Part shown: piece after piece, positions 1-31,437 of the stretch | Numbering within the stretch: the first letter of the stretch is position 1 | How the letters are laid out: the number at the start of each line of letters is the position of its first letter | IMG/VR virus record: IMGVR_UViG_3300027679_000022 | Location: 1-31,437 of that record | DNA length: 31,437 nucleotides | DNA from: a virus | Taxonomy: Duplodnaviria; Caudoviricetes | Reading direction: 5' to 3' (one strand) | The notes under the pieces: model-generated | What the model was told of the DNA's origin: nothing | What the model saw: only the letters and a program-made list of their open reading frames with translations | The model's database searches: none | Position numbers and translations under genes: made by a program

Positions 1-1
1 C

Positions 2-724
2 TACCTGACTGCCACGGGTCTTGCCGTAACCGCTGGAGTTCCAACGACAGTCACAGTCGGCGGCGCAGGTGGCGGCGGTGGAGCCGATGCAAGAGGCGGC
101 AGCGGTACAAACTCAGTATTTAGTTCAATCACTGCAACAGGAGGCGGCGGCGGTGCTTCTGTTGCTGGTCCAGGCATCAACGGCGGTTCGGGCGGTGGTG
201 GTACAAACGCCACAGGTTCAACCACAGCAGGCACAGGCACTTCAGGGCAGGGCTTCAACGGCGGTGGCGGTAACACAATGTTTGGTTCGACTGGTAGCGG
301 TGGCGGTTCAAGCGGCGCAGGCACTTCACAGACAGGCGGTTCAGGCCCTGGCGGTGCAGGAACAGCGTCATCAATAACTGGCTCGTCAGTAACCAGAGCA
401 GGTGGCGGCGGGGGCGGCGCCGACACAGTTTCTCGCGGTGGAACTGGAACGGCAGGCGGCGGCGATGGGGGTAACGATGACGGCATTCCAACAAGAACTG
501 GCAGCAACGCTACTATCGCAAACTCAGGTTCGGGCGGCGGCGGTGCGGGTGGAAACAACGGCGGCACAGGAGGCACGGGTGGTAATGGCGCTGCAGGTTT
601 TGTTTGTATTCGCTACGCTGACTCTTTTGCACTTGCAACATCAACAACAGGGTCGCCAACAATAACAACCTCAGGCGGATACAGAATTTACCAGTGGACA
701 GGAAGCGGGAGTATAACTTTCTAA
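2..724 (+). CDS. Glycine-rich tail fibre/receptor-binding protein, C-terminal part (5' truncated by window edge)
   Basis: The frame of ORF 278..724 is open from base 2 (YLTATGLAVTAGVPTTVTVGGAGGGG...). It has GGGGG/GSGGG repeats and ends GFVCIRY...SGGYRIYQWTGSGSITF, typical of Gly-rich phage tail proteins. Confidence 0.8.
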   Translation, partial: YLTATGLAVTAGVPTTVTVGGAGGGGGADARGGSGTNSVFSSITATGGGGGASVAGPGINGGSGGGGTNATGSTTAGTGTSGQGFNGGGGNTMFGSTGSGGGSSGAGTSQTGGSGPGGAGTASSITGSSVTRAGGGGGGADTVSRGGTGTAGGGDGGNDDGIPTRTGSNATIANSGSGGGGAGGNNGGTGGTGGNGAAGFVCIRYADSFALATSTTGSPTITTSGGYRIYQWTGSGSITF

Positions 725-1116
725 TGGCACACTTTGCAGAACTAGATGAAAATAATATTGTTCTTCGTGTGATTGTTGTTCATAACAATGAATTAATTGA
801 TGAAAATGGCAATGAATCAGAACAAAAAGGCATTGACTTTTGTGTTGCTCATTATGGCGGTACTTGGGTACAAACATCTTATAACGCCACGATGCGAAAG
901 CAGTACGCAGGCATTGGATTTAGTTTTAATCCATTAGCAGATGTCTTTATCCAACCACAGCCATTTCCATCTTGGTCTTTAGACTTTAATCACGATTGGC
1001 AAGCGCCAACGCCTTTGCCAGTTCATACTCCAGGAGATTACTCTTGGAGTTGGAATGAAGAAAGTTTAACTTGGGACGCAGAAGAAATTAACGATGACCC
1101 TACATCAGTTGTTTAA
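724..1116 (+). CDS. Conserved phage protein following Gly-rich fibre genes (possible tail fibre assembly/accessory protein)
   Basis: The TAATG stop/start overlap at 722-726 gives MAHFAELDENNIVLRVIVV...WVQTSYN...RKQYAGIG...FIQPQPFPSW. This family is commonly found next to such fibres. Confidence 0.75.
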   Translation: MAHFAELDENNIVLRVIVVHNNELIDENGNESEQKGIDFCVAHYGGTWVQTSYNATMRKQYAGIGFSFNPLADVFIQPQPFPSWSLDFNHDWQAPTPLPVHTPGDYSWSWNEESLTWDAEEINDDPTSVV

Positions 1117-1331
1117 TGGCACATATTTACATTCATTACAGTAGGGTCAAAGAAAGTCCTTGGGCAGTAACTGTTACAAGCGCAGACCGTACAGAATTAA
1201 TTAAGCAAGACCAAGCCTCTGATGTAGAAATCAACATTCCTTGTAAAACTTTTCTTGGAAAACTTCATTACATTTATTGCGAAGGCGTGGTCACTTGGGA
1301 TGGTACTAAAGCAATAATTAATGCAAAATAA
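1116..1331 (+). CDS. Hypothetical protein (71 aa)
   Basis: TAATG coupling with the upstream gene; fills the operon. Confidence 0.7.
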   Translation: MAHIYIHYSRVKESPWAVTVTSADRTELIKQDQASDVEINIPCKTFLGKLHYIYCEGVVTWDGTKAIINAK

Positions 1332-1343
1332 TTAAGGAGTAAC

Positions 1344-1427
1344 GTGGACACACTAACAACTGACTTAGTTCCGCTTGTACGAGACATAGATGATGCAATA
1401 GATGAATCAGAAGAACAAATATACTAA
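1344..1427 (+). CDS. Acidic micro-ORF (27 aa, MDTLTTDLVPLVRDIDDAIDESEEQIY)
   Basis: AAGGAG at 1334-1339 precedes GTG 1344; TAA at 1425-1427; fills the gap exactly. Absent from the ORF track. Confidence 0.55.
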   Translation: MDTLTTDLVPLVRDIDDAIDESEEQIY

Positions 1428-1436
1428 GGAGCAGTA

Positions 1437-3392
1437 ATGGCAACTAGAGATATAACCGAAGGTAGAGGCTCTGCAACTGCCAGCATTGGTCGTTCTATTG
1501 CTGTTGACCTAGGTATTGTTTCATCTACTTCTATTTGGCAGAACACTAATGAGTCATATGATGTAGCAGTAGGTGGACTTCCATTCTTCTATGCCATTAG
1601 TGATGAAAGACCATACGTTAGACAGACTGCACCGTTCCGTAAGGAACAATCAGACATTGGTAATGAGCCAGGTGAGCAGTCGCTCACTGGTTTCTGGCTA
1701 AGAAGTCAGTCTTCTTTTCACAATGGCACAGGCATTAAGTTCTATGACCCATCTGCAGGTGAAAGCGTTAACTATCGTTTTGCTGACTCAGACAATGTAG
1801 ATGTGTGGACTAAGGGACAAGTAACTCTCCTCAAAGAGACAGCCAATATGACTGGTGTTACTAGTGGTATCTATAAACTTATCTCTGGAGTATCTGGTAG
1901 TACTAACGTAGTTGTTGGATATATTCCTGGCTCTACTACAATTAAATCTTTTCAAGCAGATGGCACTGTAGTAACAACTTATGCTCCTACTAGCCTAGGT
2001 AACGTATTAGATGGCACAGTAGTAACAGATGGCACACGCTTGTTTGCTGCAGACAATGACCATATTTATACTGGTCCACTCAATGCTGCTGCAACTGGCT
2101 GGACTGAGTACTATGTAACTGGCACACGTGCTACTCTTGCTTGGGTTAAACAACGCCTTGTTGGTGCTGTAGAAAATAAAGTTTATGAGTTAACTGGTGC
2201 TACTGGTAGTGCGCTTTCATTACCTGCTACACCAATATATACACATCCTAATACTGCTTGGATATGGTCATCTATTTCTGAAGGTGGCTCTGCTATTTAT
2301 GCTGCTGGTTATGCTGGCGGAAACTCCGCCATCTACAAGTTTGTTTTAACTACTAGTACTGGTTCTATGCCGACCCTGACATCAGGGATTGTAGCAGCAC
2401 AACTTCCAATTGGCGAGATAGTTTATAAAATTGAGTCGTACCTTGGTTATTTGATGATTGGTACCAATAAGGGTATGCGTGTGGCTACTATTTCAGATAC
2501 AACTGGTGACCTATCTTATGGTCCATTGATATTTGAAGATGTTAATGGTGTTTATGACTTTGCTTTCCGCGATAGATTTGTATGGGCTGCAGGTACTGTT
2601 AATGGTTGTCCTGGCTTGTATCGTGTTGACTTAGGCACAGAGATTGAATCTTTACGTTATGCCTATGCTAAAGATGCATACCTTAGTACCGCTACTGGCT
2701 ATGCTACTAGTGTAGATTTTGTAGGTAATACCGACCAGATAGCCTTTACTACATCAGGCAGCAATGGCATAGCCATTCAGTCAACTACAGTATTGGCATT
2801 ATCTGGTTCTATAACTACAGGCAAGATTAGATTCTCTACTCTAGAACCTAAGAACTACAAACGTCTTATTGCACGTGGTTCATTTACATCTGGTGATTTT
2901 ACATTAGCATCTATTGCTACAGAAACAACTGGTGTTGAAACACAATACAGCCACATTACCTATAATTCAGGCGTAGCAGCAGTAGAAGTAACTACATCCC
3001 AGCCTGAAACAGCGCAAGAGTTTCTTGCATATAAATTTACATTTGACCGTGATACAACTACTACTAGTACTGGTCCTACATTTAAGGGATACCAAGCAAA
3101 GGCTACTATTGCATCTCCACGCAATAGAGTTATTAAGTTTCCTGTCTACTGTTTTGATGTTGAAACAGATAGGTTTAATACTGTAGTTGGATATGAAGGC
3201 AGAGCCTTTGAGCGTATCCAATTGCTAGAAGAGATTGAAAAGACAGGCGATGTTCTGACTTGGCAAGACTTGACAACAGGAGAATCGCGACAGGCAGTAA
3301 TCGAACAAGTTACATTCACTCGTATGACACCGCCCGATAAACGCTTTGATGGTTTTGGTGGCATTATAGATATAGTTGTAAGGACAGTATAA
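1437..3392 (+). CDS. Virion structural protein, probable beta-propeller tail/nozzle protein (651 aa)
   Basis: AAGGAG RBS; T/S/G-rich beta-type composition; lies between the fibre and lysis genes. The fold is inferred. Confidence 0.65.
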   Translation: MATRDITEGRGSATASIGRSIAVDLGIVSSTSIWQNTNESYDVAVGGLPFFYAISDERPYVRQTAPFRKEQSDIGNEPGEQSLTGFWLRSQSSFHNGTGIKFYDPSAGESVNYRFADSDNVDVWTKGQVTLLKETANMTGVTSGIYKLISGVSGSTNVVVGYIPGSTTIKSFQADGTVVTTYAPTSLGNVLDGTVVTDGTRLFAADNDHIYTGPLNAAATGWTEYYVTGTRATLAWVKQRLVGAVENKVYELTGATGSALSLPATPIYTHPNTAWIWSSISEGGSAIYAAGYAGGNSAIYKFVLTTSTGSMPTLTSGIVAAQLPIGEIVYKIESYLGYLMIGTNKGMRVATISDTTGDLSYGPLIFEDVNGVYDFAFRDRFVWAAGTVNGCPGLYRVDLGTEIESLRYAYAKDAYLSTATGYATSVDFVGNTDQIAFTTSGSNGIAIQSTTVLALSGSITTGKIRFSTLEPKNYKRLIARGSFTSGDFTLASIATETTGVETQYSHITYNSGVAAVEVTTSQPETAQEFLAYKFTFDRDTTTTSTGPTFKGYQAKATIASPRNRVIKFPVYCFDVETDRFNTVVGYEGRAFERIQLLEEIEKTGDVLTWQDLTTGESRQAVIEQVTFTRMTPPDKRFDGFGGIIDIVVRTV

Positions 3393-3586
3393 TGGAATTT
3401 AAGGACTACCTAACAGTAGCAGTTGCCTGCATAGCAATCTTTACAGCATTTGCTGGCGGCATTAGGTGGATGGTCAAGCATTATCTTAATGAATTAAAGC
3501 CTAATGGTGGTAGTTCTATGAAGGATTCTATGGCTCGTATGGAAAAACGTATTGATGATTTGTATACATTGGTTGCAGGTAAGTAA
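3392..3586 (+). CDS. Small membrane protein, holin-like (one TM plus coiled coil)
   Basis: Hydrophobic LTVAVACIAIFTAFAGGI followed by ELKPNGGSSMKD, a pattern seen in actinophage lysis-cassette membrane proteins. Confidence 0.65.
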   Translation: MEFKDYLTVAVACIAIFTAFAGGIRWMVKHYLNELKPNGGSSMKDSMARMEKRIDDLYTLVAGK

Positions 3587-3669
3587 TGGGATTTATTGTA
3601 CCTGAGCCAATGTGGGACCCAGTAACTCCTAATATAAATGTAGAAGAATGGGAGGATGACGATGAGTAA
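3586..3669 (+). CDS. Acidic micro-ORF (27 aa, MGFIVPEPMWDPVTPNINVEEWEDDDE)
   Basis: TAATG coupling at 3584-3588; stop at 3667-3669 overlaps the endolysin start. Confidence 0.55.
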   Translation: MGFIVPEPMWDPVTPNINVEEWEDDDE

Positions 3670-4153
3670 AGCAACACCTGCTGCTATAGCAGTACTTCGA
3701 CAAGCAACTGCACTAAAACCTATGCGTAAGAAAGCCAGCGATGGCTTGCTGCCATCGGCTGCACATATAAAGCAGAGTCCTAACTCTGACCACAATACAG
3801 GGTTAGCCGTTGACCTAACGCATGACCCTAAGAATGGAATTGATTGTGTTGAAATATTTGAAAAACTTAAAGAAGATAAGCGTGTGTCGTATCTTATTTT
3901 TCAAGGACAGATTTGGTCTAAAGAAAAAGCCAAGCAAGGAAATAGACGGTACACTGGGACTAATCCTCATAACAAGCATTTACATATTTCTATTGAGTCC
4001 ACTATGGGTGCCGATACTTCTCCGTGGTTTTGGTGGATGAATTCCCCAAAGACTATCAATCAAGTTATCGCACGTGTAACATCTGTGCCCGCTAAGAAAG
4101 CATATAAGACCGAAGTTTGCACCTGCTGTAAGTTACACGGGGCAAAGTCCTAA
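3656..4153 (+). CDS. Endolysin, Zn-dependent peptidase M15/Hedgehog-like fold (start may be 3662)
   Basis: SDHNTGLAVD (H-x6-D) and HNKHLHIS (HxH) zinc-ligand motifs; flanked by membrane proteins. Confidence 0.7.
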   Translation: MTMSKATPAAIAVLRQATALKPMRKKASDGLLPSAAHIKQSPNSDHNTGLAVDLTHDPKNGIDCVEIFEKLKEDKRVSYLIFQGQIWSKEKAKQGNRRYTGTNPHNKHLHISIESTMGADTSPWFWWMNSPKTINQVIARVTSVPAKKAYKTEVCTCCKLHGAKS

Positions 4154-4171
4154 TCTCTATAGGAGGATATA

Positions 4172-4357
4172 ATGGAGCAATTCAAACAACTAGCACTTAC
4201 TTGGTTCCGTGCTGCGGCATCTGCTGCGGTGGCACTTTACCTTGCAGGTGAGACGGACCTTAAGACACTGGGAATGGCAGCAGTCGCTGGCTTTGCTGGT
4301 CCACTACTCAAGTGGCTAGACCCATCTGCTACAGATTTTGGTCGCGGTTCAAAGTAA
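4172..4357 (+). CDS. Holin (61 aa, two hydrophobic segments)
   Basis: AGGAGG RBS; two Ala-rich hydrophobic helices; C-terminal LKWLDPSATDFGRG; directly after the endolysin. Confidence 0.7.
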   Translation: MEQFKQLALTWFRAAASAAVALYLAGETDLKTLGMAAVAGFAGPLLKWLDPSATDFGRGSK

Positions 4358-4392
4358 CACCCTTTTAAGGGGCTTGACAGCCCCGTAAAGAC

Positions 4393-4440
4393 AAGAAGCC
4401 CCCGCTCAGGTACATTAACCTACCTGGCGGGGGTCTTTTT
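4393..4440. terminator. Probable bidirectional intrinsic terminator between the convergent arms
   Basis: GCCCCCGC(T)CAGGTA / TACCTGGCGGGGGT stem with a T-run on the right and an A-rich flank on the left, at the point where + and - genes converge. Confidence 0.8.
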
Positions 4441-4445
4441 CTGTT

Positions 4446-4604
4446 TTAGTTTTCTTCTTCTTTAAGATTTTCTAGTGAAAATGTGTAGTTTCTAGGGTTT
4501 GTCTTTCTGCGTATGCGGTATCGTGCTTCATAGTACAGGTTGTTAGCCATGTCTCGTGTCAATATACCGATAAGTACACCTACTGCTATCTCTACTATTG
4601 TCAT
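4446..4604 (-). CDS. Small membrane-anchored protein (52 aa, MTIVEIAVGVLIGILTRD...)
   Basis: GGAG RBS, ATG 4604, TAA 4446-4448; hydrophobic N-terminus. Not in the ORF track. Confidence 0.65.
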   Translation of the reverse strand: MTIVEIAVGVLIGILTRDMANNLYYEARYRIRRKTNPRNYTFSLENLKEEEN

Positions 4605-4611
4605 GTGTCTC

Positions 4612-4872
4612 CTAGTTATATGTTAGATACATTGGTATTGCTGTTATATTAAGTTGCTTGCGCATTTTGGTACGTTCATGTTCAGTTGTATTGCCCCAGT
4701 AACCCGATACATTGTACTTGAGTGCGAACTCAAGACATTCTTTCTTTACTATACATGCTCCGCAAATTGCTTTAAGCACTTTGCGTTCTGGATAAGTACT
4801 CATCCCATCTGGGACAAAAAACAATTCGTTATCTGTTGACTCACAATTGGGTGTATCACTGGGTTTAAACAT
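4612..4872 (-). CDS. whiB: WhiB-family Fe-S transcriptional regulator
   Basis: C...ELFF...AICGACIVKKEC (C-xn-C-x2-C-x5-C) plus a GYWGN turn (canonical G[VI]WGG) and a TEHER helix. Confidence 0.9.
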   Translation of the reverse strand: MFKPSDTPNCESTDNELFFVPDGMSTYPERKVLKAICGACIVKKECLEFALKYNVSGYWGNTTEHERTKMRKQLNITAIPMYLTYN

Positions 4873-5040
4873 CTATCCTCCTGTTGAGTAAAAGCCTGAG
4901 CCTTTGAACTTGACTGGTGGTGATGACCATATCCTAGTCATTACCATTTGACAACACGTAGGTTCACGGTCATCTCCATACTCACGATAAACCTCTTGTG
5001 TCATGTTGCAAAGGTCGCATTTATAATCATAATTTGGCAT
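4873..5040 (-). CDS. FmdB-family zinc-ribbon protein (55 aa)
   Basis: Manual translation gives MPNYDYKCDLC...PTCCQMVMTRIWSSPPVKFKGSGFYSTGG. MPxYxYxC and FKGSGFY are family hallmarks. Not in the ORF track. Confidence 0.85.
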   Translation of the reverse strand: MPNYDYKCDLCNMTQEVYREYGDDREPTCCQMVMTRIWSSPPVKFKGSGFYSTGG

Positions 5041-5239
5041 CGTGATAGTACCTTACCTCATGGTATTTACATGTTTTGTATATCTTTTCATACGACCACT
5101 TTTGAGATTTTGAATCGGGCTTAGTACCAGAAATCGTATCATTGCATTCGCATACCTTACGGTACTCAGCCTCTAATTGTTTTACTTCTTCTTTTGCTTT
5201 ACGCAATTTTGTAAGTGCTATTACTGCTTCTGCATTCAT
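5027..5239 (-). CDS. Hypothetical protein (70 aa; coiled coil plus CxC/CxxH)
   Basis: ATGA coupling with the upstream ORF; fills the operon. Confidence 0.65.
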   Translation of the reverse strand: MNAEAVIALTKLRKAKEEVKQLEAEYRKVCECNDTISGTKPDSKSQKWSYEKIYKTCKYHEVRYYHDAKL

Positions 5240-5415
5240 TCTTCACATCCATCTATGTCAGTGGGCGCAGTTGTAAGTGTCCCACACTCTATACATTCTT
5301 GGGCTAAATCATACCAGCCTACTGCTCTGGTCTCTTCATCCCACATTACGGTGACTCTAAACATTTTACATCCACAGATGCAAGCAAAGGTAGGTTCACC
5401 TCTAAGGTCGTTCAT
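5236..5415 (-). CDS. Cys-rich zinc-binding protein (59 aa, MNDLRGEPTFACICGC...CIECG)
   Basis: ATGA overlaps on both sides; CxC and CxxC pairs. Not in the ORF track. Confidence 0.75.
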   Translation of the reverse strand: MNDLRGEPTFACICGCKMFRVTVMWDEETRAVGWYDLAQECIECGTLTTAPTDIDGCEE

Positions 5416-6041
5416 TCTTCTTCAACCTTAGTATCTCTGTCGTAGTATGGTTTCCACCCACCTAGATTTTTAATCAAAGAGTTTAATGCACGAGTAACTT
5501 TCATTCGTGCACCATCTACTGTTGTATCCATATCTTTGGATAACAATGACCAGTCAGGTGAATCTATACTAAAGCGTAACCTTAATATGTTTTGTTTGGC
5601 TTCTGTTAATTTATAGAAAGCCGATGTTATATCTGAGCGCAATGATAACCAATTGTTACCATCTGATGCAACGCCAGTACCAAACTTAGCATTGAGGTCT
5701 TGAATACTTGTAGGGATTTCATAGGTATCACCTATGATGGACGGCAAGAATGCTTCAACTACTGATGCATCATAGTAATATAAGTCTGATGTATCGTAGC
5801 CAATCTTCTTAGCCTTATCTCGTTCACAAAACTTAAGCGCTGCATTACGCAGCGACTTAGCGATTAATTTGTCACGGTCTTTTTGTTCAAGAGCAGACCA
5901 CTCTTTGTACTTATTGGGATGGCTGACAAACCATACCCACAACTCTTGACCTATATCATCACGTTCTAACATAGTATAACGCTTTGAATACTCGGCTGAG
6001 AGTTGTTGTACTAACTCGTTGTACTCCTCAATGTAATTCAT
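5412..6041 (-). CDS. Sigma-factor-like DNA-binding protein
   Basis: Region-2-like DDIGQELWVWF...SLRNAA and region-4-like LTEAKQNILRLRF...TVDGARMKVTRAL; resembles actinophage sigma-like proteins. Confidence 0.7.
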   Translation of the reverse strand: MNYIEEYNELVQQLSAEYSKRYTMLERDDIGQELWVWFVSHPNKYKEWSALEQKDRDKLIAKSLRNAALKFCERDKAKKIGYDTSDLYYYDASVVEAFLPSIIGDTYEIPTSIQDLNAKFGTGVASDGNNWLSLRSDITSAFYKLTEAKQNILRLRFSIDSPDWSLLSKDMDTTVDGARMKVTRALNSLIKNLGGWKPYYDRDTKVEEE

Positions 6042-6790
6042 TAGGGAATAATTACCTCACCATTTACAATTGGAATGGCAAACGGTGTTACCTTACGATT
6101 GTGCTCAACAAGGATACCGAGACCATGCTGCCAGTTGGCAGAACCTGATGTCAGGTAACTAGCCTGCTTGACATCCATCATGTGACCCACCTCTAACCCG
6201 TATAAAGTACTGGTTTTTCCGTAAAATCCTGTGGTCTCATGTTGTAATCCTACGCGGTGCGTGTGTCCACACACCACTGATTTGCCTAAGCGTTTGGCTA
6301 AGTTTAAAGCAGTAGCCCCTGGTGCACGGTTAAGCGCACCTTCATCTCCATGTGCCATTACCCAATTAGGTAACAACTCATGCATCTTATGCAGGTAGTT
6401 AATCTTTAACTTGCTGTAGCCCAGTAGTTCTTCAATCTCTAATGACTTGAGTGACATAAAGGCTGGGGCATACTTGCGTATGTATGTATCTATTCGGTCA
6501 GTATGATTACTACGTTGAATGTAAAATGGCTTGTTACCTAATGCTTTACGGTAACGAGCCATGATGTCGTGCGTTAAATCAATACTATCTTGTAAGGTAT
6601 CAGCATATTCTCCTGCCATACCTTTGTTCCAGCGACTAGGTTCAGGTGCATCTAGTTCATCACCCACACACCAGAGTTCATCTGGTTTATAGTCAGCAAT
6701 AAACTCTAGCGTAGCCTCTACAGTTTTATCATGTTGATAGGGTATCTGAAGGTCACTGAGGACCACTACCCGCTTTGTTTTGTTTACCAT
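6041..6790 (-). CDS. Calcineurin-like metallophosphoesterase
   Basis: LSDLQ, VGDELD, SNH, AHGD and GHTH motifs. Confidence 0.9.
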   Translation of the reverse strand: MVNKTKRVVVLSDLQIPYQHDKTVEATLEFIADYKPDELWCVGDELDAPEPSRWNKGMAGEYADTLQDSIDLTHDIMARYRKALGNKPFYIQRSNHTDRIDTYIRKYAPAFMSLKSLEIEELLGYSKLKINYLHKMHELLPNWVMAHGDEGALNRAPGATALNLAKRLGKSVVCGHTHRVGLQHETTGFYGKTSTLYGLEVGHMMDVKQASYLTSGSANWQHGLGILVEHNRKVTPFAIPIVNGEVIIP

Positions 6791-7067
6791 TAGGTATACC
6801 TTCCCATTGTCCGCGTTGGACTAGTAACCCAATTATGGCATAATTTGCAAGGTCAATGAGTGTATCTTCAATACTTTCGTAGTTGGGCGTGTCGTTATCT
6901 CCAAGGTGAGATAGCCGTGCCAACTTGTCATACATGCGTACACGTAGCCCATTCATTGGACCACCAGGTGCACCTGCTATGTTCATTGGACCGTAATCTT
7001 CATGCTTTTTGTAAAGAATCTTTGCTAATTCATGTAGGATTACATCTACATCATTACTGCTTTTCAT
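6753..7067 (-). CDS. DUF1599 / nucleotide-modification-associated domain (all-alpha NTP pyrophosphatase-like)
   Basis: KKHEDYG...GLRVRMYDKLARL...ESIEDTLIDLANYAII pattern. Confidence 0.75.
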   Translation of the reverse strand: MKSSNDVDVILHELAKILYKKHEDYGPMNIAGAPGGPMNGLRVRMYDKLARLSHLGDNDTPNYESIEDTLIDLANYAIIGLLVQRGQWEGIPNGKQNKAGSGPQ

Positions 7068-7365
7068 CTAGTATCTCCCTCATACTGTTGTCAAAGTTAG
7101 ACATTGCTTCTTTGACTGAGAACTCTTCCCATACTTCTTCTGCCTTGCCATACTTGCTGGCTACTAAGATAGCAGCCAATGCTGTAACACAAGTCTTTGC
7201 TTCTTCTAGTTTATCTTCACATATAGTTTCATAGACATCACGCAATGCGCTGATGATGTCAAGCATTCTGGTATCAGATACTGGTATCGCTATAGCAAAG
7301 TCTAGATGTTCTATATGTTCCCAGAAACTATTGTCCAGGGGTAACGCACTCTCTGATTCTTCCAT
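7054..7365 (-). CDS. Hypothetical acidic protein (103 aa)
   Basis: Overlaps both neighbours in the same operon. Confidence 0.65.
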   Translation of the reverse strand: MEESESALPLDNSFWEHIEHLDFAIAIPVSDTRMLDIISALRDVYETICEDKLEEAKTCVTALAAILVASKYGKAEEVWEEFSVKEAMSNFDNSMREILDEKQ

Positions 7366-7963
7366 CTAGCCACTCACTTCCTTCTTTAATCATCATACTA
7401 TTGACGTCTTCGCCGTCAGGCATACTGATGATGTTGACATTGCCTAACTCTCTGCTGATTTTCTTGCCGAACTCTAGCCCTGCTGCATCACCGTCTGCTA
7501 ATACAATTACAACATCAAAGTCATCTAGTATCTTAGCGTAATGTGGCTTCCAATTGTTAGCCCCTGGTATACCCACTGTTGGGTGTGATGTCTTAACTGA
7601 CATCATAATGCAATCAAATTCACCTTCGGTAACGCATATGTATTTGTCTGCAACAAAACATGCTTGTGTATTAAACATGGTTGTCTTAGCACCTACTAGC
7701 CCCATATATTTAGGGTCTTCACCATTCATGCCACGGAATCTAATATCAACTACACCTGATGGTGTTATGTATGGGATAGCAAGCCTACCTCTGTATGGTT
7801 CATGCCCTGGGAGCGGTTCGTCTACCACCCCCAGATGAAAGATGCTTGCCTCTGCGACCGAGAGTTGACGGTTTGCTAGATAATCCTCTGCTAGATTTAT
7901 TTTGCTTGCGTATCTCTGTGTTGCCTGAAGTAAGAATTGACGCTGCGAATTCGAGAGCCTCAC
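7328..7963 (-). CDS. DNA primase catalytic/TOPRIM subunit (probable GTG start at 7963)
   Basis: GRLAIPY, IRFR, PKY, VTEGEFD and DGDAAG motifs; AAGGTGGTGA SD 5 nt before the GTG. Confidence 0.9.
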   Translation of the reverse strand: MRLSNSQRQFLLQATQRYASKINLAEDYLANRQLSVAEASIFHLGVVDEPLPGHEPYRGRLAIPYITPSGVVDIRFRGMNGEDPKYMGLVGAKTTMFNTQACFVADKYICVTEGEFDCIMMSVKTSHPTVGIPGANNWKPHYAKILDDFDVVIVLADGDAAGLEFGKKISRELGNVNIISMPDGEDVNSMMIKEGSEWLDGRIRECVTPGQ

Positions 7964-8183
7964 GGTAATCACCACCTTCTTTGTACATGATAAGAGAATA
8001 AGTATCGCCTTTAACTCCACATCCGTGGCAAATAAAAGCATTCTTGTCAAAGTTTACTGCTGCTGATGCATGACTGTCTATATGAAACGGACACTTCATC
8101 TTGCGCCAACCGCTGCCCATAGCAGGCACGGTGGCGCCTATGTAGTGGAGGTACTCACCGATGTCAGGCTTGTCCCTTTCCAA
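7800..8183 (-). CDS. DNA primase zinc-binding (CHC2) subunit
   Basis: CPFHIDSHAS...FICHGCGVKGD motif. Confidence 0.88.
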   Translation of the reverse strand: MERDKPDIGEYLHYIGATVPAMGSGWRKMKCPFHIDSHASAAVNFDKNAFICHGCGVKGDTYSLIMYKEGGDYREALEFAASILTSGNTEIRKQNKSSRGLSSKPSTLGRRGKHLSSGGGRRTAPRA

Positions 8184-8511
8184 TTGCTCTCCTTAATAAA
8201 TCTACATATACATAGCCAGGCATGGTGCAGTACCAATCTTCAGGGCTTCCCCTACCCTTACGTTTGTGCCACACCACGCCTGTCCATGCGTTGTCGTTAG
8301 CCATCTCGACTATCAACTCTTCTGTCCAGCCTGCTAAGTCCATCTTAGCGTGGTTTTTTATTTCTATTGTAACTCCAGGTATACCTGAAATGTCACCTTT
8401 ATCTAGGGTTGCACCAGCCAAGCGTCTGTCTACATAAGGAAACCATTGCTTGAGATATTTAACTACATCTCGCTCTGCTCCTGAGCCTTTGGCTTTGGCT
8501 GCGCTTCCCAT
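8164..8511 (-). CDS. Holliday junction resolvase (Hjc-like PD-(D/E)xK)
   Basis: KAKGSGAERDV...GDI...IEIKN motif; ATG 8511 is coupled to the upstream stop. Confidence 0.8.
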   Translation of the reverse strand: MGSAAKAKGSGAERDVVKYLKQWFPYVDRRLAGATLDKGDISGIPGVTIEIKNHAKMDLAGWTEELIVEMANDNAWTGVVWHKRKGRGSPEDWYCTMPGYVYVDLLRRAIGKGQA

Positions 8512-8636
8512 TACATACTCTTTTCTACCAAGTTTAACCAAGTAATGCAATCATTACAACCGCAACGTTCTACTGGTGCAGGATGTCCGTCAATTAATAC
8601 TTCTAAACTATTTAGAATCTTATCTAACTTACTCAT
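8511..8636 (-). CDS. Micro-ORF (41 aa, ...HPAPVERCGCNDC...)
   Basis: ATGA overlap with the helicase stop and TAATG overlap with the resolvase start. Confidence 0.7.
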   Translation of the reverse strand: MSKLDKILNSLEVLIDGHPAPVERCGCNDCITWLNLVEKSM

Positions 8637-9448
8637 ATCTTCATTTCCACTTGTCTGTAATCTCTTACTACATCTTCTAAGTACATAGAGGCTGGGTCAA
8701 ATGATAAAGATACATATGTGTTACCAGTAAAGTCTGCTTTACCGTAACGGTTTTTAACAGGGGCTACACATAAGTATGCGTCTGGTCCTTGCATCATCTG
8801 TCCTACTGTCAATACCATAGCAGGTACCTGACTAACCATACCCTGCAACGCTGAGCGTGGCTGACATGGAAAACCTTGAGCACCTTCTTTAGTATGGTGT
8901 AACACCAGTACACATGCATTGGTATCTCTTGCAAGATACTTGAGTTCTTTCATTACCTGTCGCATAGCAGCAAACTCTTCGCCACCATCAACAGCAATGT
9001 CCATAAGATTATCTACTACGATAAGCGTAGGACTTCTACCCCACATAGTTTCAAATGCAGATACCTCTGCATCTAAATCATTAAGTGTAGGGCTAGGTTC
9101 AAAGGACCAGTACAAATTAGAGAACTCTCGTAAGAGTTCTTCTGCTTTGGCTGGCTCTGTCTTAAGCATATGTTCCGCATGTGCTTGGCTTATTTTTGCT
9201 TTCATAGCAAGCAATCGCATAGCCATAGTATGTGCATTAGTATCAGCAGAGAAATATAAGGTTGGTTGTTTTAGTCTTGCTGCGATATGTAATGCAATAG
9301 ATGACTTGCCTGCGCCAGGTGTACCTGCAATTACAGTTACCTCTGCTCGTCTTAGTATCATACCTTCTCTTTGGAACGCCTGAAATGGTGGGGCTAACGG
9401 CTCCCCACCTACCTCAGGTTTGCCGATACTACGGCGTAATGTTTTCAC
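8633..9448 (-). CDS. DnaB-like (SF4) replicative helicase, ATPase domain only
   Basis: Walker A AGTPGAGKS, Walker B LIVVDNL, LVLHH and KNRYG motifs. Confidence 0.88.
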   Translation of the reverse strand: MKTLRRSIGKPEVGGEPLAPPFQAFQREGMILRRAEVTVIAGTPGAGKSSIALHIAARLKQPTLYFSADTNAHTMAMRLLAMKAKISQAHAEHMLKTEPAKAEELLREFSNLYWSFEPSPTLNDLDAEVSAFETMWGRSPTLIVVDNLMDIAVDGGEEFAAMRQVMKELKYLARDTNACVLVLHHTKEGAQGFPCQPRSALQGMVSQVPAMVLTVGQMMQGPDAYLCVAPVKNRYGKADFTGNTYVSLSFDPASMYLEDVVRDYRQVEMKI

Positions 9449-9549
9449 TTACAGTTATCCTCCAAGCATGCGTTGTCATTGGCGTGTTGACTACAATCTT
9501 CACAAATTATTTCCCAATGACCGCAGTTATTGCACCATGCTTTACTCAT
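9445..9549 (-). CDS. Cys-rich micro-ORF (34 aa, MSKAWCNNCGHWEIICEDCSQHANDNACLEDNCK)
   Basis: ATGA and GTGA overlaps with both neighbours; two CxxC motifs. Confidence 0.7.
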   Translation of the reverse strand: MSKAWCNNCGHWEIICEDCSQHANDNACLEDNCK

Positions 9550-10004
9550 GCTTTTGTTTGGTCGGCTTGGAAAGTATTCCATTCTGCTTGATTCTGCTTG
9601 ATGTACTGAGTAGTACACTTTGTCATGTCACCTTGTTTAGCGGGACAGAAGTAACCTTTGTATGGACCGAACTTACCTGTTAATCCATGGATGCGTGTCA
9701 TTGTACCGTGAGGGCAGTTGCGTGAGCCTGCACCCATAGATGGTGCAACAAATGCTGGTAGTCCATCAAATGAATCCACAACTGTGCCACCAAATGCTGT
9801 TGCAATTGATGCTACCTGTGGGTTAGGTGGTACTGCTGTATTAGTACCGCGTACTGCTGTCTCTACTTCTCCTACTGCTTCTACAATCTGAAAGATTGCA
9901 GATGTGATTTGTGTAAACTCATCAGGTGTTTCAGCACGCAAAGTAATCTGCGTACCTGCTGGAGTTTTTAGATTGATGCTGATAGGTGCTTCATTGCTGG
10001 GCAT
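9546..10004 (-). CDS. Phage replication/recombination-region protein with C-terminal Zn finger
   Basis: CPHG...YFCP...KC motif; AAGGAG RBS; lies between the exonuclease and the helicase. Confidence 0.7.
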   Translation of the reverse strand: MPSNEAPISINLKTPAGTQITLRAETPDEFTQITSAIFQIVEAVGEVETAVRGTNTAVPPNPQVASIATAFGGTVVDSFDGLPAFVAPSMGAGSRNCPHGTMTRIHGLTGKFGPYKGYFCPAKQGDMTKCTTQYIKQNQAEWNTFQADQTKA

Positions 10005-10781
10005 TTATTCTCCTTGAATAGGTGTTACTAGGGATTTCTTTGTGTCTCGGAAGGCACGGACTTTCATTGCTAACTCTATACCCTTCCAACCTTGTTTGAT
10101 GTCAACGAAATGCAGTTCACATTTACCACTACCTGCTGGTAGGTGGACAATGATTGCCTTCTCTTGGTTGACACCACCCCAAGAACCACGGGTTGCCGTG
10201 GCGGGGTCATACGGCAAGCCGTGTGCATACACTGCTAACTGCATGGCAATTTTATTTGGGTAGGCAATACTACCAGTCTTTAAGTCAGAGATGAACAACT
10301 CACCTTTGTATCCAACTACACGGTCAGGCGTACCTGCAATCTTGTATTTGTCCAACACACAGAACTGTTCAATAAACATATTATTAAACTTTTTAGTTGC
10401 ATCTGCGTATGCTTGTATGTCTGCTACATATTCTTCAGGTATAACTCCGAGGTCTTCGCCTCGGTCATACTTCTCTGTAAGTGTGTGTATGGCTGTGCCT
10501 ATAGTTGCTGCTGATGTAGCACCTGCTGCTTCCATTGAATCTTCTACTAACTTGTCCATCTCCAACTTGTTGTCTCTATTTGCAGATGCTGCTAGTAATA
10601 AGTCAGGTCGTAGTGTTAGACCTGCTGCTGCCATGCGTAACTTCCATGCTACTAATGCAGTGCCATCATCTAATGAACCTGCAACTGTAGTTGTACGTGT
10701 ATATGGTACAGCCTTACCGCCTTTAGGCGGTACAACCATAGGTCTACCGTAACGGTCTCTTGTGATTTCTACTTCTGACAT
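10005..10781 (-). CDS. RecB/Cas4-like PD-(D/E)xK exonuclease
   Basis: GTAIH, AGTPDRV, DLKTG and QLAVYA motifs. Confidence 0.88.
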   Translation of the reverse strand: MSEVEITRDRYGRPMVVPPKGGKAVPYTRTTTVAGSLDDGTALVAWKLRMAAAGLTLRPDLLLAASANRDNKLEMDKLVEDSMEAAGATSAATIGTAIHTLTEKYDRGEDLGVIPEEYVADIQAYADATKKFNNMFIEQFCVLDKYKIAGTPDRVVGYKGELFISDLKTGSIAYPNKIAMQLAVYAHGLPYDPATATRGSWGGVNQEKAIIVHLPAGSGKCELHFVDIKQGWKGIELAMKVRAFRDTKKSLVTPIQGE

Positions 10782-10783
10782 AA

Positions 10784-10851
10784 CTCTCCCTTGTTAAATA
10801 GGTTAAGAGGGTGGGAACAAGGAGAGAACCAAAACCCCACCACTCCTAACC
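10784..10851 (-). promoter_or_regulatory. Leader hairpin whose loop is complementary to the downstream RBS (candidate translational control element)
   Basis: Stem GGTTAGGAGTGGTGGG / CCCACCCTCTTAACC. Loop CTCTCCTTGTT (10816-10826) is complementary to the RBS AACAAGGGAGAG (10784-10795). Confidence 0.55.
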
Positions 10852-10877
10852 CACCCATCATAACATAGTGTGACGGA

Positions 10878-11258
10878 CTATGCATTGATGTCATTGCCGC
10901 AATGCGGACAAAGTTTTTCTCGTTTCTTGTACACTTCGTATACTACTTGTTCTTTGTAATCTTGATGCACATATACCTTGCATCTGTTGCGTGTTTTAAT
11001 TGTGCGAACTATAGCACCTGACTGATGTAGTACTGACAATATGCCACTAGCAGTACCGTGATGCCAACCTTGTGAGTCGGCTAGTTCTTTCCATGTAGCA
11101 CCAGATAAACCTGATAGTTTTAAGTGTGCTAATGCTAATATCTGGTGGTTTTTTTCCCGACCAGATGTAATGTTATCTACAGCACGAGCCTTAGATGTAT
11201 CAGTGCCTGACCATCCAGCCGTACCTTTGTATGGTCTGTAAGGTACGTACTCAGCCAT
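10878..11258 (-). CDS. Winged HTH DNA-binding protein with C-terminal CxxC
   Basis: GATWKELA...HHGTASGILSVLHQSGAI and CPHCG. Confidence 0.7.
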   Translation of the reverse strand: MAEYVPYRPYKGTAGWSGTDTSKARAVDNITSGREKNHQILALAHLKLSGLSGATWKELADSQGWHHGTASGILSVLHQSGAIVRTIKTRNRCKVYVHQDYKEQVVYEVYKKREKLCPHCGNDINA

Positions 11259-11353
11259 TACTTATCTTCTTCTATTTCTTGCAGTATCTCATGCAATACT
11301 ACCTCTGCTGCCTCAGCAGCATGGTCTAGTTTATCTTGAAGTTCTTTACTCAT
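11258..11353 (-). CDS. Acidic helical micro-ORF (31 aa, MSKELQDKLDHAAEAAEVVLHEILQEIEEDK)
   Basis: Overlaps the upstream stop and is TAATG-coupled to the downstream gene. Confidence 0.65.
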   Translation of the reverse strand: MSKELQDKLDHAAEAAEVVLHEILQEIEEDK

Positions 11354-11765
11354 CAATTTCAATATCTTGTACATCAATCTCGTCAACATTAACGTTGCCA
11401 TCATAGAACTCAACGTTTACATTGTCTGTAAAGGAAGTTTCTACATCACCTTCATCTTCACATTCTATTTCAAATGTACCAGTGATTGTAAATGTAGCAG
11501 TATATTTTGTTGTAAGTAGGTTGGCTCCAATAGAATTAAGCATCTCATTAACGTCAGGTTTGTTGACTGTTAGTTCACCGTCATTCCAATCACCTTCACT
11601 GAAGAAGTCACGAACAGTACGGCGTACTGTAGTAAGATTGGTTCGATATTCATTTGATACTTGTTGTACTGCATCTATTTCTTTTGCTTTTTCGATAAAA
11701 CGAAGCACTTCGTTCTCAGTATAGTTTACTGTGCCATCTGCTGTTGTAATTTGGATTGTGTTCAT
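11346..11765 (-). CDS. Hypothetical acidic protein (139 aa from MNTIQ)
   Basis: GAGAGGA RBS before ATG 11765. Confidence 0.75.
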   Translation of the reverse strand: MNTIQITTADGTVNYTENEVLRFIEKAKEIDAVQQVSNEYRTNLTTVRRTVRDFFSEGDWNDGELTVNKPDVNEMLNSIGANLLTTKYTATFTITGTFEIECEDEGDVETSFTDNVNVEFYDGNVNVDEIDVQDIEIDE

Positions 11766-11785
11766 TTGTTCCTCTCGTTGTTTGA

Positions 11786-11917
11786 TGAGCAGTTTACCCA
11801 CATACTCAGGTGGTCACACCTCTTACAGTTGGTGCGAACTGGCTCTATAGTATTTTTATTCGCCCTAATCAGCCTGGCGTATCCGCGCTATCGCTGCCTA
11901 AGCAGTATGCATACGGA
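11786..11917 (-). ncRNA. Intergenic structured RNA: hairpin(s) followed by two tandem H-type pseudoknots
   Basis: CAGT-T-CGCACC-A-ACTG-TAAGA-GGTGTG and CCAC-C-TGAGTA-T-GTGG-GTAAAC-TGCTCA have the same geometry and are separated by one A. Confidence 0.6.
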
Positions 11918-11918
11918 A

Positions 11919-12914
11919 TTATACTGTAAGTAGAGACAATGCTTTAGTCTTTACCTTGTCATTGCGTCCACTCAAGGTGGCGGCAGCAAGGCGGTCTGCG
12001 CCACCTGTTGCATAATGGTCAGCATATTCAATGACTGCTTGCCATGCACCAAAGGCTGTGCCTCTGATGTTCTCTTGTGTTTCTGATTCATTGTAGATAA
12101 CCCACGCTTTAGCGCGTGCATCTTTAGCAATGGTCTGTTGCTTGCGCTCACCACGTGTAAGTAAATCGTATGGCTTATCTTCTACTGTAGTAGGTAGTGC
12201 CCATACTTTCTTGAAGAAGTTAACCGCTTGCTCACGGCTCATGTCTTTCTTTAGTAGGTTGTTAGCAACCAACTGATAGTCTGCTATAGCAGTGTATGTT
12301 AGGTGAGTGATGTTGCGAATGTCCGAGATAGATAACTCTTGGTTGGTTGAGTGAGTCATACGATATGTATACTCATTGTATTTCTGTCTGCTATTACTAA
12401 TCAAACCATTGACTTGATTAGCACAGAACAAACGCTCAATGATTGGCTTGATAACAACAGATGATGAACCATCATGTGATGTCTTAACCAATAAGAATGC
12501 AGCGTGTGGGTCATTGGCTACCTCTACACCTTGAGGTAATTCAAGTACCATCCAGATGTTAGCACCACCATTGAACTCACCTGCTGCTGCATAGCGTGCA
12601 TCACCTGCATCTACTAGTGTATCTAATGCGTTGAACACTTCCATGTTCTGTACTACCTTGTATTTAGTACCGACAATACCAATGACTGAGTTACTATCCT
12701 CACGGATAATAGCCTTCTTCTTTGGTACATCTAGGTATGTGGCTGGTGTTACACCATACTGGTCAATGATTAGTGGTGTGCTTACTGCTTCCAGTGCACC
12801 TGTGCGTACAGTCCAGTTAAGTCCTGCTTGTGTGGCTGCACTTGCAGCAGAGGTAGCCTCTACTGCAGTGCCACCGCGTACCCACGCTGACTTGTTCTTA
12901 CTCGTTACTGTCAT
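11919..12914 (-). CDS. DUF932/DUF945 family phage/plasmid protein (TIGR03299-like)
   Basis: AGLNWTV, YKVVQN, SHDGSSS, RLFCANQ and GTAFGAWQAVIEYADH motifs. Confidence 0.85.
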   Translation of the reverse strand: MTVTSKNKSAWVRGGTAVEATSAASAATQAGLNWTVRTGALEAVSTPLIIDQYGVTPATYLDVPKKKAIIREDSNSVIGIVGTKYKVVQNMEVFNALDTLVDAGDARYAAAGEFNGGANIWMVLELPQGVEVANDPHAAFLLVKTSHDGSSSVVIKPIIERLFCANQVNGLISNSRQKYNEYTYRMTHSTNQELSISDIRNITHLTYTAIADYQLVANNLLKKDMSREQAVNFFKKVWALPTTVEDKPYDLLTRGERKQQTIAKDARAKAWVIYNESETQENIRGTAFGAWQAVIEYADHYATGGADRLAAATLSGRNDKVKTKALSLLTV

Positions 12915-13131
12915 TTTCTACATCCTTTGCAAACTTAAGCACTGCATATGAATTGTTCTCGTTTAGTTTATCCATAAACCCTTCTTCTTTCATAAGACCT
13001 ATGAATGTATCTACTAACATGCCAGATAGTACACCATCAGGCAATGCCATAAGACGGCTTGTCATTGGATGTGCTGCACTGAACTCAGTTACTAGTTCGA
13101 TTGTGTGTGGAACCTTAATCGTTTGTGTCAT
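12898..13131 (-). CDS. Hypothetical protein (77 aa)
   Basis: AAGGGAG RBS; operon context. Confidence 0.7.
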   Translation of the reverse strand: MTQTIKVPHTIELVTEFSAAHPMTSRLMALPDGVLSGMLVDTFIGLMKEEGFMDKLNENNSYAVLKFAKDVENDSNE

Positions 13132-13291
13132 TTGTTTCTCCCTTGTTTGTTTGTGTTGTGTATATCCATGCCCACGTTACATCTGACTTACCATGTATTA
13201 ACGTGCGTGTTGCTTTGCGTAAAGCATCATCATCATCTTCTGCTTCCACAAAGAACGTTATGTTTACTTCCCATCTTTTAATACCAGCCAT
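13115..13291 (-). CDS. Hypothetical protein (58 aa from MAGIKRWEV)
   Basis: GGAGG RBS before ATG 13291; VEAEDDDDAL pattern common in small phage proteins. Confidence 0.65.
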   Translation of the reverse strand: MAGIKRWEVNITFFVEAEDDDDALRKATRTLIHGKSDVTWAWIYTTQTNKGETNDTND

Positions 13292-13706
13292 GTTTCCTCC
13301 AATGTGACCATGCAATTGATGGCTTATCGTACCGATGTACTATGTACTCCAGCCCCCGCGCAACTTGTTGCGGGGCTGGGGTACCAGGTTTAGTGTTTAA
13401 GACTTGTGCTATACCGTAGGCTGACGACTTAGGGTTATCTGCATCATGTTTCCATGCTGACTCTTTACCCCATAGTTTCATCAGTGCTTTATGTTCGCTG
13501 CGGTTCCATTCAGGGAACCACATCTTCATGTATGAAATTGCATACAACTTAGCAGCGTATGGTGTCCATACTTTAGGCAACTTGTTTTCGTTATAACATA
13601 GGTCGTTAACATGTTGCGAGTAATACTTTAATGGTAAACCTACAAGACTTGTTAGCGTTAGCAGCATAGTGCCACCAATAGCCAACCATTTTCTTATGTT
13701 AGTCAT
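13278..13706 (-). CDS. Lytic transglycosylase (SLT/lysozyme-like) with N-terminal signal/TM segment
   Basis: LWGKESAW (catalytic Glu), NPKSSAYGIAQ, GLEYIVHRY...AWSHW...GWY; hydrophobic N-terminus. Confidence 0.85.
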   Translation of the reverse strand: MTNIRKWLAIGGTMLLTLTSLVGLPLKYYSQHVNDLCYNENKLPKVWTPYAAKLYAISYMKMWFPEWNRSEHKALMKLWGKESAWKHDADNPKSSAYGIAQVLNTKPGTPAPQQVARGLEYIVHRYDKPSIAWSHWRKHGWY

Positions 13707-13809
13707 GAATATCTTTTAATCCTGTTTCTCTATTATGAATAGCCGTAACTCCGCAGGCACAGTAAAAATATCCTGGTATATCATCACATTCCCAATAATG
13801 ATTATGCAT
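13699..13809 (-). CDS. Micro-ORF (36 aa, MHNHYWEC...YCACG...)
   Basis: TAATG-coupled; HxH and CxC metal-ligand pattern. Confidence 0.6.
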   Translation of the reverse strand: MHNHYWECDDIPGYFYCACGVTAIHNRETGLKDIHD

Positions 13810-13943
13810 TAGTCTTCATCGCCATACATACGGTCATCAATTATGCCACATGCACATTGACTCATGTGCTCATGGCAATCAATGCAATCATCACTGTCTT
13901 TGTCTAATGCTATGTCATCATCAAGCGGTGGTTCGTAACTCAT
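13809..13943 (-). CDS. Acidic Cys-rich micro-ORF (44 aa, MSYEPPLDDDIALD...CIDC...CACG)
   Basis: AAGGAG RBS; CxxC plus CxC. Confidence 0.7.
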   Translation of the reverse strand: MSYEPPLDDDIALDKDSDDCIDCHEHMSQCACGIIDDRMYGDED

Positions 13944-14211
13944 AGTTTCTCCTTCGTATTACATGCATAGGAATATCATACATACAATAATTTATAATTT
14001 CATACATAGATACTTGGTATATCTCACACAATCGTAGTAATCTTTTAAGAGATATGGTTCTACTATTGCGTTCGTAACTACCCACTGCTTGCGCAGTAAA
14101 CTCACCGTTGCTTACTAACTCTACATGTTCAAGTGTAAAGCCTTTAAGTAACCGTATTGTTTTAAGGGCTGATGTTATATCTAGATACTCAGGGTTTAGT
14201 TCACTCATCAT
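13921..14211 (-). CDS. XRE-family HTH regulator resembling the BldD DNA-binding domain
   Basis: LKTIRLLKGFTLEHVELVSNGEFTAQAVGSYERNSRTISLKRL aligns by eye with BldD LRAIRTQQGLSLHGVEEKSQGRWKAVVVGSYERGDRAVTVQRL (recalled from memory). Confidence 0.8.
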   Translation of the reverse strand: MMSELNPEYLDITSALKTIRLLKGFTLEHVELVSNGEFTAQAVGSYERNSRTISLKRLLRLCEIYQVSMYEIINYCMYDIPMHVIRRRNYELRTTA

Positions 14212-14278
14212 CTTCCTCCTCTATATTACATACTTCACATGCTGTACCGCATTGACTGCAGCGTGCGTCATCATTCAT
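14201..14278 (-). CDS. Cys-rich micro-ORF (25 aa, MNDDARCSQCGTACEVCNIEEEDDE)
   Basis: GAGGA RBS; two CxxC motifs; overlaps both neighbours. Confidence 0.6.
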   Translation of the reverse strand: MNDDARCSQCGTACEVCNIEEEDDE

Positions 14279-14390
14279 CAGCACATTCCTCACAATTAGT
14301 TCTGCATTCTTTGCATAATCCACAGTCATCACATGTGTTTACAAACTGCTCGCATATTTCACAGAATGGTGGTCCGTATGGTGCACTCAT
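14271..14390 (-). CDS. Cys-rich micro-ORF (39 aa, four CxxC)
   Basis: MSAPYGPPFCEICEQFVNTCDDCGLCKECRTNCEECADE; starts 3 nt after the upstream stop. Confidence 0.65.
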   Translation of the reverse strand: MSAPYGPPFCEICEQFVNTCDDCGLCKECRTNCEECADE

Positions 14391-14393
14391 GGC

Positions 14394-14750
14394 TTACCAA
14401 CTTGCATAGTACTCAAACATAGCGTCATCAACGCTCTGTTCAAAGACTGTATTTAGTTTGTCAATAGTATCACTGACATCTGACCAATACCATTCATCTA
14501 TTTTGTTGTTACCAAAGAAGAAACCTTCTGTTGGTGGTAGTAATTCCATTGCTCTTTCTTCTGTGCGTGCATTTAATACTTCTAGGCATACTTCGCGCAA
14601 TACATACAGGTCTCGTTTGGTTAATGGAATAGGTGTGCCGTTATCTATTGCACCACTATAAGCAATAATCCAACCATGAATAGCATTAGCCTTACGCCAG
14701 TATGCTACCTCATGTACTTGCTTCTCGTATAGATACATGTCTAGTCCCAT
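14394..14750 (-). CDS. Conserved phage hypothetical protein (MGLDMYL...YWRKANAIHGW family)
   Basis: Recognisable widespread phage motif, including LLPPTEGFFFG and a YYASW end. Confidence 0.8.
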   Translation of the reverse strand: MGLDMYLYEKQVHEVAYWRKANAIHGWIIAYSGAIDNGTPIPLTKRDLYVLREVCLEVLNARTEERAMELLPPTEGFFFGNNKIDEWYWSDVSDTIDKLNTVFEQSVDDAMFEYYASW

Positions 14751-15034
14751 AAGTTTCTCTCCCCTTCATTGTTTTCTGTCCATGGATGTAGTTTGTGTTG
14801 ATTTATCATTGCGTATGCAGGTGCAGTTGACTCACCGCGCCATGTTATACCTTCAGGTAAGATAATCAAACGATTAAGGTCATTTTCCCAGTATGCTTCG
14901 ATTGCATGCATGCATGGTTCAGCCATGCTTACTGGTACTGGTGGGTAGAAGTTACCTGTTAAGTGTATTTCTATTTGTTGTAGTTGAGTTAAGTTATCCA
15001 TACTTGCTAAGTCTGTTGCAAAGTTATTGCCCAT
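14741..15034 (-). CDS. Hypothetical protein (97 aa from MGNNFA)
   Basis: GGAGGT RBS and TAATG coupling at 15034. Confidence 0.7.
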   Translation of the reverse strand: MGNNFATDLASMDNLTQLQQIEIHLTGNFYPPVPVSMAEPCMHAIEAYWENDLNRLIILPEGITWRGESTAPAYAMINQHKLHPWTENNEGERNLWD

Positions 15035-15210
15035 TAGAATGGTACCTCCGTGTGATTGCGGCAGGCTGTACGCCATGCTCGTAGTCTTTGCTTAAGGAAT
15101 CTGTTTTCTTGTAGTAGTATTGTGTTAGCATATGCTAGTGCAATTATCAGCACTAGACTAACACCTAATGCTATAGTTGTACCAACAACCATTGTTTCAT
15201 TTAGGTACAT
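15034..15210 (-). CDS. Single-TM membrane protein (58 aa, MYLNETMVVGTTIALGVSLVLIIALAY...EVPF)
   Basis: AAGGAG RBS; hydrophobic helix followed by a coiled coil. Not in the ORF track. Confidence 0.7.
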   Translation of the reverse strand: MYLNETMVVGTTIALGVSLVLIIALAYANTILLQENRFLKQRLRAWRTACRNHTEVPF

Positions 15211-15284
15211 AGTATTCTCCTTGTTAGTTATAATAAAGTTGTGGACTTGTAGTTATCCGCTGAGGCTACGGGTGCCCTGACCTT

Positions 15285-15337
15285 AATAAAAAAACAGCGG
15301 ATAGATGAGTGCTGTCTTAGCCACCCACCTACCCGCT
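15285..15337 (-). terminator. Intrinsic terminator after the SSB-like gene
   Basis: 16-bp stem AGCGGGTAGGTGGGTG / CACTCATCTATCCGCT (G-U pairs on the minus strand) followed by GTTTTTTTATT. Confidence 0.8.
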
Positions 15338-15344
15338 TGTGTCT

Positions 15345-15686
15345 TTAGTTTGTTACGACCTCGAAGACTTCCAACTGTAACTGTGGTGCTCGGCGGTCAT
15401 TCTCTGCGACATTTTGACGGCGGTCAAACCTTGTAACTAAGCGACCCTTGAGCGTAACCAAGTCTGATTGTTCAGCACCTGCTCGCGTTACCCCTAGGAT
15501 TTCACCTACTGTTGAGTCGTCCATTGCCACGATGTTGATACCACATACATACACCTGGCGGTCAGCCTCACCGTTACTGAATGCTGACACCTCACGCTGG
15601 TCAAACCAACCTGTCACCATGGTTCCCTTTGAACCTGTGTACTGACGGACATTCTTAATCTTACCTGTAATTGTTACTTCGTTCAT
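15345..15686 (-). CDS. Single-stranded DNA-binding protein (OB fold), lacking an acidic tail
   Basis: MNEVTITGKI...LVTLKGRLVTRFD...QLEVFEV SSB-like pattern. Confidence 0.7.
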   Translation of the reverse strand: MNEVTITGKIKNVRQYTGSKGTMVTGWFDQREVSAFSNGEADRQVYVCGINIVAMDDSTVGEILGVTRAGAEQSDLVTLKGRLVTRFDRRQNVAENDRRAPQLQLEVFEVVTN

Positions 15687-15728
15687 TTGTTTCTCCTTGT
15701 TTAGTAGTTAGTTTCTGTATTTGATTTT

Positions 15729-15773
15729 AGGCTGATAGCCCGCTATCACGAAGTGTAGCGGGACTATCTGCCC
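15729..15773 (-). other. Long intergenic hairpin upstream of the SSB-like gene (no U tail)
   Basis: GATAG-CCCGCTA-CAC / GTG-TAGCGGG-CTATC with single-base bulges. Confidence 0.65.
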
Positions 15774-15776
15774 TTC

Positions 15777-15932
15777 TTAGTCGTACTCTGGGGTTTCGTC
15801 TAGTATTGCTTCAACTGTTTGCAGTGTCATGAGTATGCTTGCTTTGTGTATCTCGTGCCATCCTTCTTTTGCTTTGTATTCTTGCAGTGCGTACCTGATT
15901 AGTTTCAGGTCTGTTCGGTCTAGTTCTTTCAT
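15777..15932 (-). CDS. Hypothetical protein (51 aa, MKELDRTDLKLIRYALQEY...)
   Basis: ATGA overlap with the upstream gene. Not in the ORF track. Confidence 0.65.
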   Translation of the reverse strand: MKELDRTDLKLIRYALQEYKAKEGWHEIHKASILMTLQTVEAILDETPEYD

Positions 15933-16378
15933 CGTACATTCCCTTCTAGTGTGCGGTCACACGCTTGACAATCGTTGAACAACTTGGGTGTGAGTATGTT
16001 GCACCATGGGCACTGAACCTCACGACTGCGCTGGCGCATGTCGTCTAGTTCCCATAGTTCCTCATACACACCACCGTCTTGAAGGTTGGTGATTGGTTCT
16101 CTGTATTCCTCGCGTGTGTCCTCCCATGTCTGAGTAGCCCATACGAAGTATGGTTCTACTCTAGTGGTTGAACTTACCCAATCATGTCCACTTGGCATGT
16201 CTTTAAGCCAACTCCACGGACTACTGTATTGCAGGTTGCCCTCATCAACGAGTTGATGGGCAACTGCACTGTCCCTTGCTTCGCGTAGTTCTAAGCAGTT
16301 GTCACATACATCATCAAGCATCATGCAGTCATAGCATTGTGAGGTTACTGAGATACCTTGAGTTGTGTATTCGGTCAT
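15929..16378 (-). CDS. First gene of the leftward arm; Cys-rich protein with N- and C-terminal CxxC pairs
   Basis: CYDC/CDNC and CPWC/CQAC; GAAAGG RBS. Confidence 0.75.
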   Translation of the reverse strand: MTEYTTQGISVTSQCYDCMMLDDVCDNCLELREARDSAVAHQLVDEGNLQYSSPWSWLKDMPSGHDWVSSTTRVEPYFVWATQTWEDTREEYREPITNLQDGGVYEELWELDDMRQRSREVQCPWCNILTPKLFNDCQACDRTLEGNVR

Positions 16379-16449
16379 TGTCTTGCCTTTCGTCTTGTGT
16401 ATCCACCGACTGTGAATACGCCATTTGAAGTATCATGTAGCCTACGCAT

Positions 16450-17420
16450 ATCGTGACGAGAGAAGCGAGGAACGAAGGAGTAGGCGTCGTCACTCAGTTA
16501 GCCAATTCTTTGGCTGACTGCGGGGCGTGGCTGGACTGCGAGCCTGCGAGCAGGCGCACGCTTGCGGGCGCTTCAGACACGACAGATGCGTTGGGTGTAG
16601 GCGAAGGCGACTTAATTCCATGGGAATTTCGCCGAGACGCAACCCACGCTGAGAGTAATCGTGACCGCTTTGCTCTGCTGAATAGGCAGAGCAGGGAACG
16701 ATTTGACGGTCATGATACGATGATGGCATCGTAAGGAGGACGAGCCTGAGCATGGCTTGCATGGCTAGTGAGCGAGACTTGATGAGCGAACTAGACAGGC
16801 TTGACAGGCTGGCGAGAGATGTGGCTGGCGCGTAGTCGAAGAACCGAGGCTTGCCGAGACTTCTGAGACTAGCGAGTGGAACGAGCGGCGCGAGGCGCGT
16901 GGATACGCGACCTACAGCCTTCGGTCCGACCCTCAAAGACAAGCCGAATGCGAGCGTAGTTCAGCGAGCGTCTATGAGGTGCAGTCGGTATGACTGAACT
17001 GGTGAGGGTTATTCACCATTGCCAAGGCATAAGTTCATAGACGGACACGATAGGACAGCAGACGCTTTGCTCCTTGCTTGCAAGGATAGCAAAGAACTGC
17101 TTGGGTACGATTGAGGCTTCTCCGCAACACAGCGGACCGAGGACCTGCTACCGAACAAGGAGGGACCTGCTTAGCAGGCGTGCAGACGCCCCGAGCCTGC
17201 GAGGGGAACTGCTAGACTGCGGGCAGACGCCCGACATTGTGAGGTGCAGACGCCGAGGCATGAACAGAACTGCTTGCAGACGCTGTTCATTAAGAAGCCG
17301 ATTGAGTAGCCTGTCCTAGTACATACATTTATTTTTACTAGGTATGTATCAGACTGAGCCTCAGTCTGCAGGCAGACAGTATCCTGTCTGACAGCACTCA
17401 GTATAGTGTTCTGTCTGTAC
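16450..17420 (+). ncRNA. Large highly structured non-coding element (candidate ncRNA or folded ssDNA) of unknown family
   Basis: Continuous nested stems, G-U/G-T pairs readable on the + strand, a multi-branch junction and a five-fold repeated internal loop. GC- and purine-richer than its flanks, with no credible ORF. Confidence 0.6.
17058..17283 (+). repeat. Five GCAGACGC and five GA[A/C]CTGCT interleaved repeats
   Basis: GCAGACGC at 17058, 17182, 17223, 17246 and 17276; GA[A/C]CTGCT at 17094, 17142, 17164, 17206 and 17267. Confidence 0.9.
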
Positions 17421-17715
17421 AATAACAGTCCTGTCTAGTATCTATGACCCCCATAGTTTTAACTGTAGTGGATATTATATACTGTATCTCTACCTAAAAA
17501 TATTTCTGTATATAGTTACAGGGGGGTAGATAGATAGTCTGACCAGCACTTATATAAATACTTTAGAATAAAACGTTCGTTTTACCTGTTTGAACGGATT
17601 ATATATAAGTAGAGAGTTAAATAGTTCAGAACTCTTTTTATTGAGTTCTTCACTCTGTTACAGACTACTGTACAAACAACTATCTGTAGGGCGGGGGGAC
17701 TCTGCCACAAAGGAG
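17420..17715. promoter_or_regulatory. AT-rich inverted-repeat region upstream of terminase (candidate late promoter, origin or packaging site)
   Basis: ACTTATATA (17548) / TATATAAGT (17602), TCTACC/GGTAGA and GAACTC/GAGTTC inverted repeats; many CTGT motifs. Confidence 0.45.
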
Positions 17716-17721
17716 AAGAAC

Positions 17722-19629
17722 GTGGCAACACCAGCGCATAAGGGATTTAAAAAGGGTGGGGAGCACCACCTCGCCAAGGGGGTAACCCAAGCCAAGGCAG
17801 ATGTTATTGCTAGGGTCAAGGCAGGTGTATCTGTCCAAGCCGCTATGGTTGCGGCGGGTAAGAAACCCGATACTGTGCGCCAATGGATGAATCGTGACCC
17901 TGAGTTCGCCCGTGCCTTGGAAGAAGCCAAGGAAGAAGGCGGCAAGCAATCCTTCACCGCCTTGGGCGTCGAGAAGGAATCTATCCCATTTGCGGACTTC
18001 TCTAAGATGTTTTTTGACCAGACGGTATTCCCACATCATCAGGACTGGGTAGACCTACTGGAAGGGCGCGAACCTACGTGGCTCCACCCTTCTATGATTT
18101 ATGAGCCAGGCGAGGGGAACCGCCTACTTATCAATGTGCCTCCTGAGCACGCTAAGTCCACCGTTATCACGGTGAACTATCCAACTTACCGCATCGCCCT
18201 CAATCCTAACATCCGCATTATCGTGGTATCAAAGACATTGAATAAGGCACGCGAGTTCGTATACGCTATAAAGCAACGACTGTCTCACCCACGCTGGCTT
18301 AAACTGCAGACCGCTTATGGTCCAGAGGGCGGCTGGAAAGAAGACGCAGATACTTGGCGTACCGATACTGTCTATCTTGGCGGCGATGCGCGTAATTCTA
18401 GTGAGAAGGACCCAACCCTTCAGGCACTAGGTATGGGTGGTCAGATTTACGGTGCACGTGCTGATTTGATTATTCTTGACGACTGTATTACTACTGCTAA
18501 CGCCCACGAGTGGGAACAGCAGATTAACTGGTTACAGAAAGAAGTTATTACCCGTTTGGGTAAGAATGGTAAACTTTTAATAGTAGGGACACGAATTGCG
18601 GCAAATGACCTTTACAAAGAACTACGCAACCCTAAGCACTGGTCTGGCGGTAAAACACCGTTTACGTATATGGGTATGCCTGCGGTTCTTGATTATTCTG
18701 AGAAACCCGAAAACTGGAAAACCTTATGGCATGAGTCGGATAGCCCGTGGGATGGTGATTCGGACACTCCAAAAGCAAATGGACGTTATCCTAAGTGGGA
18801 CGGACAAGCACTCTTTAAGAGACGTAGTGAAGTTACGCCATCAACATGGGCACTCGTTTACCAGCAAGAAGACATCCAAGAAGACTCCATTTTCCCACCC
18901 GTGCTGGTGCAAGGGTCAACTAATGGGATGCGGAAGCGAGGTCCACTAAAGGCTGGTGCTGCTGGACATCCACCTCAGGTTGAGGGTTTACATACTGTAA
19001 TTGGATTTGACCCTGCTATGGCAGGTAACGCTGCATTTGTTGTAGTTGCATACAACAGGGCAGATGGAAAGATTTATGTGTTGGATTGTGTCAACATGGA
19101 AGAACCAACACCACAAAAGATTAGGGCAACAATTGAAGAACTCGTTATTAAGTACAGACCACAAGAGTTCCGAGTTGAAATCAACGCCCACCAAAAAGCC
19201 TACTCCCTTGACGAAGAACTACGAGGGTGGCTCGCTTCATACGGCGTACGGCTTGATGCTCACTTTACAGGCAAGAACAAATGGGACACATCTTTCGGCG
19301 TTGCCTCAATGTCCAACCTCTTTGGCACTGTCCGTGATGAGAAGTTTCAAAAGAACAACATTATAGAACTACCTTCATCTGAAGGTTCTGAAGGTATCAA
19401 AGCCTTAACTCAGCAACTTCTTACATGGAAGCCAGAGACTAAGGGTAAGACCGATACAGTCATGGCTTTATGGTTTGCCATTATACGCATCCGCGAGTTA
19501 ATGCAATCTGCAAGCCGAGCATCACAATACGCAAATAACAGATGGGCAACTCGTGCTCAAATGAACCAACGCCTTGCGGTAAACCTCGATGAGATGTTTG
19601 CAGAGCAATGGCAAGAAAACTACGGATAA
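17722..19629 (+). CDS. terL: Terminase large subunit with N-terminal HTH (TerS-like) extension
   Basis: AAGGAG plus GTG 17722; Walker A variant NVPPEHAKST, Walker B LIILDD, coupling motif VGTR, RNase-H IGFDPA and DTVMALW. Confidence 0.9.
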   Translation: MATPAHKGFKKGGEHHLAKGVTQAKADVIARVKAGVSVQAAMVAAGKKPDTVRQWMNRDPEFARALEEAKEEGGKQSFTALGVEKESIPFADFSKMFFDQTVFPHHQDWVDLLEGREPTWLHPSMIYEPGEGNRLLINVPPEHAKSTVITVNYPTYRIALNPNIRIIVVSKTLNKAREFVYAIKQRLSHPRWLKLQTAYGPEGGWKEDADTWRTDTVYLGGDARNSSEKDPTLQALGMGGQIYGARADLIILDDCITTANAHEWEQQINWLQKEVITRLGKNGKLLIVGTRIAANDLYKELRNPKHWSGGKTPFTYMGMPAVLDYSEKPENWKTLWHESDSPWDGDSDTPKANGRYPKWDGQALFKRRSEVTPSTWALVYQQEDIQEDSIFPPVLVQGSTNGMRKRGPLKAGAAGHPPQVEGLHTVIGFDPAMAGNAAFVVVAYNRADGKIYVLDCVNMEEPTPQKIRATIEELVIKYRPQEFRVEINAHQKAYSLDEELRGWLASYGVRLDAHFTGKNKWDTSFGVASMSNLFGTVRDEKFQKNNIIELPSSEGSEGIKALTQQLLTWKPETKGKTDTVMALWFAIIRIRELMQSASRASQYANNRWATRAQMNQRLAVNLDEMFAEQWQENYG

Positions 19630-19641
19630 GGAAAATAAAAA

Positions 19642-20232
19642 ATGGCAGCAAAATCTGCAGATGATGCTCGTAAAAAAGCAATGATGTCTAAGAAAGCAAA
19701 ATTTAAGCCAGCAACACCATCAAAGTCAATGACAAAAACAGTTGTTTCATATGATAAAGCAACTGGAGTAAAGATACTTAAGCCTGGTTCACGACCTCTT
19801 ACTCAAAGTAATACTCAATTAAAAGCAGCAGCAGAAAAGGCTAAGACCAAGACTCCTGCTGCTGTAGAACAAATAAAAAGAAACATGAAGTTAGCAGAAA
19901 AAACTGCAGTTCGTGAAGTTAGAAACAATAGACAATATTTGCTTAACCAGACTATGCGCGAGGCTTGGCAAACTGATTACAAGAAGCCATTAACTCCTGC
20001 TCAAATAAAAGCAGGTAATGCTGCTTATGAAGCCAAAGCAAGAGAATTAAAGGCAAGTTTTGCTCAAGCAAAGAAAGCAGCAGCAGCAGCAGTTAGAAAA
20101 TTATCCGCAGAACAAACTAAAGCAAGTATTAAGAAGTATGGTACATCAAAAGGTTTTGGCGGTGGTAGTTCAGGTGGCAGCGCATTTACTGGTAGTTCAT
20201 CAACCAAAGTCGGCATTACCTACACTAAGTAA
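19642..20232 (+). CDS. Lys/Ala-rich basic protein (196 aa)
   Basis: AAGGA RBS; strongly basic low-complexity sequence. Confidence 0.75.
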   Translation: MAAKSADDARKKAMMSKKAKFKPATPSKSMTKTVVSYDKATGVKILKPGSRPLTQSNTQLKAAAEKAKTKTPAAVEQIKRNMKLAEKTAVREVRNNRQYLLNQTMREAWQTDYKKPLTPAQIKAGNAAYEAKARELKASFAQAKKAAAAAVRKLSAEQTKASIKKYGTSKGFGGGSSGGSAFTGSSSTKVGITYTK

Positions 20233-20245
20233 TTAAGGAAAACAA

Positions 20246-20737
20246 ATGGCACAAATGAGAAAATCTGCACCTCCTAAAAAGACTTTAACGCCACAGACTG
20301 CACGAAAAATAGTTAAAGGCGAGATGGTGCGTCAGTCTACACTTGACCAAATTAGAAAAGACGGCATGGCAAAAGCCATTGGAAAAGTTAAGGCTGGCAA
20401 AGCAACTCCTGAATATAGAGCGGGTGCTACCCGTATGTATGGTACTAAGAGAGTTCCACCTGTAGTAAAAAAGGCTGTAAAGAAAAACTATTCACCGCCT
20501 TATGACCCAACAGTTTGGGACCCATTTATTGACCCAGTAATGGGTGGTATGCGTAAAGTAATGAATACTACACTAAATTCAGTAGGTAAAGTGGGTAAGG
20601 CTTATGGTCAATACACAAAGGCTACAACTGTAGATGCACCAAAAACAATTAAAAAGGTTGTAGGTGTAGTAAAGAAGGGTATTGAATCAAAGGGAAAGAG
20701 AACACCTCGCCTTAAAGATAGACTTAGAAAAGGATAA
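20246..20737 (+). CDS. Lys-rich basic protein (163 aa)
   Basis: AAGGA RBS; K/R-rich. Confidence 0.75.
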   Translation: MAQMRKSAPPKKTLTPQTARKIVKGEMVRQSTLDQIRKDGMAKAIGKVKAGKATPEYRAGATRMYGTKRVPPVVKKAVKKNYSPPYDPTVWDPFIDPVMGGMRKVMNTTLNSVGKVGKAYGQYTKATTVDAPKTIKKVVGVVKKGIESKGKRTPRLKDRLRKG

Positions 20738-20744
20738 TGTAATT

Positions 20745-20918
20745 ATGCCAGTACCAATAGCAGCAGCAATAATTGCTGGAACTATGGGCGTAGTAGGTGG
20801 ACGCTTAGTTAAAAAGCAACTTGATGTTCACAATAAACAAGAAAAACTAAAAAAGGCACGTACTACTGCTGGCATAAAAGGCAGTGGCGGAAGCAACGTA
20901 AACAAAGTTTACAAGTAA
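20745..20918 (+). CDS. Small basic protein with hydrophobic N-terminus (57 aa from MPVPIAAA)
   Basis: AAGGA upstream; start re-assigned to avoid overlap with the previous gene. Confidence 0.65.
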   Translation: MPVPIAAAIIAGTMGVVGGRLVKKQLDVHNKQEKLKKARTTAGIKGSGGSNVNKVYK

Positions 20919-20943
20919 TTTTTAAAACTACGTTAGGACAATA

Positions 20944-22719
20944 ATGGCTTTAACAATAGAGCAGGTAACAGCACGGGTTGATTCCCTGCGTTACCGCAAT
21001 CACGAACGTGATGCGCGTAACCTAGATGTGCTTGCTGTCCGTAAAGGAAAGATTGCTCAAGTTTATCCTAACTTTTTTCCAGAAGGTGTTGACGCTAACG
21101 TAGTAGCAAACTTTATTGACATTGTTGCACGCGACCTATCTGAAGTTATGGCTCCGCTTCCAGCGGTTAACTGTTCTGCAGCCAATCAAGTATCAGATAG
21201 AGCGCGTACCTTTGCTGACAAGCGTACTCGTATTGCTTCTAATTACTTCCAACATTCAGACCTAGCAGTACAAATGTACTCGGGTGCTGACTGGTACCTA
21301 ACATATGGATTCGTCCCTTTCATTATTGAATTAGACGATGAAGCAAAACTGCCACGTATCCGCATAGAAAATCCTATTGGGGCTTACCCAGAGTTTGACC
21401 GCTATGGACGTTGTGTGGCATTTGCTAAGAGATACTCTATGACACTTGGTGAACTAGTATCTCAGTTCCCAGAGTATGATAGAGAACTTCTTGGAGAAGA
21501 TGGATACAAACAAGACCTTAATGCAGTAATTGAGATGGTTCGTTATTACGATAAAGACCAATCTATAATTTATGTACCACGTAGAAGCAACCTAGTTCTT
21601 TCTCAGGCTGCTAACCCACTTGGCAAAATGATGGTTGTTGTTGCACGTAAGCCATCTATTGATGGTGAACTACGTGGGCAGTTTGACGATGTATTGGGTA
21701 TTCAATTACTGCGCAACCGATTCGCATTACTTGCAATGGAAGCAGCAGAGAAGTCAGTACAAGCACCAATTGTTCTGCCACAAGATGTGCAAGAACTTAT
21801 GCTTGGTGGGGACGCTGTTATCCGTACAGCCAATCCAGCAGGTGTTCGCCGTGTAGAACTTACTTTGCCACAAGGTGCATTTACAGAACAACAGGTTCTT
21901 AATCAAGAACTACGTGTTGGTACACGATACCCTGAATCTCGTACTGGAAACATAGATGCTTCTATTGTTACTGGTCAAGGAGTACAGGCTCTTATGGGAG
22001 CCTTTGATACACAGGTTAAATCTGCACAAGCAATTTTTGCTGCAACACTTAGGGACATTATTAGTCTTTGCTTTAATGTAGATGAATTAATCTATCCAGA
22101 AGAAAAGACAATTCGTGGAGTAGATTCGGGTTCACCTTATGAAATTACATACAAACCAACTAAAGACATCAAGAATGATTATTCTGCTGATGTCCGTTAC
22201 GGCATGCTTGCTGGTCTTAATCCAGCACAAGGTCTTATTTTTATGCTTCAAGCACTTGGAGGAAAACTCATCAGCCGAGATATGGCTATGAGAGAACTAC
22301 CATTTACGGTTAACGTTACACAAGAATTAGAAAAGATTGAAATTGAAGAAATGCGCTCTGCGCTACTTGGTTCACTTACGGCATATACACAAGCAATTCC
22401 ACAGATGGCTACTCAAGGTCAGGATGCTTCAGATGTAGTTCGTAAGATTGCTGCGGTAATAAAGGCTCGTCAAAAGGGACAAGCATTAGAGGACGCGATA
22501 GAAGCAACCTTTGCTCCGCAGCAAGAGGTTCCTCCTGTTGGTGAACCGACTAATGCGGTTGAGCAAATGTCCCCTGCTCCCGATGGTGCACCAGCAGGAG
22601 GCTCTCCAACACCGCCACAAATACAGGCTAGACCAGATTTACAAACAATGTTAAGTAGTTTAACTAGCGGTGGACAAGCAAGAGCAGCAGTAAGTACTAC
22701 TAGGGAACGAGCAATTTAA
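20944..22719 (+). CDS. Portal protein
   Basis: 591 aa, downstream of terminase; helical with central beta motifs and a Pro/Gln-rich tail, as in podovirus-type portals. Confidence 0.8.
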   Translation: MALTIEQVTARVDSLRYRNHERDARNLDVLAVRKGKIAQVYPNFFPEGVDANVVANFIDIVARDLSEVMAPLPAVNCSAANQVSDRARTFADKRTRIASNYFQHSDLAVQMYSGADWYLTYGFVPFIIELDDEAKLPRIRIENPIGAYPEFDRYGRCVAFAKRYSMTLGELVSQFPEYDRELLGEDGYKQDLNAVIEMVRYYDKDQSIIYVPRRSNLVLSQAANPLGKMMVVVARKPSIDGELRGQFDDVLGIQLLRNRFALLAMEAAEKSVQAPIVLPQDVQELMLGGDAVIRTANPAGVRRVELTLPQGAFTEQQVLNQELRVGTRYPESRTGNIDASIVTGQGVQALMGAFDTQVKSAQAIFAATLRDIISLCFNVDELIYPEEKTIRGVDSGSPYEITYKPTKDIKNDYSADVRYGMLAGLNPAQGLIFMLQALGGKLISRDMAMRELPFTVNVTQELEKIEIEEMRSALLGSLTAYTQAIPQMATQGQDASDVVRKIAAVIKARQKGQALEDAIEATFAPQQEVPPVGEPTNAVEQMSPAPDGAPAGGSPTPPQIQARPDLQTMLSSLTSGGQARAAVSTTRERAI

Positions 22720-22728
22720 GGAGTAATC

Positions 22729-22965
22729 ATGGCAACACCTCGTAAGAGAACCACAAAGGTTAAAACAGTTGCTGATGAGAGTTACTCAAAGTTAGACCAA
22801 TATGCAATTGAACTGCATGAGTTTTTTAAATCATTGCGTAGAGCAGGATTTACGGTTGATAATGCATTATGGATTTTATCTGCAAAAGAAATGCATCCTG
22901 AGTGGATGCAAACAGCACCAACATTAGAAGACATTAGAAAATACATGGATGAGGAGGACGAGTAA
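22729..22965 (+). CDS. Hypothetical protein (78 aa)
   Basis: AAGGAG RBS; coupled to the next gene. Confidence 0.75.
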   Translation: MATPRKRTTKVKTVADESYSKLDQYAIELHEFFKSLRRAGFTVDNALWILSAKEMHPEWMQTAPTLEDIRKYMDEEDE

Positions 22966-23378
22966 TGGCACGTGGAGGTTATCGTCAGCCCAATAATCCA
23001 GCACCTGTATCAGGTCCTGGTGCGCTTTCAGCGCGTACAGATGGTGGTGCTACTGAAGGTATGACACAACCACAACAGCAGTACACAGGTTTTGGTTATG
23101 GTGAGAATGGTGCTACTAATACTATGCAAGGTGAAGCAGCAATGGCTGGTAATCCATTTTCTATGGCAGGTATTGTCCCATTAAATGCGCCAACAGAACG
23201 TCCAGACGAACCTATTACATCTGGAATTAATCAGGGTGAAGGTCCTGGAACTGAAGCAATGCGTGGTCTACCAAATCAAGCACCAACATTAATTGACACA
23301 ATAAAACATCTTGCACAGTTTGACCCATCAGGTGATGCAGAATTAATCTATAGACAACTACTTGATAAAGGGTACTAA
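22965..23378 (+). CDS. Gly/Pro-rich probable virion protein (137 aa)
   Basis: TAATG coupling on both sides; RGGYRQP...PVSGPGALS.RTDGG motif. Confidence 0.7.
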   Translation: MARGGYRQPNNPAPVSGPGALSARTDGGATEGMTQPQQQYTGFGYGENGATNTMQGEAAMAGNPFSMAGIVPLNAPTERPDEPITSGINQGEGPGTEAMRGLPNQAPTLIDTIKHLAQFDPSGDAELIYRQLLDKGY

Positions 23379-26300
23379 TGGTTCAGTACATTAAATCTGT
23401 TGTTGCTGAAGTTTCACCAAACCTTTATGTTGCTGCTAAATCTGCAGGTTTAACTGGTGTAGAGTTAACTCAAGTAGAACAAATGAGTTACACAATTAAA
23501 AAGCATCGTGAACTTGCTAAACTTGATACTGAAATTGCACGCAAACAATTTGATGGTTTAGATACTGGTGTACAAGACCAATTAAAGTTTATGTTTAAAG
23601 ATGCTGATTACATGCAAGCAGCACCAGATGTGAGTGACCGTCTTTTGGGCGTTGTTAAAAATGTTGGTAAAGTACTTGCTTCGCCTCTTATTGGTTTGTT
23701 TAAATTAGGTGGACAGTATAATCGTTTAATTAACGAACCCTATAAGGTTGCACGTCAGGTTGCACAAGGTGCAGATTTGTTTTCTATGAAAACATGGACA
23801 GATGCATGGGATGGCAAAAATCAATATGACCTTGGTGCGCTAAAAGAAGCAACAGATTACTTTGGTAAGTATGATGTTGAAGTTGCCAAGGGTTTACTTT
23901 ATGGTAAGACCCCTGGTGAAATTGTACAAGATTTTGGTAAACTAGATGCAGAACTACTTAACTCAATTAAAAAAGCATATGATGACCCTGATGCATTTAA
24001 ATTAGTTTTAGACGGAGTTAAATATGCACAGGTTTCTCCAGGTCGAGACATTGCTCGCATGCTTGACCGTAGACCACCTTCAAGCGGTGTTAGTAGTAAA
24101 ACTAAAAATGTTTCTGGCTACATTGACTTTATGTATCAGATTGCAGTAGACCCACTTACTTGGATGACAGGTGGACTTAGTAAAGGTGTTACCAAGGGTG
24201 AGCGTATTACTAACTCATTACTTAAGATGATTGATAATGGCGTTCCAGTTGAACGCGCCGTTGACACTATATTTAAAGAACCATTAGTGTTTAGATTGTG
24301 GGAAGATGGTATTGGTCCTGCACTTAAAAAGGTTGCAGATTCTAAAGGTGATGCTGGAGCACGTTCATTAGCACTTGACAATATTGCTAAAAACTTTCCA
24401 GGGTATAATGACCCTAATGCAATTAAACTATTAAGTGAGTCTAAAGTATTTAATGCAATGAGTGCTCAAAGATTTTTTGAAGATGCAGGTAATTTAAACT
24501 TACTTATTGCTGGTCGTGTTGATGGAATAACCTACATGCGCAATGGTGTTGCTGTTGCACGTCAGCATCGTTTAATGTCTGATGCTATGGTTCGTAGACT
24601 TGATAGTAGATTTAATAACATGTCTCGTACTGCAGCAGAACGTAATGCTGACTTGCAACCAATCACTGCTGCTCTTCTTAATACTGAAGATTCCTTGCAA
24701 CGTCTAGTTACTAAAGACTCTGATATGTCTGCTTTGTTAAAGGCTAATGAGGAAATTAAAGGATGGAAAAAAATTGGGCAGATGGCTGCTCGTTCTCCAC
24801 AAGGATTAGAAGTACGTATTGGTGTTAATGCTATTGATACATCTGCTAACTTTACAGCACGTGCTCGTCAGTTGTTACCAAAAGAAATGGCTCAAGCATT
24901 AACAGTTCGATTTCTTGATTCAACTGCAGATGAGCAAATTGTTATTTTACGTAACCTAGATGCTGCAACTATGTACTCAATGGGTCTTGGCGGTAGTGTT
25001 AAGGGTGAAGAATTAATTATTAAGACCCTTCAGGATAAGTATGGTGACAAAGCAGGCTTTGCAACTAAAAGAGACCTTGCTATTAATCCAGAACATGCTA
25101 AGTTTGCACCAGCAAACTCTGTGCGCGAGTCTGAAACTGGCTTTTTTGTTAACACAGAAGGTCCAATTCAACCATATCAAAGTACATGGGCTGTTGGTTC
25201 ACTACCTTATGAGATTATTGGTTCAACTATTTGGGAAATTAAATCTAAGAAAAACATTATTAACGCACTTGGTGGCGCAACACAAGGTAATTTCTCAAAA
25301 AAGTTAGTTGATACTTGGTCTATCTTAACTTTGTTTCCACGTTTAGGTATACGTTCTGCAGTTGATGAAGCAACAATGTATTTATTGTCTGCACCAACTA
25401 AAGATATACGTCACTTTGCATCATTACAAGGTTTACGTTTAGGAAATATGTCTCGTGCTGCTACAGGTTCTAAATCTGCTAGTGGTCCAGTACGCAGAAG
25501 CATACAAGCGGCATTAAAGTTAGTGCCTAAATCTAATGCTGCTATACGAACTGGTAAGCAACCACGTTATTCACACGAAGAAGCCCTATCAATAATGGAC
25601 CGTGAAAACATTATAAATGCTAAGGCTATTGAACTTGATGTAGCCCCAGCAATGATGTCTAGTCTCCAAAAACGTCAGGCTATTGCAGAACATATTTCTA
25701 ATATGTATGGTCGTTATGTTGATAAAGAATCCGTTGGCTATCTTATGCAATCATTTGTTCATTCACCTGACGCATTAAACTCTATGGCTGCATCAATTGT
25801 TGCTGCTAGTGGTATTTCTGGTCGCTATGGCGATGAAGTAACCGCTTCTGTCATTACACCATCTATGCTTGATATGGCTTTTGCAGCACTTGGTATTAAA
25901 ATGGGTAAGGGTACACGTACTATTGATACTGGTATGTTGTCAGAACAAGAAGTTGCATTAGCACACTTTGAAAAATGGTTTAAAATGTTGGCTGGTAACA
26001 AGGCTAAATTAAGCGATGAAGTTACACTTAATCCAGCAGACATATTCTTTAGATACAATGCATTAAAGCCAGGTGAGATTGACCCTCGTACTGGTAAGGA
26101 AATGATGGAACTAGCACTTGATGCTGGTATGACTAAAATTGGTTTTAAGTTTGATGAGTTAACTAAAACTTGGATTGTTAAAGATGCTGCAGACCAAAAA
26201 ACTGTTAATGCGTTTTTAGAACTTTCTATGTATACAGTGCAAGCCAGAGCAAAAGGCTTAAGCGATGAGCAGATTGTGCGTGGACAGTTATTCCGTATGT

Positions 26301-28504
26301 TTACTGATATGTTTGAAACATTTCATGGAGATGTAAACAAGTTTAATGAAGGTTTGCTTAAGGTAGTTAAAAGTAGTTATCGTGAATTAGAAAGAATGGC
26401 TGCTAACAGTGGTCGTATACCTTCATGGAATGAAGCAGTTGCTCGTATTCCATTAGATGAGTTTCATGATGCAAGTAAGGGGTTTCGTATTAGTGGACCA
26501 ATTAATACTGAACTAGCATTTGGTGATTTTAATATTGAAACTGTATTTAAGCGTGCAGGTAATACCATGATGGACTGGATGGACCAACAAGTAACAGGTG
26601 TATTCCGTCAGCCAGCAATTATGGTTACATACACAGGTCTTCGTAAGAAGTATGCAGGTATTGAGAGCGAGTTTGTACGTCAACAAGTAGCACGTGAGAT
26701 GGGTCCTTTCCCTGGTGCTACTCAAAAGCAAATTGATGCTGTTACTGAAAAGTATAAAGGTGTAGCAGAAAAACGATTTACTGAATTAGCAGTGCGTGAA
26801 GCAGCAGATACTATTCTTAAGTTTGCTGATAACCCTAAGATTCGTTCTAACTTTGCTTTTAGCATACGTACTGTAGGTCGTTACTATCGTGCAACAGAAG
26901 ACTTCTATCGCCGTATATATCGTTTGAAAGATGTTGCACCACGTACGTTATATCGCTTGCGTTTGTCTAATGTAGGCATTGAAGCAAGCGGCGCTATTCA
27001 TAATGATTCTAATGGTGAACCGTATGTAGTAATGCCTATGGATAATGTAATCTTTAAAGCAACTAATGGAACAATTGGTATGCTAACTGGACAGGGATTG
27101 CAAGGATATAAACAGCCTTTGTTTAATGAGTTTACATTTAAACTTCGCATGGTTAACCCATCATTCTCGCAAGATGCTGGTCTTCCTACATTATCTGGTC
27201 CTATTGCAGGTCTTAGCGTTATTGCGCTTAAAAATATATTAGGTGTAGTACCAGGTAAGATTCCATTTATTGGTGATACATTACAGCCATACTCACAGCA
27301 ACTAGGTGAGAGTATTGATACATTTGCACTAGGTAACATTGGCGATAACGTAGATATTTTTCGCGCTATAGTTCCTTCTTCTTTGCAACGTGTATGGGGA
27401 ATGCTTCCATTTGATGAGAAGTCTCGTCAAGAGACAACTGCTGCTATGCAGGCAATTGCTTATGATGCAGCACATGGTAGAGGTATTGACCCTAATGCTA
27501 GTGATGAGGATAAGGCTAAGTATCTAAATAACATTCGTATCTCAGCACACAATGTGTTGTTTATGCGTCATTTCTTGGGGCTGTTATCACCTGTTGCTCC
27601 TACTACTATGGAGTCTGTAGGTGTTCCTGATTACATCAAGGATACTGGTATCTCTAGTCTACGTTCAGAGTTCTTTGACATCCTTAATGGTGTTATTGCA
27701 TCTAGCGATGGAGACGTTACAGACCCATACGAAGAAGCATTGGCTACCTATATTGGTACTAACCCAGGTAAACTTATCTATACAGTATCTCGTGAAGATA
27801 AGCAGACTAGTGTTCTTATTAAGAACACAGATAAGTTAAAGAACTGGGGCATTAAGAATGCCAAGTTGATAGAGCAATACGGTGAAGTAGCATACATATT
27901 TGCACCACAAATTGGTGACTTCAATGCTGCTACATACAATTGGATTCAATCAGCAGGTCTTGTTGAGAGCAAAAGTCTTGAAGATTACTATAGAGATTTG
28001 CAGGTAGCAGAAGACAAACAAAAGTATTACAACATTGCACGTCAGGAAAAAGAAATCCTAAGTAATATGTCAGACCCAGAACTGCGTGCAAACGTTATCC
28101 AAGCAGCAACTGAACAACGTGCTGCGCTTAAGGCTAATAACCCATTACTTAACTCAGAACTTATTGGCAGTGGTAATACCATTGGTAATGAAACAGTATT
28201 AATGAATAGCCTAGAACAAATGATTATTAACCCTAATGTTAATATCAATCCAGCAACACGTCAACGTATGGCATTAGCCATTAAGATGATGCGTGATTTT
28301 ATTGCACTTGCTACTGACCCAGAATTAAAAAATGTAATTAATAGAACACAAATAAAGGCTGAACGTAAAGCACAGATTGAGGCTGACTTGAATGAATTAA
28401 TGATAGGCGATTTATATCTAAAAGAAGCAAACCGAGCAATCTTTAAATCTATTCTTAACTTTTATTCACGTGATTCATACTATACTTTTAAGGAGTTAAT
28501 GTAA
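23378..28504 (+). CDS. Very large probable internal virion/ejection protein (1708 aa)
   Basis: Long helical ORF in the morphogenesis operon. Size and composition resemble podovirus core proteins; no enzymatic motif recognised. Confidence 0.65.
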   Translation: MVQYIKSVVAEVSPNLYVAAKSAGLTGVELTQVEQMSYTIKKHRELAKLDTEIARKQFDGLDTGVQDQLKFMFKDADYMQAAPDVSDRLLGVVKNVGKVLASPLIGLFKLGGQYNRLINEPYKVARQVAQGADLFSMKTWTDAWDGKNQYDLGALKEATDYFGKYDVEVAKGLLYGKTPGEIVQDFGKLDAELLNSIKKAYDDPDAFKLVLDGVKYAQVSPGRDIARMLDRRPPSSGVSSKTKNVSGYIDFMYQIAVDPLTWMTGGLSKGVTKGERITNSLLKMIDNGVPVERAVDTIFKEPLVFRLWEDGIGPALKKVADSKGDAGARSLALDNIAKNFPGYNDPNAIKLLSESKVFNAMSAQRFFEDAGNLNLLIAGRVDGITYMRNGVAVARQHRLMSDAMVRRLDSRFNNMSRTAAERNADLQPITAALLNTEDSLQRLVTKDSDMSALLKANEEIKGWKKIGQMAARSPQGLEVRIGVNAIDTSANFTARARQLLPKEMAQALTVRFLDSTADEQIVILRNLDAATMYSMGLGGSVKGEELIIKTLQDKYGDKAGFATKRDLAINPEHAKFAPANSVRESETGFFVNTEGPIQPYQSTWAVGSLPYEIIGSTIWEIKSKKNIINALGGATQGNFSKKLVDTWSILTLFPRLGIRSAVDEATMYLLSAPTKDIRHFASLQGLRLGNMSRAATGSKSASGPVRRSIQAALKLVPKSNAAIRTGKQPRYSHEEALSIMDRENIINAKAIELDVAPAMMSSLQKRQAIAEHISNMYGRYVDKESVGYLMQSFVHSPDALNSMAASIVAASGISGRYGDEVTASVITPSMLDMAFAALGIKMGKGTRTIDTGMLSEQEVALAHFEKWFKMLAGNKAKLSDEVTLNPADIFFRYNALKPGEIDPRTGKEMMELALDAGMTKIGFKFDELTKTWIVKDAADQKTVNAFLELSMYTVQARAKGLSDEQIVRGQLFRMFTDMFETFHGDVNKFNEGLLKVVKSSYRELERMAANSGRIPSWNEAVARIPLDEFHDASKGFRISGPINTELAFGDFNIETVFKRAGNTMMDWMDQQVTGVFRQPAIMVTYTGLRKKYAGIESEFVRQQVAREMGPFPGATQKQIDAVTEKYKGVAEKRFTELAVREAADTILKFADNPKIRSNFAFSIRTVGRYYRATEDFYRRIYRLKDVAPRTLYRLRLSNVGIEASGAIHNDSNGEPYVVMPMDNVIFKATNGTIGMLTGQGLQGYKQPLFNEFTFKLRMVNPSFSQDAGLPTLSGPIAGLSVIALKNILGVVPGKIPFIGDTLQPYSQQLGESIDTFALGNIGDNVDIFRAIVPSSLQRVWGMLPFDEKSRQETTAAMQAIAYDAAHGRGIDPNASDEDKAKYLNNIRISAHNVLFMRHFLGLLSPVAPTTMESVGVPDYIKDTGISSLRSEFFDILNGVIASSDGDVTDPYEEALATYIGTNPGKLIYTVSREDKQTSVLIKNTDKLKNWGIKNAKLIEQYGEVAYIFAPQIGDFNAATYNWIQSAGLVESKSLEDYYRDLQVAEDKQKYYNIARQEKEILSNMSDPELRANVIQAATEQRAALKANNPLLNSELIGSGNTIGNETVLMNSLEQMIINPNVNINPATRQRMALAIKMMRDFIALATDPELKNVINRTQIKAERKAQIEADLNELMIGDLYLKEANRAIFKSILNFYSRDSYYTFKELM

Positions 28505-30114
28505 TGGCTAAATATACAAATGATGCTAAATACATTAATCTTTATAATCAAGCAACTAAAACTGGAGAAGAGTATAAAAGGGCTCTTGCTCGTTTAGATG
28601 CGGCTAAGCCTAATACACAAGGATGGACCTTTGCAAAAGTTCAGTATGATATTGCAAAAAGAAAGTATGATGTTGCTGAAGCAGCACGTCTTGCTCGTAA
28701 AAAAGAAATTGACGATGCTGCAGCAAAAGAAAAAGAAGATAAAGAATCAATTAATGCTACGGCATTAGCCAAAGCCGATATTCCTCTAATTGAATTAGAG
28801 TTACAAAAAGCAATTAACAGAGGCGACAAGGCAGCAGAAGCGGCAGCAAGAACTGCGCTTAAGGCTGCTCAAGATAAGGTTGCTGGTGTTAAGCCAGTAG
28901 TAACCCCAGGTAGTACTACAGAAGGCAATCCAGAAGAAATAACTAACAATAAGTTTAAAGACTATACGGTTAACTCTGATGGTACTGTTACTGGACCTGG
29001 TAGTGCAGATGCATCAGGTGTTAGAACCTATTTTGTTAGCATTAAGAATCCTGATGGTTCTTCTTCAATGCAACCATATACAAGTGTTGTAAAGGCTCGT
29101 GAAGAATTTCTTAAGAGATATCCAGGACCAGGTGGCTTAGATAAACTTAAGCAAGAATTGCTTGCTAAAAATTATATTAAACGTAGTGAACTATCGGGTT
29201 ATGACTGGCTTCCTGGTCTTGACCTAATGATTAGTAAATATACTTATGAAGCAGTTAGTGCTGTTAAGTATGGTGGTGCTAAAGAAGCACCACTAATTGA
29301 TGTATGGTTTGCTAGTTCTAAAGGTGGAGTAAGTGCAGGGACAAGCAAGGGTGGTACCTTTAAGGATTCAGACCTTAACTTAACTACTATTGGCGATGCA
29401 TATACTGAAATCAATGAATACATGATTGATGCCATAGGCAGAGCAGCAACACAAGAAGAAAAAGATGCTTACTATAAAGATATTAATACACGTGAATTAA
29501 AGTCAAGTGTTGAAACTGTTAGTGTTCGTGACTCAACTGGAAAGATAACTAAAAGCACACGTACTGGTGCTTTTCTTACACCAGATGAACGGCTTAATGC
29601 TAAGAACGCTATTGTTATAAATACATTACAGGGTACAGATGCAGGTGAACTTCTTAAGTCTGCTAAGGGTAGCCAAGTTGCTGTTCAAATTGGTTTGTTA
29701 CAAAAGGCTTCGGCTGATTATGGGCAGCCATTAACAGCAGGCGAAGCGCTTAGGTATGTTATTGCTGGTGGTGCAGAAAAAGACGCTATAGAAAAACAAA
29801 CAGAAATTATGCGTTTAAATGCTATGACTGTATATAGCAATCTTAGAGAGCACATTAAAGATGGTGGAACTGTTAAAAGTATTACTGACCAGTATGCAAG
29901 ACTTAAATCACTAAAGTTGGGAATAGCAATTCCTAACTCATTAGTTGACCAAGATGTTATAGCAGCAGTTACAAAAGAAGGCGGACTTATGAGTACCGCA
30001 GAGTTTACTAGACAGATGCAAGCAAACCCACTATGGCGTCAAACAGATGAAGCACACGATGTTGCTGCTGACTTTGCTAACACTATACTTAAGTCGTTTG
30101 GATTCATGGGCTAA
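28504..30114 (+). CDS. Probable internal virion protein (536 aa)
   Basis: TAATG coupling; Ala/Lys-rich helical N-terminus. Confidence 0.6.
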   Translation: MAKYTNDAKYINLYNQATKTGEEYKRALARLDAAKPNTQGWTFAKVQYDIAKRKYDVAEAARLARKKEIDDAAAKEKEDKESINATALAKADIPLIELELQKAINRGDKAAEAAARTALKAAQDKVAGVKPVVTPGSTTEGNPEEITNNKFKDYTVNSDGTVTGPGSADASGVRTYFVSIKNPDGSSSMQPYTSVVKAREEFLKRYPGPGGLDKLKQELLAKNYIKRSELSGYDWLPGLDLMISKYTYEAVSAVKYGGAKEAPLIDVWFASSKGGVSAGTSKGGTFKDSDLNLTTIGDAYTEINEYMIDAIGRAATQEEKDAYYKDINTRELKSSVETVSVRDSTGKITKSTRTGAFLTPDERLNAKNAIVINTLQGTDAGELLKSAKGSQVAVQIGLLQKASADYGQPLTAGEALRYVIAGGAEKDAIEKQTEIMRLNAMTVYSNLREHIKDGGTVKSITDQYARLKSLKLGIAIPNSLVDQDVIAAVTKEGGLMSTAEFTRQMQANPLWRQTDEAHDVAADFANTILKSFGFMG

Positions 30115-31271
30115 TGGCAGATACAACAAATAGAACTGTTCCAAAAAATTTAAATAGTTCAGAAGCGCAAGAATATAATGAATATCTTAAAGGCAGGGCA
30201 ACACAAGGTTTGCTTTCTGCATCAGACAAAAAATGGACTGAAAATTATAATAAAAATAGATATGAATTATTAAAAGGAAAAGCCACACAAGGATTAAAAT
30301 TTACAGCAGCAGAACAAGCAGAGTCTGACTTTTTAATAAATCTAGGAGTTCGAGGTTTTGGCAATCCACCATTTAAAGATATTACTGAATCTGATGACAT
30401 TGACATGGCTACTCGTGATGCATTTGCAGCACTTAGAGATTTGTTTGCATCATATGGATTAAGCAGTCTTGCTGATGAAATCATGGGTTACATGACTAGT
30501 GGCAAAACAGCAGGAGAGGCGCTTATTGCGCTTAAGACTAATCCTAATGGAGCATATGCTAAACGTTTTGCAGGTAATTTTGCTCGTACTAAAAAGGGAC
30601 TTAATGCTATGTCTGAGTCTGCATACATTGAACTTGAAGATTCATATGCTAATACTCTTAGGGCATACGGTTTAGGTAACATGCTTAGTGTAGACCCTAA
30701 TCAAAACTGGAAACAATTTAGCGAATATATTGCAAATGATATTAATGCAATTGAGTTTAAAGACCGTATTTCTTCAGTTCAAGACCGTGTAGTTAATGCT
30801 GACCCTGCTATTAAGGCAATGTTTAAAGAGTTCTACCCAAGTCTTACTGACAAAGATTTGGTTGCTTACTTCCTTAATCCAGCAGAAACTATTGGTAAGT
30901 TAAAAGAGAAGGTAACGTCTGCTGAAATTGGTGCAGCGTTTACTGGACAAGGTTTATTAACCAGTCTTACATCAGCAAGTGACCTTGCTAGATACGGTAT
31001 TGACCGTGCTGGCGCACTTGAAGGTACTGCAAATATTGCAAGCGTATTACCAGAGAGTACTAAATTGGGTAACATTTATGGTGAAACTGGTATTAAATAT
31101 ACACAGGAAACTGGTGTAGAAGAATTCTTAAAGTCTAGCGATGCAGCAAAGCGCAAGCGTAATGTATTGGCTTCTAAAGAACGTGCTAACTTTGAAGGTA
31201 GTGCAGGTGCTGCACAGGGTGCTTTCTCAACAGGCTACTTAAAGAAATCATCAGTAGCAGGCTTAATATAA
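30114..31271 (+). CDS. Probable internal virion protein (385 aa)
   Basis: TAATG coupling; short internal duplication YLKGRATQGL / LLKGKATQGL. Confidence 0.6.
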   Translation: MADTTNRTVPKNLNSSEAQEYNEYLKGRATQGLLSASDKKWTENYNKNRYELLKGKATQGLKFTAAEQAESDFLINLGVRGFGNPPFKDITESDDIDMATRDAFAALRDLFASYGLSSLADEIMGYMTSGKTAGEALIALKTNPNGAYAKRFAGNFARTKKGLNAMSESAYIELEDSYANTLRAYGLGNMLSVDPNQNWKQFSEYIANDINAIEFKDRISSVQDRVVNADPAIKAMFKEFYPSLTDKDLVAYFLNPAETIGKLKEKVTSAEIGAAFTGQGLLTSLTSASDLARYGIDRAGALEGTANIASVLPESTKLGNIYGETGIKYTQETGVEEFLKSSDAAKRKRNVLASKERANFEGSAGAAQGAFSTGYLKKSSVAGLI

Positions 31272-31272
31272 A

Positions 31273-31361
31273 ATAGATTCCTATGTGACCGACCAGCCCA
31301 CATAGCGTAGAAGACTGGTAGTAAGAGCCAGGCTAGTTCCCCGACTAGAATCTGAGGCTTG
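31273..31361 (+). promoter_or_regulatory. Structured leader upstream of the probable scaffold gene
   Basis: CTATGTG/CACATAG stem whose loop ACCAG pairs with downstream CTGGT; CTAGTT/GACTAG hairpin; TAGATTC/GAATCTG and GAGCC/GGCTT stems. Confidence 0.55.
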
Positions 31362-31391
31362 CGATTCAAACGAATAGAAGGGTGGGTTGCT

Positions 31392-31437
31392 ATGAGCAAC
31401 AACTACTGGGATGAAGACGAAGACGACCTAGATACCG
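31392..31437 (+). CDS. Start of acidic protein, probable head scaffolding protein (truncated)
   Basis: MSNNYWDEDEDDLDT after a GAAGGGTGG SD. Function inferred from the acidic N-terminus and position. Confidence 0.5.
   Translation, partial: MSNNYWDEDEDDLDT

Follow-up and report, generated by a model that had tools for sequence, protein, structure and literature searches.

A modular, covarying one-strand fold between the early genes and the terminase of freshwater phages, probably formed in single-stranded DNA

Background

Between the early genes and the terminase gene of an uncultivated tailed phage (Caudoviricetes; IMG/VR record IMGVR_UViG_3300027679_000022) lies about 1 kb of DNA that a first-pass annotation, made from the letters alone, had marked as gene-free and densely base-paired and had assigned to no known family, proposing either a large structured non-coding RNA (ncRNA) or folded single-stranded DNA (ssDNA). 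The locus raises the questions of whether the fold is selected, in which nucleic acid it forms, and what it might do at this place. The analysed window is the whole stretch of 31,437 nt, from a linear virus record of 31.4 kb with an estimated completeness of 79%. Its early arm lies on the - strand, ends at 16378, and encodes primase, DnaB, RusA, an exonuclease of the PD-(D/E)XK type, WhiB, a sigma-like factor, DUF932, and SLT; the + strand from 17722 onward encodes terminase, portal, and large virion proteins. Coordinates of the relevant features are collected in Table 1.

Methods

Homologues came from terminase loci in two sources, viral contigs (425 loci) and metagenomes (442 loci), of which the 80 best were used in each case, and were supplemented by motif scans. 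Folding was compared with dinucleotide shuffles on both strands, as DNA and as RNA. For the loop test, distinct hairpins were counted by loop class and compared with shuffles; these counts are given as observed/expected. Two allele sets were used: set 1 comprised 48 alleles sharing under 60% of 12-mers, and set 2 comprised 11 independent alleles that had no more than 35% of their 12-mers in common with set 1, flanking coding sequence being included for some. DNA loop classes follow the title of Nakano et al. (2002) and PMC3201870, PMC13037366, and PMC10085684; the YTTR class and the RNA loop classes were taken as established.

Table 1. Positions of the element, its parts, and neighbouring features in the window
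Feature	Position	Strand	Basis or remark
Early gene, SSB/PriB-type OB fold, no acidic tail	15345..15686	-	Atlas neighbours SSB/PriB 0.90-0.94
17-bp hairpin ahead of the SSB-fold gene, cGAAg loop on +	15730..15772	+	Kept in most relatives
First early gene, CxxC protein, no family	15929..16378	-	Gene type varies with element allele
Hairpin H0, beside the ribosome-binding site of the first early gene	16402..16416	.	In all allele types inspected
P1 gene-proximal arm (16419-16437 plus CGTCA 16488-16492)	16419..16492	+	Cognate versus cross-allele duplex energies
Module A junction: J1 (16495-16520), J2, J3, J4 (16657-16703, invariant GAATA loop)	16495..16703	+	
P1 gene-distal arm, candidate single-strand promoter	16703..16732	+	TTGACG, TACGAT, CATCGT hexamers
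Module B: purine-rich tandem G·A helix 16765-16794; four-way junction 16969-17043	16733..17047	+	
Module C: optional cassette closed by GGACA/TGTCC	17048..17318	+	Block absence; closing-helix versions; motif counts
Putative direct terminal repeat	17319..17485	.	Right boundary ~17485; GACCC..TTAA motif; BF homology
Terminase large subunit with N-terminal small-subunit-like domain	17722..19629	+	PHROG 38; 43% identical to BF phage terminases

Folding and coding potential

On the + strand, positions 16400-17330 folded with a z-score of -8.6 as DNA and -8.0 as RNA, and on the - strand with -5.7 and -3.9, respectively (20 dinucleotide shuffles); for each strand and chemistry, 0 of 20 shuffles folded as well. 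Median z-scores over 20 alleles (8 shuffles each) were -6.1 as DNA and -4.7 as RNA on the + strand, and -4.5 and -4.4 on the - strand. The dense base pairing that had been read by eye was thereby confirmed, and all seven of the quoted stem pairs were present at their positions. The region was also, as described, richer in GC (57% versus 41% in the rest of the window) and in purines (58%). None of the five ORFs overlapping the element had a homologous locus with an intact frame over 80% of its length (31, 31, 8, 11, and 3 loci matched), so that the region is indeed gene-free; the same test applied to two flanking genes found intact frames in 60 of 63 and 74 of 101 loci.

Other parts of the first-pass annotation required revision. 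Its boundaries, 16450..17420, were shifted to a start nearer 16400 and an end at about 17318, and 17320-17420 was assigned to the putative terminal repeat. The pairing ATCGTGACCG/CGGTCATGAT was kept in 2 of 20 homologues, the conserved partner being AGGGAACGATT, with tandem G·A pairs, and the pairings GTGACGA/TCGTCAC and TACGATG/CATCGTA compete with a covarying long-range stem, P1. The argument that G-U pairs mark + as the folded strand was upheld in allele set 1, in which 38 stem G·T pairs were found versus 19.6 expected and 15 A·C pairs versus 24.8, and was without support in set 2, which had no strand asymmetry (G·T 14/6.0, A·C 15/5.8). That reading had also not included the position beside a putative terminal repeat, the helices built of tandem G·A pairs, or the promoter-like features of the base stem.

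A search of the window against Rfam, with gathering and E-value thresholds, returned one chance mir-21 row (E 9.5), in agreement with the earlier statement that the element belongs to no known family, and seven pieces of related genomes gave no Rfam match. Comparison by blastn with phage records and 72,556 plasmid records (the latter at E 1) gave no match. One pattern scan yielded 18 matches, probably by chance, and a further one yielded none. No description of the element was found in the literature searched; supplements of RNA-motif surveys lay outside that search and could list parts of it.

The base stem P1 pairs 16419-16437 and 16488-16492 with 16703-16726. Its proximal arm is interrupted at 16438-16487 by an optional arm with tandem G·A pairs, present in the window, L096, and L107 only among 21 rows. 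Hairpin H0, outside this stem, is likely the 5' hairpin of the early mRNA. Whole hairpins of module B are gained or lost in relatives. Module C contains five copies of the internal-loop motif GCAGACGC opposite GA(A/C)CTGC, and in most carriers the motif count was 5/5 or 4/4; GCAGAC or GA(A/C)CTGC occurs 11 times on the + strand in 17001-18000, versus 0-2 per kb elsewhere.

Variation among relatives

Rather than one fixed 1-kb fold, the region proved to be a mosaic (about 0.1 to 1 kb) of modules that are swapped within a family of freshwater phages. Module C is missing as a block in L017, L021, L022, L023, L028, L030, L031, and L032 and present in others, hairpin tips are lengthened or shortened by whole helices, several alleles share no sequence, and there is no core common to all. 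The 108 terminase segments placed on a tree carried the allele labels AB (19), minimal (19), X (12), A (9), Y (5), C (5), B (3), ABC (2), and AC (1), with 33 unlabelled, and sister rows were often unlike in allele (L020, minimal, beside L021, AB; L031, AB, beside L032, Y). In the metagenome set, 25 of 60 loci were without the GC- and purine-rich core by the rule applied, and many retain one stem capped by a GTCA/TTGAY apex. Searched across 99 sources, a J4 covariance model gave 21 matches, and neither BF phages nor ct2KA10 contributed any.

Covariation, proposed earlier as a check, was found in related freshwater actinophages as compensatory changes and whole-helix insertions. Among 15 distinct versions of P1, cognate arms formed duplexes of -8.7 kcal/mol on average versus -5.4 kcal/mol for cross-allele pairs; the cognate partner was best in its own row in 6 of 15, and the others were near-ties within one sequence family. 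In J4, 97.2% of cells were paired (31-44% in slid controls) and 13 cells had changed on both sides, a value reached by 0 of 500 shuffles; these double changes were confined to three pairs (47 of 500 shuffles). In L096, C-G pairs stand in for the tandem G·A. The closing helix of module C (9 rows in all) occurs in three versions, fully paired in 7 of 7 rows reaching both ends. Covariation inside module C was limited to 1 of 64 pairs because the interior is too conserved, and RNAalifold, run on the sequence alignment of module A, recovered two helices only because the optional arms break the alignment. At the level of sequence comparison, P1 and J4 were thus shown to covary, which indicates that pairing is under selection on one strand.

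Genome context

The nearest cultured relatives are the Streptomyces cluster BF podoviruses (Beephvirinae), at 43% terminase identity. One of these, FlowerPower, has a 253-bp direct terminal repeat that starts 623 nt upstream of terL, with termini determined from reads according to PMC9753666, and 1134 non-coding nt separate its last early gene from the right repeat. The GACCC..TTAA motif near the repeat end was present in 62 of 69 freshwater intergenic regions and also at the repeat end of BF phages, and the sequence past the BF repeat end aligned with the window from 17486 onward. Based on this homology of repeat layout and repeat-end motif, the element is placed immediately inward of the right terminal repeat and ahead of the early genes; it would be the last unique sequence before a right repeat ending near 17485. 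A 22-nt inverted insertion in L001 (~1060-1095), at the presumed repeat boundary, copies window 17465-17486 and may represent a fold-back at the end of the molecule or an assembly artefact. DNA contig depth over 17014-17599 was higher in 2 of 4 runs, a rise that does not map the repeat because relatives are mixed in the contigs.

GTDB genomes gave no motif match and no terminase relative, and therefore no host by prophage; assignment of the host phylum to Actinobacteria rests on WhiB and the kinship with BF phages. Upstream of terL, window 17576-17655 contains a conserved GTTCG..TGAAC inverted motif and a covarying hairpin, which may be a late promoter or a concatemer-processing site.

DNA or RNA

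The DNA loop set was in excess in both allele sets (57/24.2 in set 1 and 31/7.4 in set 2), and the RNA loop set was in excess in neither (7/10.1 and 2/2.9). By class, set 1 gave cGNAg 12/5.2, gCNNGc 22/9.8, YTTR (CTTG/TTTA-type) 19/3.3, GNRA 7/9.2, and cUNCGg 0/0.9, with no excess of cGNNAg (3/5.8); set 2 gave cGNAg 12/1.6, cCNNGg 7/0.9, YTTR 11/1.5, and GNRA 2/2.4. The DNA set also scored 23/5.3 on the - strand of set 2, since CNNG loops are symmetric. Tandem G·A pairs in set 1 numbered 26 versus 7.2 expected, 16 of them in a YGAR context, on the + strand only; this excess was not replicated in set 2 (3/2.1). RNA, too, can form stable gCUUGc loops and stable tandem G·A; when gCTTGc was left out, the DNA set still reached 50/23.7 and 25/7.1 in sets 1 and 2, respectively. 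Few loops can be counted in the window by itself (DNA set 4/1.0). When 46 of the 59 alleles were split at the P1 arm, the DNA signature was found both in the P1 domain and in the part downstream. A first count had shown no excess of hairpins overall (289 versus 270) because shared hairpins were counted once.

The same count applied to E. coli rRNA, rnpB, and ssrA gave the opposite picture, with 3/4.9 for the DNA set and 16/2.8 for the RNA set. The viral strand of the M13 intergenic region matches the element in signature, with two cGNAg loops, one tandem G·A, and no RNA loops, and its complement has none; the template strand of the F leading region gave tandem G·A 4/0.9 and RNA set 0/1.8. The DNA loop signature was absent from BF phages and a 64%-identical relative, the BF phage ends being RNA-like (GNRA 4/1.5 and 6/1.7) and free of a tandem G·A excess. 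Elsewhere in the genomes, 3 of 10 tetraloops in hairpins between co-oriented genes were GNRA on the mRNA strand. Motifs of ssDNA and RNA are described as hard to separate computationally in PMC5737381. The element is considered a real, selected, one-strand fold and probably folded DNA; a selected + strand fold outside Rfam stands, and of the two forms first proposed we regard ssDNA as clearly favoured over RNA.

Base stem

The element precedes the early genes and is folded in the strand that serves as their template, and the distal arm of P1 in the window carries TTGACG (16703-16708) followed by TACGAT (16716-16721, spacer 7) and CATCGT (16727-16732, spacer 18). Of 59 cores, 44 had TTGAC on the + strand, where 25 were expected, and 39 had TGTCA, where 18 were expected. 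The spacer counts that follow overstate significance against shuffles because arms were picked by a TTGAC pattern (some of them wrongly) and the alleles are related: YAnnnT at spacer 16-18 after a distal TTGAC-type start occurred in 18 of 67 arms (4.1 in shuffles, maximum 11), as against 5 of 67 proximal arms when these were read in the direction of the gene; per spacer, the 67 arms gave 14, 8, and 10 at 6-8, 4, 10, and 4 at 16-18, and 0-3 elsewhere; and a second pick of 50 arms gave 28 at spacer 4-8 (5.5 expected) and 19 at 16-18 (3.2 expected).

The strongest -10-like peak, at spacer 6-8, is not at promoter spacing, the hexamers at 16-18 mostly start with C, and minimal and Y-type alleles mostly have no 16-18 box. 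Where arms were inspected, a bulge or bubble adjoined the first hexamer, and the stem base of X alleles fell within the second. A sigma-70 scan of the window found no promoter, and linear TTGAC-17-TAnnnT was not enriched. In duplex DNA the P1 boxes point away from the early genes.

Discussion

The reading preferred here, with a probability of roughly one half, is that the covarying modular fold of the + strand forms in ssDNA and that host RNA polymerase uses P1 as a single-strand promoter or priming site directed at the early genes. It is based on selection for pairing on one strand, the DNA-type loops, the template-strand position, and the TTGAC and -10-like hexamers of the distal arm. The right genome end, carrying the early genes, would enter the cell first, and its + strand would become single-stranded, most simply by 5'-to-3' resection (PD-(D/E)XK exonuclease) or during replication. 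Tailed phages are known to inject duplex DNA, and the putative single-strand exposure of the + strand is the weak link of the proposal. P1 would then fold with its distal arm as the non-template and its proximal arm as the template strand, and the polymerase would run leftward off the stem base into H0, the ribosome-binding site, and the first early gene; its product would be either early mRNA or a primer from which the second strand is restored. An accessory role would fall to modules B and C, which would compact the exposed strand and offer repeated loops for protein binding.

By analogy, the element would work most like Frpo/ssi and ssDNA origins, from which it is set apart by replicon type and sequence. 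Frpo/ssi in the leading regions of F and ColIb-P9 (defined in PMC11541004 and PMC9849209), a kind of device known above all from conjugative plasmids, likewise have a template-strand fold upstream of early genes and SSB, DUF932, and SLT genes as neighbours, and the -35 and -10 boxes on one of their arms have candidate counterparts here. The present element differs in belonging to a lytic-type tailed phage in which no conjugation genes were seen (no relaxase, transfer, or Rep gene among the families scanned in the window and relatives), in having no sequence similarity to the plasmid records, and in its length of up to 1 kb, multi-way junctions, swappable modules, and second -10-like hexamer at spacer 6-8. 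Intergenic signals of M13/f1 (packaging hairpin and minus-strand origin) and plasmid single-strand origins share the one-strand fold with DNA-type loops and tandem G·A and the TTGAC in a stem, but their genomes are single-stranded or rolling-circle; no rolling-circle initiator was found among the window proteins and the 19 of 41 family representatives scanned from 10 near-complete relatives, and the CS-6 consensus motif showed no enrichment (21 contexts versus 17.9 expected). Promoters of the N4 virion RNA polymerase are comparable in being template-strand hairpins with GNA triloops, close to the genome end that enters (here, would enter) first, whereas the hairpins here belong to large domains. 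The right-end non-coding region of BF phages has the same place between the last early gene and the direct terminal repeat and shares the repeat-end motif, but it holds leftward TTGACA sites and GNRA loops without a tandem G·A excess. The GOLLD, ROOL, and OLE ncRNAs resemble the element in being large, ornate, covarying, phage-borne, and freshwater; here there is no Rfam match, no universal core, and no excess of RNA loop motifs, and the window has no tRNA genes, whereas GOLLD/ROOL often lie beside tRNA islands.

An unlikely alternative is a large + strand ncRNA, GOLLD/ROOL-like in role and transcribed, for example, rightward through modules B and C from TTGACG-18-CATCGT. The RNA folding z-score of -8.0, the G·T asymmetry of set 1, the difficulty of telling ssDNA from RNA motifs by computation (PMC5737381), and contigs of three metatranscriptomes on parts of the element would all fit, although the contigs (X21 spanning 16505-16724, X23 16800-17037, and X20 none in 16801-17400) were counted neither way because they carry no strand or level. 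The loop gCUUGc is, moreover, a known RNA loop. Against such a transcript, GNRA and UNCG are without excess in either allele set and past the putative start (6/6.8 and 0/0.7), where cGNAg reaches 17/4.1; P1 pairs with sequence upstream of the putative rightward promoter; the window has no + strand terminator pattern in addition to no Rfam match and no tRNAs; and no core is common to all alleles.

The fold may instead be ssDNA without promoter activity, a tentative reading that we hold to be improbable: a shield, decoy, or protein scaffold at an exposed end, or cargo of a host-conflict slot, which may resist nucleases and SSB or titrate a host ssDNA sensor. All of the evidence for ssDNA applies to it, mini-hairpins are stated in PMC13037366 to resist exonuclease and to bind SSB poorly, and module C repeats one internal loop 4-5 times. 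It is kept alive by hypervariability, with unrelated alleles scattered over the terminase tree, and by the SLOG (YAcAr) and DUF4326 genes that usually occupy the slot where the element is minimal, a linkage of allele and neighbour gene that may be simple co-transfer; the retention of TTGAC and -10-like hexamers across unrelated alleles would be left unexplained. Distinctly less probable is a concatemer-processing signal, which would take up its fold during duplication or annealing of the terminal repeat and whose GCAGAC-type repeats would bind terminase. The element does adjoin the presumed repeat and a terL with a small-subunit-like domain, and these repeats are concentrated beside them, but most relatives have no module C, the fold is conserved at the early-gene side rather than at the repeat, natural minimal alleles already suggest packaging independent of modules beyond P1, and under the T7 model it is the - strand that would be displaced. 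Cruciform formation by duplex DNA, or pairing that arose by chance because the spacer is GC-rich, would account for the - strand also beating shuffles, yet the opposite strand has T·C and A·C where the + strand has tandem G·A and G·T; this explanation is largely refuted by long-range covariation and strand asymmetry and is very improbable.

In nature, ssDNA folds more elaborate than simple hairpins have been called rare (PMC5737381). If the preferred reading of a single-strand promoter in folded ssDNA is true, it would imply an unrecognised single-stranded stage at the genome end in phages of abundant freshwater Actinobacteria. Covarying DNA folds that reach 1 kb and contain junctions, helices of tandem G·A pairs, and repeated internal loops would provide a set for DNA structural biology, and the loop test a cheap means of re-sorting phage 'candidate RNAs' into RNA and DNA. 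A wider extension, speculative and doubtful at this point, is that phages deliver or convert their first one to two kb as ssDNA and take their earliest expression from ribozyme-sized folded DNA, with the exchangeable domains as weapons of host conflict; the element would then be the equivalent, in phages, of the leading region of conjugative plasmids, and would found a new class of structured DNA in nature.

Neighbouring genes and other loci

SSB-fold, DUF932, and SLT genes are common to the early arm and the F leading region. In a fold search with the product of 15345-15686, the top rows were SSB and PriB at E ~1e-3, with no row reaching 0.001 or lower. The early arm has small SSB/PriB-fold genes of two separate families (window 15345-15686; L194:1256-1573; L005:2159-2545), the second of which is the first gene beside X-type alleles. 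In minimal-element phages, the SLOG (YAcAr) and DUF4326 genes of the slot are found, for instance, in L025:2246-2986, L137, and L062, and such genes have been linked to counter-defence in PMC9503650. The hairpin ahead of the SSB-fold gene has a C-G-closed, purine-ended triloop on the + strand in 13 of 29 distinct versions (GAA, GTA, AAG, AAA, AGA, ATG, and AGG) and may be an mRNA leader or a second ssDNA signal; a genome-wide comparison of intergenic hairpins was, with 45 hairpins, too small to give its strand.

Primase, a short DnaB, RusA, and an exonuclease are present (window 7328-10781 and G001-G010), but no DNA polymerase was seen in the window or in the scanned families of near-complete relatives; FlowerPower is likewise without an annotated DNA polymerase. 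At the right ends of BF phages (L083, L118-L121), the leftward TTGACA sites number two or three and are paired with GAGAGT-like -10 boxes; in some, the spacer contains a hairpin. Window 23378-28504, after the portal gene, encodes a 1708-aa protein of no Pfam or PHROG family, whose nearest named Atlas clusters carry LPD38/LPD3/MuF_C and which is probably an ejected virion protein; a virion-encapsidated T7-like RNA polymerase was considered and rejected, as sequence motifs revealed no polymerase motif in it. Several deep contigs in two metatranscriptomes match window 11842-11879, with loose ends that run on into other sequence. Contigs of two RNA runs skip 284 bases at window 14746-15029, most of one early ORF, and probably derive from a strain without this gene.

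What the first reader, a model, noticed from the sequence alone, without database searches (positions are those of the whole stretch)
17051..17318. Five copies of one internal-loop module built into a single nested fold, next to the terminase gene
Seen: five GCAGACGC and five GA[A/C]CTGCT motifs pair off without conflict: 17058-17094, 17182-17206, 17164-17223, 17142-17246 and 17267-17276. Each forms a GCAG/CTGC helix, an ACG x A[A/C] 3x2 internal loop and a second helix. The second helix differs in sequence between copies but stays paired (CTTTGC/GCAAAG, CCCC/GGGG, GGG/CCC, GG/CC, ATGAACAG/CTGTTCAT), and the module occurs in both permutations. This amounts to internal covariation and argues for a selected structural or protein-binding motif. 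Established: phage packaging ATPases work as pentamers, and phi29 uses an oligomeric pRNA. Speculative inference: a multivalent scaffold for an oligomeric protein (terminase, its HTH, or a host protein being sponged).
Basis: partly seen in the sequence, partly recalled or inferred. Interest (0 to 1): 0.88.

Follow-up and report, generated by a model that had tools for sequence, protein, structure and literature searches.

The report
Folded-DNA cassette at phage chromosome end
A freshwater bacterial virus carries, right beside the likely end of its chromosome, a 265-base stretch that most close relatives lack; one strand is predicted to fold into a branched shape showing five copies of the same kinked motif, and it likely works as folded single-stranded DNA that binds one protein several times over rather than as a packaging RNA.

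Summary
Five GCAGACGC and five GA[A/C]CTGC strands pair as described (RNA z -5.1, DNA z -4.2). Eight other phage contigs keep the same fold with 4 or 5 modules and always keep both strands (39 to 39).

The pRNA-like reading fails. Most relatives with 92-94% identical terminase lack the element, ten of them with an exact empty site.

The location is the new clue. The nearest cultured phages (Streptomyces cluster BF) have 253-275 bp terminal repeats here. Conserved anchors place this phage's repeat at about 17313-17485, so the element is the last unique DNA at the right genome end, on the strand that would be left as a 3' single-stranded tail.

Across 51 relatives that strand folds better than shuffles. 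It carries tandem GA/GA pairs (36, against 0 on the other strand) and GNA triloops, and almost no RNA-type tetraloops.

Best reading: an exchangeable folded-ssDNA cassette that offers 4-5 identical distorted-helix sites to a host protein (0.40). An RNA reading remains (0.22). No partner was identified, and nothing was tested at the bench.

The parts
17053..17316 (+). The branched fold: closing stem 17053-17057 with 17312-17316, two multi-way junctions, four arms
   Evidence: MFE and pair probabilities; closing stem changes on both sides at 2 pairs across 9 sequences
17048..17312 (+). Exchangeable cassette, absent at an exact empty site in relatives
   Evidence: blastn breakpoints 17047/17313; 10 loci with the empty junction
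17058..17100 (+). Module 1 (17058-17065 with 17094-17100); arm capped by a C-TT-G loop
   Evidence: invariant in 9 of 9 except the A/C position
17142..17253 (+). Module 2 (17142-17148 with 17246-17253)
17164..17230 (+). Module 3 (17164-17170 with 17223-17230)
17182..17212 (+). Module 4 (17182-17189 with 17206-17212), in a tip extension of about 42 bases found in 3 of 9 sequences; the other 6 end in a GC-GTA-GC triloop
17267..17283 (+). Module 5 (17267-17273 with 17276-17283), closed by a 2-base TT loop
17109..17305 (+). Six tandem GA/GA mismatches: 17109/17304, 17113/17300, 17139/17255, 17153/17241, 17160/17233, 17193/17201
   Evidence: read from the structure; the GA letters of the five outside the tip are invariant in alignment A3
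17313..17485 (.). Predicted direct terminal repeat, about 173 bp; right end well supported, left end approximate
   Evidence: 27 bases from TTAA to the end in BF phages and in 54 of 68 anchors; fold-back in L001 ends at 17485; A|GTC junction and composition step 170-190 bases in
16400..17047 (+). Rest of the non-coding right end: a mosaic of other hairpin modules rich in tandem GA
   Evidence: z -4.97 as DNA and -4.42 as RNA; mosaic blastn cover
17725..19629 (+). Terminase large subunit with a weak small-subunit-like N-terminal domain (residues about 23-75); start codon chosen by me
   Evidence: phrog_38 E 3.7e-71, phrog_4044 E 3e-5; 43% identical to cluster BF terminases
15345..15686 (-). SSB/PriB-like protein near the right end (context only)
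   Evidence: ESM Atlas look-alikes 0.90-0.94; no Pfam or PHROG hit

Best explanation
This is an accessory 265-base cassette that likely sits just inside the right terminal repeat of a linear phage genome and likely folds as single-stranded DNA, displaying four or five identical distorted-helix sites that would bind one protein, probably a host DNA-end or ssDNA-sensing protein, several times over. Steps: (1) shown: the motifs, the patchy presence and the exact empty site. (2) Predicted: the nested fold. (3) Inferred from cluster BF phages and conserved anchors: the terminal repeat at about 17313-17485. (4) From general knowledge (recalled, T7 model): the + strand is the 3'-terminal strand of the right end, so it is left unpaired after each round of replication or after 5' resection. 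(5) Inferred: that tail folds up through tandem GA pairs and mini-hairpins, hiding about 900 bases of ssDNA while the repeat stays free to anneal. (6) Speculative: the repeated 3x2 loop is a decoy or docking site that helps against some hosts, hence its gain and loss between lineages.
For: Position. The same layout (terL first, early genes leftward, about 1.4 kb non-coding right end) occurs in BF phages with 253 and 275 bp repeats. TTAA lies 27 bases from the end in the BF ends examined and 27 bases from GT|A in 54 of 68 distinct freshwater anchors. A fold-back in the twin contig L001 ends exactly at 17485; 2 of 8 truncated left-arm contigs stop at that site or 4 bases short. All 9 carriers hold the element 169-195 bases from that end. 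Strand. 51 of 51 deduplicated right ends fold better than their shuffles; GA/GA loops number 36 on +, 0 on - and 5.7 in shuffles. DNA style. GNRA/UNCG make up 1 of 62 tetraloops on the phage + strand against 6 of 9 in E. coli rRNA; GNA triloops are 10 of 69 on + and 4 of 77 on -, and 11 against 3.2 +/- 1.7 in shuffles. 8 of 9 element tips carry GC-GTA-GC; GCGNAGC is a very stable, exonuclease-resistant DNA mini-hairpin, and the RNA form of the related GCGAAAGC melts far lower (PMC13037366 passages). Only 1 of 612 paired cells is G-U and none changes on one side only, against 7 double changes. Accessory nature. No phage gene tracks the element in 5 carriers against 6 non-carriers, which points to a host or universal partner.
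Against: The termini are inferred, not mapped; contig starts inside the predicted repeat are only marginally enriched (5 of 45, p 0.056). The window's own copy has no GNA triloop, and its C-TT-G loops also fit a known RNA tetraloop class (recalled). The RNA model scores the fold better than the DNA model (z -5.07 against -4.23). Under DNA parameters the nested pairing is weak in most homologs, and under RNA parameters it is weak in 4 of 9 (L043, L046, L207, L215). The two BF right ends tested show 0 GA/GA loops, so folding is not required for this kind of terminal repeat. Covariation is thin: 4 pairs in 9 sequences at 84% column identity. I chose the 68 pairs by hand and left out the tip and a TTA x G[G/T] loop where T-G could form, so the G-U count leans low. 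Tandem GA also occurs in RNA. No binding partner was identified.
Confidence: 0.4

Rival explanations
1. It is a + strand RNA, made by rightward transcription through the right end or the concatemer junction, that acts as a multivalent sponge or a packaging-coupled transcript.
For: Best folding score and cleanest module pairing under RNA parameters. Tandem GA and CUUG loops are known in RNA (recalled). T7 transcribes through its concatemer junction (recalled). Weinberg 2017 notes that ssDNA and RNA motifs are hard to tell apart computationally (PMC5737381 passage).
Against: Almost no GNRA/UNCG loops family-wide. GNA triloop tips. Near absence of G-U. No consensus promoter in 16300-17800 and no terminator on + (a simple sigma-70 scan only). 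No Rfam match.
Confidence: 0.22
2. It is folded ssDNA with a purely architectural job. The module is a stable or self-docking building block that compacts the 3' tail and blocks exonucleases, with no protein partner.
For: All 51 right ends fold, most with other modules. DNA mini-hairpins resist 3' exonuclease and bind SSB poorly (PMC13037366 passages). Copies can arise by local duplication.
Against: All 39 modules keep the exact sequence, including the GCAG/CTGC helix, with only an A/C swap, while neighbouring helices vary. That is stricter than stability alone usually needs, although much other sequence is invariant too.
Confidence: 0.18
3. It is a single-strand initiation signal: the folded tail loads the phage primase, helicase or SSB/PriB-like protein to fill in the end or duplicate the terminal repeat.
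For: The phage encodes primase, DnaB-like helicase, exonuclease and RusA and an SSB/PriB-like protein. GC skew turns at about 16500. Mini-hairpins mark primase sites in G4 and ssiA (PMC13037366 passages).
Against: A core replication signal should be in all relatives, but the module is at background level in non-carriers and the element is patchy.
Confidence: 0.12
4. It is a phi29 pRNA-like scaffold matched to a pentameric terminase.
For: It lies about 400 bases upstream of terL; five modules in this copy; terL has an N-terminal small-subunit-like domain.
Against: Four modules in 6 of 9. Absent from relatives with 92-94% identical terminase. Present in three terL clades at 75-88% identity. Packaging is terminase and terminal-repeat type.
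Confidence: 0.04
5. The motifs are dsDNA iterons and the fold is incidental.
For: GCAGAC also occurs in inverted repeats nearby.
Against: Partner strands are kept one for one (39 to 39), spacing is irregular, both permutations occur, and there are double changes.
Confidence: 0.02

Closest known systems
Functional folded ssDNA signals: G4/St-1/alpha3 primase origins, RSF1010 ssiA, N4 hairpin promoters (PMC13037366 passages); integron attC (PMC5737381 passage)
   Same: One-strand DNA fold with GNA mini-hairpins and sheared G-A pairs near a replication or end signal
   Different: Those are simple hairpins of tens of bases. This is a 265-base multi-junction fold with 4-5 copies of one 3x2 loop, accessory, and likely at the end of a linear dsDNA genome.
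Non-coding ends of terminal-repeat podoviruses: Streptomyces cluster BF / Beephvirinae (PMC9753666); T7-like flanks (PMC5923468 passage)
   Same: Same gene layout, TTAA-plus-27 right end and A|GTC left junction; high variability next to the repeats
   Different: The two BF ends tested have no GA/GA loops; no fold or module is described in the text I read.
T5 injection-stop region (bioRxiv 10.1101/866236 passages)
   Same: Untranslated, repeat- and palindrome-rich DNA at the border of a terminal repeat
   Different: Conserved across T5-like phages and read as DnaA boxes in dsDNA; ours is exchangeable and strand-specific.
phi29 pRNA (recalled)
   Same: Compact multi-helix fold near packaging genes
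   Different: pRNA is an essential transcript with interlocking loops and a phi29-type motor; this element is dispensable, varies in module number and has non-conserved or 2-3 base loops.
ARRPOF, GEBRO and PAGEV motifs (PMC5737381 passage)
   Same: 220-350 base conserved folds near replication regions, suspected to act as ssDNA
   Different: Plasmid-borne; no Rfam match to this element.

Membership tests
phi29-type pRNA | Present in every phage that shares the motor | tested here: not met
   Absent from 11 of 15 records at least 90% complete; exact empty site in 10 loci
phi29-type pRNA | phi29-type ATPase and protein-primed genome | tested here: not met
   TerL with RNaseH-like domain; terminal-repeat relatives
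phi29-type pRNA | Conserved complementary loops for ring formation | tested here: not met
   Loops are 2-3 bases or vary freely (alignment A3)
phi29-type pRNA | Made as a discrete RNA | tested here: inconclusive
   Only contig-level RNA runs were available
Any Rfam 15 family | Covariance-model match | tested here: not met
   0 at gathering score in the window; only a chance mir-21 hit at E 9.5 outside the element
Single-strand initiation signals (G4 ori, ssiA, PAS) | Strand-specific DNA hairpins with GNA or sheared G-A tips | tested here: met
Single-strand initiation signals (G4 ori, ssiA, PAS) | Primase or primosome loading and primer synthesis | not testable with these tools
   Needs biochemistry
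Single-strand initiation signals (G4 ori, ssiA, PAS) | Kept in replicons that share the replication proteins | tested here: not met
   Module at background in non-carriers
dsDNA iterons | Direct repeats kept without partner strands | tested here: not met
   39 A strands and 39 B strands in 9 sequences
Cluster BF-like terminal-repeat podoviruses (phage context) | terL first, leftward early arm, non-coding ends, conserved end anchors | tested here: met
Cluster BF-like terminal-repeat podoviruses (phage context) | Physical ends mapped from reads | not testable with these tools
   No DNA run was laid; only contig ends and one fold-back
RNA C-loop or kink-turn motifs | Loop consensus (recalled) | tested here: inconclusive
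   By eye the ACG x A[A/C] loop fits neither recalled consensus; no motif library was run

The most novel reading that the evidence does not exclude
Freshwater actinophages finish their linear chromosome with a natural DNA nanostructure. The 3' tail folds into branched, non-canonical DNA, and interchangeable aptamer-like cassettes such as this one present arrays of a sequence-specific internal loop that decoy host end-sensing or anti-phage proteins: a DNA counterpart of sponge RNAs, evolving by cassette swapping at the genome end.
Probability: 0.3. Interest if true: 0.92.

Novelty: new variant of a known kind. Interest (0 to 1): 0.74.

Why it matters
Natural functional ssDNA folds known so far are mostly simple hairpins; Weinberg 2017 calls a more complex one rare. 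A multi-junction fold with a repeated non-canonical module at a phage terminus would be a new use of DNA structure. It bears on how terminal-repeat phages handle the single-stranded tails of replication when hosts can sense exposed ssDNA (Druantia abstract). It is cheap to test, since the 265-mer can be made as DNA and as RNA and probed side by side. The end anchor (TTAA plus 27 bases) also lets the termini of a common uncultured freshwater phage group be predicted from sequence.

Tried and rejected
RNA runs. 8 of the 19 listed runs were laid, all as contigs. None covers 16812-17404, though X1 matches 17624-19043 with no difference and X2/X3 cover about 16423-16724. Contigs cannot show absence, the holders were found through other parts of the query, and no DNA run was laid, so I do not count this as evidence.

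Pattern scans. The two-motif scan gave only chance matches among the 120 loci checked. The metagenome scan stopped after 7 of 64 parts, and its 121 loci held no homolog. Three viral scans returned the same 9 contigs, one of them the window's twin. blastn against 50,697 GenBank phages found nothing.

A covariance model could not be calibrated at full length, so distant homologs were not sought that way.

Gene co-occurrence in 5 carriers against 6 non-carriers found only shadow ORFs (the output was cut in the middle, the top-ranked rows were seen). A relaxed module search in 73 right-end regions, carriers left out, gave background counts. Enrichment of contig starts in the repeat was marginal. 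An automated fold-back search printed nothing; the L001 case rests. Tandem GA in BF ends: 0 in 2 tested; 3 more were fetched but not folded. Rfam control searches gave no loci, so E. coli rRNA was used as the control.

G-U fraction of whole-region folds (9.6% on +, 13.5% in shuffles) does not separate RNA from DNA and was not used. A TTGAC...TAnGAT motif near 16703 has 6-8 base spacing and was rejected as a standard promoter. ORFs over the element (81 and 83 aa) were not pursued, because the indels between homologs suit structure rather than coding. No complex prediction was sent, as there is no protein pair.

Full report
Observation. All five GCAGACGC copies of the window lie in 17058-17283 on the + strand, and five GA[A/C]CTGCT copies lie among them. 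Module pairing probability is 0.96-1.0 as RNA and 0.61-0.99 as DNA; z is -5.07 and -4.23. The fold also holds six tandem GA/GA mismatches and 2-base C-TT-G and C-CT-G tips. Rfam has no match.

The phage. PHROG hits show terminase, portal and long virion proteins to the right, and primase, DnaB-like helicase, exonuclease, RusA, a sigma-like factor and a transglycosylase to the left. A freshwater RNA run holds contigs identical to the window over 1,420 and 1,773 bases. The nearest named cultured relatives by terminase are Streptomyces cluster BF podoviruses at 43% identity, so an actinobacterial host is inferred.

Distribution. The terminase scan found 425 relatives and kept the best 80; 72 had upstream DNA and 60 had more than 500 bases. 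Five of those 60 carry the element, one being the window's twin L001. Three motif scans of the viral collection gave the same 9 contigs. Six have four modules and three have five; the two five-module tip types differ in sequence but keep pairing. All 39 GCAGACGC strands are matched by 39 partner strands, 21 with AA and 18 with AC. On 68 hand-chosen pairs, 97.5% of 612 cells pair, 4 pairs (7 cells) change on both sides, none changes on one side, and one cell is G-U. The standard energy models support the nested fold well in 5 of 9 sequences as RNA and poorly in most as DNA. The element was found in 8 of 25 handles searched; those 8 were chosen as known carriers, and 11 of 15 near-complete records lack it. 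Ten relatives show an exact empty site in which 17048-17312 is missing. On a quick terminase tree of 59 rows the 8 carriers need 4 changes, at least 3 forced by strong branches (L215 left out as too short, careful search unfinished). No gene tracks the element. It is therefore an exchangeable accessory cassette, which rules out an essential pRNA-like role.

Position at the genome end. BF phages have terminase as gene 1, a leftward arm ending about 1.4 kb before the right end, and 253 bp direct terminal repeats (PMC9753666, main text read); the two records compared give 253 and 275 bp. Their repeats begin ACA|GTCC and end 27 bases after a TTAA that follows an ACCC motif. This held in 4 of 5 by the script, and the fifth has a second TTAA inside the same 27 bases. 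The freshwater phages keep that anchor, with 27 bases to GT|A in 54 of 68 distinct cases. In the window this gives 17485. The twin contig L001 carries a 21-base fold-back ending exactly at 17485, and 2 of 8 truncated left-arm contigs stop at that site or 4 bases short. The empty site reads GGACA|GTCC at 17313; an AGT-rich, AT-rich zone stops 170-190 bases from the end in 82 distinct segments. Contig starts are only marginally enriched in the repeat (5 of 45, p 0.056). I infer a repeat of about 173 bp at 17313-17485. All 9 carriers place the element 169-195 bases from its right end. In the virion the element would be the last unique DNA of the right end, about 39 kb from terL.

DNA or RNA. By the recalled T7 model, the + strand is the 3' strand of that end and is left single after replication or 5' resection. 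It is also the strand that folds. In 51 deduplicated right ends (of 73), 600-base segments beat their shuffle mean in 51 of 51 and beat the - strand in 41 of 51; GA/GA loops number 36 on +, 0 on - and 5.7 in shuffles. Among hairpins with stems of 6 or more pairs, GNRA or UNCG are 1 of 62 tetraloops on the phage + strand and 8 of 68 on -, against 6 of 9 in E. coli rRNA; GNA are 10 of 69 triloops on + and 4 of 77 on -. Eight of nine element tips are GC-GTA-GC, a DNA mini-hairpin that resists 3' exonuclease; the RNA form of the related GCGAAAGC melts at 39 rather than 76.5 degrees (PMC13037366, passages). Against this: the window's copy lacks that tip, RNA parameters fit the fold better, CUUG and tandem GA are known in RNA (recalled), and the two BF ends tested have no GA/GA. 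The RNA runs are told under Tried and rejected only. I put ssDNA at about 0.7 and RNA at about 0.25.

Mechanism. The family-wide fold likely hides and protects about 900 bases of tail while the repeat stays free to anneal; terminal repeats join T7-like concatemers (PMC5923468, passage). Exposed ssDNA can trigger immunity (Druantia preprint 10.64898/2026.05.13.724758, abstract and outline). The module is specific to this cassette and invariant except for A/C, which would suit a sheared A-A or A-C pair (recalled isostericity). Strict sequence, variable copy number, lateral exchange and no linked phage gene fit a multivalent site for a host protein best (0.40). Rivals are RNA (0.22), pure architecture (0.18), primase loading (0.12), pRNA-like (0.04) and iterons (0.02). 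The partner and the binding are not shown.

Literature. Nine searches of the held library (listings and abstract starts) showed no description of this element or of folded ssDNA at such phage ends; most subscription papers are not held. Weinberg 2017 (PMC5737381, passages) says a multistem ssDNA would be rare; its supplement could not be read. Fremin 2023 (PMC10690425, passages) lists 14 candidate RNAs upstream of a large terminase. Its readable tables hold neither the motif nor the contig ids tried, but its alignment archives and PDFs could not be read and might include this element. The T5 preprint (10.1101/866236, passages) gives a loose analogue. PMC13298934 (passages) added nothing.

Verdict. 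The element is real and conserved, is accessory, and is undescribed as far as I could search. It works like known folded-ssDNA signals but is not a member of any tested family. Interest 0.74.

Noticed in passing
window 16400-17047 and relatives L002-L080, L382-L430: The whole non-coding right end is a mosaic of swappable hairpin modules with strand-specific tandem GA; several other recurrent modules are shared among subsets of phages and deserve their own study.
   Followed up: partly
window 17443-17500: A GACCC...TTAA anchor with an invariant 27-base distance to the repeat end is shared from Streptomyces BF phages to freshwater phages: a likely terminase cut or measuring signal.
   Followed up: partly
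L001 1072-1092: Inverted duplicate of window 17465-17485 in the twin contig, probably an assembly trace of a physical DNA end.
   Followed up: yes
window 17725-17950: TerL has an N-terminal small-subunit-like HTH domain (weak PHROG and Pfam hits), suggesting a fused terminase.
   Followed up: no
window 17575-17615: A GTTCG...TTGAACGG palindrome with an AT-rich box is conserved in nearly all relatives; one RNA contig starts at 17624. Candidate late promoter.
   Followed up: no
window 16655-16725: A conserved hairpin closed by GTCA/TGAC arms, followed by a TAnGAT box with non-standard spacing, at the left edge of the variable zone.
   Followed up: partly
window 15345-15686 (-): Unannotated SSB/PriB-like protein among the first early genes.
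   Followed up: partly
window 11919-12914 (-): DUF932 / TIGR03299-type protein present in the replication arm.
   Followed up: partly
window 14745-15030: Two RNA runs hold contigs that skip 284 bases, most of the 111-aa ORF: a strain lacking this gene.
   Followed up: no
window 19642-20737: Two very basic proteins (196 and 163 aa) with no PHROG or Pfam hit, poorly shared with the ten other genomes compared.
   Followed up: no
L379, L380 (BF right ends): Repeated leftward TTGACA promoter-like units with a hairpin in the spacer.
   Followed up: no
L338: Unrelated 32-base tandem repeat containing both motif halves; a chance pattern hit.
   Followed up: no
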